A stretch of 63,987 nt of DNA, filler included, from an uncultured bacterium (GTDB lineage Bacteria; DAOPZR01), in assembly GCA_964637655.1 (NCBI GenBank). It is 13 parts of 13 records of this genome, joined end to end, with 100 filler letters (N's around TTAATTAATTAA, not from the genome) between each part and the next. Parts side by side here need not be neighbours in the genome. Positions count along the whole stretch, not along the records: positions 10,540 to 15,663 come from CAZWUZ010000273.1; 12 more parts are not named here. One strand, 5' to 3'. Under the pieces are notes generated by a model. That model did no database searches. It worked only from the letters and a program-made list of their open reading frames with translations, and was not told the origin of the DNA. The position numbers and the translations under genes are program-made. This document shows positions 1-63,987 of this stretch, piece by piece. The number at the start of each line of letters is the position of its first letter. Within the stretch, counting starts at the first letter, position 1.

Positions 1-269
1 AGCTCCACCAGGCCGATGCCGTTCAGCGGCAGCTGGTTGCAGAGCGGAATCAGTTCCGCGGTGCGCATGGCAGCGAGCATCCCCGCCAGGCGCGCGGTTT
101 CCAGCACCGGGCCCTTGGCGGTGTCGCCGGTGAGAATGCGCCGCCGCGTCGCCGGGCGCATACGCACCGTCGCGGTCGCGGTCGCCCGCCGCCGCGTGCG
201 CGCCTTGCGCCCCACGTCGACCATGCGCGCCTGTCCCTGCCGCACATGACTCAGCCGCCGCCCCGCCAT
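1..269 (-). CDS. moaC: Cyclic pyranopterin monophosphate synthase MoaC (runs off window start)
   Basis: Manual translation: MAGRRLSHVRQGQARMVDVGRK...AKGPVLETARLAGMLAAMRTAELIPLCNQLPL. Has the MVDV and LIPLC motifs and lies directly downstream of moaA. Not in the ORF track. Confidence 0.9.
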   Translation of the reverse strand, partial: MAGRRLSHVRQGQARMVDVGRKARTRRRATATATVRMRPATRRRILTGDTAKGPVLETARLAGMLAAMRTAELIPLCNQLPLNGIGLVE

Positions 270-270
270 G

Positions 271-1221
271 TCAGCCCCCCGTCCTCAGCATCGGGCGGAC
301 GAGGCAGGTATCCGCCGCCGCCACCCCGCATGCCGGTTTGTGCGCCACCGCCTCCTGCAGCAGCGGGCGCAGGTCGTCGCCGCGGCGCAGCGCCGGGCGC
401 AGGTCAATTTCGTACGGCGAGTAGAGGCAGGGGCGCAGGCAGCCGTCGAAACTGAGCCGCAGGCGGCTGCAGGTGGCGCAGCTGTTGTGCCGGTGCGCGC
501 TGATGAACCCGAGCCGCTGCCCGTCGCCCGTGCGGTACCAGACGGCGATGCCGTCGTCTGCCGCCGCGCGCGTCAGCGTCAGCCCGGCCGCGCGCAGTTG
601 CGCGCGGATAACCGCGCCATCCACCGGCGAGAACCCGGTACCGGGCACCGGCATCTGCTCGATGAAACGCAGTTCGCAGCCGCGCGCGCGCGCGAACTGC
701 GCCAGCGCCGGCGGTTCGTCATCGTTGACGCCGCGCATGATGACCGTATTGAGCCGCACCGGCTGCAGGCCGGCCCGCTGCGCCGCGTCGATACCCGCCA
801 GCAGGTCGGCATGCGCGTCGACCCCGGTGATGCGGCGGAAGGTCGCCGGGCGCAGCGTGTCGCAGCTGACATTGACCCGCTGCAGCCCGGCCGCAGCGAG
901 CGCCGGCGCCTGCGCGGCCAGCAGCGTGCCGTTGGTGGTCAGCACCAGTTCCGGACGCGGCGACAGGGCCGCGAGCTGTTCGACGAGGCGGAACAGGTTG
1001 CGCTTGCGCAGCGGTTCACCGCCGGTGAGGCGGAGTTTGCGGCCGCCCAGGGCGACAAAAACGCGCGCCACCGCGGTCATCTCCTCGAAGCGCAGGCAGT
1101 CGGCATGCGCCAGCGGCACCGCACTGCGCGGCGGCAGGCAGTAGCAGCAGCGCAGGTTGCAGTAGTCGGTAACGGCGATACGGAGATAATCGACGGTGCG
1201 CCCGCAGGCATCGCGCAGCAT
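271..1221 (-). CDS. moaA: GTP 3',8-cyclase MoaA (radical SAM)
   Basis: YLRIAVTDYCNLRCCYC (CxxxCxxC), LTGGEP, C-terminal CATC...PCL cluster motif, terminal GG. Start set at ATG 1221. Confidence 0.95.
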   Translation of the reverse strand: MLRDACGRTVDYLRIAVTDYCNLRCCYCLPPRSAVPLAHADCLRFEEMTAVARVFVALGGRKLRLTGGEPLRKRNLFRLVEQLAALSPRPELVLTTNGTLLAAQAPALAAAGLQRVNVSCDTLRPATFRRITGVDAHADLLAGIDAAQRAGLQPVRLNTVIMRGVNDDEPPALAQFARARGCELRFIEQMPVPGTGFSPVDGAVIRAQLRAAGLTLTRAAADDGIAVWYRTGDGQRLGFISAHRHNSCATCSRLRLSFDGCLRPCLYSPYEIDLRPALRRGDDLRPLLQEAVAHKPACGVAAADTCLVRPMLRTGG

Positions 1222-1225
1222 GTGG

Positions 1226-2968
1226 CTACTCCGCGAACGGCAGGAAGCGGATTTCGTCGTCACGCAGGTAGAAGGTGACAAACTGGTACCGCTCGCCGAT
1301 GGCCAGGTTCCGCCCGGCAAAACTGACCAGCGTCCCGGGATAGAGCACGTCCTTGACCTTGATGTTGGCGCGCTCGGGCAGCTTGAGTCCGCGGCGCAAC
1401 TCCTCGCGGCGCGCCTCGAACAGGCGGAGCTTGGTTTCGAGGTCGGAGGACTGCACCAGTTCGGCGAAGGCGTGTTCCGTCGCGCTGCCGTCACCCTGCG
1501 CCGCCCGCACCCCCATGCGACTGCTTGCCACGCGCCCGAGGGCGCGCCGCTCGCTTTCCAGCTGCGCCAGTTTCTTCTCGATCAGGTCGAGCTCGTCGCG
1601 CAGCGCCTGCCCCTCGCTGTGCTCGAGGCGCAGTTCCGTGCGCGCCCCCGCCTCGCCGCCGACCACGCGGGCGAGGATGCTGCCGCGGGCGCGCACGATG
1701 CCGCCGATAATCGCGCCCTTGCCGGCAAAGACCTGCACGCTGCCGCCCGCGAGGGTCAGTGAATGCAGCAGCGCCTCCGTCACCTTGATGTGGCGGCGCG
1801 CCGCCAGCCAGGCGCTCTCGACGTGATGGGCAATGATGTCGTAGCGCGCTTCGAGCCGCGCGCGCCCGCCGCCGAGCACGCCGCCGTGCACGCAGATCGA
1901 CCCGCCGCGCGACGTGACCGTCGCCCCCTCGACCCCGCCGAGAATCTCGATGTCACCCGAGGCCTCGACGCAAAAGCCGGTGCGCACCCAGCCGGTCACC
2001 ACCACCGCCCCGTCGATGCTGATATTGCCGGTGGCATAATCGACGTCGCCGGCGACGGTGTACACCGTGTCGACACTGACCACGCTGGCATCACCGTGCG
2101 CGTGCCCGCTCGCCGCCGCGAACAGTTTCAGCCCGTCCGCGGTAAGCTGGACGTTGCTGCCGGCCGTCAGTTTCACGTCACGGCCGCGCAACGGCGGCAC
2201 CGCCTGCCCGCGCACCGTCATCCCGGGTTCCCCCAGCGCGGGGGGGAACTTGACCGCCAGCGTCTGGTCCTTGTGCACGTTCTTGATCAGGTTGAGCTGG
2301 TAGTGGTTGACCCGCCCGTCAGGGAGGCGCAGCGGCACGCGTTCCGTGCGCGTGTCGAACTCGTAGCGCAGGCGCGCGGTCTGTCCCCGCGTCGGCGGCA
2401 TGCCGCGGGCAATGACCGTGTTGCGCACGATCACCGGTTCCGTACGCACCAGGTCGGCCAGCGCGGCGAGTTTGCCCTCGCTGATCCCGTAGGTGACCTT
2501 CTCCTCGCCGAGCAGCACGCGCACGGTGGTGGCAAAATCGGGCCACAACCCCTGCGGCACCGTGACGGAGGCGCTCATCTCGTCCGCCGCCACCTTGACG
2601 CTGATCTCCGCCCCGAGGTTGACGAAGGTGTCGATGTAGGTGGAGATGCGGCGGGGTTTGCCATCGGCGCGGCGCACCTGCTCGGCCACCTCCTCGCGGT
2701 TGACGGTGAAGATGCACTTGCGTTCGAGGTCGTCAAAAACCTCCGCCGCCGGCACCGGGCTGCCGCCGCTCCCCGGCGCATGCACGCTCAGGTACTGCCC
2801 GTCGCGTTTCTGGTAGAGCAGGTAGAACCCGTCGGCGCGCGGCGCGTCCGCCGCCGCCGGGGCGGAGGCCGCCAGCGTCGCCGCGGCGATCGCATCGAGA
2901 TCGAGGTTCGCCGCCGCCGCGCCCAGCTGCGCGCGCAGCGCCGCCTTGAGTTTTTCCCGCTCGTCCAT
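1226..2968 (-). CDS. FapA/DUF342 family protein
   Basis: GDVDYATGNI and V.G.V..GF.VEA.GDI.I.G.VEGA beta-helix repeats, G.IIGG, C-terminal coiled coil and LYPGT. Confidence 0.85.
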   Translation of the reverse strand: MDEREKLKAALRAQLGAAAANLDLDAIAAATLAASAPAAADAPRADGFYLLYQKRDGQYLSVHAPGSGGSPVPAAEVFDDLERKCIFTVNREEVAEQVRRADGKPRRISTYIDTFVNLGAEISVKVAADEMSASVTVPQGLWPDFATTVRVLLGEEKVTYGISEGKLAALADLVRTEPVIVRNTVIARGMPPTRGQTARLRYEFDTRTERVPLRLPDGRVNHYQLNLIKNVHKDQTLAVKFPPALGEPGMTVRGQAVPPLRGRDVKLTAGSNVQLTADGLKLFAAASGHAHGDASVVSVDTVYTVAGDVDYATGNISIDGAVVVTGWVRTGFCVEASGDIEILGGVEGATVTSRGGSICVHGGVLGGGRARLEARYDIIAHHVESAWLAARRHIKVTEALLHSLTLAGGSVQVFAGKGAIIGGIVRARGSILARVVGGEAGARTELRLEHSEGQALRDELDLIEKKLAQLESERRALGRVASSRMGVRAAQGDGSATEHAFAELVQSSDLETKLRLFEARREELRRGLKLPERANIKVKDVLYPGTLVSFAGRNLAIGERYQFVTFYLRDDEIRFLPFAE

Positions 2969-2974
2969 TGCCGC

Positions 2975-3844
2975 TTACTTGCCGCCGGTCGCCATGTTGA
3001 GGAAGATGGTGGCGTTTCTGAACTCGCGGTCGATATCCTCGGCAATCAGTTTTTCCAGCGCCTCGGGGGGAATCTTCAGCGAGTCGACCGCCTGCTCGCT
3101 GATCCCGGAGATCTCGTAATCGCCCGAGAAGCCGATGTGCTTCGACTTGCACAGGATGTCGGCGAAATGTACCGCCACCGTGTGCGGGCCCTCCTTCGCC
3201 TGCAGCGGGTCGTGGTGGAAGGCGATGGCCTCCTGCAGGTTGGCCGGCAGGTTCCACTTCTCCGCCAGCAGTTTGCCGATGTCCGCGTGCGTCAGCCCGC
3301 CCAGCACCTCGCGTTCCGCCTGCAGGAAGGCGCAGCCGGTGTCCTTCGTCAGTCCGACCACCTCGCTGAATTCCTCGTGCAGGTACTGGTCCATGACCAC
3401 CTTGCCCATGTCGTGCAGCAGGCCGGCAAGGAAGAACTCCTCCTGGTCCTTGGCCGGCACCTTGATCAGGTTGGCGATGAGTTTCGCCCCGACCCCGACC
3501 CCGAGCGAGTGTTTCCAGAACTCCTCGCGCTTGAAGGTCGACAGTTCCGCCGACGAGAACGAGTCGAGCACCGACGCCGACAGCGCCAGCGACTTGATGG
3601 TGTTGAAACCGAGGATGACCACCGCCTGGGTGATCGACGCGACCTTGTTCGACAGCCCGTAGTAGGCGGAGTTGACCAGCTTGAGCACCTTGGCCGCCAG
3701 CGCCTGGTCGGTGGAGATCAGCTGGTTGACGTCGCGCGCCGTGGTGTTCGGGTTGTTGACCACCTGCACGATCTTGGTCGCCGCCACGGGCAGCGTCGGC
3801 AGCTTGTCGATCTTGGCCACCAGCCGTTGAATTCGCGGATCCAT
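2975..3844 (-). CDS. HDOD domain protein
   Basis: LPTLP, DQALAAKVLKLVNSAYYG, FWKHS, AGLLHDMGK, HADIG...WNLP...IAFHH. Confidence 0.93.
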   Translation of the reverse strand: MDPRIQRLVAKIDKLPTLPVAATKIVQVVNNPNTTARDVNQLISTDQALAAKVLKLVNSAYYGLSNKVASITQAVVILGFNTIKSLALSASVLDSFSSAELSTFKREEFWKHSLGVGVGAKLIANLIKVPAKDQEEFFLAGLLHDMGKVVMDQYLHEEFSEVVGLTKDTGCAFLQAEREVLGGLTHADIGKLLAEKWNLPANLQEAIAFHHDPLQAKEGPHTVAVHFADILCKSKHIGFSGDYEISGISEQAVDSLKIPPEALEKLIAEDIDREFRNATIFLNMATGGK

Positions 3845-3862
3845 GTGTCTCTCCTTGGCGCG

Positions 3863-4912
3863 TCAGCGCAGGCTTTCCAGCCGGGCGCGCACGCGCTCGA
3901 CGTATACCGCATCGGGATAGGTGCGCAGGTAGGTTTCGAACGCGGCGCGGGCCGCCGCGGTGTTCCCCGTCTGCGCGTGCGTCTGCCCGATCTCGAACTG
4001 GGCGAAACTGGCGAGCCCGCTGCGCGGCCAGCGCTCGATGACCTGCTGGTAGGCCGCCAGCGCCTCCTGCGTGCGCCCGAGCACGCGCAGGTACTCGCCG
4101 ATCTTGTACTGCGCGTCATCCGCCACCTGGCTCGCGGGATAGCGCGCCAGCAGGGCGCGGCAGGCGTCGATGGCGCCGGCCCGGTTGCCGAGCCGGGCGA
4201 GGTTCTGCGCGATCTCGTACTGCGCATCGGGCGCCTTGTCGCTGCTCGGGAAGCCCTGCACGAGGCGGCGGTAGTAGACATTGGCGCTGGCGTAGTCGCC
4301 GGCGCGGTTGTAGGTCTCCCCCAGTTCGAAGAAGGCGGAACGGACGCGCGGGGAGGCGGGATACTCGGCGATGAGCCGCTTGAAGTAGCGCACGGCATCA
4401 TCGTAGTTGTTGTAGCGGTTCTTGCTGATGCTGCCGAGCCGGAAACAGGCGTCGGCCGCGTAGGGGTTTTCGCCGGTCGTCTCGAGAATGGTCTTGTAGA
4501 CCTCGACCGCGGCGGCGAACTCACCGGATGCCTCGTACGCCACCCCGGTGAAGAGTTGCGCCTGCAGCTGCAGTTCCTGCAGTTTGCGCGTCATGCCGAT
4601 AACCGTCTCCTGCAGCGCGTCCATCTCCTGCCGCAGGCGCGGGAGTTCGTGTTCGCCCGGCGCCAGCGCCGGGTCGCCCGCGTCGAGCGGACGCAGCGGA
4701 CGCACGTAGGCGGTCTCCGCCGGGGCGGCGGCCGGGGCCTCCGGTTCAGTCACCACCGGAGTGGTGTCGCTGCTTACCGGCGGCGGCGGGTCGGGTTCCC
4801 CGGGTCGCGCGAACGGATCGCGCGCCCAGTCAAACGAGACACACCCCGCCCCGAGCAGGGCGAGCAGCACTGCGGCACAGGCCGGCAGCAGCCGGCTACG
4901 GGACGTAGACAT
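3863..4912 (-). CDS. TPR-repeat lipoprotein (CpoB/BamD-like)
   Basis: Lipobox LGAGC, coiled coil, several TPRs with YP.S...A.F/Y motifs. Confidence 0.8.
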   Translation of the reverse strand: MSTSRSRLLPACAAVLLALLGAGCVSFDWARDPFARPGEPDPPPPVSSDTTPVVTEPEAPAAAPAETAYVRPLRPLDAGDPALAPGEHELPRLRQEMDALQETVIGMTRKLQELQLQAQLFTGVAYEASGEFAAAVEVYKTILETTGENPYAADACFRLGSISKNRYNNYDDAVRYFKRLIAEYPASPRVRSAFFELGETYNRAGDYASANVYYRRLVQGFPSSDKAPDAQYEIAQNLARLGNRAGAIDACRALLARYPASQVADDAQYKIGEYLRVLGRTQEALAAYQQVIERWPRSGLASFAQFEIGQTHAQTGNTAAARAAFETYLRTYPDAVYVERVRARLESLR

Positions 4913-5203
4913 ACGCGCTCCAGCGCCGGTAGCGCTCGTCGGTGACCCCCGGGACGAAGCGGAGTTCCGCCACGTCCGTGAACGGCGCCACTGTCGTGCG
5001 ATACCAGATGATATACTCCGCCGCCGCGGCATCGAGTCCGGGCAGCTGCTGCAATTCCTCCGCCGTGACGGTGTTGAGATCGAGAAAGACAGCCGGCCCG
5101 TCGCCCGGGCGCGGGCGCGGCAGGTCGCCGCCCGGCGGCAGCGTGGCCGGACGGCGCGACAGCCGCCGCAACTCCGCGCGCAGCCGCTCGGTTTCCGCCG
5201 CCA
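4896..5203 (-). CDS. ComEA-like helix-hairpin-helix protein (5' truncated)
   Basis: LDLNTVTAEELQQLPGL...FTDVAELRFVPGV. Confidence 0.8.
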
Positions 5204-5303
5204 NNNNNNNNNNNNNNNNNNNNNNNNNNNNNNNNNNNNNNNNNNNNTTAATTAATTAANNNNNNNNNNNNNNNNNNNNNNNNNNNNNNNNNNNNNNNNN
5301 NNN
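5204..5303. other. Artificial contig linker (N-run + TTAATTAATTAA). Also at 10440, 15664, 20830, 25989, 31125, 36260, 41371, 46463, 51546, 56598 and 61634.
   Basis: Identical 100-nt spacers with stops in all six frames; complete contig lengths fall steadily from 5136 to 4936 nt. Confidence 0.97.
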
Positions 5304-6344
5304 GCAGACCTCGGGCGCGCGCTGCTCCGCCTGCTCGCCTGGCCGTTTGCCGGGCTGGTCTGGCTGCGCCGCCACTGCTACCACCTCGGCCTGCTGCGCA
5401 CGCACGCGGTGGCGCCGCGGGTCATCAGTGTAGGCAACCTCGTCGCCGGCGGTACGGGCAAGACGCCGGTCACCATCCTGCTGGTGCGTGCGCTGCGTGC
5501 GGCCGGACTGTCGGTCGGGGTGGTGATGCGCGGGTATGGCGGGAAACGCACGGCCGGGCCGGCGGTGCTCAGCGATGGCAAACACGTGCTGCTGACCCCG
5601 CGCGAGGCGGGCGACGAGCCCTACATGCTGCTGCGCGAACTGCCGGGGGTGCCGGTGGTGGTCGACAGCGACAAGACGCGCGCCGCCCACCGGCTGGCGA
5701 CGCAGTTCAAACCCGCGGTGATTGTGGTTGACGACGGGTTCCAGCACCTGCGGCTGGAGCGCAACGCCGATATCGTGCTGCTCGACGCGGCGCGGCCGTT
5801 CGACAATGAACACCTGCTGCCGCGCGGGCTGCTGCGCGAATTGCCCGCCGCGCTGGCGCGCGCGCAGATAGTGGTGATCACCCGCGCGCAGGCCGTGCCC
5901 GACCTCGAGCCGCTGCGGGCGCGGCTGCGTGCGCAGGCACCGCAGGCGGCGCTCTTCACCGCCGACCTCGTGCCGCAATGCCTGAAAAACTTCCGCACGG
6001 GCGAGGAACAGCCGCTGGCGCTGCTGGCGGGAAAACGCGTCGTCATGCTCTCGGGGATTGCGCGCCCCGACTCGTTCGAGGCGATGGTGCAGGCGGCCGG
6101 CCCGGCCTTTGCCATTCCCTACCGCTGGCCTGACCATCACGCCTATTCCGCCGCCGACATGGCGGTACTGCGCCGGTTGTGTGTCGACAATAAACTCGAC
6201 CTTGTCGTCACCACGGCCAAGGACGCGGTGAAACTCTCGGATGTGCTCGATGTGCCGGTGCCGGTCTGCGTGCTGACCGTCGCCTGCACGCTGCGCGAGG
6301 ACGGGTTTGTCGACGCGGTGCGGCGCGCGGCGGGACTGGCCTGA
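5304..6344 (+). CDS. lpxK: Tetraacyldisaccharide 4'-kinase (5' truncated)
   Basis: VISVGNLVAGGTGKTP, RGYGG, GDEP, DDGFQH, LLPRGLLRE, PDHH. Confidence 0.95.
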   Translation, partial: ADLGRALLRLLAWPFAGLVWLRRHCYHLGLLRTHAVAPRVISVGNLVAGGTGKTPVTILLVRALRAAGLSVGVVMRGYGGKRTAGPAVLSDGKHVLLTPREAGDEPYMLLRELPGVPVVVDSDKTRAAHRLATQFKPAVIVVDDGFQHLRLERNADIVLLDAARPFDNEHLLPRGLLRELPAALARAQIVVITRAQAVPDLEPLRARLRAQAPQAALFTADLVPQCLKNFRTGEEQPLALLAGKRVVMLSGIARPDSFEAMVQAAGPAFAIPYRWPDHHAYSAADMAVLRRLCVDNKLDLVVTTAKDAVKLSDVLDVPVPVCVLTVACTLREDGFVDAVRRAAGLA

Positions 6345-7123
6345 TGGCACGCCTGCCGCTCTCGGTCTTCATCATCACGCATAATGAGGCGCACAACCTG
6401 CCGCGCGCGCTGGCCAGCGTGGCGTGGGCGGACGAACGGCTGGTGGTCGATTCAGGGAGCACGGACGGCACGACGGAACTGGCGCGGCAGGCAGGCGCGC
6501 GGGTCGAGCAGCGCGCGTGGACCGGGAGTTTCGGCGAGTACAAGGAGGCGGCGCTGCGCCTCTGCACGCACCGCTGGGTGCTGCTGCTCGATGCCGACGA
6601 GGAAGTGACACCCCCGCAGCGCGCGTTCATCGAGCAGCTGCTGGCTGCCGACCCGGTCGAGCGTGCGGTCGCTTTCCGCCGTAAGACCTTTTTCGGCACG
6701 CAATGGATACGCGGGCTGGGGTGGTATCCCGACTACGTGGTGCGTCTCTTCCCGCAGGACAAGGGGCGCTTTTCGCCTGACCGGGTACATGAGCGTGTTA
6801 TCGTCGACCTGCCGGTGGAATACCGCCCCGAGGCGTTCAATCATTACAGCTACCGCGATGAAGCGGATTTCCGCGCACGCAGCGAGCGTTATGCGCAACT
6901 CTGGGCGCAGACCGCGCGGACTAAAGGGAAAAAGCCGGCGGCGTTTCCCGCGTTGCGCGGGTGGGTCACCTTCCTGCGCTGCTACGTGCTCAAGTACGGG
7001 TTCATCGACGGGCGCAACGGTCTGCTGCTGTCGCGCCTCTATGCCGAGTATGCGCGCCGCAAGTATGAGCTGCTGCGGAACGATGTTTCCCCCTCTCCCT
7101 CGCTGAGGGAGAGGGAGGGGTGA
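6344..7123 (+). CDS. GT2 glycosyltransferase (WaaE/KdtX-like)
   Basis: IITHNEA, VVDSGSTDGT, LDADE, VHE, GFIDGRNG. Confidence 0.9.
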   Translation: MARLPLSVFIITHNEAHNLPRALASVAWADERLVVDSGSTDGTTELARQAGARVEQRAWTGSFGEYKEAALRLCTHRWVLLLDADEEVTPPQRAFIEQLLAADPVERAVAFRRKTFFGTQWIRGLGWYPDYVVRLFPQDKGRFSPDRVHERVIVDLPVEYRPEAFNHYSYRDEADFRARSERYAQLWAQTARTKGKKPAAFPALRGWVTFLRCYVLKYGFIDGRNGLLLSRLYAEYARRKYELLRNDVSPSPSLREREG

Positions 7124-7127
7124 GGGT
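7091..7127. repeat. REP-like palindrome (CCCTCTCCC...GGGAGAGGG family) overlapping the GT2 stop codon
   Basis: CCCTCTCCCTC-gct-GAGGGAGAGGG then GGGTGAGGG; related copies at 10372, 10546, 31356 and 60966-61049. Confidence 0.75.
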
Positions 7128-7133
7128 GGTTTC

Positions 7134-8123
7134 ATGACAGTTGTCGTGCGCGTCCCCAACTGGCTGGGTGATTGTGTCATGTCGCTCCCCGCGCTGCGCG
7201 CCATACGTGCGGCCCACCGCGACGACGAACTGATTGTGCTGGCGCATACGAGTGTCGCGCCGCTCTACCGCTGCCTGCCGGAAATCGACGAGGTGCGTGA
7301 TTTCGACTTCAAGAACCGCTCCGGCAAGCGCGAGGCAACGGCGTTCCTGCGCCGCCATCACCGTGACGCGCGCGGCTATCTGTTCGTCAATTCACTGTCC
7401 GGGGCATGGCAGTTCCGCCGCGCCGGGGTGCGCGAGCGCATCGGCTTCGCCCGCGGCCTCAACCGCCTGCTGCTGACGCAGGCAATTGACGACACGCCTT
7501 TTCGCGGACAGCACCAGGTGCACCGCTACCTCGGGCTGGTCGAGGCGGCAACAGGCGTACGCGGCAACCCTGACGATTTTGTCATCACGCCGCCGGCTGA
7601 CGCGGCAGCGAAGGCACAGCAGTTGCTGGCGAAGACGCCGGCGGCGGGGCGCGGCTATTTTGTCGTGCATCCCGGGGCGCAGTACGGGCCCGCCAAGCGC
7701 TGGCCGCCGGAAAAGTTCCGTGACGCGGCGGTGGCCATCGCCGCGGCGACGGGACTGGTGCCGGTTATCACCGCCGGCCCGCGCGAGAACAGCGCCGGCG
7801 CCTGCCCTGACGGTGGTATCGACCTGAGCGGCAAGACGCAGCTGCCGGCGCTCCTCGCGCTCTTTGCCGGTGCGGCTTTCGCGCTGGTCAATGATTCCGG
7901 CCCGATGCATCTGGCGGCGGCGTCAGGCACGAAGGTTATCGCGCTCTTCCTCTCGACCGACCCGGGCGCCACCGCCCCGCTCGGTGAAGGGCATCAGCTG
8001 CTGACTGCGGACGTGCCGTGCCGCCCCTGTTTTGCGCGCACCTGCCCGCACGGCGATTACCGCTGCGCCGACGCCATCGGCATCGACCGTGTGGTAGCGG
8101 CCGCCCGAACGCTGGCTGGCTGA
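7134..8123 (+). CDS. waaF: LPS heptosyltransferase II (GT9)
   Basis: PNWLGDCVM, PGAQYGPAKRWP, NDSGPMHLAAA, CRPCF...C...C. Confidence 0.9.
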   Translation: MTVVVRVPNWLGDCVMSLPALRAIRAAHRDDELIVLAHTSVAPLYRCLPEIDEVRDFDFKNRSGKREATAFLRRHHRDARGYLFVNSLSGAWQFRRAGVRERIGFARGLNRLLLTQAIDDTPFRGQHQVHRYLGLVEAATGVRGNPDDFVITPPADAAAKAQQLLAKTPAAGRGYFVVHPGAQYGPAKRWPPEKFRDAAVAIAAATGLVPVITAGPRENSAGACPDGGIDLSGKTQLPALLALFAGAAFALVNDSGPMHLAAASGTKVIALFLSTDPGATAPLGEGHQLLTADVPCRPCFARTCPHGDYRCADAIGIDRVVAAARTLAG

Positions 8124-8133
8124 ACACCGGCAG

Positions 8134-8967
8134 ATGCACCGGCATTGTGCGGCCCGGCTGCCGGTGCTCGTCATGGTAGTCTGCCTGGCCGGTTGCGTGG
8201 CGGCGCGGCGGGCTGACCGTACCGGCGAGATGATTCCGGTGCGTGTCGAACTGCGGGTCTTTGATGCCGGCACAAGGCAACCCGTTGCCAACGCCATCGT
8301 GCACTATGCTGCCGGCCTTACTTCCTTCAAGGGCATGACGATGGCGACCGACGACCGCGGCCGGCTGCTGACCGGTCCCGACGGGACCTGCAGTGTTGCG
8401 ACCCGCATAGTTGCGCGGCCAGTCAACTTTTTCGACGATGGCGCCGATTACTTGTCGTTCAATGGCCTGCGGGTGTCGGTGCTGCATCCCGAATATGCCG
8501 CCTGGTACGAGCGGTTTGCGGCATGCGACCTCGCCGGCCGGGAGGTCATCAGGTGCACGGTGCTCATGACGTCGCCTGAGCAGGCGGCGGCGGACGTTTC
8601 GGTGGTGCACGGATTGCGGACGCTGGCGAACATGCTGTGCGGTTGGCACCGGCTGGAAAAGGCCGGCGACGGGGACGTGCCTGACAGTTACGTCTTCGAT
8701 CGCGCGCATGTCGCCGACCGCTATGCCGCCGCTTGCGCCATGCTGTGTCATGTACTGCCGGAGTCCATGGACACCGCCACGGCGCGGGCGGTGACGCTCG
8801 CGCGGCAGGATATCGAAGAGGGATTGCGCCTCCTGCGCGAACCGCGGCGGGTGCGCGTGCCGCTGTATGCGCCGCTGGCGTTCGTGCTTCGCAATCACAT
8901 TCCCTGGCGCGACGGCGACGTGCTGTGGCGCGATGACGGCGACACCGTGGCGGAAGAAAACCGATGA
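8134..8967 (+). CDS. Hypothetical lipoprotein
   Basis: Lipobox LAGC; VFDAGTRQPVANAIV resembles a carboxypeptidase-regulatory-like fold; operonic spacing. Confidence 0.55.
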   Translation: MHRHCAARLPVLVMVVCLAGCVAARRADRTGEMIPVRVELRVFDAGTRQPVANAIVHYAAGLTSFKGMTMATDDRGRLLTGPDGTCSVATRIVARPVNFFDDGADYLSFNGLRVSVLHPEYAAWYERFAACDLAGREVIRCTVLMTSPEQAAADVSVVHGLRTLANMLCGWHRLEKAGDGDVPDSYVFDRAHVADRYAAACAMLCHVLPESMDTATARAVTLARQDIEEGLRLLREPRRVRVPLYAPLAFVLRNHIPWRDGDVLWRDDGDTVAEENR

Positions 8968-9857
8968 CCGGAAACGTCCCTCCGGCAGGTGGTGTCCGCC
9001 GCACCGCCTGGCTGCGCCGCGCGGCGGCGGTCGGCGTCCTGCTCGCCGGATTGCCGTACCTGTACTGCGGCATGACGCATGTCTGCATGGCAGGGCATTT
9101 CCGCCATCCGCCGTATCCGCCGGGACAGGTCGCCAATGATGTGGTCTGGGTATCCGGCTTTGTCGCGGCGGCATTCCTGTTCCACCGTGCTCGCGTCCGC
9201 CACCGACTGCTGCTGGCGCTGGTCCTGCTGTTCCTCGTGGCGATGCGGCTGCTGCTGGGCGGCCTGGGCGGGGCGGACCTGTTCATCGGGGCGCCGGTGA
9301 CCTTCCTGCTCATGGGCTATGCGCTGTACGCGGTGCGTGCCGGCGAAAACCCGGTGTCCGACGAGGACAGCGTGGCGTTTCACCGCCGGCGCCGGCGGGC
9401 GAGGAAGGGCTGCCTGCTGCTGCTGCTTGGCGCGCTCGCACTGTGGGGCACCTACCGGGGTTATTACGTTTTCAAGGCGTGGCCGGTGCCGGTGGTGGAA
9501 ATTGGGGAAGCCGACCTGCCGTTCGTCCGCCCGCTGACGGTGGCGGCGGGTGCCTGCGCGCGTTTCGTCCTGCCCGACGGCCAGGCGTTCGCGGTCTGGT
9601 CGCAGGCAAGCCGCATGGAAAGCGGGTCGCTGGAGCTGGTCGTTGCGGAGACGCCATACATAGCGGAGTACATATTTCCGGCCATTGCACATCATGGCGG
9701 CATGTACGGGGGCACGCGGCGCACGGATATCTATCAGGCCGGGGCGTTCAGCATCAGCGTGCGGGTCGACAGCGATAGCGGCAGGCCGCGTGGCAGGGTG
9801 AAGGTCGTGCGCGATGCCGGACAGCGTTGGGAGGAATGGGCGGGAACGGATGAGTGA
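8964..9857 (+). CDS. Hypothetical membrane protein
   Basis: Several hydrophobic helices; ATGA overlap with the upstream gene. Confidence 0.55.
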   Translation: MTGNVPPAGGVRRTAWLRRAAAVGVLLAGLPYLYCGMTHVCMAGHFRHPPYPPGQVANDVVWVSGFVAAAFLFHRARVRHRLLLALVLLFLVAMRLLLGGLGGADLFIGAPVTFLLMGYALYAVRAGENPVSDEDSVAFHRRRRRARKGCLLLLLGALALWGTYRGYYVFKAWPVPVVEIGEADLPFVRPLTVAAGACARFVLPDGQAFAVWSQASRMESGSLELVVAETPYIAEYIFPAIAHHGGMYGGTRRTDIYQAGAFSISVRVDSDSGRPRGRVKVVRDAGQRWEEWAGTDE

Positions 9858-9866
9858 GTCCCGGCC

Positions 9867-10349
9867 ATGAACCCGGCCTATGGGGTGCTCGCGGGGTGTG
9901 GCGCGGTGCTGGCCGCGGTCGTCGTTGTCGCACTGACGGCGGGGTGCCTGCTGACGCGGCGGGTGTGCGCCGCTGGCGTGGTGCTGCACGGGGCGGTGGT
10001 GGCGGCGATTGTCGCGGGGGCGTATGCGGGGACACTCCCTGACTGGTTCCGCGGACGTGACGTCCCGCATTACGATACCTTCATGCACTTCTACCTCGTC
10101 GGGCTGCTGACCTTCTTCCTCGAGGGGGCGCTGGCGGTGCCGCCGCTGCGCCTCGGACGGCTGCGCCTGCCGGTCGTGGCGCTTGCCTGCTGTGCCATCG
10201 CCCTCGCGGACGAACTGCTGGTGCAGCCGCATTTCGCCAATCGCGGGGTGAGCATGCACGACGCGCTGGGAAACATGGCGGGGGCGCTGGTGATGGGCTA
10301 TCTGGCGCTGCGCGCGCGGGATTGCACACGGGCAGCGACTGCGCTATGA
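9867..10349 (+). CDS. VanZ-like membrane protein
   Basis: DTFMHF, ADELLVQPHFANRGVSMHDALGNMAG. Confidence 0.75.
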   Translation: MNPAYGVLAGCGAVLAAVVVVALTAGCLLTRRVCAAGVVLHGAVVAAIVAGAYAGTLPDWFRGRDVPHYDTFMHFYLVGLLTFFLEGALAVPPLRLGRLRLPVVALACCAIALADELLVQPHFANRGVSMHDALGNMAGALVMGYLALRARDCTRAATAL

Positions 10350-10371
10350 TGTCGAGGTGCGGAGTGGCTTT

Positions 10372-10412
10372 CCCACCCTCACCCTGCCCTCTCCCGCCCC
10401 GGCGGGAGAGGG
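10372..10412. repeat. REP-like palindrome
   Basis: CCCACCCTCACCCTGCCCTCTCCCGCC..GGCGGGAGAGGG; near-identical inverted copy at 61009-61049. Confidence 0.8.
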
Positions 10413-10545
10413 GAAAACGGATTAACGACTTCATGGGCGNNNNNNNNNNNNNNNNNNNNNNNNNNNNNNNNNNNNNNNNNNNNTTAATTAATTAANNNNN
10501 NNNNNNNNNNNNNNNNNNNNNNNNNNNNNNNNNNNNNNNGTGTTT

Positions 10546-10584
10546 GCCTTCCCCCTCTGCGAGGGGGAAGGTTGGATGAGGGTG
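10546..10584. repeat. REP-like palindrome
   Basis: CCTTCCCCCTC-tgc-GAGGGGGAAGG-TTGGATGAGGGTG; near-identical inverted copy at 60966-61003. Confidence 0.8.
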
Positions 10585-10599
10585 AATAGTTGCGATTGT

Positions 10600-10628
10600 T
10601 TGACAATAACGGGCAACCTCGCTATCAT
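10600..10628 (+). promoter_or_regulatory. Putative sigma70 promoter of the NHLP-sortase operon
   Basis: TTGACA-17 bp-TATCAT, 56 nt upstream of the ATG; GGAGG RBS. Confidence 0.65.
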
Positions 10629-10684
10629 GCAGAGGCGGTGGTGGACTGGAAGGCAGTAAGTTCACCCTGGCGCGGAGGTTGCCC

Positions 10685-11062
10685 ATGGCAACATGGACTG
10701 ATCAGGAATGTGAAGAGGCAATCAGTCGGCTGGTAGAGCGGGCAACCAAGGATGGGGAATTCCGTCAGTTGGCGCTCGCGCAATCGCATGAAGCACTGCG
10801 CGTCGTCACCGGCAGGGACGTGCCGTCCGACCTGCAAGTGACGGTTGTGGAAATGGGAGATTCCCGTAAATCGCCGTCGGGCATAACGGTGTTGCTGCCG
10901 CCGTTCAACGCGGCAGGTCTTTCCCAAGCCGAACTCGCTCACGTTGCCGCCGGTCATGCGGGTGGGATCTATGCCACACCCGACCCGCTGTTCATGGTCT
11001 TGGGGCTGGCCAGCCTCGCCTGCGCGGCGCTGTTCCGGGTCGTTGCCATGCTGCTGCACTGA
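10685..11062 (+). CDS. NHLP (nitrile hydratase-like leader peptide) family precursor with hydrophobic C-terminal segment
   Basis: LVERATKDGEFRQLAL...VTGRDVPSDLQVTVVE...VLLPP...LSQAELAHVAAG matches the NHLP leader and double-glycine-type cleavage motif. Confidence 0.8.
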   Translation: MATWTDQECEEAISRLVERATKDGEFRQLALAQSHEALRVVTGRDVPSDLQVTVVEMGDSRKSPSGITVLLPPFNAAGLSQAELAHVAAGHAGGIYATPDPLFMVLGLASLACAALFRVVAMLLH

Positions 11063-11131
11063 CAATGCCTTGTCGCAGACGAGCATGAACCTGTTGCCCT
11101 GGTTGCCTCCATTGCCTATCCGGCCGGTTGC

Positions 11132-11719
11132 GTGAAGAGCATCTGCCTGCAGCTTCTGTTCTGCCTGCAGCTTATTTTTTTTATTCTCGCGCTGGTGTTC
11201 ATTCGCCGTCCGCTCTGGCACCGGCTCAAACTATGGTGTTACCGCCTGACCGCGGCAAACACCTGGGCGGCAGTCAAAGCCGGCCCGCCGGCGGAAATAC
11301 GGTCCGGGAAGCCGGTTGCCTGGCTGAGGGTTCCCGGCACCGGCATCAGTCATCTGGTGGTTCACGACGCCACAGACGATAATATCATTCTGCATCCGGC
11401 CGTGACGGCGCAATTTTCCCCGCTCAGCGGACCCGGCCTCAGGCAAATATGTGCGCACCGTGACATCCATTTCCGCGGATTGCGGAAACTGCGGCCCGGG
11501 GCCGAGGTGCTGGTCGAACACCCGGACTCCCGCCTGGACTGCTACCGGGTCACCCATATCGACATCATCAACCGGAGCACGCTCAATACGCTCATGACGA
11601 TGCATCGCGATGAGGACTGGCTCGTTCTCGCCACCTGCTACCCGTTCTACTACATAGGCCCGGCGCCGCAGAGGTTCCTCGTCTGGTGCCGGCCGGCGGC
11701 GGTGAGCGGACGTGCCTGA
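11132..11719 (+). CDS. Sortase (class D/GN-like)
   Basis: N-terminal membrane anchor; catalytic triad in AHRDIHF, LATCYPF and PQRF. Confidence 0.88.
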   Translation: MKSICLQLLFCLQLIFFILALVFIRRPLWHRLKLWCYRLTAANTWAAVKAGPPAEIRSGKPVAWLRVPGTGISHLVVHDATDDNIILHPAVTAQFSPLSGPGLRQICAHRDIHFRGLRKLRPGAEVLVEHPDSRLDCYRVTHIDIINRSTLNTLMTMHRDEDWLVLATCYPFYYIGPAPQRFLVWCRPAAVSGRA

Positions 11720-13799
11720 CCGCGCCCGCGGCTGTAGCGACCAGCAGCACGATTACCGGCAGGTCATGCGTGAACTGGCTGAAGAGCACCGGGAGGCGAT
11801 AATCGCCGGCGCACAGGCGACCGGCGCGCTGGGTATTCCACCGGCGCTGCTCGCCGCGGTCATCTGTCTCGAACTGCTGCGCCATTCACGTCGCCTGCGC
11901 CGGCTTGAACTGGCGGTGGAGCGCCGGCGTCTTGCCGGCGGCGCAACCGGCGGCCTGGCTACCGCCGGCTACCGCCTGCTGGCCATGTACCGGCGGGTGC
12001 CGTTTTTCGAACCATCGCTCGGCGTTGGTCAGCTCAAACTGAGCACAGCGGCCATGCTGCTCGGACACCTTGACTGGCGCGAGCCGGCACCCGAGTGCTG
12101 GCGCGAACACCGCCGCGCGGCCTGGCAGGCCTATGAGGCGCTGGCGGCATCAACCAGGCGCGATATTGTCGCGATACTCGGCGAACCGCGGCGAAATATT
12201 GCCCTGGCCGCGCAATTGCTCGCGCGCCTTAAGAACCGGCAGCACCGTTTTCCCGGTCTCCGCGCCATGGCGCTGGCAAGCGATGAGCGGGCGGTAAAAA
12301 TCCTCGTCACGGAATACAATGCCGGGCCGCTCGCCTGTGCGTGCGACAAGGTTGTCTGCTCATTCATCAGTAACACGGCCTGGCGGCTGATGACCGACCG
12401 GGTCATCAGCTGGTCTTTCGGTTCCGGCCATGGGAGCCAACCGACTGCCGGACTGCCGGACGATTGGCTTCCCGGCGGCATGATTACCCGCCCGCAACTC
12501 GATTTTGTGCTGCAACATCTGCGACAGGTGCTTGCCACCGGCGTGCCCGGGGACGTGGTCGAAATGGGTTGCCACGCCGGAACCACGACGGCACTACTCC
12601 GCCGCCAGCTTGATAACTGCGCCCCGGAACGTGCATTGCATGCTTACGATTCTTTCGCCGGACTACCGGCACCGCACGCTGAGGACGCGGCCGGTCCGGG
12701 CCAACCGGTGGTACGCGAAGGAAACTGTCGTGCCACCCCGGAACAATGGCGCGAAACCATCCGTGCCGCCGGGGTGCGCGAACCTGAACTCCACATTGGG
12801 GATTTCGGCGCGCTGCCCGAATCCGCCTATCCCGCAACGGTCGCGTTCGCCTTCTTTGACGGCGACTTGCACCGTTCGCTGCTTGACAGTTTCCGCCGCA
12901 TCTATCCGCGGCTTGCGCCCGGCGGCATCATCTGTGTCCATGACTACGACTGGGGTCCACTACCCGGCGTCCGGCGCGCCTGCGAGGATTTTCTCGCCGA
13001 CAAACCGGAAACGGTGACGGAGGTTTTTGCCACCGTGGCGGTGATCAGGAAACTGCGTCCGGCGACCGCGTACCGGATTTTCACCCCGGACGGTTTTTGT
13101 GACCTGGTGAACCGGATTGACCTGCCGCACACCCGCCGCCCCGACGTTTTACCGCCGATTACGGGATATCCCGCCGCGGACGAGCACCTGCGGCGGCTCG
13201 CCGCGGCACGCGGCTATGTGCCGCGCCCGCTCGCTGTCACGGGTGAGCTTGTCACCAACGGCCATCAGCGCCTGCAGCGCGAAGCAATGGTATCGTGGTA
13301 CCGGTTGCATGCCGCCGCCGGGCATGCGGGCATCCGGCTTGGCCTGCTGTCCGCCTACCGTTCGCCGGCGCAGCAGCAGGCAATATTTGCGCATGTACTG
13401 CGGCGACGGCTGGGAAATGATGCCGCCGGAGCGTTGCCGGCCGAACGCATTGCCGCGGGCGAACTTGACGGGGTGCTGGCGCAGGTGTTCGCCACCTGTG
13501 CACCGCCGGGTTATTCCTTGCACCACACTGGATACGCCTGCGACTTTATTGATATGAGCGGCGGGGAATCGGCAATGGCATTCGCCGGAACGCCCAGTTG
13601 TGCCTGGCTGGCGCAGGACAATCATCTGGCGGCCAGGCGGTTCGGTTTTATTCCCAGTTATCCCGAAGGAACGCAACAGGGCCCTGACCCCGAAGCGTGG
13701 GAATACCTGTGGGTCGGCGAGGATCTGTTGTTGACCGGCACAACCGTCTGCGGGAAATGCCGTCGTTGCGCCAGCGCATGTCGGCTGACCATGCGATAA
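11712..13799 (+). CDS. Tri-domain protein: lysozyme/SLT-like + TylF/MycF-type O-methyltransferase + VanY/M15B D,D-carboxypeptidase
   Basis: LLAAVICLE...SLGVGQLK...EYNAG; VPGDVVEMG...YDSFAGLP...FFDGDL...GGIICVHDY; SAYRS...APPGYSLHHTGYACD...EAWEY. Confidence 0.75.
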   Translation: MPDRARGCSDQQHDYRQVMRELAEEHREAIIAGAQATGALGIPPALLAAVICLELLRHSRRLRRLELAVERRRLAGGATGGLATAGYRLLAMYRRVPFFEPSLGVGQLKLSTAAMLLGHLDWREPAPECWREHRRAAWQAYEALAASTRRDIVAILGEPRRNIALAAQLLARLKNRQHRFPGLRAMALASDERAVKILVTEYNAGPLACACDKVVCSFISNTAWRLMTDRVISWSFGSGHGSQPTAGLPDDWLPGGMITRPQLDFVLQHLRQVLATGVPGDVVEMGCHAGTTTALLRRQLDNCAPERALHAYDSFAGLPAPHAEDAAGPGQPVVREGNCRATPEQWRETIRAAGVREPELHIGDFGALPESAYPATVAFAFFDGDLHRSLLDSFRRIYPRLAPGGIICVHDYDWGPLPGVRRACEDFLADKPETVTEVFATVAVIRKLRPATAYRIFTPDGFCDLVNRIDLPHTRRPDVLPPITGYPAADEHLRRLAAARGYVPRPLAVTGELVTNGHQRLQREAMVSWYRLHAAAGHAGIRLGLLSAYRSPAQQQAIFAHVLRRRLGNDAAGALPAERIAAGELDGVLAQVFATCAPPGYSLHHTGYACDFIDMSGGESAMAFAGTPSCAWLAQDNHLAARRFGFIPSYPEGTQQGPDPEAWEYLWVGEDLLLTGTTVCGKCRRCASACRLTMR

Positions 13800-13879
13800 C
13801 GCAATGGCACCACAAACAATAGCTGAAGAAAAGCAGATCCTGCTGCGCGGCATTCGCAAGGGCGTGCGTGACGCCCGGC

Positions 13880-14053
13880 GCGAATGCAAGCGCGCCGGAC
13901 ACAGCTTCCCCGTTTGCGCACAAACAGGTTGACCATCCCCAGCGAGATTTTTGTCTCGCTGGCCAGCGAGCGCTGCGCGGCGGACGGATTGCGCCCCGGC
14001 ACCTCAATAAGTTCGATTTCCTTTTCCGACCGCGCTGTCATCAGGCACTGCAA
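13880..14053 (-). pseudogene. Degraded winged-helix (MarR/EPS-associated) regulator
   Basis: EIELIE...NPSAAQRSLASETKISLGMVNLFVRK HTH; similarity is lost after this point. Confidence 0.55.
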
Positions 14054-14136
14054 TTACATGCGACCATTCATTATTGAACGAATGAACGGCAGGGAGCAAC
14101 GGCAGCATGGGGAACGGTGCGGGGCAGGACAGGATT

Positions 14137-14652
14137 CTACCAGCTGACCGTCACCGCCTGACTGGCACTCACTGTCTGCCCGTCAATCACCGCGCTCACG
14201 GTCACCGTGCCGCTACCGGTCGCCCCGCGTTCCTGGCAGCCGCCCCATGCTACCGTGCCGTCGGCACCCGTCGCGGCGGTGGCGCTGCCCGACGGGCCGC
14301 CCTGCGACTCGCCGCCGAGATAACAGTGCCCGACCAGTGACAGTTGCAGTGTCACCGGCACGCCGGCCGCAGGCGCACCGTCGGCACCGGTGACGGTGGC
14401 GCTGACAGTGTAGTTGTTCATCATCGTCCATGAACTGTTGCACGAAAGCGTGATGGTGCCGGTGCCCGGGGCGCCGTAGAGCAGCGCACTGAGCGCCGCC
14501 CGCCCGTTGTCAGCCTGCTGCTCACCCGCCGCGTTGCTGAACATAGCGCGCAGATTGTCACCCAGCAGCAGGAACACGGCCACCACCACCAGGGCGACCA
14601 GCCCGATGATCAGACCGTACTCGACCATGCCCTGTCCGCGTGCGTACCGCAT
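14137..14652 (-). CDS. Flp/type IVb pilin fused to a Big_1-like Ig domain
   Basis: RGQGMVEYGLIIGLVALVVV Flp motif; C-terminal VSATVTGADGAPAAGVPVTL...ATGADGTV...GTVTVSA. Alternative GTG start at 14658. Confidence 0.8.
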   Translation of the reverse strand: MRYARGQGMVEYGLIIGLVALVVVAVFLLLGDNLRAMFSNAAGEQQADNGRAALSALLYGAPGTGTITLSCNSSWTMMNNYTVSATVTGADGAPAAGVPVTLQLSLVGHCYLGGESQGGPSGSATAATGADGTVAWGGCQERGATGSGTVTVSAVIDGQTVSASQAVTVSW

Positions 14653-14719
14653 GTTCACGCTCCGCCGTTCCGTCTCCTTCCCATCCTACCACACTGCACG
14701 GTGAATGCAAGGTACGTTT

Positions 14720-15020
14720 TCATACAGCCGTCAGCAGGGCCCGCAGCCGGCCGGTATTCCCCGTCAGCGAAAACTGCTGCCGCACCGTTTCCCGTCCGCC
14801 GGCGGGCTGGCGTGCCGCCAGCCCGTCTTCCTCCGCCAGCCGGCACAACGCCCGGGCCAGCGCGGGCGCGGCGTTTTCGGGCACCAGCAGGCCGTTTTCC
14901 CCGTCGCCCACCGCCTCGCGGATGCTGCGCACGTCGCTCACCACCAGCCGCCCGACCGCCACGACCGTGTTCCCCGGCGTGCGCGTGAACCCGTCCGGTT
15001 CCTCGATGAGTCCATGGGAC
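14720..15020 (-). pseudogene. C-terminal fragment of a GT4 glycosyltransferase
   Basis: VVSDVRSIREAVGDGENGLLVP...ALARAL...QQFS; the N-terminal domain is missing. Confidence 0.65.
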
Positions 15021-15094
15021 ATTCCATCCCGCCGCCGCGCCCTTTTCCTGCTGCTGACCACCAGCATACAGGGCGCGCGCGGCAGGGGTGAGGT

Positions 15095-15535
15095 GGGGCG
15101 CAAGGGTCGCGAAGATATGCCAGGCGCGCTTTTCATTGGCCTCGGCAAGTGTGCTGCGACCGATGCGTCCGCGGATTCCCCGATGATAAAGTTTATCGGG
15201 TTGCGCACTCAGGCACGATTCGATGTCCCGTAAACTCTCGCGAAAAGTAAGCTGCGCAAAAGCCATGCACAGAAATTGAGCAAGGCAGGAGAAATTTCTG
15301 ACGCGATAGTCGCCGCGGTACTGGCGAACGATATCCTGGAAATGACGCTACGGGAGAAAATCCATCACCTGGGCGAAAACAGTACCTCCGGTATTCATCA
15401 GTCGCTCCTCGTCCGAAAGACGACCAAAGTGTACACCGGACCGGATTGCAAATCGAAACACGACCATTATCGTAAGAGCAGACGGTTTTGTATGAGGATA
15501 CGCCGATAGTGGAATTGCTCAACCGGACAGCAGCA
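15095..15535 (-). mobile_element. Truncated IS4-family element (DUF4372 transposase N-terminus with in-frame stop, plus left end)
   Basis: From ATG 15398: MNTGGTVFAQVMDFLP*RHFQ...FLCMAFAQLTFRESLRDIE...RSTLAEANEKR, with TAG at 15348-15350. Terminal-IR-like CTGCTGTCCGGTT at 15521-15533. Confidence 0.85.
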
Positions 15536-15880
15536 AGTCAATATGAAGCGGAAACTGCCAATGGTCAAACAACCCCATTGTGGTATACTGAAAGCGTTCG
15601 GTTGGAATCCTGTCTTTAGGAGCACTTAGCCACTAGGTAAAAACCGGCTCGCCCCGACGAGGGNNNNNNNNNNNNNNNNNNNNNNNNNNNNNNNNNNNNN
15701 NNNNNNNTTAATTAATTAANNNNNNNNNNNNNNNNNNNNNNNNNNNNNNNNNNNNNNNNNNNNAACCTGCGGGTGAAACCTGGCGTTGGCAATTATACCC
15801 AGATGCGGAATCGCTGGGGCTGCGTACAACATCTTGACCTCTCTCAATGCGGCAGGTATACTGCCGCGTCGGGAGGGAGC

Positions 15881-16936
15881 ATGATTTTTCACACGGCAAC
15901 CTATCCGCTCGGGCTGTACCTCGCGGTCGTGTTCTGCGCGCTGGCGGGGGCGTGGGCGCTGACCCCGCTCTGCCGTGCGCTGGCGCTGCGTGCGGGGATT
16001 GTCGACCGGCCTGATGCCAACCTCAAAACGCACGGTGAGCCGATGCCCTACCTCGGCGGGCTGGCGGTGCTCGGCGGGCTCGGGCTTGGCCTTATGGCGT
16101 ACGCGCTGCTGCCGGGTCCGACGCTGGCTGACCCGGACCGGCAACGTCTGGCGGCGCTGCTGCTCGGCACGCTGCTGATGGCGTTGCTCGGGCTGTGGGA
16201 CGACCGGCGCAACCTCTCCCCCTGGACGAAACTGGCGGTGCAGACGCTGATTGCGCTCCCGGTGGCGCTGTGGGGCGTACGCATGCAACTGGTCTGGTTT
16301 CCCGACTGGCTCAACCTGCTGCTTACCGTGCTCTGGCTGGTCGGGATGAGCAATGCGCTCAACCTCGTCGATATCATGGACGGGATGGCGGCGGGGGTGG
16401 CGGGCATCGCGGGGCTGCTCTTTTTTCTGCTCGCGGTGACCACCCCGCTCTATGACAAGACCTTCGTGGCGATGCCGGCACTGGCGCTGGCGGGCGCCTG
16501 CGGCGGCTTCCTGCGCTTCAATTTCGCGCCGGCGCGCATCTATCTCGGCGACATGGGGGCGCTCGCGCTCGGGTTCCTGCTGGGGGCGCTCGCCATCGGC
16601 GAATCATACACCTCGACGACGCTGTTCGGTCTGCTGGCCCCGCTGCTGGTGCTCGCCATTCCGCTCTACGACACCTTCTACGTCATCGTGCTGCGCCTGC
16701 TGGCCGGCAAGTCAATCCTGCGCGGCAGTCGCGACCACGTGGCGCTGCGCCTGCGCGCGCTCGGACTGAGCGTGCGGCAGACGGTGACTGTTTGCTACGC
16801 CGCGTCGCTGTTGTTCGGCGGCGGCGCGCTGGTGCTGGCACTCAGCAGCGGCACCTTTGCCGCGGTGCTGGCGGCGACGCTGGTGCTGCTGGCAGTGGCG
16901 GCCGGGGTGGCACTGTCGCGGGTGAAGATGCCATGA
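15881..16936 (+). CDS. WecA/TagO-type undecaprenyl-phosphate GlcNAc-1-phosphate transferase (MraY family)
   Basis: PYLGGLA, GLWDD, NALNLVDIMDG, FNFAPARIYLGDMG, RDH. Confidence 0.9.
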   Translation: MIFHTATYPLGLYLAVVFCALAGAWALTPLCRALALRAGIVDRPDANLKTHGEPMPYLGGLAVLGGLGLGLMAYALLPGPTLADPDRQRLAALLLGTLLMALLGLWDDRRNLSPWTKLAVQTLIALPVALWGVRMQLVWFPDWLNLLLTVLWLVGMSNALNLVDIMDGMAAGVAGIAGLLFFLLAVTTPLYDKTFVAMPALALAGACGGFLRFNFAPARIYLGDMGALALGFLLGALAIGESYTSTTLFGLLAPLLVLAIPLYDTFYVIVLRLLAGKSILRGSRDHVALRLRALGLSVRQTVTVCYAASLLFGGGALVLALSSGTFAAVLAATLVLLAVAAGVALSRVKMP

Positions 16937-18201
16937 GCCGCACGGTTATCGCTGGCGGCGGGCTGGCAGGCCTGGCGCTGGCGGCGCAGGTGCGCGGTGC
17001 GTGCACGGTGCTGGAAGCGGCGCCGGTAGCGGGCGGGCTCTGCACCTCCTACCGCGACGGTGAGTTTACCTTCGACTACACGGGACATCTCTGGCATTGC
17101 GCCGATGCGTCGTTGCGGGCGCAGGTGGAGGAGTGGCTCGGGGAACCGCTGACCGACCACCGGCGGCGTGCCGGGGTCTGGTTTGCCGGGGCGCTGCGCC
17201 CCTATCCCTTCCAGCTGGCGCTGCATGACCTGCCCGAGGCGACCGCGCGCGACCTCATTCTCGGGGTGCTGCGCGCGCGCGCGGCGGCGAAGACCCCGCC
17301 TGCGACCGACCTCGACGGGGCGGCGCGGCAGCGGCTGGGCGACGGCATCACGGACCATTTCCTGCGGCCGTATCTGGGCAAGCTGCTCGGCTGTGACCTG
17401 CGTGCGGTGCTGGCGGAAAAAACGCTGCGCTTTCTGCCGCTCCCCGACTATGCGGCGATACTGAAATCGTATCTCGACCCGGTGGACTTCGACGGCTACA
17501 ACGCCGCGTTTGCCTACCCGCGCGGCGGCAACCGGCGCATCATCGACGGCCTCTGCCGGCGCGTGCACGACCTGCGCCTGCACGCACGCGTCGCGCAGGT
17601 TGATGTGGCGCGGCGGGCGGTGCGTCTTGCGGACGGGAGCAGCGAGCCGTATGACCGGCTGGTCTGGACGGCGCCGCTGACCGTGCTCGGCAGCTGCTGT
17701 CCGGGGGCGCCGGCGACGGACGCGCTGCATGCGGCGGCGGTTATCGGGCTCAACCTCGGCATCCGCGGGATGGCGCCCTGCGACCGCCACTGGGTCTACT
17801 ATCCCGAACCGGAGTACCCGTTCTACCGCGTCGGCTGCTACACGAACTTTGCGCCGGAATGTGCACCGGCCGGGCACTATGCGCTCTATGTCGAGCTACC
17901 GGCGTCGTGGTGGGACGCGCAGCCGGAAGCGGCGCGGCTGCCGGCGGTGCATACGGCGCTGCAGGCCGGCGGGTGGCTGCGCGAGGCGGCCGACATTACC
18001 GTACGCAGCGTGACGCGTCTCGACCCGGCGTACGTCATACCGACCGCGGCCGGTGAAGCGCAGAAGGCGGCGCTGCTGGCGTGGCTGCGGGAACGCGGCA
18101 TTGACGTGCTCGGGCGCTTCGGGGAATGGGACTACCTGGCGATGGACGATGTGCTGCAGCGGGCGCGTACGCTGGCGGCGGCACTGAACGGAGCGGATTG
18201 A
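16933..18201 (+). CDS. FAD-dependent oxidoreductase (protoporphyrinogen oxidase/UDP-galactopyranose mutase-like)
   Basis: IAGGGLAGL, GGLC, FDYTGH, FAYPRGG, GRFGEWDYLAMD. Confidence 0.8.
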   Translation: MSRTVIAGGGLAGLALAAQVRGACTVLEAAPVAGGLCTSYRDGEFTFDYTGHLWHCADASLRAQVEEWLGEPLTDHRRRAGVWFAGALRPYPFQLALHDLPEATARDLILGVLRARAAAKTPPATDLDGAARQRLGDGITDHFLRPYLGKLLGCDLRAVLAEKTLRFLPLPDYAAILKSYLDPVDFDGYNAAFAYPRGGNRRIIDGLCRRVHDLRLHARVAQVDVARRAVRLADGSSEPYDRLVWTAPLTVLGSCCPGAPATDALHAAAVIGLNLGIRGMAPCDRHWVYYPEPEYPFYRVGCYTNFAPECAPAGHYALYVELPASWWDAQPEAARLPAVHTALQAGGWLREAADITVRSVTRLDPAYVIPTAAGEAQKAALLAWLRERGIDVLGRFGEWDYLAMDDVLQRARTLAAALNGAD

Positions 18202-18857
18202 TGGCGGGACGTGAAGACGCGCTGGCGATGCTCGAAGCCTACCTGACCGGCGACCCGGCGCTGCTGCCGAAGGGCGCGGCGGCCGGGGGCGGCGACACGG
18301 CAAAACTCGACGCGATACGCGCGGATATCGGTGACTGCAAGCGGTGCGGACTGTGCGATAATCGCACGCATATCGTGTTCGGGGCCGGCTCGCCGGACGC
18401 GCGCGTGGTCTTCATCGGCGAGGCACCGGGCGAAGAAGAGGATAAGCAGGGGGTGCCGTTCGTCGGGCGCTCGGGACAGCTGCTGACCCAGCTGATCACC
18501 ACCATCGGGCTGACGCGCGACGAGGTCTATATCGCCAACATCTGCAAGTGCCGTCCGCCCGGCAACCGCAACCCGCAACCCGACGAAGTGGCGGCGTGCG
18601 AGCCGTTCCTCAAGCGGCAGCTGGCGGCAATCGGACCGAAAGTGATCTGCGGACTGGGCAATGTCGCGGTGCAGACGCTGATGCGGACGAAAGTCGGCAT
18701 CACCAAACTGCGCGGGCAGGTGCTCGATTATGCGGGCATACCGCTGGTGCCGACCTTCCACCCGTCGTTCATCCTGCGTTCCGGCGGCATGGCGAGCCCG
18801 AACATGGGGCCGATGATGCGCGATTTCGAACGCCTGCGCGACATGGCGAATGGCTGA
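18201..18857 (+). CDS. Family 4 uracil-DNA glycosylase
   Basis: CKRCGL, GEAPG, PFVGRSG, KCRPPGNR, FHPS. Confidence 0.93.
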   Translation: MAGREDALAMLEAYLTGDPALLPKGAAAGGGDTAKLDAIRADIGDCKRCGLCDNRTHIVFGAGSPDARVVFIGEAPGEEEDKQGVPFVGRSGQLLTQLITTIGLTRDEVYIANICKCRPPGNRNPQPDEVAACEPFLKRQLAAIGPKVICGLGNVAVQTLMRTKVGITKLRGQVLDYAGIPLVPTFHPSFILRSGGMASPNMGPMMRDFERLRDMANG

Positions 18858-19215
18858 ACAGCAGCGGCGCTGCGTCCTCTGCCAGCGGCCGCTGGCGGAC
18901 GGGGAACCGGCGCATACCTGTCCGTGCTGCAACGGCGCCTATCACGCCGCCTGCTGGGAACAGCACCGCGGCTGTGTGCGTTCCGACTGCCGCACGCGCG
19001 GCTGGCGGCTGCTGGTGCTGGGTGATACGCTGCGCGCGCGCGCGCAGGCCTGGTACCTGCGGCGGCGCGCCGCCCACCCCAATGCCGTTTCGCCGTTCGT
19101 CTGGATTATCATCGGCCTGCTGCTGCTTGCCGGGCTCTATATCGTGTTTGTTCCGTCGCTGGCTTTTGTCGAGAACGCGGCGGAGAGTGTCCGGCAGGGC
19201 GGGCAGGGACGGTGA
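18850..19215 (+). CDS. Prokaryotic RING-finger protein with C-terminal TM helix
   Basis: CxxC...CPCC...HAACW...GC...C; hydrophobic FVWIIIGLLLLAGLYIVF. Confidence 0.7.
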   Translation: MAEQQRRCVLCQRPLADGEPAHTCPCCNGAYHAACWEQHRGCVRSDCRTRGWRLLVLGDTLRARAQAWYLRRRAAHPNAVSPFVWIIIGLLLLAGLYIVFVPSLAFVENAAESVRQGGQGR

Positions 19216-20829
19216 ACCTGTTCGCGCAGGTGGCGCTCTTCGACCTGAAGCTCGCGGGGGTCTACGATTACCGCGTGCCGCAGGAACTGGCGGCGACGGT
19301 GCAGGTCGGGCATCTCGCGGTGGTGCCTATCGGCAGGCAGACGCGCACCGGGGTCATTGTCGCGCTGCCGGAAATCTCGGACAAGGCGACGCGCGAACTG
19401 CTGCGCCTGGTTTATGACGAGGTGCTGCTGCCGCCTGAACTGCTGGCGCTCGGTGAATGGCTGGCGGGCTATTACCGCTGCGGATTCGGGCGGGTGCTGC
19501 AGACGATGCTCCCGGCCGGGGTGGCGGTGCGCGGACGGGTGACCGTGGCCTGGACAGGCGAACCGCCCGCGGAGAAGAAGTACACCGCTCTGCACGCGGC
19601 GCTGGCCGCGGGCCCGCAGCCGCGCGAAGTACTCATCAAGGCGCTGGGCAAAAACGTGCTCACCCATATCCGCGCGCTGGTCAAGGAGGGGCGGGTCAGC
19701 GAGACGGAGGACATCGCGCCGCCGCGCGTCGCCCCGGTCTTCGAGGAACTGATCACCGCGGTGCTTCCCGACGTGCCGACGCTGACGCCGCGCGAGTGGG
19801 AGGTGGCGAAACAGCTGGCGGAAGGCGGGCTGCCGCTGAGCCGCGCGGAAGCAGTGGTCCTCTACCGCACCACGTATGATCTGCTGCACCATCTCGAAGA
19901 AAAGCAGGCGCTGGTCATCACGCGCGGCGAGCGGCAGCGGCAGCGCGATTTCTACGCGGGCTACCGCCCGGCGCGGCCCGCGGTGCTGACGGGCGAACAG
20001 CAGACGGCACTCGACGCGGTGACGGCGGCACTGGCCACGGGGAAGTACGCGACGCTGCTGCTGCATGGCGTGACGGGGAGCGGCAAGACCGAGGTGTATC
20101 TGCACGCCATCGCGGCGACCCTGGCGCAGGGAGGGAGCGCCCTCTACCTCGTGCCCGAGATCGCGCTCACCCCGCAGGTCATCGCGCAGATCAACGCGGC
20201 TTTTCCCGACGGGGTGGCGGTGCTGCACTCGGCGCTGGCGGACGGCGAACGGTTCGATCAGTGGCGGCGCATCGCGCGCGGCGAGGTGCAGGTGGTGGTC
20301 GGGGCGCGCTCGGCGGTCTTCGCCCCGCTGCGCGACCTCAAACTGCTTATCGTCGACGAGGAGGGGGAACCCGCCTTCAAGCAGCAGGACGCGCCGCACT
20401 ACCATGCACGCGACGTGGCTATTGCGCGCGCCTTCCGCGCCGGCGCGGTGGTGCTGCTCGGCAGCGCCTCGCCGTCGCTGGAAAGCTACCGCAACGCGGA
20501 GAAGGGACGCTACACGCTGCTGACCATGCGCGAGCGCTTCCCGGGGGCGGACCGCCCCGCGGTGCGCGTGGTCGACATGCGCGCCGAGTTCGAGGCGCGG
20601 CGCGGCTACGGGTCGCTGAGCGAGCCGCTGCTCGAGTCGCTGCGCGCGACGCTGGAACAGCAGAAGCAGGCGATCCTCTTCCTCAACCGCCGCGGGTATC
20701 GCAACGCGCTCCTCTGCCCCGCCTGCGGCGAGGCGGTCTACTGCCGCGCCTGCAGCGTGCCGATGACCTACCACCGGCAGGGGGGGAACCTGCTCTGCCA
20801 TTACTGCGGGGCGAGCCGCGCGCCGCTGG
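19212..20829 (+). CDS. priA: Primosomal protein N' (3' truncated)
   Basis: GVTGSGKTEVY, LVPEIALTPQ, GARSAVF, YHARD, LNRRGY, zinc-finger cysteines. Confidence 0.95.
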
Positions 20830-20929
20830 NNNNNNNNNNNNNNNNNNNNNNNNNNNNNNNNNNNNNNNNNNNNTTAATTAATTAANNNNNNNNNNNNNNN
20901 NNNNNNNNNNNNNNNNNNNNNNNNNNNNN

Positions 20930-21906
20930 TGCAGCCCCTCCTTGGCCTGCAGCAGCGTGTGATGCTTGCGCAGGATGATGAAGAGCGGGAGCAGGAAAAA
21001 GAGCACCGTGCCGCCCATGATAACCCCGAGCAGCGTCGGCAACGAGACCGGGATACGCGCCAGCACGCTCCCCGGGAAGAGGCGGTTGAAATAGAACTGC
21101 TCGGGCGCCGCGGTCATCCCGTCGGGAATCTGCGACCAGGGCTGCCGCCGCGCCATCGAGGTCAGCGCGAAATACTGCGCATCGAGGTAGGTCTGCACCT
21201 GGAAATGGTAGCGCGACGCGAGGTTCTCCGCATGATAGCGCACGACGAAGTACCGGGTGCCGTCCGCCTCCGCGCGCACGGGATAATCGATGCGGTAGCG
21301 CTCGTTGACAAAGCGCTCGGTGCGGAACCCGAGTTGCGTCAGCAGCGCGTCGTCCACCTCCGCCTGCGCCATGACGATGGGATAGCGCACCACCAGCGTC
21401 TGATGTTCCAGCGGGTCGGACCACTGCACCGGCGCCCAGTTGAAGACCATCAGCCGCCCGTGGTCGCTCTCGGTCAGCGCGACGTTGCCGCTCGCCTGCA
21501 GGTCGGCGGTATAAGTGACGAAGTAGGTCAGGTCGCCGTCGCGGTACGCCGCGCCGTTGGCCAGCACGATATCGTACTTGCGCGACGACATGCGGCTGAG
21601 GTCAAGGTCGTAGCGGGTGCGGTTATCGGAGGCGAAACAGCGCGCGCGGATGAATTCCGGACTTTCCTGGAATCCCTCGAAGTAAAAGCCGTGCAGGTTG
21701 GCGCCGCGACACTGCCAGCGCACGGTGTAGGCGACCGTCGCCCCGCCCGCGGTGTCGAGCGTCATCTCCGTCTCGACCCACTGCAGCCGCGCCCCGCCCA
21801 GCGCCGGGCAGGTTATGCCCAGCAGCAGGACGGAAAACAGCAGCAAGCGCAGCGTACAGCGGGTGGGGATGATTTCAGCCAGACAGCCCGACAGGTTTTC
21901 GTACAT
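20930..21906 (-). CDS. Secreted/membrane hypothetical protein (possibly DUF2207-like), 3' truncated
   Basis: Signal-like hydrophobic N-terminus, beta-rich domain, TM helix near the contig end. Confidence 0.55.
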
Positions 21907-22042
21907 GCTGCCGCGCTTCACTGATTGTCAGGTATCCCGGGCATCGGCAGATATTTTTCCGCACACTCCCGCAACAGGGAATCCGCAGATTTCCTGACAC
22001 TGGCGCGGTAGCGGCTGGCAAAAAGTAGTATGTCCCGTTGCT

Positions 22043-22249
22043 TCATACAGCCCGCTGCTGCGCTGCCGACGGGTCGTCCGCAGCAGTCACCTTTGTTTCG
22101 GGATGATGCGTGAGCAACTGCCGGTGAATTTCCCGCGCGCCGTCCCGCGTGCGCTGCAGCCGGTCCGCAATTGTCAGTCCCTGTTCTTCGGCCGCGTTTC
22201 TATCCCGCAATTCCCGCAACCATGGCATGACTTTGAACTCAGTTGTCAT
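22043..22249 (-). CDS. Small protein, probable antitoxin partner of the PIN toxin
   Basis: MTTEFKVMPWLRELRDRNA...; overlaps the PIN stop codon. Confidence 0.55.
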   Translation of the reverse strand: MTTEFKVMPWLRELRDRNAAEEQGLTIADRLQRTRDGAREIHRQLLTHHPETKVTAADDPSAAQQRAV

Positions 22250-22703
22250 AATGCACCATTTCCCGTGGTGTGCGAATTTCCAGCAGGCGATAGCCCGACT
22301 GCAGGTTGACCGCGTTGAATTTCTGAATGCGGTCAAACTGTACGATATGCCTGAAATTCCAGCTTACCAGCACATCGACCTGCGCCACCATGGCGATTGC
22401 CACATGGCGGCAATCGTCAGCATAATTTGCTGATACGACGCCAGCACGAAGGTACGCATCCGCCAGCGCAAGTGATTCTGCGGTTTCCATGAATATTTCA
22501 CACGGATACGCTTCAGGCCCGGTGATAAGCCGTTGCACCGGTTCCGGTGCAGGTCGCAGTTCCCGTTCCACTACATCAGAAATCACGCCGCGCAGGCGGC
22601 CCAGTCGCAACTCTTCAAAAAACCGGCGGGTTATCTCGGCAAACTCAGCATCATAATACCCGCCGACCACCGAGGTATCGAGGTATACGCGCGGAATTCT
22701 CAT
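22239..22703 (-). CDS. PIN domain (VapC-like) protein
   Basis: VYLDTSV, ISDVVEREL, DCRHVAIA, LVSWNFRHIV. Confidence 0.88.
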   Translation of the reverse strand: MRIPRVYLDTSVVGGYYDAEFAEITRRFFEELRLGRLRGVISDVVERELRPAPEPVQRLITGPEAYPCEIFMETAESLALADAYLRAGVVSANYADDCRHVAIAMVAQVDVLVSWNFRHIVQFDRIQKFNAVNLQSGYRLLEIRTPREMVHYDN

Positions 22704-22874
22704 TGCCTTGCTTCCTTTCGTTTCCCCGCATCCCTGTTGATAGTATAGCACACTCTTTCTGCCTGTGCCACGCAAAACGTGCTGCCGCGCGCAGTGCGGC
22801 CAGCTGCTGAATTCACGCGTTGTCGCGGTATCGCCGCTTGCCCTGCCGGCGGCGGGCGTGGTATGCTCCCGCGC

Positions 22875-24092
22875 ATGGAAACTGCTCCCGCGCGCGGCAG
22901 CCGTGACTTCGCCCTGCTCCTCGCCAGCCAGACCTTCAGCGCCTTTGGCGACAATGCGGTGCTGGCCTTTATCCTCGGGCAACTCACCCGTCTTGTGCTC
23001 GCCGGCGAAATGACGCAGGCGGCACTGAGCAGCGCCAACGCCTTCTATACCCCGCTCCTCTTCATTCCCTACGTGCTGCTCGCCCCGCTCGCCGGCTATG
23101 TCAACGACCGTTTCGCCAAGACGCGCTGGCTGCTCGGGGGCAACGGGATCAAACTGCTCGGCACCGCCATCGCCATCGGCGGCATCAACGCCGGCAGCGA
23201 CTGGCAGACCCCCGCCTACCTGCTCATCGGTATCGGCGCCTGCGTCTACTCACCCGCCAAGTACGGGGTGCTCCCCGAGATTCTCCCCGCGGCACGCCTG
23301 GTCAAGGCGAACGGACTGATGGAGATGTTCACGCTGATCGCCATCCTCGCGGGCAATGTCTGCGGCGCCTTTCTCATCGACCATCTTTCCCCGCTCTTCT
23401 GCTACAACATGCTCTTCGTCGTCTATGCCGCCGCGGCGCTGCTCAACATTCTCATGGCCGCCTCGCCCCGCCACCCGGAGATCCGCCTCGCGCGCTCGCT
23501 CGGCGATTTCGGGCGCAATACCCGCGCGCTCCTCTCTTCGCCGCGCCTCGGGCGCGTGCTGCTCGGCACCGGCCTTTTCTGGATCTGCGGCGCGGTACTC
23601 AAGATGAACTTCCAGCCGTGGGGACTCACCGTGCTCGGCTTCACCGACAACCTCTCCGTGTCGCTGCTCGGGCTCTGGCTCGCGCTCGGCATCATGGCGG
23701 GGAGCGTGCTCGCCGGAAAGTTCTACCGCACCAGCGACGTGTCACGCACGCGTCGCTGGGGCTGGGCCACCGCCCTCTGCGTCTTCCTGCTCACCCTGAC
23801 CGTCAGCCATCCCGCGGTCTATGTCCTGCTCGTCCTCGTCGGCCTCGCCGGCGGCCTTTTCCTCATCCCGCTCAACGCCGCGCTGCAGGCGGAGAGCGAC
23901 CCGGCGGCGCTCGGCAAGACCATCGCCACGCAGAACTTCGTCGAGAACAGCGCCATGCTCCTCAGCGGCGGCCTCGTCTGGGTCGCCGTGCAGGCGGGCG
24001 CGGGCCCGCTCGCCATCTTCGCCATCCTCGCGCTCGGCTTCGCCGGCGCCGTCACGCTGCTGCGCGTCCCGCCGCTCCCGGCACCGAAGTAA
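22875..24092 (+). CDS. lplT: Lysophospholipid transporter LplT-like MFS protein
   Basis: SAFGDNA, YSPAKYGVLPE, LVKANG, PLNAALQ, IATQNFVEN; next to aas. Confidence 0.85.
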   Translation: METAPARGSRDFALLLASQTFSAFGDNAVLAFILGQLTRLVLAGEMTQAALSSANAFYTPLLFIPYVLLAPLAGYVNDRFAKTRWLLGGNGIKLLGTAIAIGGINAGSDWQTPAYLLIGIGACVYSPAKYGVLPEILPAARLVKANGLMEMFTLIAILAGNVCGAFLIDHLSPLFCYNMLFVVYAAAALLNILMAASPRHPEIRLARSLGDFGRNTRALLSSPRLGRVLLGTGLFWICGAVLKMNFQPWGLTVLGFTDNLSVSLLGLWLALGIMAGSVLAGKFYRTSDVSRTRRWGWATALCVFLLTLTVSHPAVYVLLVLVGLAGGLFLIPLNAALQAESDPAALGKTIATQNFVENSAMLLSGGLVWVAVQAGAGPLAIFAILALGFAGAVTLLRVPPLPAPK

Positions 24093-24108
24093 TGACGGCA
24101 CCATCTTT

Positions 24109-24662
24109 CACCGCGGAGCACACGGAGCACACGGAGCGCGCACGGTCAGCAACCAGCATGGATTCCCGATTACGTATTTCGGGAATGACGGATAGAACCT
24201 GCCCGCAGGGCTATTCCCTGATTGGCCTCTTTCATCCATCTTGCCAAACAACGGCTTGCACCACAGAGCACGCAGAGCACACAGAGCGTCTGCGGTTTAT
24301 CAATGGTTCTCCTGTTGTATCCGCAACCGTTCTCCGCCCGCAGGGCCAACCCCTGCACTCTCTCCGTGCCTTTCTCCGCGTTCTCCGTGTGCTCCGTGGT
24401 AAAGTCGGGTCAGTTCTCTGCGTGCTCTGTGTGCTCTGCGGTGAACAGTTCCGTGNNNNNNNNNNNNNNNNNNNNNNNNNNNNNNNNNNNNNNNNNNNNN
24501 NNNNNNNNNNNNNNNNNNNNNNNNNNNNNNNNNNNNNNNNNNNNNNNNNNNNNNNGTGTGCTCTGCGGTGAACAGTTCCGTGTTTTTCTCCGTGTTCTCC
24601 GTGTGCTCCGTGGTAAAACAGTATCCGTTCTCTGCGGTGAACAGTTCCGTGTCGTCCGTGGT
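24109..24662. repeat. Cluster of CAC(G/A)GAG-periodic repeats in both orientations, plus a GGATTCCCG...CGGGAATGAC palindrome; contains a 100-N scaffold gap
   Basis: CACCGCGGAGCACACGGAGCACACGGAG at 24109 and 24259; inverted copies from 24374 onward. Confidence 0.8.
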
Positions 24663-24685
24663 GAATATGCCGTCCGGGGTGAACC

Positions 24686-25988
24686 ATGCTGAAACTGCTC
24701 GTGCGCCTGCTGCTGCGCCTGCTCTTCCGCTTCCGGGTCGAGAACAGCGCCGTCCTTGCCGCCCCCGGCCCGGTGCTGCTCATCCCCAACCACGTCTCGT
24801 GGCTCGATTTTCTCCTCCTCGGCGCAGTACTCGACGACGACTGGAAATTTGTCACCTCGCGGCAGACCGCGGCAACCTCATGGCTGCATCGCAAAATCAT
24901 GATCAGCCCGCGCACCTTCCCGGTCGACGCGGGCTCGCCCTATGCCGTGCGCCAGATGGCGGAGTTTCTCAACCATGGCGGCCGGCTCGTCCTCTTCGCC
25001 GAGGGGCGCCTGTCGCGCACCGGCACGCTGATGAAACTGTTCGACGGGTCGGGCTTCCTGCTCAACCGCACGCATGCGCAGGTCATCGTCGCCTACCTGC
25101 GTGGCGCCCACCGCACGCTGCTCGCCACCCACAGCGGCTGGAAGCGCGTCTGTCCGCCCGTCTCGCTCCACTTCTCCGCGCTGCTCACCCCGCCGCGCGA
25201 GGAGTTCGACCGCACCGCCGCCGCCCGCGAGTTCTACACCACCTGGCTCTATGACCGCGTGACGGAATTCCAGTTCTCCGTCGAGATGCGCGAGGGGCCG
25301 CGCTCGCTGGGCGACGCCATCCGCGCCATGGCGCGCGACCTGCCGTCGTTCACCGTGCTCGAGGACATCGACGGCACCATGACCTACCGCCGCCTGCTCA
25401 CCGCCACCGCGCTCTTCACCGCGCAGTTGCGCGCCCGGCTCACAGACGCGGAGCGAGTCGCCGTGCTGCTGCCCAACAGCAACGGCATGGTCGTCACCCT
25501 CATGGCGCTCTGGGACCTGCAGCGCGTGCCCGCCATCCTCAACTTTTCCACCGGCGGCGCGGTCATGCTCGCCTGCACGCAGCTCGCGCAATGCCGTCAG
25601 ATCATCACCTCGCGCCGCTTCCTCGAACGCGCCGGGCTCGACATCTCCCTGCTCACACAGGCGGGCATCGAGTTCATGTACCTTGAGGATGTGCGTGCCG
25701 GCATCGGCGGCATCACCAAACTCGGGGCGGCGCTGCGCGCCCGCCTCGGGCTGCTCAGCCGCTCGCGCGACACCGCCGCCACCCCCGCCACGCGTCCCGC
25801 GGTGGTGCTTTTCACCAGCGGCTCGGAGGGGACGCCCAAGGGAGTGCTCCTCTCGCAGCAGAACCTGCTCGCCAATATCCGCCAGGTGCTGAGCGTCGTC
25901 GACCTCACCGACCGCGACCGCATCTTCTCCTCGCTGCCGCTGTTCCACAGTTTCGGGCTCACGGTGGGCACCCTGCTGCCGCTGCTGC
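24686..25988 (+). CDS. aas: Acyl-ACP synthetase/2-acyl-GPE acyltransferase (3' truncated)
   Basis: NHVSWLD, FAEGR, FTSGSEGTPKGV, LPLFHSFGLT. Confidence 0.92.
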
Positions 25989-26088
25989 NNNNNNNNNNNN
26001 NNNNNNNNNNNNNNNNNNNNNNNNNNNNNNNNTTAATTAATTAANNNNNNNNNNNNNNNNNNNNNNNNNNNNNNNNNNNNNNNNNNNN

Positions 26089-27073
26089 CCCACCAGCCGA
26101 TGCGCTCCTGCCGCACGAATTGCCGCCAGACCGCCAGTTCCGCGAAAAGCAGCGCGAACCCCGTGAGCGCCGCGAGTGTCAGGTTGAACTGCTCCCGGGT
26201 ATAGTGCGCGTCCGCCCAGCCGCCAAGCAGCGCCGCCGTCCCCAGCCACGCAAGGCAGTTGAGCCAGGGCCAGGCGCGATACTGCGCCAGCAGCAGGAAG
26301 CCCGCATTGAGCAGCAGCAGGTAGAGTGCCAGTCCGGGAAGATTGTTTTCCCCCGTCGAGAGGAGCAGCGGGGTAAGCATGCCACCGAGCAGCCCGAGCG
26401 CCGCCACCGCGCGCGAATCGTGGCGCACTGCCAGCCCCACCGCCAGCAGCGTCAGCAGAACAAGAAACCCGTAGGCCGGCAGTTGCGCGATGAGATGGTA
26501 GTAGGCATACGCAGCATAGGCGGAGAAATAGTAGGTGGCAAGTCCCGCACCCGTCACGGCCATCGCCGTGCGCCCGTACTGCCGCGTGCGCAGCCATTCC
26601 CCCCACGCGAGAAACATGCTGCCGAAGAGGATGCCGGTCAGCACCCGCGCCATCGGGCCAAGCCAGTCATGCTCGAAAGCATACTGGAAAAAGAAACCGA
26701 TGCCGATGATGATGGCTAACGCGCCAAGACGTGCTGCACAGCCGCTGCCAAGACGCATCTCCAGCGATTCGCGCGGTGCCACTGAGGCGGTTGCCCGTGC
26801 CGGTGCTGATGCGACTGCCGCACGGGCCGCCGCTGTCGGCGCAGCCGCCGCCGCGACCGCATTCGCGGCCGCTGATTCCGCCCGCGCCGCCAGCGGCGTC
26901 CACACCGGTTCCGTCGGCGGCTGCTGCTCCGCCTCCAGTTCCGCCACACGCCGCTGCAGCGTACCCAGCCGCATCAGCGCGATAATCGCCACCACCAGGC
27001 CCGCCACGGGAATGATGAGCAGCCCCGCCGCGACCAGCAGAAAAAAGAGAATGCCGAACAGTTCGCCGCTCAT
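26089..27073 (-). CDS. DUF2339 membrane protein (3' truncated)
   Basis: LEMRLG...RLGALAIIIGIGFFFQYA; many TM helices. Confidence 0.85.
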
Positions 27074-27077
27074 GCGC

Positions 27078-27986
27078 CTATCCTATCGCCACCATTTTTG
27101 CCAGTGCCGCCCGCGCCTTCTCGGCAAGATCTGCAGGCACCGTGACGCGCGTCGCCATATCTTCCAGCGACCAGACGACCTTTTCCAGCGTCGTCAGCTT
27201 CATATTGGAGCATTCCGCCAGCGGCGTGGCGGGATAGAACGTGCGGTCAGGAAACTCGCGCTGCAGGCGGTGCAGCAGTCCCAGTTCCGTGGCGATGATG
27301 TACTCGCGCTGCTGCGGGTTGCCACGCACGTGACGCAGCATCTGCGCAGTGGAGAGCACCGCGTCAGCCATATCCACCACGTCACGCGTGCATTCAGGAT
27401 GTGCGAGTACCTGCGCCTGCGGATGTTCGCGCTGCACCTGTTCGACAAAGGGGGCGAGAATGCGGTGATGGGTCGGGCAGAACCCCGGCCAGAGATGCAT
27501 CTGCCGCCCGGTCTGCCGGTTGACCCAGTCCCCCAGCGACTTATCGGGAAGGAAAAGTATCTCCGCGTCTTTGGGCAGCGAATTGACCACCGCCACCGCG
27601 TTGGCCGAGGTGCAGCAGATATCACTCTCCGCCTTCACCGCCGCGGAGGAATTGACATACGTGACGATAGTGGCCCCGGGATGCTGCTTTTTCCACTCGC
27701 GCAGTTCGCGCACCGTAGCCATATTGGCCATCGGGCAGCCCGCATTGGCGTCGGGGATGAGCACCGTGCGCCCTGCCGCCAGCAGCGCCGCCGACTCCGC
27801 CATGAAGTAGACCCCGCAGAGGACGATGACCTCTGCCTCGCTCTGCGCCGCCGCCCGCGCCAGTTCCAGCGAGTCGCCCACCATATCGGCGATGTCCTGC
27901 ACCTCGCCCCGCTGGTAGAGGTGGGCGTAGACCACCGCCTGCTTCTGCTGCTTCAGTTCTGCTATGCGTGCGACTAAGTCAGTCAT
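27078..27986 (-). CDS. nadA: Quinolinate synthase
   Basis: AHLYQ, GDSLELA, CGVYFMAE, AGCPMA, YVNS, HPEC, CSNMK. Confidence 0.96.
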   Translation of the reverse strand: MTDLVARIAELKQQKQAVVYAHLYQRGEVQDIADMVGDSLELARAAAQSEAEVIVLCGVYFMAESAALLAAGRTVLIPDANAGCPMANMATVRELREWKKQHPGATIVTYVNSSAAVKAESDICCTSANAVAVVNSLPKDAEILFLPDKSLGDWVNRQTGRQMHLWPGFCPTHHRILAPFVEQVQREHPQAQVLAHPECTRDVVDMADAVLSTAQMLRHVRGNPQQREYIIATELGLLHRLQREFPDRTFYPATPLAECSNMKLTTLEKVVWSLEDMATRVTVPADLAEKARAALAKMVAIG

Positions 27987-27997
27987 TTTTCTTCCTG

Positions 27998-30460
27998 TCA
28001 GGCCGAGATAAATCCATAGTCAACGAGTTGCGGCAGCAGTTTGCCGCGCAACACCACGTGCTTCGCCTTGATCCGTTTGAGCAGATCATTGCCCAGCGTC
28101 TGGTCTTCGAGCGCACGACGTATCTGCCACCAGCCCGCATCCCAGGTGGCAATCTTGAACTTCGGAGTGGCCAGATTATTCAGTTGCGCGTAGAACAGCG
28201 CATAGTACTCGCGCCCGAGCGCGAGCAGTTCTTCCGCCTCCGCGGAAAGTTTCTGCCGGGCGAGCCAAATCGCCACAAATCTGTCGGCATCGGCTGAGGT
28301 CAGCGACATGGCGATATCGCTGTCGCTCACCTGCCACTTCTTCATCTCCGTGCGGCAGTAGGGAAAGAACTGGTTGGCTATCTGATAGACATTCCCCTTA
28401 TATTCCACATCCTTCATCGACACGGTCTGATTCGACAAACTAAAGAGCGACCAGACCGCGCAATCGTTGACAAATTCATCAGCGAGTTCGCCGTTCGGCT
28501 GCATGAACTGGTCGCGGTCATTCATCCACGTCGCCTCGGGGAGACGCCGCACGGCATGCACCACCATCGCCTGTGAAAAATTGTCCGGCGTGATGGATAA
28601 TGCCCCCGCACTCACATACGGCCCCGAAAGGAGTGCCGTAAAATTCTGATTCTGAAAATCGTTTCCCTTACACATTAGCGAACCAATAAAACCTTCACTG
28701 ATACGGTCGCGCGGATCTTTGGCATCTGTTTTGAGACCAATCGCCGAGCCAAAAGGCGGAAAGACAATATCTGCCTTGGGGCGTTCAATCCATTTATTGA
28801 GAAAGCGCTCGCGGTTCTCCGTCTGCACGCGTTTGCGGCCGGTCTTGCGCACCTGCTCGTCAAAAACATCGAGCACGACTGTCTGCTCTTCGATGCGCTT
28901 TTTCTCCGCCAGATTCCATATAAGGAAACCGACGGGAAACGGGCTGGTGCGCGAAGTACCGGAGAAATTCGCCGAGGAAAACGTGAAGCCGCGCACAAAG
29001 TCGAAATGAAACACCGTGTCACGGAACTTCTGATCATTATTTGCATTGAGATATTTCAGCGTCGAATACAATCCCAAGTGAGCCGATTTGCCCTTGAATT
29101 CATTTTTGATGCGATAGAGAAACTGGGCAAAGAGTTCGCGCGACACCTCGCCCAGATCATCCGCATGCATCTTTTTGCGCACCTCCGTGTCACTCACTCC
29201 TGTTTTGCTTTCGCCACTCTTGCTGTGTTTCTGGCTGGTCGCGAAAGGCGGATTGATGAATATCACCCAGTGCACATCGGGGTTGGCCAGGTCCTGCCGC
29301 AGTTTCTCCGGCAGCTTCCAGGTTATCGTCCCCTGCAAGGCCGCGGAGGAAAAGAGGTTGCCGACATCGTCGTTGAGGTAATCGTACTGGAACACCGTCG
29401 CCGCCGGGAAGAGGCGCCGGCAATGCTCGACATCCTCGACATAGAGCGTGGAGAGGTAGAGTTTGTCGTAGGCCCCGGTCGGCAGATGCCACTCGAGGTT
29501 GCCCGTCCCCGCCGCCATGTCCCAGATGCGCACGTTGCCTTTCCACCATTCGCGCCCGAGCGTCTTTTCGAGATAATCGAGCCCCTTGCGGGCGAACGGC
29601 ACCGGCGTAAAGAACTCGCCATGGAAGCGCCGCATCGTCTCGTCGGTCAGCCGGTCGATCTTGGTCAGCACCGAGCGCACCAGTGCCGCATCCGTCACTT
29701 TCTCGTAGAGGTTCCAGAAATACTCGTAGTCCTTGAGCAGTATCTTCTTGACGCTGCTCTCGTTGTTCCCCAGATCGAAAAACAGTTTGTTTTCGTGCGG
29801 CACCAGATGCGTGCGCCCCTGCTGCATGTCGCAGACGAAATAACGCGAGGTTTTCTTGCCGTTGCGCACGGCATCGCCGAACATGCTGTTCCAGTAGGCA
29901 AAGACCTCTTCGAAATTGTCCTCGGTAATCACCTTTTTATCGCCGAGCAGCGTCTGCTGCGGGTCGAGGCACTGCCCGATACGTTCCAGAAACGCCGCGA
30001 ACTCACCTGCCTTGCGGAAGTCATAGACGTGCAGGTTGCGGAGTTGTTTGTGCTTTTGCAAATCCGCGACCAACCGCGCATCGGGAAAGCTCGGCGACAA
30101 ATCCCAGTCGTACTTCTCCGCCGCATCCGTGTAGTACTCCTTCCACACGGTGGTTTCGGTGACAAGCGCCTCATTGACGTCAGCCAGACAGAGATAAAAC
30201 GGCACCGCCTTGCTGCTTTCGCCGAATTTCAGCCGCCGCACATAGTAGAGTATCTGCGCCAGCACCGTGGCGCGAATTTTCAGGCTGGCAAAATTGCGAT
30301 CGAATTTGAACTCGAACAGCACCTGCGGCGTGTACAGATCATGATCGTCCTTGGTGTCATACCGCAAGCCGAGCGCACGGGCATAGACGCTCTTGACTTC
30401 TTCTTCCGTACCACACTCCGCCAGTTTCGCGGATAAGGTTGCGATATCAGGTGTTTTCAT
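27998..30460 (-). CDS. Single-chain restriction-modification enzyme (Type IIG-like: nuclease + N6-adenine methyltransferase)
   Basis: N-terminal D...EFK PD-(D/E)xK-like motif; GEFFTP, DMAAGTG (motif I), NPPF (motif IV); visibly lower GC than its flanks. Confidence 0.7.
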   Translation of the reverse strand: MKTPDIATLSAKLAECGTEEEVKSVYARALGLRYDTKDDHDLYTPQVLFEFKFDRNFASLKIRATVLAQILYYVRRLKFGESSKAVPFYLCLADVNEALVTETTVWKEYYTDAAEKYDWDLSPSFPDARLVADLQKHKQLRNLHVYDFRKAGEFAAFLERIGQCLDPQQTLLGDKKVITEDNFEEVFAYWNSMFGDAVRNGKKTSRYFVCDMQQGRTHLVPHENKLFFDLGNNESSVKKILLKDYEYFWNLYEKVTDAALVRSVLTKIDRLTDETMRRFHGEFFTPVPFARKGLDYLEKTLGREWWKGNVRIWDMAAGTGNLEWHLPTGAYDKLYLSTLYVEDVEHCRRLFPAATVFQYDYLNDDVGNLFSSAALQGTITWKLPEKLRQDLANPDVHWVIFINPPFATSQKHSKSGESKTGVSDTEVRKKMHADDLGEVSRELFAQFLYRIKNEFKGKSAHLGLYSTLKYLNANNDQKFRDTVFHFDFVRGFTFSSANFSGTSRTSPFPVGFLIWNLAEKKRIEEQTVVLDVFDEQVRKTGRKRVQTENRERFLNKWIERPKADIVFPPFGSAIGLKTDAKDPRDRISEGFIGSLMCKGNDFQNQNFTALLSGPYVSAGALSITPDNFSQAMVVHAVRRLPEATWMNDRDQFMQPNGELADEFVNDCAVWSLFSLSNQTVSMKDVEYKGNVYQIANQFFPYCRTEMKKWQVSDSDIAMSLTSADADRFVAIWLARQKLSAEAEELLALGREYYALFYAQLNNLATPKFKIATWDAGWWQIRRALEDQTLGNDLLKRIKAKHVVLRGKLLPQLVDYGFISA

Positions 30461-30621
30461 GCGATTGCTGCGGCATTGGCCAGATAGAGTTCAACCGCCT
30501 CAAGCAGCATTGCCCGCGCCTTTTCCGGATTGGCCCCGTAGGAGGCAACCCCGAGTTCCGGGCACTTCGCTACGTAGGATTTGCCTTCTTTCCACAATAC
30601 TGCGGTCAGCCGGAAATGCAT
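30457..30621 (-). CDS. HicB-like antitoxin-domain microprotein (54 aa)
   Basis: Manual translation MHFRLTAVLWKEGKSYVAKCPELGVASYGANPEKARAMLLEAVELYLANAAAIA; GGAGG RBS; ATGA overlap with the R-M gene. Confidence 0.8.
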   Translation of the reverse strand: MHFRLTAVLWKEGKSYVAKCPELGVASYGANPEKARAMLLEAVELYLANAAAIA

Positions 30622-30899
30622 CCTGGGTTCCTCCCTCCTGCAATATCACCGTGCTCTGATATCCCATAATTCATACCATCGCGCGTGTATTTTACGCGCA
30701 TGTAATCACGCACATTTACATATCAATCTGACATTGCCTATGTTATGCATCGCCAATACAATCGCGTGTAATGATTGACCCGCTTGTATCCGGGCATGGT
30801 TACGCCCTGACATAATAGGCTCCTTTGGGCGGGCGCCCGGCCATCCGCAATTGGCCCTGCCCACACGCAACGTAAGCATATTATAGATGATGCGTTGCG

Positions 30900-31124
30900 T
30901 CAACGTGACACTGTGCTTGCGGTTGACGATGCCGCGAACATGAGGCGGAGGTACTGCCCCATGATGCGCAGCGAGCCGCGCAACAGGCGCAGCACCGTTC
31001 CCGCGCCGAATTTCCTGACCATATAGGCCACGTTATTGCTGACCAGATTGATGTAGAGGTTGGTGAGCAGCATCTCCCCGTAATAGCGGCGCAACGTCAT
31101 CCGTGACGGTCTGATGGTCACCTG
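30900..31124 (-). CDS. C-terminal fragment of an unidentified protein
   Basis: Open frame running from the contig edge to a stop at 30900. Confidence 0.4.
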   Translation of the reverse strand, partial: QVTIRPSRMTLRRYYGEMLLTNLYINLVSNNVAYMVRKFGAGTVLRLLRGSLRIMGQYLRLMFAASSTASTVSR

Positions 31125-31224
31125 NNNNNNNNNNNNNNNNNNNNNNNNNNNNNNNNNNNNNNNNNNNNTTAATTAATTAANNNNNNNNNNNNNNNNNNNN
31201 NNNNNNNNNNNNNNNNNNNNNNNN

Positions 31225-31420
31225 GCCTGCCGGCGCGCGGGGAGGGGACAGACGGGAAAACGGGCGGCCTGCCGGCGCGCGGGGAGGGGACAGACGGGAA
31301 AACGGGCGGCCTGCCGGCGCGTGGAGAGGGGACAGACGGGAAAGCGGAGAGCAATCCCTCACCCGCCGCGACGCGGCGCCCTCTCCCTGAGGGAGAGGGG
31401 ACAGACGGGAAAACGGGCGG
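31225..31420. repeat. 42-bp tandem repeat (about 3 copies plus a partial) with an embedded REP-like hairpin
   Basis: GCCTGCCGGCGCGCGGGGAGGGGACAGACGGGAAAACGGGCG at 31225, 31267 and 31309 (degenerate). Confidence 0.85.
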
Positions 31421-31441
31421 TCTTACGGTGCGCGGAGAAAT

Positions 31442-32530
31442 ATGCTGATGCGTTACGGGCTGGCGGCGAAAATCCTCATCCCGTTCGCGGTCTTTCTCGC
31501 CGCGGTGGCGGTATTGGGCGACGTGTTTATCGTCGCGCTGGGCGACCAGGTGCTGCGGGCGGCGGATATCGCGCCGCAGGCGGCGGCGGCGGTGCGCACG
31601 CTGGCGCTCACCTACGTGCTCGTCTCGCTTCTCTCGGTGCTGCTGCTGCTCGGCATCTACATGCTGATTGTGCGCAGCATCACGCGGCGGCTGGCGGTGC
31701 TGACCACGCTCACGGAGCAGGTCGAGGCGGACGCCTTTCCCGCGCTGGTGACGGTCGAGGGGCATGACGAGATCGCCGACCTGACGCGCGCGTTCGTCGC
31801 CATGAACACGCGGCTCGAGCGTTCCTACCGCCGGCTCGAGGAGGCGCAGCGGCTGGCGGCGCGCCACGAGAAACTCGCGTCGCTCGGGGCGCTGGCGAGC
31901 AGCGTGGCGCACGAGATCAACAATCCCAACGGCATCATCTCGCTCTATGCGCAGCTGCTGCTGCGGCGCGACGATTTGAGCGCGGAGGCGCGGCAGCAGG
32001 CGGCGACGGTCGCCGCGGAGAGCGCGCGCCTGGCGCATATCGTGCGCGATCTGCTCGACTATGCCCGCCCGGCGGCACCGCTGCAGCACGCGCCGGTCGA
32101 TCTCGGGGCGCTGCTGCGCGACCTGCTGGCGGCGCAGCGCCCGCTGCTCGGCGACGTCGCTTTGACGGCGGACGGCGACCTGGCGGTGACGGGTGATGCG
32201 GCGCGGCTGCGGCAGGTGTTCATCAACCTGCTGGTGAACGCGCGCGACGCGGCGGGCGAAGCGGGGAGCGTGCGGGTGCAGGCGGCGGGCGGCGCGGCGG
32301 CGGTGACGGTGCGGGTCAGCGACGACGGGCCGGGCATCCCGCGCCACCTGCAGGAAAAGGTGTTCGAACCGTTCTTCACCACCAAGACGACGGGGAAGGG
32401 GAGCGGCCTGGGGCTTGCCATCTGCCACCGGATTATTGTAGAAGAACACGGGGGGAGCATCGACCTGCAGGCGGCGGACAGCGGCACCACGGTGCTGGCA
32501 ACGCTGCCGCGGGGACGGACGGACGAATGA
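31442..32530 (+). CDS. HAMP-domain sensor histidine kinase
   Basis: Two TM helices, HAMP, AHEINNP, QVFINLLVNA, DDGPG, FFTTK, GSGLGL. Confidence 0.93.
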   Translation: MLMRYGLAAKILIPFAVFLAAVAVLGDVFIVALGDQVLRAADIAPQAAAAVRTLALTYVLVSLLSVLLLLGIYMLIVRSITRRLAVLTTLTEQVEADAFPALVTVEGHDEIADLTRAFVAMNTRLERSYRRLEEAQRLAARHEKLASLGALASSVAHEINNPNGIISLYAQLLLRRDDLSAEARQQAATVAAESARLAHIVRDLLDYARPAAPLQHAPVDLGALLRDLLAAQRPLLGDVALTADGDLAVTGDAARLRQVFINLLVNARDAAGEAGSVRVQAAGGAAAVTVRVSDDGPGIPRHLQEKVFEPFFTTKTTGKGSGLGLAICHRIIVEEHGGSIDLQAADSGTTVLATLPRGRTDE

Positions 32531-33906
32531 AAGCGACGATCCTGGTCATCGACGACGAGCAGCAGTTTATCGACGGGCTGCGCACGGTCCTGCAGGGGGA
32601 GGGGTATGCGGTCGAGGGGTACAGCGATCCGCAGCAGGCGCTCGAACGCTGGGCGCAGGGGAACATCGACCTGGTCATCACCGACCTGAAAATGCCCCAG
32701 TTCGACGGGCTCGACGTGGTCGAACGCGTGGTGCAGGACGACCCGACGGTCCCCGTGCTGGTGCTCACGGCGTTCGCCACCGTCGACAGCGCCGTGCGCG
32801 CCATGCGCGCGGGCGCTTTCCACTACGTCACCAAGCCGTTCAATATCGACGAGATGCTCGCCACGGTGGGCAAGGCGCTCGCCCACCGCCGCCTCAAACG
32901 CGAAAATCTCACGCTGCACCGGCAGATCGAGGAGCGCTTCGCCTTTGCCAACATCATCGGCGGGGCGCCCGCCATGCGCAAACTGTTCGACGCCATCCGC
33001 CAGGTGGCGGCGGCGGCGGCGACGGTGCTCGTCACCGGGGAGAGCGGCACGGGCAAGGAACTGGTGGCGCGCGCGCTGCACTTCACCGGCCCGCTCAAGG
33101 ACCGCCCGTTCATCGTCGTCAACTGCGCGGCCATCCCCCCGGCGCTGCTCGAAAGCGAGATCTTCGGGCATGAACGCGGCGCGTTCACCGGCGCGGTACG
33201 CCAGCATCAGGGAAAATTTGAACAGGCGGAGGGGGGGACGCTTTTCCTCGACGAGATTGGCGAACTTCCGCCCGACGTGCAGGCCAAGTTCCTGCGCGTG
33301 CTTGAAGGGCATGACTACACGCGGGTGGGGGGGACGCGCGCGCTGCGCGCCTCCTGCCGCGTGGTCGCGGCGACCAACAAGAAACTGGCGGCCGAGGCGG
33401 CAGCCGGACGCTTTCGCGCCGATTTGTTCTACCGCCTCAATGTCATCACGCTGGATGTGCCGCCGCTGCGCGAGCGGCGTGAGGATATCCCGCTGCTGCT
33501 GCACCATTTTTTGCAGCAGAATGCGCTGCGCCTTGAACGTACGTCGGCACTGAGCGCGGAAGCAGAAGCGCTGCTCTGTGCCCACGACTGGCCCGGTAAT
33601 GTGCGCGAACTGCAGAACCTGGTCGAGCGGCTCTGCGTGCTCGATGCGCGCGGCGAGATACTGCCGGATGATCTGCCCGAAGCGCTGCGCCGCCCGGCGG
33701 GCGGGGTGGTGCCATCGACGGGGCGGCTCAAGGAGCGGGTGGAGGAGTACGAAAAGGACCTGATTCTCGCGGCGCTGGCAGCACACGGTGGCAATCAGAA
33801 CGGCGCGGCGAACAGTTTGGGTATTTCCCGGCAGAATTTGTATTACAAACTGCGGAAACTGGGACTGGCGGGCGGTGATGCGGGTGAGGCAGAAGGGGTT
33901 GACTGA
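32527..33906 (+). CDS. NtrC/PilR-type sigma54-dependent response regulator
   Basis: Receiver domain, [22 protein letters not shown], Fis-type HTH. Confidence 0.95.
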
Positions 33907-34026
33907 TGTAAAAATTCTTTCATCACTTGCCTTATTGTACTGCTGTTTTGCCGCAGGAGATAAAAAGTATTGTCATAATACTTTTATTTACAATGATATA
34001 AATATATTATCCTACAGATTGTCTGT

Positions 34027-34042
34027 TGGCATCACGATTGCA
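34027..34042 (+). promoter_or_regulatory. Sigma54 (-24/-12) promoter of the pilin operon
   Basis: TGGCAT-CACGA-TTGCA fits TGGCAC-N5-TTGC with correct spacing; AT-rich upstream region. Confidence 0.8.
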
Positions 34043-34085
34043 TAACATACTATACGTTGCAGCGGCAAAATCATGGAGGGACGGT

Positions 34086-34637
34086 ATGGTACGTACGGGA
34101 AAATCCGGTTTCTCGCTGGTCGAACTGCTGGTGGTGATTTTCATCATCGGTATGCTCGTTGGCTGGGTGGTCCCTAACTTCACCTCGTTTCTGCTGCGCA
34201 TCAAGCTGCAAAACTCGTCGCGTCAGGCGGAAATCATGCTGCGCAACGCGGCGCGGCACGCGATGTCGGACCGGCGCACCATCATGGTCTACGTGAATTC
34301 GCGCTCAGCGGGAACGCAGCCGAACTCGATGACGGCAAAAATCGATCAGGATATCCGCGACACCCCGTATGACGACTGGGAACTGCTTCCTGACGGGTTT
34401 GTCGAGACCATCAGCCCGATTCTCATTCCGGATTTCTCGCTGCCGACGGTCAAGTTCGAAAAGTACGGCACGGCGACATCGACCGGCTCGCTCTACATCA
34501 CCTTGCGCAATCCGGCTGACCCGCAGTGGATTGCCGACGGCGGCGCAGCACCTGCGGAAAATCTGACGCGCACCGACTACAATACCATTACTGTCTCCGG
34601 GCAGCAGCGGGTGGCCTTGTATGAATACCTGCACTGA
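34086..34637 (+). CDS. Type IV minor pilin/pseudopilin (FimT/GspH-like)
   Basis: KSG/FSLVELLVVIFIIG prepilin motif. Confidence 0.88.
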   Translation: MVRTGKSGFSLVELLVVIFIIGMLVGWVVPNFTSFLLRIKLQNSSRQAEIMLRNAARHAMSDRRTIMVYVNSRSAGTQPNSMTAKIDQDIRDTPYDDWELLPDGFVETISPILIPDFSLPTVKFEKYGTATSTGSLYITLRNPADPQWIADGGAAPAENLTRTDYNTITVSGQQRVALYEYLH

Positions 34638-35064
34638 GGCGGGCGTGCGGCGCACGCAGCGCGGCCTGTCGCTGATCGAGATGATGATCGCGCTGGCGGT
34701 GCTTGGCATCGGGCTGGTGGCGATTCTCAATGCCATCCCGGTGATTTACCGCACGGCGGCGCGGGCGCAGTCGATGACCATCTCCTCGGTGCTGGCGGCT
34801 GACGTCTACGCCAAGCTCAAGGGTGACATCACCTGGCCGCCGACGACCTACCCGGCGACGACGACTGATTTCGAGCCGTTCGATGCGCCCTTCACTGATT
34901 TCGAGTGGCGGCGCGACGTGGAAAACGCCAACTCGCTGATCGGGGGGAACACCTCGGCCAGCACGTACCTGAAGATGGTCAAGATCACGGTGCGCTACCC
35001 GTTTATCGGGGCGTACCGCAGTGTGCAGTTCGTCACCTACGCGACGAACTACTCGACGATGTAA
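34621..35064 (+). CDS. Minor pilin (PilV/GspI-like)
   Basis: QRG/LSLIEMMIAL; the true start may be GTG 34645. Confidence 0.85.
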   Translation: MNTCTEAGVRRTQRGLSLIEMMIALAVLGIGLVAILNAIPVIYRTAARAQSMTISSVLAADVYAKLKGDITWPPTTYPATTTDFEPFDAPFTDFEWRRDVENANSLIGGNTSASTYLKMVKITVRYPFIGAYRSVQFVTYATNYSTM

Positions 35065-35071
35065 GGGGGTG

Positions 35072-35902
35072 ATGACAATGCTGCACCGGCCGAAACGCGG
35101 TACGCTGGGCTTCACGCTGGTCGAGCTGATGGTCTGCGTCGCCATCTTCGCCGTCATCACCCTGGCGGTGCAGGAAGTGTTCAACATGGTCATCAAACTC
35201 TGGCGCACAGGTGACGCGCGCCTCAAGATGTTCCAGAATGCGCGCTTTGCCCTCGAGGTTATCGGGGTGCACACCCGTGCATCGATGCGTCCTGACCTCA
35301 TTGACTACAACCGCGACGGCGTTATCGACGCCAAGGATACTGGCGTTACCGGGGCGCGTTTCATTGTCGTCAACTACGCGGCGCAGTCGAACGCCTCGTC
35401 CAATATCATTGACGCGAGCACCAAGGGAATCGGCTACGGCTATCAGAACTCCGATGCCATGGCGCACCATTCCTACGGTTACCATACCGACTGGGAAATG
35501 TCCGACTGGTCCTGTTTCACCTATGGCATGCAGAATGTTTCGCCGGCGACCAACGGCAACCCGGTTATCTACCTCACCAAACTCAATAACAACTCGGTGC
35601 GCGAAAAGTGGCGGCCCATCGTCATCCGCCCGAACATCAATGACATGCTGTCCTTCCCGGTTGGTGGCGGCGGCAACGGTACGCAGGACCCGACCTTCTA
35701 CGCCGTGCAGGACTTCCAGCTGGAAGCGTTCTGGGGGACGACCGCCTCGGGGTCGGGTTCCCTCTTCTGGGATACCGCGGACCGCGGGAAACTCCCGACC
35801 ATGGTCAAGATGTGGATCCTCGCGCAGGATGAGAAGGGTATCGCCGCCCCGGTCTGGCTGGGTACCTGCATCTCGCTGACGCCGGCGACGGGGATGTACT
35901 GA
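35072..35902 (+). CDS. Minor pilin (PilW/GspJ-like)
   Basis: LG/FTLVELMVCVAI prepilin motif. Confidence 0.85.
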   Translation: MTMLHRPKRGTLGFTLVELMVCVAIFAVITLAVQEVFNMVIKLWRTGDARLKMFQNARFALEVIGVHTRASMRPDLIDYNRDGVIDAKDTGVTGARFIVVNYAAQSNASSNIIDASTKGIGYGYQNSDAMAHHSYGYHTDWEMSDWSCFTYGMQNVSPATNGNPVIYLTKLNNNSVREKWRPIVIRPNINDMLSFPVGGGGNGTQDPTFYAVQDFQLEAFWGTTASGSGSLFWDTADRGKLPTMVKMWILAQDEKGIAAPVWLGTCISLTPATGMY

Positions 35903-35903
35903 C

Positions 35904-36259
35904 ATGGCCTTCCTGCGGCAGCGTGGCTTCGCCCTCGTTTTTGCCATCTGGGTGCTCGCCATCCTCATGGTCATCGTCACCGCCTATGCCTGGAACATGC
36001 AGCATGAAATCCAGATTGCGCAGGGGACCATCGACACCATCTCCGCCCGCTACCTTGCCGAGGGTGGCATCGCCCGCGCCATTGCTGAGATCAAGGCGTG
36101 CGCCGCGAACGGCAACCCCGCCTACCGCGCGTGGGTGAGCGAAACGTGGGGGACGGGCTCGACCTGGGCGCAGCTGGGCAAGTGGGACGCCACCGCTGAC
36201 TGGACGACGGGCAACCTGGCGACGACGTGGGACGGCAGCCACTCCTGCAAGTATTACAT
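35904..36259 (+). CDS. PilX/GspK-like protein (3' truncated)
   Basis: QRG/FALVFAIWVL lacking E5; ARYLAEGGIARA. Confidence 0.85.
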
Positions 36260-36387
36260 NNNNNNNNNNNNNNNNNNNNNNNNNNNNNNNNNNNNNNNNN
36301 NNNTTAATTAATTAANNNNNNNNNNNNNNNNNNNNNNNNNNNNNNNNNNNNNNNNNNNNTTCTGGACGCTCCCCTTGCCGAAGGTCT

Positions 36388-37428
36388 TCACGCCCACCAG
36401 GACGCCGCGACCCGCGGATGATTGGCATGCAGCCAGAGCATGGCGAACGTAACCGCAAAGGAGAGCTGAAAGCCCGCTTCACGCAGCGCGTACGGCGCTG
36501 CCAGCAACGCGACACATGCCGCCAGCATCAGGCAGTGGATGCCGATGACCGGGCGGGAGAACAGCGGCGGCAGCAGCGCCGCCAGCAGCATCAGCGTGGC
36601 CCGCACCACCGCGCTCTGCTCACCAACGAGCAGCGCATACGCGATAACCGCGAGCCCGAGCCAGAGCAGGCGCGCGTAGCGCGGCAGGAAGAACCCGAGT
36701 CCCGCCGCCAGCCAGGCGACGATGCCGACATTGAGCCCCGACACGGCCAGGATATGCCCGAGTCCCGCCACCTGCAGCACCTGCTGCTCATCGGGGTTCA
36801 GGTCGTTCTGCTCGCCGAAGATAAACGCGGTTGCCCAGCCGCCGTGCGCACCGAGCGACCGCCGCACCGCCGCCCGGCAGTCGCGCCGCCACTGCCAGAG
36901 CGTGCCACGCCACGATGCAGGTGCCGCTGCTGCCACGCGCCAGGTGCGCGCCCGCGCCACGCCGGCATACCCGCGCCCGGCGAGTAGCGCCCGGTAGTCG
37001 AACCCGCCGTCATACAGCGCGCCGTCGGGCACCCACGCCTCACCGGCAACCTGCAGCAGGTCGCCCGGATTCGCCGTGTAGCTGTCGGGCCTGGCCAGCA
37101 GCAGCGGGATGGCCGCGCCGGCACGGAAGAGCGTCACTCCCAGCCGCTGCTCGCTCACCTGCTGTTCCACCCGGACCATGCCGCTGAACTGGCGGCGCAG
37201 GGCGAGTTCCGGCGGCAGCACGGGAACGGGTTGCAGCGCGACTGCCAGCGCCCCGGCAGCAAGCCCGGGCAGGACCGTCGCAGCCAGCGTGGCGCGGCGG
37301 GCAGCAGCCAGCAGGGCGTAGCAAAGCAGCGCGCCGCCGGCCAGCGGCAGCGGCGGTGCCCCGTACACCGCCGCGCCGGTACCCGCCAGCAGCCCGGCAA
37401 GCAGCCAGAGCAGCGGGAAACGGGTCAC
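36388..37428 (-). CDS. comEC: ComEC/Rec2 competence protein (short form)
   Basis: GGFDYR, GLGHILAVSGLNVG, SAVVRA, GFQLSF. Confidence 0.88.
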   Translation of the reverse strand: MTRFPLLWLLAGLLAGTGAAVYGAPPLPLAGGALLCYALLAAARRATLAATVLPGLAAGALAVALQPVPVLPPELALRRQFSGMVRVEQQVSEQRLGVTLFRAGAAIPLLLARPDSYTANPGDLLQVAGEAWVPDGALYDGGFDYRALLAGRGYAGVARARTWRVAAAAPASWRGTLWQWRRDCRAAVRRSLGAHGGWATAFIFGEQNDLNPDEQQVLQVAGLGHILAVSGLNVGIVAWLAAGLGFFLPRYARLLWLGLAVIAYALLVGEQSAVVRATLMLLAALLPPLFSRPVIGIHCLMLAACVALLAAPYALREAGFQLSFAVTFAMLWLHANHPRVAASWWA

Positions 37429-37435
37429 GGACGGA

Positions 37436-38086
37436 TCAGAACGTCACGCGGTCGCGCAGTTGCGCCAGGGTCTTGTCCCCGAGACGCGGCACATTGCGCA
37501 GTTCGTCAAGGGTGCGGATGGTCCCGACCCGGTCGCGATACGCGATGATTGCTTCGGCGGTCTTGGGCCCGATGCGCGGGAGCGTCATCAGTTCCTCGCG
37601 CGTCGCCGTGTTCAGGTTGACCACCGCCGCCGGTGCCGCGCCACCGGCAGGCGCGGCCGCACCGGCTGACGGGCGCGCCGTGCGCCCGACATGCAGCAGG
37701 TCGCGGTCGGTAAGCACCGTGCCGCCGGCATAGCGCGCCGCATCGAGGCGCGGCGGCACGTAGATGCGGGTGTCGGTGGTAAGCAGGAGGTACGGGTCGG
37801 GCTCATCCGGCCGTGCCGCCGCAGTCACTCCGCCGGCCTGCTGCACGGCTTCGCCCAGCAACGTACCGCGGGCCACCGCGTACCGGCCCGGACAGGCGAC
37901 TTCTCCTTCAATAATGACGGTGATGGTGGCGGCGGTATCAGCAGCGGCAGAAACCGCCGGGTCGACGACATCGGGGAGCGGCGCCGGTACCGGTGCCGGA
38001 CGCGACTGCTGCCACCACCAGCCGGCGGCCAGCGCAGCGAGCACGACAATGATGGCGAGACCCTGGCGCTGCTGCAGTTCCGCCAC
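37436..38086 (-). CDS. comEA: ComEA DNA uptake protein (SLBB + HhH)
   Basis: N-terminal TM helix, GEVACPG...AGG, VNLNTATREELMTLPRIGPKTA. Confidence 0.9.
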   Translation of the reverse strand: MAELQQRQGLAIIVVLAALAAGWWWQQSRPAPVPAPLPDVVDPAVSAAADTAATITVIIEGEVACPGRYAVARGTLLGEAVQQAGGVTAAARPDEPDPYLLLTTDTRIYVPPRLDAARYAGGTVLTDRDLLHVGRTARPSAGAAAPAGGAAPAAVVNLNTATREELMTLPRIGPKTAEAIIAYRDRVGTIRTLDELRNVPRLGDKTLAQLRDRVTF

Positions 38087-38135
38087 CGGCTGTTCTCCTG
38101 TCGCGCTGCGACACCCGGCGGCTTACGGTGCGCCG

Positions 38136-39167
38136 TCAGCGGCCGCCGCGGGTCTCCTGATAATAGCGGTCCATGTACTCGCGGTAGAGCCGGTCGTACT
38201 CCGCCTCGCGCTCGCGCTGTTCCGCTTCCGCCGCCGCCACGGCGGCGGCATCGCTGCCGTCGGCAACGACCGCGCCGAACCCGAGCGCGTAGGTGAAGCG
38301 GTGCACGTAGCCGAGATCGCCGTAATGCCCGTAGGCGTAGTCGAAATCACCGATGCTGTGCCGCAACCCGAGCCCGGCGCGGAAGGAACTCTCGATCCCC
38401 TCGTCGCCGTAATTCACAAAACCGGTGCGCACGTAGATGTTCTCCAGCGGCTGCCACTCGCAGCCGAGATGCAGCGAGGTCTGCTGGCCGCGCAGGCGCT
38501 GCACGTCCGCCAGCAGCAGCAGTTCGCGGTCGAGCACATACGCCCCGATACCGGCGCGGAACATGAGCGGCAGCGGGTCGCCGTCACTGATGAACTTCAG
38601 TTTGCTCCCCGCGTTGCTCACCGACATGCCCCACTGCACGTTGTCGGTGATGTCCCCCTGCACCCCGAGGTCGCCGGCAAAAGCATCGGCACTGTAGACA
38701 TCGAGCGACCGCCGGATATACTTGACCGCACCGCCGACCCGCAGTGAGCCGACCGGCCGCGCATACGCCGCGGTGAACGCCAGATCGCTGTTGCTGAAAC
38801 TGCCGACCTCGTTGCCGGTATTGTCATACCGCTTGTCGCGCAGCTGCAGCGCCGTCACCGACAGGCCGAACGCATCGCCCGGCCCGAGCGGCTGCAGGTA
38901 GCTGAGGTATTCGTAGTTGGCGTTTTCCAGGTAGATGGTGTAACTGGTGGTGAGCCGCTGCCGCCGCTCACGCGACAGTCCCGCCGGGTTGTAATGAAAC
39001 CCGAACCCCTCGTCGGCGACCGCGGTGAACGCTTCCCCCAGCGCCGCCGCGCGGGCCGCCGGGGGGATCAGCAGGAAGTCGGCGCCGACCGTGCCCGGAC
39101 CGCCGGCCAGCGCGCTGTCAGCCAGGCACAACACGCTCAGGAGCAGTACTGCCCAGACACGCACCAT
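38136..39167 (-). CDS. PorV/PorQ family outer-membrane beta-barrel
   Basis: Signal peptide, FLLIPPAARAAALGEAFTA...YNPAGL, DYAY...LG.VHRF. Confidence 0.85.
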   Translation of the reverse strand: MVRVWAVLLLSVLCLADSALAGGPGTVGADFLLIPPAARAAALGEAFTAVADEGFGFHYNPAGLSRERRQRLTTSYTIYLENANYEYLSYLQPLGPGDAFGLSVTALQLRDKRYDNTGNEVGSFSNSDLAFTAAYARPVGSLRVGGAVKYIRRSLDVYSADAFAGDLGVQGDITDNVQWGMSVSNAGSKLKFISDGDPLPLMFRAGIGAYVLDRELLLLADVQRLRGQQTSLHLGCEWQPLENIYVRTGFVNYGDEGIESSFRAGLGLRHSIGDFDYAYGHYGDLGYVHRFTYALGFGAVVADGSDAAAVAAAEAEQREREAEYDRLYREYMDRYYQETRGGR

Positions 39168-39203
39168 AACCGTCCTTCGACCGGAACGCCGGAAGTGTCA
39201 ATT

Positions 39204-39232
39204 ATGTTACTATATCACCTGCGCACTGTCAA
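39204..39232 (-). promoter_or_regulatory. Putative sigma70 promoter for the PorV-comEA-comEC unit
   Basis: TTGACA-17 bp-TAACAT on the minus strand. Confidence 0.55.
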
Positions 39233-39263
39233 CAAAACCCTGCTTTCAATCCTCCCTGCCGTC

Positions 39264-39530
39264 GTGGTTGGCCGCAGCCCATGCCCTCCATGGCGGCTGC
39301 GGCATGCACCACCTCCTGTGGCTGGCCGCAGCCCATGCCCTCCATGGCGGCTGCGGCATGCACCACCTCCTGTGGCTNNNNNNNNNNNNNNNNNNNNNNN
39401 NNNNNNNNNNNNNNNNNNNNNNNNNNNNNNNNNNNNNNNNNNNNNNNNNNNNNNNNNNNNNNNNNNNNNNNNNNNNNGGCCGCAGCCCTTGCCCTCCATG
39501 GCGGCTGCGGCACATACCACTTCCTGTGGT
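39264..39530. repeat. 54-bp tandem repeat with internal hairpin (at least 3 copies; spans a scaffold gap)
   Basis: Unit GTGG(T/C)TGGCCGCAGCCCATGCCCTCCATGGCGGCTGCGGCATGCACCACCTCCT at 39264, 39318 and after the gap. Confidence 0.85.
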
Positions 39531-39558
39531 TGACACTCGCCGCCACGGCAGGTACCAT
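39530..39558 (+). promoter_or_regulatory. Putative sigma70 promoter, probably giving a leaderless mRNA
   Basis: TTGACA-17 bp-TACCAT with ATG 6 nt downstream and no SD sequence. Confidence 0.55.
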
Positions 39559-39564
39559 CGCCGC

Positions 39565-41370
39565 ATGCGCCAGTTCCTGCCGTACGCCGCGCTCGTCGCC
39601 GCCGTGGGCATTGCCGTCCGCCTGTCGGTATTCATCGCCACGGGCGCGGCCGATGACCCCTACCTGCTGGTCGAATCGGCCCAGTACCTGCACGTGGCCG
39701 CCGACTATGCCGACCTGAAGGACGGCGGACGCACAACCCATGACCTGCTGGTCGAATGGCCGGATGGCGCCGACCGTCGTGAGGACACCGTCCTGTCACG
39801 CTGGTTGAGCGGCCGCAGCTACGGTGTGCTCGCCGGCCTCTGGGTGCCTCTGACCGGGCACGGTTTTCCGCTCTCCCTGCAACGCTACTGCCAGTACCTC
39901 ACCATCGCGTATGCCGCGGTGCCGCCCGTCCTGCTCCTCTGGTTCCTGCACCGGCACGCGCCGCGCACAGCGCTGCCGCTCGCCCTGGTTATGGCCACCG
40001 CGTTTCCGCTGGTCGAACGCTCCTGCGGGACAGCGCTCTACAATGAACACCTCGTGCTCATCTTTCTCACCGCCCACGCGCTGCTCTCCTACCGCCTGCT
40101 CAGCGGCGGTACCCGGCACGCCGCGTACAGCGCCGCCGCCTGCCTCGCGCTGGCGCTCGTCGGGTGGAAGGCCGCGCGCTTCTGGTGGACGCTGCACACC
40201 CTTATCCTGCTCGCCTGGTGGCTGCTGCGCCGCGGCACAGATGACCCGCGGCCGCGCCTGCGCCTGCTGCTCATCGTCCAGAGCGTTGCGGCACTACTCG
40301 CGGTCGCGGCCACCCCGCACCTGCGTGAGGACCGCCTGCTGCTCTCCCCGCTCTTCTGGGGCAACACCGTCTGGGGGCTGCTGCTCTTTCTCCCCGCGGC
40401 ACGCGGCCGGTGGCTGCCCGTCGCAGGCGCGGCCCTTGTCGCTGCCATCGCCGCGCTGCTTCCCGCTCCTGCCACCTACGGTCATGTCTGGGCGGTCGTG
40501 GCGGCGCAACTGCAGCACGGTTTCAGCAAGCCGGCTGACCCGCTGCTGCTCACCCCGCTGGCCCGCCTCTACTGGGTCCCGCCCTATCAGCACGCCTCGC
40601 TGCTGCGCTTTGTCAACGATCTCGGCCTGCTTACGCTCTGCGGCCTCGCCGCCGCGCTCTACGCCGCGCGCTGCTGGTGGCGCCAGCGCGATGATACCGC
40701 CCTGCTCCTGCTGCTTGCCGCGCTCGCCACCGGTACCGCCTACGCGCTCTTCTTCAAGACCGTCACCTTCTTCCTGCCGCATCTGCTGCTCCTCCTCGGG
40801 TATGCCGCTGCCGCCCTGCCGCCGCGCCGCACCGCAGGGCTGGCCCTGCTGCTGCTTGCCGTCACCGCCGGTACCACCCTGCTGCGCGAACGCTCGCCGC
40901 TGGTACAGACACTGGTGGCCGCCGGGCTGACCGGCGAGCCGGTCACGCCGGCCGGCAGCGTCGCCGAGCGCAACGAACTCATCGGCTGGTTCGCCGCGCG
41001 GCCGCAGCCGCAAGCCGTCATCGCCCACTACGGCATCGGCTGCGCGCTGCTCGCCTACACGCGCCATCCCATCGTCATGCAGAGCTACTTCGAAACCGCC
41101 CGCGTACGCGACCGCATCCTCGCCTTTGCCGGCGCGCTCTTCGCCGACGAAACCGCCTTCACCGCCTTCGCTGACCGACTGCGCGCCCCTCTCTTCGTCT
41201 GTTCCGCCGACTTGGCGCTGGCCACCGACGCCGGCAGCTACCGCTACCTCGCTGCGGCGCTTGACCGCGACCGCACCTTTGCCGACACCTGCCAGTTCAC
41301 CCCGGAGACGCTGCGCAACTGGCGCCTCGTCTGGCAGAACGGCTTCTATCGTGTCTTTGCCCGCCGCGAC
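39565..41370 (+). CDS. Multi-pass GT-C glycosyltransferase (DPY19/STT3-like); stop not reached before contig end
   Basis: About 12 hydrophobic helices, then a soluble domain ELIGWF...AVIAHY...RHPIVMQSYFE...RDR...NGFYRVF. Confidence 0.6.
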
Positions 41371-41470
41371 NNNNNNNNNNNNNNNNNNNNNNNNNNNNNN
41401 NNNNNNNNNNNNNNTTAATTAATTAANNNNNNNNNNNNNNNNNNNNNNNNNNNNNNNNNNNNNNNNNNNN

Positions 41471-41606
41471 TCTGGGTGTTGAGGGTCGGATCGGCCTGCG
41501 GGATGAGCCCTGCTGAGCCCACCTCGCGATGCCCCTTACTGCCGAAATAGTCGAGGAAGGCGCGGCGCACCTGTGCCCCCGTCCACTTAGTCGTCGTCGC
41601 TGTCAC
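41471..41606 (-). CDS. alaS: Alanine-tRNA ligase N-terminus (3' truncated)
   Basis: [17 protein letters not shown]...LIP..DPTL; conserved recA-recX-alaS order. Confidence 0.88.
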
Positions 41607-42234
41607 TGCCCGTCTCCTTGCGCATCACGCGTGAAATTACTGCTGCATTGAAGCCGCGGCGAGAGAGAAAGGCCCCCAGCCGCCGCCGTTTCGTCATGCC
41701 ATCCAGTCCGCGCAGCCGTCCGGCGATGCGCGCGGCCGCGCTGCAGGCTGCGGTAAAGTCGTCGTCCTCGCTGCCCGCCATCTCCGTCAGCACTTCGCGG
41801 ATAAGGGCGGGCGCCACCCCGCGCCGCCGCAGGTCATGCGCCAGCCGCGCCCTGCCGCAGGGGCGGTGCTGCTGCCGCACGGCCACCAGTTCGCGCGCCA
41901 TGCGCCCGACGTCGATGAGGCGGCGCGCGACAAACAGGTCGAGCGCCTCGTTCACCAGTGCCGGGTCATGCTTCGCCAGCTTGCGCTGCACCTCGGCGCG
42001 CGTGTACTCGCGGCGCTCGAGCAGGCGCATGATGCGCCGGCGGATTTCCTCCGCCTCCGCCTGCCGCAGCAGGTCGGCGCGCTCGTCGTCAGTCAGCCGG
42101 CGCCCGACATGCAGGTTGAACGCGGTGATCAGTTTGCCGCTCACCACCGCGGCGTCTTCACCGTCGAGGTACAGCCGCTGGCGGTCGCCACCACCCCGCG
42201 CCGCGCGCAGCGCGGTTACTGTCGCCTCAGGCAT
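41587..42234 (-). CDS. recX: Regulatory protein RecX
   Basis: [37 protein letters not shown]. Confidence 0.88.
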
Positions 42235-42763
42235 CACGGAACGGGCGGCGGGTACGCATCCGCAGCCGCGGATAGACCTTACGCCGATGGTCGATTTCCC
42301 AGATCCGCACTTCCTGCTCCCGCACTTCATACACGATGCGATAGTTCCCCACGCGCAGCTTGCGCAGTCCGCTCAAGTCCCTGGCCAGCGCCTCGCCGAA
42401 ACGCAGCGGGTCGACTGCCAGGCGTTCCAGCGCCGCCTGCTGCAGGCGCAGTTGCATGTTGCGCGGCACGTCAGCAACATCAGCCAGCGCGCCGCGATGG
42501 TAGCGCAGCCGGTAGTCCGGCATTCCGCGCGATCCGGCCCGATGCCAGAACTCGTCATGCCCCAGCCAGCGCGCCGGCTGCCGCCGGCGCTTCTCCGCCA
42601 GTGCCAGCAGGTCGGCGTCTTCATCGCGCTCGATGCCGTCGCGTACCAGGTCGCGCACCTTCTGCGACAGCGACACGCCGTCCCGGCGCGCCAGGCGCGA
42701 CAGCCGTTGCGCCAGCGGTTTTTCCAGCACCGTCAGAATGCGTTGCGAGGCCACCTGACCCAT
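42227..42763 (-). CDS. RHH-type antitoxin fused in frame to a RelE/ParE toxin
   Basis: N-half RLSRLARRDGVSLSQKVRDLVRDGIERDED; C-half from Met 42523 with LSGLRKLRVGNYRIVYEV...IDHRRKVY; no stop between them. Confidence 0.8.
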   Translation of the reverse strand: MGQVASQRILTVLEKPLAQRLSRLARRDGVSLSQKVRDLVRDGIERDEDADLLALAEKRRRQPARWLGHDEFWHRAGSRGMPDYRLRYHRGALADVADVPRNMQLRLQQAALERLAVDPLRFGEALARDLSGLRKLRVGNYRIVYEVREQEVRIWEIDHRRKVYPRLRMRTRRPFRDA

Positions 42764-42784
42764 TGCCCACCTCCGTCCGTCAGC

Positions 42785-42814
42785 AATGTATCATATCTGA
42801 TACCGTTCGGTCAA
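42785..42814 (-). promoter_or_regulatory. TA promoter with overlapping operator palindrome
   Basis: TTGACC-18 bp-TACATT; inverted repeat GTATCA-N4-TGATAC at 42788-42803. Confidence 0.6.
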
Positions 42815-43034
42815 AACTCCCGCAGGCAGTGGGTGGTTATGGCGCGCCGCATGCCGCACCATCGGGCGCGACTCCGTACGCGGATGGATAACCGTAGTGC
42901 GCGACCGCGGCTGCGCCTGTGCCGACCGTTAACGTAATGCGGGAGCGCGTGTGCGCACATACGCGGATGGATTATCGTGGTGCGCGACTCCGGTTGCGGA
43001 CGAGCATACCGGAAAACGTCAGGAGGAGCGCAGT

Positions 43035-43067
43035 AAAATCCCGTTCCCGCAACAGCGCGGGAACGGG
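43035..43067 (-). terminator. Intrinsic terminator after recA
   Basis: 11-bp stem CCCGTTCCCGC/GCGGGAACGGG followed by ATTTT on the minus strand. Confidence 0.65.
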
Positions 43068-43082
43068 TGCATGGTGCGGCGG

Positions 43083-44120
43083 TTACTTGTCGGCGGGCGC
43101 CTCGACCTCCGTGGTGCCGATGCCGAGCCCGAGTTTGACCTTCGTGGTGATCTCCTCGGCCAGCGCGGCATCCTCCTCGAGCAGTGCGAGCAGCGCGTCA
43201 CGGCCCTGCGACAGTTTGCGGTCGCCGTAGCTGAACCAGGCACCGCTCTTCTCGATGATGTTCTGTTCGACGGCGAGATCGGCAATGCAACCGAAACGCG
43301 AGATGCCCTTATTGAAGAGGATGTCGAACTCCGCCTGGCGGAAGGGGGCCGCCATCTTGTTCTTGACCACCTTGACGCGGCAGCGCATGCCGTACGCCTC
43401 GGTGCCCTTCTTCAGCGTCTCGATGCGGCGCACGTCGAGCCGGGTCGAGGCGTAGAACTTGAGCGCGCGCCCGCCCGGTGTCGTTTCCGGACTGCCGAAC
43501 ATGACCCCGATCTTTTCGCGCAGCTGGTTGGTGAAGACCATCGAGGTGTTCGACTTGGCGATGACACTCGTCAGTTTGCGCAGCGCCTGCGACATCAGGC
43601 GCGCCTGCACACCGACCGATGATTCGCCCATCTCGTTGTCGAGTTCGCCCTGCGTGACCAGCGCGGCGACCGAGTCCACCACGACGATGTCGACGGCACC
43701 CGAGCGCACGAACTGCTCGGCGATTTCGAGCGCCTGCTCGCCCGTGTCGGGCTGCGAGATGTACATCTCGTCGATGTCGACCCCGAGCCGTTTCGCGTAC
43801 TCCGGGTCGAGCGCGTGCTCGACGTCGATGAAGACCGCCGTGCCGCCCGCCTTCTGCGCCTCGGCAATGATGTGCAGCGTCAGCGTCGTCTTGCCCGCCG
43901 ATTCCGGCCCGAAGATCTCCGTCACGCGCCCGCGCGGGATGCCGCCGATGCCGATGGCCGCGTCAAGCGTCAGCGCCCCCGTGGAGATGGCGGCGACCGG
44001 GACATGTCCGCGGTCACCCATCTTCATCACCGTCCCCGTGCCGTAGCGATTCTCCAGCGCGCTGAGCGTCGCTTCGAGCACCTTTTCCTTCTCGCTTTTC
44101 ACATCCTTTTCCTTTGCCAT
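43083..44120 (-). CDS. recA: Recombinase RecA
   Basis: [50 protein letters not shown]. Confidence 0.98.
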
Positions 44121-44225
44121 GGTGGTCCTCCCATCGGCGCCCTGCGGCGCCACGTTCTGTTGTGCGGGCGCCTCTGCGCCCTGTGCCGGTATATACGGCG
44201 CGTCAGTGCGCCGCGTTGCAGATCG

Positions 44226-45563
44226 TCACAAGATGCCGTATTTCATCATCTTGGCGCGGAGCGTCTTGCGCGTCACGCCGAGCATCTCGGCCGTGCGCGT
44301 GATGTTGCGCTTGTGCTCGGTCAGTGCCCGCTGAATAACCACCTTCTCCGCCTGCTCAAGGCTGAGCGAGCCGTCAAGGTCCGGCTGGGGGACGGGCGTC
44401 TGCAGCCGCCGCTGCACCAGCGCGGCGGGAATTTCGTCCTGGTCCGCGAGAATGACCGAACTCTCGATGACGTTTTCCAGTTCGCGGATATTGCCCGGCC
44501 AGTGGTAGCGCTGCAGCAGTTCCAGCGCGCGTTCCGCCAGCGCCAGGCGGGGACGTCCGAGTTTGAGCCGCGCCTGCTGCAGGAAATGCGCCGCGAGCAA
44601 CGGGATGTCCTCGGGACGCTCGCGCAGCGGCGGCAGGACGATGGGAACGACATTGAGGCGGTAGAACAGGTCCTCGCGGAACTGCCCGGCGGCAATTGCC
44701 TGCTCGAGGTTGACTCCGGTGGCGGCGACGATGCGCACGTCGGTGCGCAGCGATGCGGTGCCCCCGACCCGCTCGAACGTCTGCTCCTGCAGCACGCGCA
44801 GCAGTTTCGCCTGCAGTTCGTACTTGAGCGAGCCGATCTCGTCGAGGAAGAGCGTGCCGCGGTCGGCGACTTCGAAGCGCCCCTGCTTGGTGGCGGTGGC
44901 GCCGGTAAACGCCCCCTTCTCATGCCCGAACAGTTCGCTCTCGAGCAGGTTGTCGGGGATGGCGGCGCAGTTGACCGCGACGAACCGCTCGCCGCTGCGC
45001 CGGCTGTTGAAGTGGATGGCGCGGGCAATCAGTTCCTTGCCCGTTCCCGACTCGCCGCGCACCAGCACCGGCACGTCGTTGTCCAGCACGCGCGCGACGG
45101 TGCCGAGCACCTCGCGCATCAGCTTGCTCTCGCCGATGATGCTGGCGAACGTGTACTTCTGGCGCAGTTCCGTGCGCAATTCGCTCACCTCGCGCTGCAG
45201 CTGGTACTTTTCCAGCGCGCGCCGCAGCAGGTACTTGAGGTGCTCGATTTCGAAGGGCTTGACCAGGTAGTCATAGGCGCCGAGTTTCATCGCCTGCACC
45301 GCCGTGCCGACATCCTTGTTGGCGGTGATCATCACCACGATCTGTTCCGCGTCCGCCGTCTTGATCGCGCGCAGCACCTCGATGCCGTCGCGTTTCGGCA
45401 GGCGCACGTCGAGCAGCACCAGGTGCGGCTGGTGGTCGCGGTAGCGCAGCAGCGCCTCGTCGCCGTCAGCGGCCGCGGTCAGGTCGTAGTCGTCCGCCAG
45501 CGCCTCGCGGAACAGTTCAACGATGTCGGGGTCGTCGTCAACGACCAGCAGGCGGCAGCGCAT
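44226..45563 (-). CDS. NtrC/AtoC-type sigma54-dependent response regulator
   Basis: Receiver domain, [25 protein letters not shown]. Confidence 0.95.
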   Translation of the reverse strand: MRCRLLVVDDDPDIVELFREALADDYDLTAAADGDEALLRYRDHQPHLVLLDVRLPKRDGIEVLRAIKTADAEQIVVMITANKDVGTAVQAMKLGAYDYLVKPFEIEHLKYLLRRALEKYQLQREVSELRTELRQKYTFASIIGESKLMREVLGTVARVLDNDVPVLVRGESGTGKELIARAIHFNSRRSGERFVAVNCAAIPDNLLESELFGHEKGAFTGATATKQGRFEVADRGTLFLDEIGSLKYELQAKLLRVLQEQTFERVGGTASLRTDVRIVAATGVNLEQAIAAGQFREDLFYRLNVVPIVLPPLRERPEDIPLLAAHFLQQARLKLGRPRLALAERALELLQRYHWPGNIRELENVIESSVILADQDEIPAALVQRRLQTPVPQPDLDGSLSLEQAEKVVIQRALTEHKRNITRTAEMLGVTRKTLRAKMMKYGIL

Positions 45564-46462
45564 CGCTTCGCTCCTTGTCGCGCAGCATCGGCAGGGTAAT
45601 GGTGAAGGTCGTGCCGTGCCCGATTTCGCTCTTGACGTCGATCAGTCCGGCATGTTCCTCGATGATGCGGTAACTGATGGCGAGGCCCAGGCCGGTGCCG
45701 TGCGCCTTGGTGGTAAAAAACGGGTTGTAGATGCGCCCGAGGATCTCGGGGGGGATCCCCTGCCCGTTGTCGCTGATGACCACCTTGGCCGCCACGCCCT
45801 CGAGCGCGGTGCGGATGGCCAGGGTGCCCCCCTGCGGCATGGCGTCAATGGCGTTGACCACGATGTTGAGGAAGACCTGTTCGAGCCCGTGCGCGTCGCC
45901 GTGCACCCACAGTTCGTCCGCCAGGTCGCGCGTCACCGTGACGTGATGCTTGTCGCACTGGTGCTCGACGAGCAGGAAGACCTGGTGCAGCACGCGGTTG
46001 AGGTCGCAGGGGGCGAAGGTGCGCACCTTGGGTGCGGCGAACGACAGCATCCCCTCGACGATCTGGTTGAGCCGGTCGACCTCGTTGTTGACGATGGCGG
46101 TGAACTTCTGGCGGAACTGCGCGTTGTCGTACTTCTGCGGCAGCAGCTGGGCGAAGCCCTTGAGCGAGGTGAGCGGGTTCTTGATCTCGTGCGCGATGCC
46201 CGCCGACAGTTCGCCGAGCACCGCCATGCGCTCCGCGCGCTGCATCTGCGTCTCGAGGTTCTTCTCCAGCGTCACGTCCTCGAGCACGATGACGTCGCCG
46301 ATTGCCTCCGTCCCCTTCAGCCGCAGCGGCGACTGACGCACCTTGATGATGCGCCCCTCGCCGAGATGTCCGACCGTGACCTCGTAGGGGCCGGGCCAGC
46401 CGGTCTGCGGGGTCGGGCGGCGGTAGCGCACCGTGGCCAGCCGTTCCATCATCTCCGCGTAG
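45538..46462 (-). CDS. Sensor histidine kinase (5' truncated)
   Basis: AHEIKNPL, QVFLNIVVNA, DNGQG, FFTTK, GTGLGL. Confidence 0.93.
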
Positions 46463-46562
46463 NNNNNNNNNNNNNNNNNNNNNNNNNNNNNNNNNNNNNN
46501 NNNNNNTTAATTAATTAANNNNNNNNNNNNNNNNNNNNNNNNNNNNNNNNNNNNNNNNNNNN

Positions 46563-46615
46563 GGGTGGGTCACTTTCAACCGCCCACGGTGGGTCACTTT
46601 AACCGCCCGCTGACA
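46563..46615. mobile_element. Terminal end of an IS21-family element
   Basis: Two GTGGGTCACTTT..AACCGCCC subterminal repeats ending ...GCTGACA (5'-TGTCAGC on the minus strand), at the contig edge. Confidence 0.75.
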
Positions 46616-46798
46616 ATTTGGGAAACGGGCTTTGGGAATTGAAGACTCGGTCGCGAAATGAGCAACATCGAGTATTCTATTGCGTAAGCCCGGGGTATTC
46701 TTTGGCTATTGCACGCCATAACAAAAAAATCAGGGAAGGCACCGCGCCATGATATTGAGTTAGCTTACAGGCGCATGCGGGAGGTTGGGCGATCATGA
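46616..46798 (+). pseudogene. RelE/HigB (Gp49-like) toxin remnant, IS-truncated and frameshifted
   Basis: LGNGLWELKTRSRNEQHRVFYCV, then a +1 shift to ARGILWLLHAITKKSGKAPRHDIELAYRRMRE. Confidence 0.75.
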
Positions 46799-47094
46799 AT
46801 AAGAAGATCAAGGGGCAGAGTTTCGACGCGCATATGAATGTGCTGCGGCAGAAAAACCCGGCGTTTCGAACAGCCTATGGCAAAGCCTTGGGGCGGATGC
46901 CGGTGTCGACCCAACTTGCAGTCGCTCGGCGCGAAGCCGGACTGACCCAGGAAACGCTTGCCCGGCGACTGCGCATTTCCCAGTCTGCGCTTGCGCAGGT
47001 CGAGCGCCCTGATGGTAATCCCACCGTGCAGACCGTTGAAAAGATCGCACATCTGTTGGGTTATCAACTAATCCTGCAGCCTGCCCATCCATAA
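46795..47094 (+). CDS. HigA-like XRE HTH antitoxin
   Basis: ARREAGLTQETLARRLRISQSALAQVE...NPTVQTVEKIA; ATGA overlap with the toxin remnant. Confidence 0.85.
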   Translation: MNKKIKGQSFDAHMNVLRQKNPAFRTAYGKALGRMPVSTQLAVARREAGLTQETLARRLRISQSALAQVERPDGNPTVQTVEKIAHLLGYQLILQPAHP

Positions 47095-47193
47095 CTGCAT
47101 CATGCAATCAGGAGGCGAGGCGGCTAACTTCGCGCCGAGCGGGCGCAACCAACAACAGCGCCCGCTGAGCGCTCATCGTTGCGCCGGAGCACC

Positions 47194-47577
47194 ATGAAAC
47201 ATAAACCGCCACCAACATACGACAGCGAAGTGCTGGGGCTCCTCGCGTATGAATTTCCTGCTTCCGACAGGGAGGACACGAACGACAACATCAGGAAGCG
47301 CTTGCGGCGGAAGAAACTCGGGGAGTATGATCCCGCCCGCATCCAATTGCTGCGCGGGTTCAAAGAACAGGTGCGACGGGAAATACACCAGCAGGAAAAA
47401 TCCGGTTACTATCAGGGGGCGGCCGACAGCAAGGTGCGGCTCCAGAAATATGCGGAGATGGGCGACTTTGACATCCCGCGGTTGACGGCGGACATGATCG
47501 CGGCTTATCCCGGCATTCCCGGCGCGGAAATCGAACGGTTCGTACCGTTTGCCGTTTTCATCTATCACCTGCTCTGA
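47194..47577 (+). CDS. Hypothetical protein
   Basis: GGAG RBS; 127-aa ORF with plausible composition. Confidence 0.6.
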   Translation: MKHKPPPTYDSEVLGLLAYEFPASDREDTNDNIRKRLRRKKLGEYDPARIQLLRGFKEQVRREIHQQEKSGYYQGAADSKVRLQKYAEMGDFDIPRLTADMIAAYPGIPGAEIERFVPFAVFIYHLL

Positions 47578-47702
47578 CACAACAGAAAAACCGGGCCATG
47601 CATCTCAGCGTTTCACCGTACTCGTGGCACAGGCCGAACGCCAGCGTCAAGACATTGCACTCGACCGAACGGGTTCCCGTCCGCTAACCCCGCCTGCACA
47701 AA

Positions 47703-47730
47703 CTGCGCTGCGGGAAACCCCGCAGCGCAG
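47703..47730. terminator. Hairpin between convergent genes (probable terminator)
   Basis: CTGCGCTGCGGG-aaac-CCCGCAGCGCAG. Confidence 0.55.
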
Positions 47731-47748
47731 CGTGAACGTGCCTGATTC

Positions 47749-49155
47749 TCAGTAGCGGTAATGCTCGGGCTTGTACGGGCCCTCTACCGGAACCCCGATA
47801 TAGTCGGCCTGCTTCTTCGACAGTTTCGTCAGCTTGACGCCGATCTTGCCGAGGTGCAGGCGCGCCACTTCCTCGTCGAGTTTCTTCGACAGGCGCGTGA
47901 CGCCCAGCGCGTGGTTCTCCGTCCAGAGCGAGATCTGCGCCAGCGTCTGGTTGGTGAAGGAGTTGGACATGACGAACGACGGGTGCCCCGTGGCGCAGCC
48001 GAGATTGACCAGCCGCCCCTCGGCGAGCAGGTACATGCTGCGGCCGCTGGGGAGGTCGTAGCGGTCGACCTGCGGCTTGATGTTGACCCGCTTGACCCCG
48101 CGCTGGCGGTTGAGGCGCTCCACCTGGATTTCGTTGTCAAAATGCCCGATGTTGCAGACAATCGCCTGGTCCTTCATCTTGAGCATGTGCTCGAGGGTGA
48201 TGACCTCGCAGTTGCCGGTGGTCGTGACATAGATGTCGCCCCAGCCGAGCGTCTCTTCGAGCGTCGTCACCTGATAGCCCTCCATCGACGCCTGCAGCGC
48301 GCAGATAGGGTCTATCTCAGTAACCACCACGCGGGCGCCCTGCCCGCGCATCGCCTGCGCGCACCCCTTGCCGACGTCGCCATAGCCGGCGATGACCACG
48401 ACTTTGCCCGACAGCATGACATCCATCGCGCGCATCAGCCCGTCCGGCAGCGAGTGGCGGCAGCCGTAGAGGTTATCGAACTTCGACTTGGTGACCGAGT
48501 CGTTGACATTGATGGCCGGGAAGAGGAGTTCCCCGCGTTCCGCCAGCTGGTAGAGGCGGTGCACCCCGGTGGTCGTCTCCTCGGAGACGCCACGCACGCC
48601 CGCAGCCATGCGCTTCCAGATGCCCGGGTACTTTTTCAGCGTGCGCTGCAGGATCTTCTTGAGTTCGGCGAAATCCTCGCCGTCGTTCTTGTCCGCCTTG
48701 AGCACCGCCGCGTTCTGCTCCGCCTGCAGCCCGAGGTGGATCATCATCGTCGCATCGCCGCCGTCGTCGACGATCAGGTCGGGCCCGCGCTTGCCGTCGA
48801 AGAGCAGCGCCTGCAGCGTGCATTCCCAGTACTCGGCCAGGGTCTCGCCCTTCCACGCGAACACGGGCACACCCGATTTGGCGATGGCCGCCGCGGCATG
48901 GTCCTGCGTCGAGAAGATATTGCACGAGGCCCAGCGCACCTGCGCCCCGAGCGCGCGCAGCGTCTCGATGAGCACCGCGGTCTGGATGGTCATGTGCAGC
49001 GAGCCGGTGATGCGCGCGCCGCGCAGCGGCTGCTTCTTCGCGTACTTCTCGCGCACGGCCATCAGGCCGGGCATCTCATGCTCGGCAATTTCCATTTCCT
49101 TCCGCCCCCACTGCCACAGGGACAGGTCCTTCACACAGTAGTCGCACTTCGCCAT
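47749..49155 (-). CDS. ahcY: Adenosylhomocysteinase
   Basis: [51 protein letters not shown]. Confidence 0.98.
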
Positions 49156-49194
49156 CGTCATCTCTCCGTTTCGTTTCACCGTCCGCGCCGCGGG

Positions 49195-49554
49195 TCAGTC
49201 ACCCGCACCGAACGCGTTCCGGATATGTTCCACCCGGCAGCCGCCGTCCAGCGGCCCCGTCAGTCCCACCACATCAAGACGTATCGCGCCGTCCTGCCCG
49301 TGCTGCGCGCACCAGCAGGCGGCCGCCCGCGCCAGGCGCGCCCGCTTGCGCGCGTCGACCGCGGCGAGCGGACTGTCCGCGACATGCCGCTCGCGCCACT
49401 TCACCTCGACAAAGACCAGCGTTTCCCCCTCGCGGCAGACGAGGTCGAGTTCCCCTGCCGCGGTGCGCGCGTTGCGCGCCAGCACCGTCCATCCCTGCCG
49501 CTCGAGCCAGGCCGCGGCGAACGCCTCACCCGCGCGCCCGCGCGGGGCGGTCAC
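49195..49554 (-). CDS. YraN family protein
   Basis: GRAGE...LARNAR...GELDLV...VFVEVK...RLDVV. Confidence 0.9.
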   Translation of the reverse strand: MTAPRGRAGEAFAAAWLERQGWTVLARNARTAAGELDLVCREGETLVFVEVKWRERHVADSPLAAVDARKRARLARAAACWCAQHGQDGAIRLDVVGLTGPLDGGCRVEHIRNAFGAGD

Positions 49555-50840
49555 AGCTCATCGACCGTCGAGATGTCCAGTTCCTCCTTGTCGACCCCGC
49601 GGGCAATCATCACCCCGGGCTGGCGCAGCAGGTCGACAATGCGCGCTTCCGCGAGGCGCCGCTTGTCACCGTCGAACAGCACCTTGACGGTCGGGCGCAA
49701 CGGCGTCTTCTCGTTGGCATCAACCACCACCGCGAACTCCTTGGTGCTCAGCTGCACCAGCGAACCGATCGGATAGATGGCCATGTTGGCGAGGAAGACC
49801 TGCAGTGCCTTCGGATCGAAGCGGCTCTTGCTCTCCTGCAGGATGTTGCGCATCGCGTCGTAGCCCTTGTTCTCGTCGCGCCACGAGCGTTTCTTGGTCA
49901 GCGCGTCGAAGACATCGGCGACGCTGATGACGCGCGCCATCTCGGCAATGCCGTCACCCGACATCTTCTGCGGGTAGCCGCTGCCGTCGAAGCATTCATG
50001 GTGCTGCAGCACGGCCGCCTGCACGTTGACCGGGAAGACCTTGTACTTGCTGAGGATGCGGTAGCCGTGAATCGGGTGCGTCTTGATCAGGTTGTACTCG
50101 CTCTCCTCGAGTTTGCGCTTTTTTTCGCGGATATGTTTGGGCACCTTGAGCATGCCGACATCGTGCAGCAGCGCGCCGATGGCGAGGTCGTGCAGCAGCG
50201 ACCGCGCATAGCCCATCCCCGCGCCGATGACCAGCGAGAAGATGCAGACGTTGAGCGAATGCGAGAAGAGGTACTCACCCGTCCTCCCCTTCTGCAGGGC
50301 GCAGCCGACGAAAATATTCTTGTGCTTGGGCACCTCGTTGACCAGCGGGGTGACAATCTCATCGACCCGTGACTTATCAACGGGGAGCCCCGTCGCCAGG
50401 GTTTCAATCAGCTGCCGCGTCGTCTCCAGCGTGCTGCTGTAGAGGGTGATGATTTCCTTTTTCTTCTGGGCGATGACCCGCAGTTCGGTCAGGCGGCGGA
50501 TTTCCTCGAGGCGGGCGGTATCGCCCCCCGCGGCCGGCGCGGGCGTCGCCGCCGGTGCGGCCGGCGTGACCGCGGGCGCCGGCGCGGAGACCCCCTTGAG
50601 CGCCGCTTCGACCGCGGCGGCGCTGATCACCGGCGGCGTGACGGTGGCCGGCGCCACGGGCTGCAGTTCGAGCATGTCCCCCTCGGTGCGCACCGTTTCG
50701 ATCTGCCATTTTTCCATCCGCTCGATGTCATCCTCGGTCAGCTGCACTCCGGCCTGCACAATCAGGTTGCCGTCGGGAAGGTAGAGCGGTTTGTCAAAGC
50801 GCATACCGGGCCGGAGGTCGGCCCGCTGATACTCTTTCAT
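49551..50840 (-). CDS. HD-GYP c-di-GMP phosphodiesterase
   Basis: HSLNV, LLHDVG, HHECFDGSGYP, ADVFDALT. Confidence 0.92.
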   Translation of the reverse strand: MKEYQRADLRPGMRFDKPLYLPDGNLIVQAGVQLTEDDIERMEKWQIETVRTEGDMLELQPVAPATVTPPVISAAAVEAALKGVSAPAPAVTPAAPAATPAPAAGGDTARLEEIRRLTELRVIAQKKKEIITLYSSTLETTRQLIETLATGLPVDKSRVDEIVTPLVNEVPKHKNIFVGCALQKGRTGEYLFSHSLNVCIFSLVIGAGMGYARSLLHDLAIGALLHDVGMLKVPKHIREKKRKLEESEYNLIKTHPIHGYRILSKYKVFPVNVQAAVLQHHECFDGSGYPQKMSGDGIAEMARVISVADVFDALTKKRSWRDENKGYDAMRNILQESKSRFDPKALQVFLANMAIYPIGSLVQLSTKEFAVVVDANEKTPLRPTVKVLFDGDKRRLAEARIVDLLRQPGVMIARGVDKEELDISTVDEL

Positions 50841-51133
50841 CCCCGTTGCTCCTTCCGTGCCGGCGCGTCATACGCGCCGTTGCGCTCATACACATACGCC
50901 AGAATTGCCGCCAGCGGCGCGTACAGTTCCGCCGGGATCACCGTGTCGAGTTCCAGCGCCGCCAGCGCCAGCGCCAGGTCGGGATCGTGGTGCACCGCGA
51001 CCCCCAGCGCCTGCGCCCGCCGCACCAGTTCCTCCGCAACGACGCCATGCCCGCTCGCCACCACACGCGGCGCGGCATCGTGCCCGCGCGTGTAGCTGAC
51101 CGCCGCGGCGACCGGCTGGTCGTCGCGCGTCAT
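50837..51133 (-). CDS. FlhB cytoplasmic-domain-like (EscU/YscU/HrcU family) protein
   Basis: AVSY...APRVVASG.G..AE...IPAELY. Confidence 0.85.
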   Translation of the reverse strand: MTRDDQPVAAAVSYTRGHDAAPRVVASGHGVVAEELVRRAQALGVAVHHDPDLALALAALELDTVIPAELYAPLAAILAYVYERNGAYDAPARKEQRG

Positions 51134-51545
51134 GCCCGCACATCCATGCCGGCATCAGCCGGCACGGGAGTTCCCGCCGCGGCCGGTGCCGGCGGCGCGC
51201 CGACCGCCACGGTGAACGCCCCGCAGGCCGTCAGCGTCTGCTGCAGTCCGTCGAGCGCCGCCGCCAGATGCGCCGTCACCCCGGCATCCGCCCCCTGCAG
51301 GGTGAAACGGTAGCCCGTCCCTTCCGGTTCGGCGCGGACACCCACTTCGCCGAGCGCGGAAAACTCGAGGGCCAGCGCCAAGTGGGGCCGCCGGCGCCGG
51401 CGCCGCCGGCGGCGGCCGCCGTCATGCACCACCAGTGTCCCGGCCACCGGCACCGGGTCGGTAAAGAGCAGCGGCAGCACGGTCTGCCCGTCCCGTTCGG
51501 CGCTCAGCAGCGCCTTGCCGGCAAGCGCTTCGGGCACTGCCCCAC
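51130..51545 (-). CDS. FliK-like C-terminal fragment (5' truncated)
   Basis: LALEFSALGEVGV...MDVRA; usual position upstream of the FlhB-like gene. Confidence 0.55.
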
Positions 51546-51645
51546 NNNNNNNNNNNNNNNNNNNNNNNNNNNNNNNNNNNNNNNNNNNNTTAATTAATTA
51601 ANNNNNNNNNNNNNNNNNNNNNNNNNNNNNNNNNNNNNNNNNNNN

Positions 51646-52615
51646 TGACGAGGTGACGGTACCGCAGGAAAACAAGGCGGAGGACATCGACAGCGCCATC
51701 AAGCCGATGCTTGACCGGCTGGTCGGCGAACTGAAACGCTCGTTCGATTATTTCAAGGCGCAGATTATCAACGAGGATATCGGGAAGATCTACCTGTGCG
51801 GCGGCGGCGCTCAACTCAAGGATCTGGCCACCTTCCTGCAGCAGAAAACGGGTATTGAGACCGAGGTGCTCAATCCGCTGCAGAAACTGTCGGTTGACGG
51901 AGTTGACCTCGGGGTGGAACTCGGCTCGGCGTTCGGGCTCGGGTTGCGGGTGGCCGGCTACGAATGCGCGGTGCAGACCAACCTGCTCCCCGCGGACATC
52001 GCCATCCGCAAGCGTTCGCTTGCCCGGCAGCGCAACCTCGGCATCATGGGTGTGCTGGGTGTGCTGCTGGCGGTGGAACTCGTTTTTGCCGGCTGGTGGG
52101 TATATGATATGCGGGTGACAGAACGCGACGACATCCTGGCCAAACTCGAGGAACTCAAGGAAGTGGTGGAAAAGGTCAAGACGCTCAAGGCGACGCAGGA
52201 GCAGCTGACCTCGCGCAAGAACCTGATCATGCGCCTGTCGCTGGAACGCGCGCGCTGGCTGGATGTGCTGCGTGAACTCAACAACATCCTGGCGAAAGTG
52301 ACGGAAACCCCGGGGAGGAAGGTCTGGCTGCAGACGCTGAGCTATACCAGCAAGGAGGCCTGCTCCCTGTCCGGGATGGCCAGTGATTTCGATGTGGTTG
52401 GTGAACTCAACCAGCGACTGAATGAATCGTCCTACTACGAAGTCGAGGGTTTTCCGTCGCAGAGCAAGGACGCGGTGACCGGCATGGTGCAGTTCAACTT
52501 TTCGCTGCGGGTCACCCAGGCGCCTGATATGGAGGAATTGCGCCGCCGGCTGGAGCAGGCGGCGGCTGGCGGTGAAGGCGGGGGCGAAGCGGCTCCGGCG
52601 GAAGGGGGGGAATAG
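51646..52615 (+). CDS. pilM: PilM C-terminus fused to PilN (5' truncated)
   Basis: ELKRSFDYF, IYLCGGGA, LNPL, GLGLR, then NLLP + TM helix + coiled coil + VWLQTL in one frame. Confidence 0.85.
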
Positions 52616-52617
52616 CC

Positions 52618-53205
52618 ATGGCGATGAGCGAAAAAGACAAACAAATGCTGTTTTACGGCCTCCCCGTCGTGGTGCTCGGTGCGCTCTTCTGGTTCGGCTA
52701 CTACGACACCAATTCATGGTGGAACACGTATCAGGCGATGGGCGCGGAGATCACCGAGAAGGATACCGAACTGCACGAGGCGATGGAGCAGCAGAAAAAC
52801 CTCGATGCGCTGCAGGCGGAAGTTGACGCCATGACGCAGGAACTGGAAGTCGCCGAGCGGCTCCTCCCCAAGGAAAACGACGTGCGCGGCCTGCTGGAAA
52901 AGATCCCGGCGCTGGCGATCGAATCGGGTATTCCCAAGGAGGCGATGTCCAGCATCAACTTCAGCTCGCAGAGTTCGCACGAGCAGTACAAGGAGTGGCC
53001 CATCGCGCTGCAGTTCACCCAGGTGACCTTCGGGCAGATGGTCGAACTGCTCAACCGCTTCGAAAAGTTCGAGCGGCTGCTCGATGTCACCAATCTGCCG
53101 CTGACGGTGCTGTCCGCTGAGGAAAACACGCTGACGCTGGCGCTGACCATCAACGTCTACGTCTTCAAGGAAGAGGTGCCGGTTGACGCGGCACCGGCGG
53201 AGTAG
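52618..53205 (+). CDS. pilO: Type IV pilus assembly protein PilO
   Basis: TM helix, coiled coil, LLPKENDVRGLL, ERLLDV. Confidence 0.85.
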   Translation: MAMSEKDKQMLFYGLPVVVLGALFWFGYYDTNSWWNTYQAMGAEITEKDTELHEAMEQQKNLDALQAEVDAMTQELEVAERLLPKENDVRGLLEKIPALAIESGIPKEAMSSINFSSQSSHEQYKEWPIALQFTQVTFGQMVELLNRFEKFERLLDVTNLPLTVLSAEENTLTLALTINVYVFKEEVPVDAAPAE

Positions 53206-53214
53206 GATGCGCGT

Positions 53215-53826
53215 ATGAACATGGACCTCAAGGAGCTGATGGCGAAGATCCAGAACTACGTGGATCCGATCCTCGGCGGCATTATCGCGTTGCTGGTACT
53301 CAATCTGGTCGGTGGCGGCCTGGCGTATTATGTTACCGGGCTGGAAATTCCCGCGCATCCGGTGGATCCGGTACGGGTGCAGGAACGTCCGCCCTATGAA
53401 CCGTTTTTCGTCACGCGTGTGGTCGATAAAAACCTGCCCGATACGTACGCGCCGCTGTTGCGCATCAACTTCTTCAAGCCGACGGCCCTGGCTCCGATCG
53501 CCCCGGATCCGACGCCCCCGCCCGATCCCGACGGCACCAGACCCGTGTCTCCTGACACCCCGCCACCCCCGGCGGTGAAACAGACGATTGACAACGTCAT
53601 CTACCATGGCGGCGTCCTCGCTGCCAACCGGCAGGTGGCGCAACTGAGCACGTCCGAAGCGGGTGACGGCATGGTCTACATGGTGCGCGCGGGGAGCAGT
53701 ATCCCGGGCACCGACATCCGGCTTGACCGTGTGCACCCCTACTACGTCGTGCTGAGCCGCCCCGGCTATGAAACGACCAATGTCCCGGTCAAGGGTGCAG
53801 TCACCCTTGGCGGAGGCCTCCGCTGA
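53215..53826 (+). CDS. PilP/GspC-like protein
   Basis: TM helix, NFF, Pro-rich linker, C-terminal beta domain; follows pilO. Confidence 0.55.
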   Translation: MNMDLKELMAKIQNYVDPILGGIIALLVLNLVGGGLAYYVTGLEIPAHPVDPVRVQERPPYEPFFVTRVVDKNLPDTYAPLLRINFFKPTALAPIAPDPTPPPDPDGTRPVSPDTPPPPAVKQTIDNVIYHGGVLAANRQVAQLSTSEAGDGMVYMVRAGSSIPGTDIRLDRVHPYYVVLSRPGYETTNVPVKGAVTLGGGLR

Positions 53827-56597
53827 TGTTCCGCCGCCTGACCGCACTGCTGCTGCTGCTCGCGCTCTGCGCGGCGCCGCTCGCGGCGGAGACGGTGCGC
53901 GTGGCGCCCGGCGCGCTCGATCATTTCCGGGTCATCGTCAGCGGCACCCCGGCGGCGGGCGAACCGGACTGGATGGCGNNNNNNNNNNGCGGTTGACGCC
54001 TTCGATAACCTGATCACCGATTACGCGGCGACGGGCAACGGCGTGCGCGTCAGCGTCGTCGGGCGCGGCACGGTCACCCCGGTGACGGTTGACGCCGGGC
54101 AGTTCAGCGGCGGGGTCGCGCGTCTGTCGGTGACCCACCCGGTGGCGGAAGCCGTCACGGTGCGCGTCATGGAACGCGACGGTCGCGCCCGCGGCGAGAG
54201 CACTGCCATCACCGTGCGCGCCGGCAGCATCGACCATTTCGACGTCGCCGTGCCGGCGCTGGCCCGCGCGGGCGAACCCTTCGCCCTGGCGCTTACCGCA
54301 CGCGACCGCTTCAACAACCTCATCACCGATTATGCCGACCGCTTCCGCGGCGTGGCGCTGACCGCTGACGGGGCGGGGAAACTGACTCCGCCGCTGGTGG
54401 CGGCATCGCAGTTTGTCGACGGGACCGCGCGCGTGCAGGTCAGCTATGACGCGGCGGAGGAACTGAGCATCAGCGTGCGTGACCAGGAACGCCCGGCGGC
54501 CGGGCGCAGCACCCCGGTGCGCGTGACCGCCGGCCCGCTCGCCCGTTTCGCGGTCATCGCGCCGCGCGCCGGGGTGGCCGGTGCCGCTTTCCGCGTCGCC
54601 CTCGAGGCGAAGGACGCCTTCGGCAATACGCTTACCGACTATGCCACGCGCGGGCGCGGAGCGGAACTTTCCGGCAGCGGCAGCGGGCGGCTCGAACCGC
54701 TCTTTGTCTCCCCCGACCAGTTCCGCAACGGCGTCGCTTTTGCCACCCTTGCCTACACCGGGGCGGACAACGTTATCATCACCGCGCACGAGCGCGGGCA
54801 GCGCGCGGTCAGCGGGGCCAGCGAGGCCATCGCCTTCACCGCCGGCGCGCTCGGGTCGTTCACCGTCGAGGCGCCGGAAACGGCCGAAGCGGGCATCCCC
54901 TTCACCGTGCGCGTGCAGGCAGCTGACGTCTATGGCAACATCATCCGCGATTTCGCGCGCGGCGGCCAGACGGTCATCCTGCGTCACAGCGGGTCGCTCC
55001 CCGAGGCGGAGACGAACATCGCGGCGGGGCAGTTCATCGACGGCATCGCCAGTGTCAGTGTCACGTACCGTCTGGCGGAGCCGCTCACCATCGTCGCGCG
55101 GCAGCAGCAGGGGAGCATCAGCGGCAGCAGCCGCACGGTCACCATCCAGCCGGGCGCACCCGACCATATCCGGGTGACGGCGCCGGCCACCGCGGTCGCC
55201 GGCACGCCCTTCACCGTCACCCTGCTTGCCGAGGACCGCTACAACAACCGGGTTGCTGATTTCGCGGCGCGTGGGATGGACGTGCGCATTGCGGTGGCCG
55301 GCACGGTCGCCCGCGACCCCGAAGTCGTGCCGGCCGGACGTTTCAGCCAGGGGCAGGCGCAGGCGGTACTCAGCTACCAGAAAGCGGAACGTATTGTTAT
55401 TCGCGCCGAGGACCGCGAGGGGAACACCCTCGGGCTCAGCGGCCCGCTGACGGTGAGTGGCGGGGCGCTCGCCGCCTTCCGCGTCACCGCGCCGGTCGAG
55501 GCGACGGCAGGTGAAACCTTCCCCGTGCGTCTCGTCGCCGTCGACGGGTTCGACAATGTCATCACCGATTACGACCGGCAGGGGAGCGGCGTGAAACTTG
55601 CCGGCAACGGGGTCGGGACGCTGGTTCCGGTCAGTGTCGCCCCCGCCCTCTTCCGCGACGGCGTGGCGGTCATTGCCTGCCGCTACCATACCAGCGAGAT
55701 TATCAGCATCAGCGCAGGTGAAGAGCGCGGGCTGGCGGCGGGGACTTCCGCCCCGGTGCGCGTGCAACCGGGCGCGCTCGACCACTTTGTCCTGACCTCC
55801 CCGGCGGCGGTGATTGCCGGGCAGCCCTTTACCCTGCGCCTCGAGGCGCAGGACCGCTACTATAACACGTTGCGCGAGTATGCCCGCAGCGGGGCCGAGG
55901 TGGTGCTCGGCACCGACCGTGGCGGCGAACTGACCCCGGCGACGCTCGGGGCGGACGCGTTTGCCGCCGGGGTGGCGACAACCAACCTGACCATTACCCG
56001 CGCCGGCGATTTCCGCATCCTCGCGCGCGCGGGCGCGGCGCAGGGGCTGAGTGGCGCGCTGAGTTGCGCCCCGGCCGCGGTGGCGCGCTTCCGCGTCGAG
56101 GTCATTGGCACCATCCGTGCCGGCGAGCCGTTTACGCTGCGCCTCGCTCCGGAAGACGCCTACGGCAACCGGGTTACCGGTTTCACCAGCCGGCAGGAAC
56201 TGCTGCACCTGAACGCGTCAGGGAGCGGCAAACTGCTCCCCGCGACGGTGCATCCTGCGGCATTTACCGACGGGGTGGCGGAACTGCAGGCGCTCTACAC
56301 GCGCGCTGAGGCGGTGGAAATCACCGTGCGCCCGGCCGGTCCCGCGGACAACGCGATGCGGGTTATCGATGACGTGGTCGTCACCGGTGGCGGCGCCGAC
56401 GCGGTGCAGGTGCGCCTGATCGGCAATGCCCCGCTGGTGTGCCGTGATGTGCGGCTCGCCGAACCGCGCGTGCTCATGGCCGACCTGCCCGGGGCCACGC
56501 TGGCGGGTGACGCGCGCAAACTTACGTTCACCACGGGGCCGCTCGCCCAGGTGCTGCTGACGCTGGAAGCGCAGGAGCCGGTGCCGGTGGTCCGGCT
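53826..56597 (+). CDS. Secreted protein with 8 tandem ~100-aa Ig-like repeats and an AMIN-like domain (10-N gap inside; 3' truncated)
   Basis: Signal peptide MFRRLTALLLLLALCAAPLAA; repeats GxLDHF.V....AGEPF...A.D.F.N.ITDY...F..GVA; then DDVVV...VRLAEPRVLMADLPGA. Confidence 0.75.
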
Positions 56598-56697
56598 NNN
56601 NNNNNNNNNNNNNNNNNNNNNNNNNNNNNNNNNNNNNNNNNTTAATTAATTAANNNNNNNNNNNNNNNNNNNNNNNNNNNNNNNNNNNNNNNNNNNN

Positions 56698-56982
56698 GAA
56701 AGCGACATCCCGTTTGCGCGTGGCGCGGCGCAGCAGTTCGTTGGAGAAGTACATGAAGAGAAAGCCCGCGAGCGCACTCGCCCCGGCATGGGCATGCAGC
56801 CGCGCGGCCTGCGGCAGCGCGACCAGCAGCGGTGCGGTGATGAGGATGCCGCCGGCAAAGCAGAGACAGGGGTCCTTCATCCGCTCCGCCCACTCGCGAT
56901 GGCGATGGATAAACAGTATCCCCGCGCCGTTGACCAGCGCGGCGGCCAGCGCGAACAGGGCGATCCAGTGCGGCGTGGTCAC
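56698..56982 (-). CDS. ZIP family metal transporter (3' truncated)
   Basis: CFAGGILITAPLLVALPQA...LAGFLFMYF. Confidence 0.65.
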
Positions 56983-57749
56983 CGGTTTCCTCCACCGGCC
57001 TGCACCTGCGCCGCCAGTGCCGCGTAGTCAGGGTAGAGATAGGGGCGGTCGGGAATCCCGATGGGCGTGACCTCATCATCGGTGATGTAGGCATACCAGC
57101 CCGCGTTCTGCGGCAGGCGGCGGAAGGTCAGCGTGCCGCGGATGTGGAACCATTCGTCGTACGCGCTGTCATCCGCGCCGCTGCGGTTGGCGACGACGAT
57201 GCCGATCGGCTGCAGGTCGGCGATGCAGCAGACCATGAGCATGCGCACCATGACCAGGTCCGTCGACTGCAGGTCGATGGCGTCGTCACCACCGCCATCC
57301 GGGGCAAGCGTCAGCGTCGCCTCGGTGCTGATGCGGTAGGTGTGCGCGGCGATGCCGGTATCATCGAGCGCGTCGAGTTCGGCATAGACCTGCTGCACGG
57401 TAAGACAGCGGTAGCCGTCGGCATCAAGCGGCGCGTCGACCATCCCCCCCGCGATGCGTGGCGGGGCGAGCGAGCGGAAGCGCACGGCCGTGAGCAGCGA
57501 ATGGTCCACCTGCGGGGTGATGACGAGCAGCGCGGCCGGCACGAGCAGCAGCAGCGAACCGTCGACCCGCCAGACGCCGCGGCGCAGCGCGGGCACGGCC
57601 AGCAGCAGCAGCAGCACGCACCCCCAGGCCCCCCACGTGACCGGGGTGATAAAGCGCGGGGCGATGTAGACCGTCAGTTCGTCAGCAGCCGCCACGCGCA
57701 GTACCCCGGCCGCGAGCAGCGCGAGCGCGAGAAACGCGACGCGGTTCAT
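56979..57749 (-). CDS. TIGR03943/DUF1980 (YcgQ-like) permease subunit
   Basis: YIAPRF, RMLMVCCIADLQPIG, DEW..I.G, P..PYLYP. Confidence 0.8.
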   Translation of the reverse strand: MNRVAFLALALLAAGVLRVAAADELTVYIAPRFITPVTWGAWGCVLLLLLAVPALRRGVWRVDGSLLLLVPAALLVITPQVDHSLLTAVRFRSLAPPRIAGGMVDAPLDADGYRCLTVQQVYAELDALDDTGIAAHTYRISTEATLTLAPDGGGDDAIDLQSTDLVMVRMLMVCCIADLQPIGIVVANRSGADDSAYDEWFHIRGTLTFRRLPQNAGWYAYITDDEVTPIGIPDRPYLYPDYAALAAQVQAGGGNR

Positions 57750-58642
57750 GCCAACACTCCCGTCGCGGAGACCAGCGCCGCCACCAGCAGCACGAGCATG
57801 GCCAGCGTTACAAAAGCAATTGCGGTAAACCGCCAGCCGAAGACGCGCTGGTACATTACTGCCAGCTTGATGTCCGCCACCGGGCCGAACCAGAGGAAGG
57901 CGAGTTGTGCCAGCGGCGGCACGCCGACGAGCGCATAGGCGACAAACGCATCCGCCTCCGAGCAGACCGAGAGGATAAAGGCGAGCAGCATCGCCGCCGG
58001 CACCCCGAGCAGCGGCCAGTCAACCGACAGGTCGGCAAGTTTACCCACCGGGAGTGTCAGCGTGACGGTCGCGGCCACGGCGGCGCCAAGCGTCAGGTAG
58101 GCAAAGATGCGCGACGCGTCAGTGACGAAGGTGGCGCCGAAGCGCACCAGCCGCGACTGGTGTTCCTCTTCCGTCACGCAGTGGCAGCCGTGCCCGTGGG
58201 CACAGAGCGCGCGCGGCTCGGGGAGGGCGCGGCGCAGCAGGAAGGCCGCCGCCAGCGCGACGATGAACGAGCCGCCGCCGCGCAGCAGCATCATGCTCGT
58301 ACTGTCGTTGAACGCGACATAGGTCGAATAGAGGACGATGGGCTGCACTGCGGGGGCGGCGTAGAGATAGGCGAGCAGCGGGCCGGTCGCCATCCCCTTG
58401 GCGCGCAGCCGCGCGACGACCGGGATGATCCCGCACTCGCAGACGGGGAAGACGAAGCCGGCGAGCGCGGCGGCGGCGATATTGAGCGCCGTGCCGCGCC
58501 CCGACAGGCGCTGCAGCAGCGTCGCGGGGACGAAAACCTCGAGCAGCGCCGAGACCAGCGCCCCGAGCACGATGTACGGGAAGGCCTCGAGCAGCGTCCC
58601 CGTGACGAGGGCGCCGAGCGTGGCGATGGTACTCAACGTCAT
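57746..58642 (-). CDS. DUF318 (YcgR-like) permease
   Basis: LLEAFPY, FPVCECGIIPV, His/Cys-rich loop, SVCSEADAF, GPVADIK. Confidence 0.88.
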   Translation of the reverse strand: MTLSTIATLGALVTGTLLEAFPYIVLGALVSALLEVFVPATLLQRLSGRGTALNIAAAALAGFVFPVCECGIIPVVARLRAKGMATGPLLAYLYAAPAVQPIVLYSTYVAFNDSTSMMLLRGGGSFIVALAAAFLLRRALPEPRALCAHGHGCHCVTEEEHQSRLVRFGATFVTDASRIFAYLTLGAAVAATVTLTLPVGKLADLSVDWPLLGVPAAMLLAFILSVCSEADAFVAYALVGVPPLAQLAFLWFGPVADIKLAVMYQRVFGWRFTAIAFVTLAMLVLLVAALVSATGVLA

Positions 58643-58663
58643 GCGCTGTCGCTCCGTTCCATC

Positions 58664-59371
58664 TCAGGGGAGACCCGAAGCAGCGCGGTGCAGCAGGCGG
58701 ATTTCCTCCGCGCGCAGCACCCGCCGGTAAAAGCGCAGTTCGTCGATGGCACCGTCATAGCGGAAACCGAGCCAGTGTCCGACCTGCAGGTCGGCGCCGC
58801 TGCCTACAGCCAGCCCGGTGCCCGGCACGCGCAGCGACAGTTCGCCGTTGACATACTCGCTGAAGGTCACCCCGTCATACACCACCACGAGATGATTCCA
58901 TTCGTCAGCCCGGAACTGCTCGCGGCGATTCCAGCCGGAATCATCGCGCAAACTTCCCTGCCGCCCGTCAGCCCAGGCCTCGGCATAGTGCGTGCCGATA
59001 TTCCAGCCGGAAGCGTTCGTCCCGCCGCGCCACCAGGCGGCCGCGGCCAGTTTGTAATTGTTCGCCGGCTGCGCGGTCTTGAACCAGAGCGAGATGGAGT
59101 ACTGTTCCGCCCCGGCCAGCGGGTTGCCTTCACCCTGCAAATACGTGCCGGCAAAGCGTGCGGCCGTGCCGTACACCCCGTCCGTGGCAATCACCGACCC
59201 GACCGGGGTCAGGTCAAAGCCGTTGCCCGAACGGTCGCGCACGCTGGCGGTGTCGGTGGCAAGCGCATTGAAATCGTAGTAGGCCGTCAGACCGGTGGAC
59301 ACACCGGGGAGCACCTCAGCCGCGGCCGGCGCGACAGCAACAAGCAGTACCATCATCAGTATCGCTGGCAT
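58664..59371 (-). CDS. Secreted LamG/concanavalin-like domain protein
   Basis: Signal peptide, AYYDFN, YSISLWFK, WNHLVVVYDG, YVNG, GAIDELRFY. Confidence 0.85.
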   Translation of the reverse strand: MPAILMMVLLVAVAPAAAEVLPGVSTGLTAYYDFNALATDTASVRDRSGNGFDLTPVGSVIATDGVYGTAARFAGTYLQGEGNPLAGAEQYSISLWFKTAQPANNYKLAAAAWWRGGTNASGWNIGTHYAEAWADGRQGSLRDDSGWNRREQFRADEWNHLVVVYDGVTFSEYVNGELSLRVPGTGLAVGSGADLQVGHWLGFRYDGAIDELRFYRRVLRAEEIRLLHRAASGLP

Positions 59372-59471
59372 CTTCCCCTCCCGTGTCGCAGTATACTTCA
59401 CCCGCGTGTTGTACACCACCTGCCGCATCCGGTGAGCAGGCATGGTGGTATAATTACCCGGAAAGCGCTCC

Positions 59472-59508
59472 TTGACCGCTATTATAGCATTTGCTATTAT
59501 CATGTCAA
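59472..59508. promoter_or_regulatory. Overlapping divergent sigma70 promoters with a central palindrome
   Basis: Plus strand TTGACC-17-TATTAT; minus strand TTGACA-16-TATAAT; ATAGCA-TT-TGCTAT in the centre. Confidence 0.65.
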
Positions 59509-59530
59509 GTGCATGCTCAGGAGGACTCCC

Positions 59531-60895
59531 ATGAAACAGTACGACCTGCTCATCCTCGGGGCGGGTGCCGCCAACCCGCTTGCCCTGGCCGCCGCGGCGC
59601 AGGGGCTGCGCACCGCGCTGGTCGATCCCGGGCCCGCGGGCGGGACCTGCCTCAACCGCGGCTGCATCCCGACCAAGGTGATGCTGCACAGCGGCGAGGT
59701 GGCGCGGGCGGCGCGTGACGGCGCGCGCTTCGGCATCAACAGCCGGGTCGACAGCATCGATTACGGGGTCATCCGCAACCACGTCAACGGCATCGTCTCC
59801 TTCTGGCGCGACCGCCTGGAAAAGCGTCTGGCCACGACAAAGAACCTCGATTTCTACCGTGCGCCCGCACGTTTCACCGGTGACAAGACGGTGGACGTGG
59901 CCGGGCAGCGACTGCGCGGCAATCGTGTGGTTGTCGCGGTCGGGACGCGCCTGCTGCTGCCGCCCATCCCCGGGCTTGACACGGTCCCGTATTACACCAA
60001 CGAGAACATTCTCACGCTCCCCGCGGTCCCCGCCACGCTGGCCATGATCGGGGGCGGCTATATCGGCATGGAGTTCGCCTGCTTCTTCGCGGCTTTGGGA
60101 AGCGCGGTAACCGTCATCGAGCCGCAACCCTATCTGCTCAACGCCGTCGAGCCGTCGCTGCGCGAGGAGTTCAACAAACAGGTGGCGCAACAAATGCGCG
60201 TGCTGACCGGCACCACGGTCGAACGTCTCACTGCCGACGGCGCGCAGAAGCTGCTCACCTGCCGGCATGCCAATGGCACGGAGTTGACAGTCAGCGCCGA
60301 CGCGGTCTTCCTCGCGGCCGGACGCGTCCCCAGCACCGACACGCTCGACTGCGCCGCGGGCGGCCTCACCCTCGATGCGCGCGGCTACATTGTCACCAAT
60401 GAATTTCTCGAATCGAAGCGGGAGCAGGTCTGGGCGCTGGGCGACTGCGCGGGGACGCCGGCGTTCCGCCATATCGCCGATTACCAGGAGGAACTGCTCG
60501 AGGGGAATCTGTTGCACGGGCGGCGCGTTGCCGCCGACTATACGCTTGTCCCCTACGCGGTCTTCACCCATCCCGAACTGGCGTCGGTCGGCCTCTCCCG
60601 CGCACAGGCGGTGGCGCAGGGGCATGACGTGGTCGTGCGCTCGCTCAACTATTCAGGGAATGCGCGCGGGCGGGCGATGGGTGTCCCGGGCTTCTGCACC
60701 GCGGTCATCGACCGCAAGACGGAGCGACTGCTCGGCTTCCATGTCATCGGACCGCACGCCTCGATTCTCATCCACGAGGTGTTGCCGGTGATGACGAAGA
60801 AACTGCCGGTAAGCGTCCTCACCGAAACCATCCATATCCACCCGGCGCTGTCGGAACTGGTGCCGTGGACCTTCACCCTCGGCAAAGAGTTGTAG
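59531..60895 (+). CDS. Pyridine nucleotide-disulfide oxidoreductase (dihydrolipoamide dehydrogenase/mycothione reductase family)
   Basis: GGTCLNRGCIPTK, IGGGYIGME, AAGR, GD, HIHPALSE. Confidence 0.92.
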   Translation: MKQYDLLILGAGAANPLALAAAAQGLRTALVDPGPAGGTCLNRGCIPTKVMLHSGEVARAARDGARFGINSRVDSIDYGVIRNHVNGIVSFWRDRLEKRLATTKNLDFYRAPARFTGDKTVDVAGQRLRGNRVVVAVGTRLLLPPIPGLDTVPYYTNENILTLPAVPATLAMIGGGYIGMEFACFFAALGSAVTVIEPQPYLLNAVEPSLREEFNKQVAQQMRVLTGTTVERLTADGAQKLLTCRHANGTELTVSADAVFLAAGRVPSTDTLDCAAGGLTLDARGYIVTNEFLESKREQVWALGDCAGTPAFRHIADYQEELLEGNLLHGRRVAADYTLVPYAVFTHPELASVGLSRAQAVAQGHDVVVRSLNYSGNARGRAMGVPGFCTAVIDRKTERLLGFHVIGPHASILIHEVLPVMTKKLPVSVLTETIHIHPALSELVPWTFTLGKEL

Positions 60896-60965
60896 CGGCG
60901 CCAGCACTCGCGTATTCTGCCACCGGGGAATTCAGCCGTTATTGCTCCTGTTCGCACAGCCATAC

Positions 60966-61049
60966 ACCCTCATCCAACCTTCCCCCTCCGAGAGGGGGAA
61001 GGCACTCACCCTCTCCCGCTGCGGCGGGAGAGGGCAGGGTGAGGGTGGG
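60966..61049. repeat. Pair of REP-like palindromes between convergent genes
   Basis: CCTTCCCCCTC..GAGGGGGAAGG and CCCTCTCCCGC..GCGGGAGAGGG. Confidence 0.8.
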
Positions 61050-61060
61050 TTAGACGATCG

Positions 61061-61633
61061 TCAGCCGGGGACCGGGTGACGGCGGGCGAGACGCAGGCGC
61101 CAGTCGCCGTCGGGCGCAGGCGTGACCCCATCAGGGGCGATGCGATAGGCCCGCTGCTGCTGCGTGATGAAGCCCGCCCCGTTCAGCAGCGCGTCAAGCG
61201 CGGCATCATCGAGCGTGCAGGCCGAAGCGCGAAAACGCCCGGGCGGGTCGGTCGGCGGACGGCAGGCGCAGAGTGCCAGCGCCAGCCAGCCGTCCGGCTG
61301 CAGCAGACGCACCGCCTCGTGCAGTACCACACGCGGGTCGGCAACGAATTCCAGCACATGGGCGAGCAGCACGAGGTCGCACGCGGCGGTGCGCACGGGG
61401 ACCTGTTCGCCGCGCGCGGCAACCGTCACAACACCGGCCCGCCGGGCCAGCCGCGCGGCGGGCAGCGCCGGCTCGACTGCCAGCAGACCGAGCGGCAGGG
61501 CAAACCGGCCGCTCCCCGCCCCGAGTTCCACCCCGCGGCGATGCGCCGGGAGCAGCGCCCGCAGCGCCGCCACTTCCCCCTCGGAGAGCGCGCGATGCTC
61601 GTCGTCCCACGCGTCATCTTCCGCCGCGCGCAC
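61061..61633 (-). CDS. Class I SAM-dependent methyltransferase (probably 5' truncated)
   Basis: VELGAGSGRF, DLVLLAHVLEFVADP, RLLQPDG. Confidence 0.85.
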   Translation of the reverse strand: MRAAEDDAWDDEHRALSEGEVAALRALLPAHRRGVELGAGSGRFALPLGLLAVEPALPAARLARRAGVVTVAARGEQVPVRTAACDLVLLAHVLEFVADPRVVLHEAVRLLQPDGWLALALCACRPPTDPPGRFRASACTLDDAALDALLNGAGFITQQQRAYRIAPDGVTPAPDGDWRLRLARRHPVPG

Positions 61634-61733
61634 NNNNNNNNNNNNNNNNNNNNNNNNNNNNNNNNNNNNNNNNNNNNTTAATTAATTAANNNNNNNNNNN
61701 NNNNNNNNNNNNNNNNNNNNNNNNNNNNNNNNN

Positions 61734-61974
61734 CGCAGACCTGTCTACCGTGGCGGCGAACGTCTTGCGCACGTTGGGGCTCTCGCAGGAGAACCAGTAT
61801 ATCGACAGCGTGACGGTTGACGTATCCGGTCGCATGACATCTGCGCGCTTGCGCACGTACTCTGTCGCCGGCTCCGTCGGCACCATCAACGACGTGCTGG
61901 CAACGTACACCATTACCGCAACCTACACCGGCACCGAGGAAGCTCCGACGACCTACAAGGTGGTACGCGTATGA
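61734..61974 (+). CDS. Hypothetical protein C-terminus, phage-like context
   Basis: Thr/Val-rich open frame from the contig edge; ATGA overlap with the next gene. Confidence 0.5.
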
Positions 61975-62228
61975 GGTTCGGCGCCGATGTCATTGCCACG
62001 CGCGGGCGAACGAGTACGGCGCTACTGTGGGCCGTCGCGGGCCGTTGGCTGTACGGCATGCACGGCACACACGTGACACTCGCGTTGCCGCGTGATACCA
62101 TGTCGCTGGCACTGCCACGCACCGACGCCGATCTGGTGCTGCCGAGAGACATTGCTGCATTGACGTTGCCGCGTGCGGATACAGACCTATTGCTTCCAAG
62201 AGATGCGTTGGAGGTTGACTATCCATGA
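61971..62228 (+). CDS. Small hypothetical protein with five 9-aa LxLPR repeats
   Basis: LALPRDTMS LALPRTDAD LVLPRDIAA LTLPRADTD LLLPRDALE; coupled to both neighbours. Confidence 0.6.
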   Translation: MRFGADVIATRGRTSTALLWAVAGRWLYGMHGTHVTLALPRDTMSLALPRTDADLVLPRDIAALTLPRADTDLLLPRDALEVDYP

Positions 62229-62620
62229 GCACGACAATCACAGCACGATACGCAGACCTGCCGGTGAGTCGCGACATCTGCATTCAGTCTGGACGGTCGT
62301 GGGAGGAACGCTGGACGGTGAGCCTGGACGAGGAGGGCGCGGGCGCGGTGCCGATCAACTTCTCGCAGGCAACTGTGTATCAGGCGCGGTTCATGGCTGC
62401 CTGCGGCGCGGTGACTGTGTTCAACCTCACCGAGCACGCAACGGCGGGCAAGGTCACCATGCGCCTGGATGCCGACGACACTGACGACCTCGACCCCGGA
62501 GACTATGCATGGGAGATGGTGTTCGTGTTCCCCTCCGCGAGCACGGACTTCCCAGACGGCGCGACGGTCTCCCTGTTCGCCGGCGTCGCGACGGTCGAGG
62601 CGGCTGTACCTGCATCGTAG
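62225..62620 (+). CDS. Phage structural protein (BppU/baseplate N-terminal-like)
   Basis: PINFSQAT...GKVTMRLDADDTDDLDPGDYAWEMV...LFAG. Confidence 0.55.
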   Translation: MSTTITARYADLPVSRDICIQSGRSWEERWTVSLDEEGAGAVPINFSQATVYQARFMAACGAVTVFNLTEHATAGKVTMRLDADDTDDLDPGDYAWEMVFVFPSASTDFPDGATVSLFAGVATVEAAVPAS

Positions 62621-62647
62621 TACCACATAACAACGGGAGGACACATC

Positions 62648-63901
62648 ATGCCGCAGAGCCGTGCCGCAGTCGTCAAGCCGCGCCCTGTGCCGCTGCCGCC
62701 GGAGCCGCTGATCGTCATGCTCAGCGGGTGTCGGTGGAGTAGTTGCGGCGGCGGGCAACGCCCCGCGCAACTCGCCCGATGCTTCGAGCGCATGGGCTAC
62801 GGCGTTGTCTACCACAACCCCATGATCGCCGGATGCGAGCAGATGGGCAACATCTACACGCTGGACAAGCCGCGCTTCCGGCGCGCTATCAACCAACTCG
62901 CTGAGTGCCACGACCCCCGCAACCTGGTCATCAACGCCCTTCCCATCGAACTGTTCCACGCGCATAGCGTGCGCCTGCAGGCGGCGGGCTGGCGCTACGT
63001 CTATGACCTCATCGACGACTGGCCCGCGTTCCGGGCACGGGGCGACCTGAACTACTACGACGAGGACGACGAGCTGGCCATCATGGAGACCGCCGATGCG
63101 CTCACCGCGAGCGCACCGTCGCTGCTGGAGCGCTTCGGCGAGTGGGCCGGGCGGGAGGGTACGCTGGTGCGCAACGGCGGCCCTGCGGAGCCTGTAGCGC
63201 GCCCGTGGCCTATGCCGCCCGGCTGGGTGACGAGCAGGGCGGGCACCGTCGTCTATATCGGCTACCTCGCGGGGCAGTGGTTTGACTGGCCCTTGTTCCG
63301 GCGCACCACGAAGGCACTGCCCGACGTGGTGTTCCACGTCATCGGCGACAACAGCCGAGTGCGCGGCAACCAGGCCGAGAATATCATCTACCACGGCGAG
63401 ATGCCCTACGCCGAGTGCATCGCTGCGGCGGCGTGGGCGGACGTCGGCATTGTACCGTTCCGGCATCTGGACATCTGCCGCGCGGTGGACCCCATCAAGC
63501 TCTACGACCACTGGGCGATGGGGCAGCCGCTGGCGGCGACCAGCGTGATGACGGAACTCGCCGGCAGACCACACTGCCACATCGCGCCGACAGGTGCGCG
63601 CGACATCGCCGCACAGGTCGAGGCGGCACTGCTCGACGCGCCGATTCAGCGTGCCGAGGTGGAGCAGTTGTGCGCGGCGAACTCGTGGGATGTACGGGCG
63701 GCGGAAATCATAGCAGCAGTGGAGGCGCAGTGTGCGGACAGCAACAGTGATCGGGGCGGGAGCGGCGGGCAGTATCCATGCGAGGCTACTCGCGGAGCGC
63801 GGGTACACGGTCTGCATCTACGATGCGGACGCAGGGCGTGCCGCGAAGTTGGCGGCGCAGGTGCAGGGGATGGTGACGGAGAGCCCGCTGCACGAGGCTG
63901 A
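62648..63901 (+). CDS. GT-B (GT4-like) glycosyltransferase
   Basis: QRPAQLA, VYDLIDDW, VRNG, YIGYL..WFDW, DVGIVPF, PIKLYDH, NSWD.R. Confidence 0.85.
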   Translation: MPQSRAAVVKPRPVPLPPEPLIVMLSGCRWSSCGGGQRPAQLARCFERMGYGVVYHNPMIAGCEQMGNIYTLDKPRFRRAINQLAECHDPRNLVINALPIELFHAHSVRLQAAGWRYVYDLIDDWPAFRARGDLNYYDEDDELAIMETADALTASAPSLLERFGEWAGREGTLVRNGGPAEPVARPWPMPPGWVTSRAGTVVYIGYLAGQWFDWPLFRRTTKALPDVVFHVIGDNSRVRGNQAENIIYHGEMPYAECIAAAAWADVGIVPFRHLDICRAVDPIKLYDHWAMGQPLAATSVMTELAGRPHCHIAPTGARDIAAQVEAALLDAPIQRAEVEQLCAANSWDVRAAEIIAAVEAQCADSNSDRGGSGGQYPCEATRGARVHGLHLRCGRRACREVGGAGAGDGDGEPAARG

Positions 63902-63987
63902 CATCACGGTAGTGGCGGTGCCGACGCAGTACCACTACCAGTACATCCGCCTGCTGCTTGACGATGGCCGCACGGTGGTGAGTGAGA
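63732..63987 (+). CDS. Gfo/Idh/MocA family oxidoreductase (runs off window end)
   Basis: Manual translation from GTG: MRTATVIGAGAAGSIHA...IYDAD...VVAVPTQYH...GRTVVSE; GGAGG RBS at 63721. Not in the ORF track. Confidence 0.8.
   Translation, partial: MRTATVIGAGAAGSIHARLLAERGYTVCIYDADAGRAAKLAAQVQGMVTESPLHEADITVVAVPTQYHYQYIRLLLDDGRTVVSE

Follow-up and report, generated by a model that had tools for sequence, protein, structure and literature searches.

An NHLP-like gene with a sorting-signal-like tail directly upstream of a divergent class GN-related sortase gene in an uncultured, apparently diderm bacterium

Known sortase and NHLP systems

Gram-negative sortases have barely been characterised. 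According to PMC3237569, a dedicated Gram-negative sortase is encoded beside its target, and in one of the closest described arrangements, the class GN ('marine') sortase with its VIT/vWA target (TIGR03784, TIGR03788; pdsO-SO2195-SO2196 in Shewanella oneidensis), a small, N-terminally anchored sortase lies directly downstream of a protein whose C-terminus consists of a motif, a hydrophobic helix and basic residues. The first physiological link came in 2026, when a GN sortase module was connected with tolerance of cell-wall-acting antibiotics, the anchoring site being given as unknown (PMC13712847). Rhombosortase/GlyGly-CTERM and exosortase/PEP-CTERM pairs likewise consist of an enzyme and a single target side by side, with a tripartite C-terminal signal that can be appended, like a portable suffix, to cargo of unrelated kinds (PMC3237569). 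These enzymes, however, belong to unrelated families and their targets bear signal peptides; according to the same paper, a signal peptide is always present in LPXTG and PEP-CTERM proteins.

Class D sortases (SrtD, PDB 2ln7; NCBIfam model 'LPxTATN-specific') have a T-A-T type signal in common with the group of the sortase described here, as judged from the model name and Firmicute loci, but they act in Gram-positive hosts on cell-wall-anchored, signal-peptide-bearing targets. NHLP/proteusin precursors (TIGR03793; 9cjx, 8tb1) carry a Cys/Ser/Thr-rich core after the leader, whereas in the protein studied here the leader-like domain leads into a membrane helix that bears a signal of the sortase type. 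The pairing of an NHLP-like gene with a sortase is so far unreported, in agreement between the first-pass annotation and literature searches, and has been seen at one locus only; the case otherwise draws on a single homologue of the NHLP-like protein (P0009, see below).

Locus and non-coding elements

The locus lies on a 5,124-bp metagenome contig (10540-15663) of the window, by which is meant the whole stretch of DNA analysed: 63,987 nucleotides in which 13 short contigs are joined by N spacers, representing about 60 kb of genome. ORF calling confirms the three co-oriented, intact genes of the first-pass annotation, which encode 125, 195 and 695 aa on the + strand (Table 1; gene 3 spans 11712-13799). 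The overlap claimed for genes 2 and 3 holds, at 8 nt, if GTG 11712 is the start codon of gene 3, but becomes a 46-nt gap with the protein-database gene call (677 aa, ATG 11766). An artefact of assembly is excluded as the origin of this gene order, because contigs of other runs bridge both junctions: X2 record 9 (10860-11342) that between genes 1 and 2, and X5 record 27 (11538-11793) and X1 record 7 (11651-12751) that between genes 2 and 3. With 0-2 differences, the locus sequence is present in contigs whose runs belong to two studies; among the studies supplying bridging contigs, P1 may be the source sample of the window itself.

The proposed sigma-70-like promoter is found as a pattern, one of four such sites on the contig against a mean of 1.0 in shuffles, and gene 3 is probably co-transcribed with genes 1 and 2. 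At the contig end, a DUF4372 transposase (IS) fragment and a glycosyltransferase remnant occupy 14655-15266, and the locus may therefore be a rearranged island; contig GC is 0.631, compared with 0.59-0.70 in the other contigs of the window. The source organism appears to be diderm, since LpxK and heptosyltransferase genes are encoded on neighbouring window contigs. A pdsO-like OmpA gene, as in the Shewanella arrangement, was not seen on the locus contig.

Table 1. Features of the locus (positions along the window; residues of gene 3 in the 695-aa form)
Feature	Coordinates	Strand	Evidence
REP-like GC-rich hairpin repeat	10540..10593 (hairpin 10546-10571)	.	first bases of the contig; second copy elsewhere
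Sigma-70-like promoter, TTGACA-17-TATCAT	10600..10628	+	11/12 positions, pattern match only
Shine-Dalgarno GGAGG	10674..10678	+	6 nt before ATG 10685, read from sequence
Gene 1: 125-aa putative precursor/target protein (NHLP-like domain, short linker, sorting-signal-like tail)	10685..11062	+	ORF, profile and model evidence
NHLP-clan domain, residues 1-90	10685..10954	+	TIGR03793, relatives, AF2, Foldseek
Linker and C-terminal tail, residues 95-125	10967..11059	+	IYATPDP motif, hydrophobic helix, single Arg; tail profile
Gene 2: membrane-anchored sortase, 195 aa, divergent relative of class GN	11132..11719	+	PF04203, TIGR03784, catalytic residues
Gene 3, N-terminal ~250 residues	11712..12476	+	GTG 11712 or ATG 11766 start; no Pfam or PDB match
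Gene 3, TylF-type SAM methyltransferase domain, residues 256-431	12477..13004	+	PF05711, PF13578
Gene 3, VanY/LdcB-type peptidase domain, residues 519-669	13266..13718	+	PF02557

The sortase

The sortase identity proposed for gene 2 is borne out by a PF04203 match of 58.2 bits and by the catalytic His, Cys and Arg (H109, C169 and R181), which are invariant in alignment A1 and align to the solved sortase 2ln7. The best-scoring sortase model is that of class GN, TIGR03784, although its 70.4 bits are under half of the cut-off of 158.25; the NCBIfam class D models come second with 58-60 bits. The closest solved relative by sequence is a class D enzyme, Bacillus anthracis SrtD (2ln7, E 8.6e-10), aligned through HRD and TCYPF..APxR, and the N-terminus carries a hydrophobic segment (KD19 2.78). 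In a quick tree, gene 2 falls on a long branch (1.51) into an 18-row clade (SH-aLRT 97) together with 11 VIT-adjacent sortases. Taken by sequence, gene 2 belongs with the VIT-associated Gram-negative sortases and looks like a functional enzyme, the catalytic domain of which is predicted to be periplasmic by homology to sortases with VIT targets.

The protein encoded upstream of the sortase

TIGR03793 matches residues 10-90 of gene 1 across practically the whole profile (positions 3-77 of 77; E 1.3e-9), with 37.8 bits compared to a curated cut-off of 50.9. A phmmer search returned 125 proteins at E<=1e-3, gene 1 itself included, and all 61 relatives that were scanned out of the 124 others match TIGR03793. 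The AF2 model has a mean pLDDT of 84, with 90-97 for residues 1-60, and Foldseek ranks the proteusin precursor 9cjx (DprE2) first (probability 1.0, E 0.011, target TM 0.58), followed at ranks 2-15 by nitrile hydratase (alpha) or thiocyanate hydrolase chains, every match having an E above 0.001. The NHLP-type precursor of the first-pass annotation is thus upheld by homology and by a proteusin-like fold model, but scores below the curated family cut-off; homology and fold together place it within the NHLP clan. The near-invariant GG columns of its relatives align to A89-G90, with a further GG at 93-94; the domain ends in ...AELAHVAAG and continues with HAGG in the columns where the relatives read VAGG.

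The confident NHLP domain is separated from a terminal helix (AF2, residues 101-124; KD12 2.42) by a low-pLDDT linker at residues 90-100, which is predicted to be flexible. To search for sorting signals, 100 unique tails were taken from the proteins whose genes immediately precede related class GN sortase genes and were combined into a profile, which matches residues 97-121 (E 6.6e-5, 18.1 bits); this match ranks first among 759 window ORFs, the runner-up reaching E 0.64. None of 2000 tail shuffles attained the 20.9 bits of the tail itself (best shuffle 11.8), and the tail is still the top window match once the closest clade, with its 11 tails, is taken out of the profile (E 0.0046). It aligns in register with the GN consensus (AT-P..L....GL), although GGIY stands in place of the LPQT, GQG or xxAT motif half of GN targets, and a single Arg (R116) with seven more residues behind it, the C-terminus being His, in place of the typical RR/RRR. 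On this alignment, the last ~29 residues of gene 1 match the C-terminal sorting signal of class GN sortase targets.

Gene 1 has no signal peptide: the highest KD12 within residues 1-95 is 1.24, and its open frame contains no alternative start further upstream. Among complete VIT-type targets, by comparison, 74 of 82 possess an N-terminal hydrophobic 12-mer of >=2.2. The only full-length homologue, P0009 (131 aa, encoded on a 938-bp contig), is 39% identical to gene 1 throughout, helix included, and indicates that the combination of NHLP domain and tail is conserved; a recent accident is therefore a poor explanation for this architecture. P0009 reads S-V where gene 1 has AT, and its tail reaches only E 0.14 on the tail profile.

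Gene order in related sortase loci

Of the 160 related loci, 124 encode a VIT-type protein that ends at the start of the sortase, which agrees with the partner set that the first-pass annotation had named for GN sortases and with PMC3237569 and PMC13712847. In another 15, the sequence ahead of the sortase is shorter than 300 bp. The remaining 21 lack a VIT target next to the sortase, which shows that targets can also lie elsewhere in a genome. Gene 1 ends 69 nt before the sortase and occupies the slot of the usual VIT/vWA target, the difference being that a 90-residue NHLP-like domain takes the place of the VIT and vWA cargo; no VIT homologue was found in the window by tblastn with five VIT-type targets as queries. 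Non-VIT proteins with sorting tails adjoin related sortases in L025/L139 and L028/L033, which indicates that, on the evidence of gene neighbourhoods, cargo swaps do occur among these loci. The pairing itself did not recur as the first-pass check had required: the 160 loci contain neither an NHLP-like ORF nor a tblastn match to gene 1.

A canonical NHLP gene adjoins a radical SAM enzyme in L162, as expected from the usual NHLP partner set. YcaO, radical SAM and LanM maturases and a C39 transporter are absent both from the locus contig and from the 70 larger ORFs of the window, in which the sole radical SAM match carries a molybdenum-cofactor synthesis domain. The statement that neither partner set is present on the contig is accordingly true but weak, because the contig measures only 5,124 bp and the window consists of short pieces.

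Gene 3

Two of the three domains claimed for gene 3 are supported, as both Pfam cut-offs are passed: the TylF part by PF05711 (73.9 bits, E 1.6e-20, cut-off 23), along with PF13578 (E 4.9e-9), and the VanY part by PF02557 (69.9 bits, E 2.4e-19, cut-off 25). The VanY domain aligns to 4mph, 4jid and 4ox3 and keeps the SxYRS..Q and SxHxxGxAxD stretches of LdcB/VanY carboxypeptidases. However, EPWH of the solved chains 4mph and 4ox3 reads EAWE in gene 3, with Glu replacing a His that is presumably a zinc ligand. The third domain is not sustained, as the first ~250 residues show no Pfam match at E<=10 beyond noise and no PDB sequence match, and their single-sequence AF2 model is too poor for use (pLDDT 34.8). 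Atlas pointed weakly to clusters of SLT and Tse3 (0.86-0.87, SLT at rank 19 with 0.87), below the lead level of 0.9; an SLT/lysozyme-like domain, suggested by a motif resemblance seen by eye, finds no support in Pfam or PDB sequence homology.

Unlike the known LdcB/VanY carboxypeptidases and TylF O-methyltransferases, gene 3 fuses both domains in 677-695 aa with an additional N-terminal third, and a signal peptide is not apparent, a basic run following its only hydrophobic stretch. Among proteins of 382-1217 aa, the TylF-VanY fusion did not turn up again. The database search yielded relatives for the TylF part only, the closest being P0008 (431 aa, TylF family only) and a methyltransferase ORF without VanY on a viral contig (L161), and none of the 160 sortase loci holds a relative of gene 3. 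These results lend no support to a role for gene 3 in remodelling or methylating the envelope acceptor, as first proposed. Being linked to genes 1 and 2 by position only, it is doubtful as a component of the system.

Possible mechanism and alternative readings

That the sortase acts on an NHLP-type protein, as first proposed, is supported because the tail matches the GN signal and the gene fills the target slot; the missing signal peptide and the lack of recurrence in 160 loci count against it. Our preferred reading, for and against which we see the balance as even, is that genes 1 and 2 form a dedicated GN-type sortase-target cassette in which the ~700-aa VIT/vWA cargo has been replaced by the 90-residue NHLP-like domain. 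In such a cassette, the C-terminal helix would hold the 125-aa protein in the inner membrane, the N-terminal domain having been exported without a signal peptide, and the flexible linker with IYATPDP would be presented to the membrane-anchored sortase (Cys169, His109, Arg181). Cleavage may occur at or next to Tyr96/Ala97, the position aligned to the T-A junction of LPQT-AT, whereupon a nucleophile of the envelope, or water, would receive the NHLP-like domain while the helix remained in the membrane.

Several observations run counter to a dedicated cassette. In the target protein these are the absent signal peptide, GGIY for LPQT, the weakly basic tail and the loss of AT in P0009; at the level of the locus they are the occurrence of the pair at one locus, a sortase on a long branch and below the TIGR03784 cut-off, and the neighbourhood of an IS fragment.

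One alternative is that no working system exists and that the pair, unprocessed in vivo, is a rearrangement by-product in a poorly conserved island affected by IS elements. An NHLP gene would then have acquired the final codons of what was once a sortase target, or would simply have landed beside an orphan sortase. We regard this as unlikely, though with a chance that deserves attention. The single locus, with pairing in 0/160 related loci, the transposase and glycosyltransferase remnants, the GC content of the contig, the degenerate motif, the missing signal peptide and the Glu for His in the VanY domain are all in keeping with it. It has to contend, however, with three intact ORFs, the first with a strong Shine-Dalgarno sequence, with nearly identical sequence in runs of two studies, with retained sortase catalytic residues and with P0009, which keeps the NHLP-plus-helix architecture at a distance.

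An improbable alternative is a RiPP-like pathway, in which tailoring enzymes are recruited by a true NHLP leader, the role of the C39 protease falls to the sortase and gene 3 tailors the product. The cut would fall a few residues past the double-glycine region and yield a 29-residue membrane peptide or a leader-linked stub, to be ligated or released. A genuine NHLP-clan domain, its glycine-rich end at the VAGG columns of its relatives, a predicted sortase site 2-6 residues past these glycines, one promoter-like site ahead of three genes, and a gene 3 product that, from its lack of a signal peptide and its basic run after the hydrophobic stretch, fits a cytoplasmic enzyme would all suit such a pathway. 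Yet no known maturase or C39 transporter accompanies the genes on the contig or among the larger window ORFs, the sortase catalytic domain would lie in the periplasm and so be separated from a leader in the cytoplasm, gene 3 was not found again with gene 1 or gene 2 relatives, and the literature yielded no natural sortase-RiPP pairing. Quite improbable is the fuller scheme in which a sortase has been recruited to ribosomal-peptide maturation in place of C39, with the NHLP leader docking the precursor, cleavage past the double glycine, transpeptidation to an envelope amine or release of a tailored 29-residue peptide, and gene 3 tailoring the product or the acceptor.

That gene 1 encodes a tail-anchored cytoplasmic NHLP-like protein, its helix a mere anchor and the sortase target located elsewhere in the genome, is very improbable, for although the absent signal peptide, the lack of a basic cluster at the C-terminus, the missing AT of P0009 and the 21 loci without an adjacent VIT target are compatible with it, the tail scores far above its shuffles and above every other membrane helix of the window, no other of the 759 ORFs in this window of only about 60 kb has such a tail, and gene 1 takes the position just ahead of the sortase where targets are usually encoded.

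Significance and a repeat at the contig end

If the cassette reading is correct, a soluble cargo of 96 residues would be a far easier biochemical substrate than a VIT/vWA protein of ~700 aa, the cleavage site and the acceptor could become findable by mass spectrometry, and the GN sorting signal would be a portable suffix. Should the NHLP domain really cross the membrane although it lacks a signal peptide, the stated rule that sortase targets always have one would be broken. Were the RiPP-like pathway to hold instead, a transpeptidase would join the RiPP toolbox, and a sortase in RiPP maturation would amount to a new logic, of RiPPs or of protein sorting, in which signal peptides are dispensable.

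The REP-like repeat at the start of the contig recurs as described, the copy claimed near 60966 being located at 60977-61003 on the opposite strand with 2-3 mismatches, where 0 matches are expected by chance; in the alignment the similarity extends over ~50 nt on the minus strand of 60955-61020. Several contigs of the other runs (X1-X5) share only this stretch with the locus contig and then diverge.

Organization of the locus

The three genes lie on the third contig of the window (10540-15663; 5,124 bp, GC 0.631), in which the 13 contigs are ordered by descending size, from 5,203 to 2,254 bp, and are separated by spacers of the form N44-TTAATTAATTAA-N44 (e.g. 10440-10539 and 15664-15763). Three more stretches of N, of 100, 100 and 10 bases, occur inside contigs, and neighbouring contigs are not necessarily neighbours in the genome. 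Because the locus contig is such a short part of a 13-contig window, the absence "on this contig" of the usual partner genes, remarked on in the first-pass annotation, says little.

That annotation described three co-oriented genes behind a sigma70-like promoter, and both the ORFs and, as a pattern match, the promoter are present; sigma-70-like sites number four on this contig against a shuffle mean of 1.0. The described overlap of genes 2 and 3 holds if GTG 11712 is the start of gene 3, but is lost with the database gene call (677 aa from ATG 11766). The junctions are spanned by contigs from other public sequencing runs with 0-2 differences, so the gene order does not stem from a chimeric assembly; these runs come from two studies, one of which is possibly the window's own source. 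PADLOC gave no match, nor did Rfam on the locus contig.

Features of the locus and its surroundings (window positions)
Feature	Position	Strand	Remark
Promoter-like pattern TTGACA-17-TATCAT	10600-10628	+	11/12 positions matched
GGAGG	6 nt 5' of gene 1 ATG	+	Shine-Dalgarno sequence
Gene 1	10685-11062	+	ORF, 125 aa
Gene 2	11132-11719	+	ORF, 195 aa
Gene 3	11712-13799	+	ORF, 695 aa
X1 record 4	10567-11130		bridging contig of public run
X2 record 9	10860-11342		bridging contig of public run
X5 record 27	11538-11793		bridging contig of public run
X1 record 7	11651-12751		bridging contig of public run
Flp/Fap pilin-like protein	14137-14658	-	173 aa, convergent to gene 3
DUF4372 transposase N-terminal fragment and glycosyltransferase group 1 C-terminal remnant	14655-15266	-	overlapping, different frames
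GC-rich hairpin repeats	10385-10425; 10540-10593; 60955-61020		at contig ends
ORF with oxidoreductase half	57905-60892	+	996 aa

Gene 2 and related sortases

The sortase identity of gene 2 is upheld by PF04203 (58.2 bits) and by residues H109, C169 and R181, which are invariant across an alignment of the window sortase with four database relatives and align with 2ln7, a class D sortase. Of the NCBIfam models, that of the class GN (Gram-negative) sortases scores highest, at 70.4 bits against a cut-off of 158.25, with class D models next. A word-index protein search returned four relatives, and no sortase relative was found among the viral contigs searched.

Scans of genomes and metagenome contigs yielded 160 related sortase loci, from collections that were not de-duplicated against each other. 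In 124 of these, the gene of a VIT-type protein runs up to the sortase start; in 15 the upstream sequence is shorter than 300 bp, and in 21 the locus lacks a VIT homologue. A quick maximum-likelihood tree, with 138 unique rows out of 155 and 10 loci left out as incomplete matches, places gene 2 inside an 18-row clade with an SH-aLRT of 97, together with 11 VIT-adjacent sortases, on a long branch (1.51) and with the database protein P0003 as nearest row. Judged by sequence, gene 2 belongs to the Gram-negative lineage of sortases.

Among the closest relatives by tblastn are a sortase in an Aminicenantes MAG (L001/L082, 5926-6522; 37% identity) and those of L084/L085 (up to 42%). No target with a sorting tail lies within 6 kb of the Aminicenantes sortase, and the genes upstream of it are hydrolase-like.

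The N-terminal domain of gene 1

The proposed NHLP-leader precursor stands as homology, though not at the curated threshold: TIGR03793 aligns over its whole length with residues 10-90 (E 1.3e-9), but at 37.8 bits it misses the cut-off of 50.9. A word-index protein search with gene 1 found only itself, and phmmer over 1.84 billion representatives gave 125 proteins, gene 1 among them, with E<=1e-3; TIGR03793 matches all 61 relatives taken from these for alignment. In that alignment, A89-G90 occupies the columns of the family's near-invariant GG, and is followed by HAGG, IYATPDP and a hydrophobic helix with one Arg.

The AlphaFold2 (AF2) model built on the 61-relative alignment has a mean pLDDT of 84, exceeding 90 for residues 1-60 and falling to 53 for residues 91-100, with a predicted terminal helix at residues 101-124. 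Among PDB entries, Foldseek ranks the proteusin precursor DprE2 first (9cjx; E 0.011, probability 1.0), followed by nitrile hydratase alpha chains, all matches having E > 0.001. Gene 1 is thus assigned, on profile and predicted fold, to the NHLP clan, with an unusual C-terminal end. The only other protein with the whole architecture, helix included, is P0009, a database protein of 131 aa with 39% identity on a 938-bp contig.

A predicted sorting signal in the target position

The proteins encoded upstream of the relatives of gene 2 carry a terminal signal of the kind LPQTATP..., GQGATD... or xATA[ST]..., after which come a helix and basic residues. A profile of 100 unique tails, from the 119 of 160 loci that passed the filter, was searched against 759 stop-to-stop ORFs of the window. 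Residues 97-121 of gene 1 were the top match (E 6.6e-5, 18.1 bits; second-best ORF E 0.64) and remained so when the 11 nearest-clade tails were removed (E 0.0046). The gene 1 tail scores 20.9 bits, whereas none of 2000 shuffles of it exceeds 11.8, and the tail aligns in register with the sorting-signal consensus. Gene 1 is therefore predicted to end in a sorting signal of GN type, and it occupies the slot of the sortase target. By alignment with the boundary between T and A in LPQT-AT, cleavage would occur at or beside Tyr96/Ala97, and the acidic N-terminal domain (13 Asp/Glu versus 8 Lys/Arg) would be exported.

Cargo replacement has precedents, as non-VIT proteins with such tails adjoin related sortases in two other pairs of loci (L025/L139 and L028/L033). 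The first pair differs from the canonical cassette in both cargo and gene order; its 249-aa non-VIT protein (6365-7111, +) has LPATAS, a helix and RRWY at its C-terminus and is encoded directly after the GN-related sortase. A complex prediction of sortase residues 40-195 (on the database-relative alignment) with precursor residues 76-125, run without controls, scored 0.00 and gives no verdict.

Competing readings

We give about even chances to genes 1 and 2 being a GN-type cassette in which a dedicated sortase acts on an NHLP-like cargo. Several observations speak against a working pair. Gene 1 has no signal peptide, its highest 12-residue hydrophobicity value over residues 1-95 being 1.24; of 82 complete VIT-type targets, 74 reach at least 2.2. 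According to Haft 2011 (PMC3237569), targets of this type invariably bear a signal peptide. The motif lacks the LPQT half and the basic tail is weak; S-V stands at the A-T position in P0009, whose tail reaches no better than E 0.14. At its end the contig carries a fragment of a transposase and the remnant of a glycosyltransferase. Among the related loci the NHLP-sortase gene pair did not recur: the NHLP profile, run against 18,287 ORFs of the 160 loci and the window, found window gene 1 and no NHLP-like ORF in any related locus, and tblastn of genes 1 and 3 against those loci gave 0 matches. A search of five genomes with related sortases yielded a single NHLP gene, of canonical type, which adjoins a radical SAM gene and has no sorting tail. 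In a RecA comparison with five genomes, meant to place the organism, four gave a non-discriminating 55-58% identity and the fifth a weak partial match.

A non-functional product of rearrangement, which the lack of recurrence, the missing signal peptide and the disrupted-looking contig end would fit, is a lesser possibility. A RiPP-like pathway, in which the sortase would serve as leader protease or ligase, is improbable. That the gene 1 protein is simply tail-anchored and unrelated to the sortase is the least probable reading.

On the preferred cassette reading, the novelty would be a new cargo in a known sortase-target arrangement, and it rests on one locus. The statement that no NHLP-sortase pairing had been described agrees with the literature search: the library searched gave no paper with both a sortase and a nitrile hydratase leader, the sole overlap of NHLP and sortase being an engineered use of sortase A, and what it gave on sortases, RiPP precursor peptides and transpeptidases suggested no natural pairing.

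Gene 3

Of the tri-domain cell-wall enzyme proposed, two domains were recovered by Pfam, TylF (residues 256-431) and VanY (519-669). The third was not, its SLT-like look being by eye only: the first ~250 residues gave 0 matches in a PDB sequence search at E<=10, only noise in Pfam at E<=10, weak leads in the Atlas and an unusable AF2 model (pLDDT 34.8, no alignment). A search spanning protein lengths of 382-1217 aa turned up no second fusion of this kind, and a word-index search returned gene 3 itself and one TylF-only protein. Among viral contigs, the only match was a TylF-like ORF without a VanY domain (L161, 4749-5588, +), 47% identical to the methyltransferase part.

The LdcB structures 4mph, 4jid and 4ox3 align to the VanY part, and EPWH of these three solved chains reads EAWE in the VanY domain of gene 3 (window 13206-13796). 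The His of EPWH is presumably a zinc ligand in those structures, and the substitution may represent a metal-site change. The suggestion that gene 3 remodels or methylates the envelope acceptor is not supported; the tie of gene 3 to the sortase is one of position only. In Shewanella oneidensis, a sensor of peptidoglycan damage induces the canonical GN module, which aids tolerance to antibiotics that act on the cell wall (PMC13712847); by analogy this hints at a thematic link between gene 3 and the sortase.

Repeats and flanking genes

The REP copy noted at 10546 does recur, with ~50 nt of similarity, but at 60977-61003 rather than at 60966. Several unrelated contigs of public runs share only 10540-10593 with the window and diverge beyond it, suggesting that a REP-like element is present in multiple copies and causes assemblies to break there. 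The right end of the locus contig looks disrupted by an IS element.

The 996-aa ORF elsewhere in the window has a pyridine nucleotide-disulphide oxidoreductase as its C-terminal half and no Pfam match in its first ~540 residues. The pilin-like protein downstream of gene 3 scores 31.3 bits against PF04964 (cut-off 32.2) and bears a long C-terminal extension rich in Thr, Gly and Ala.
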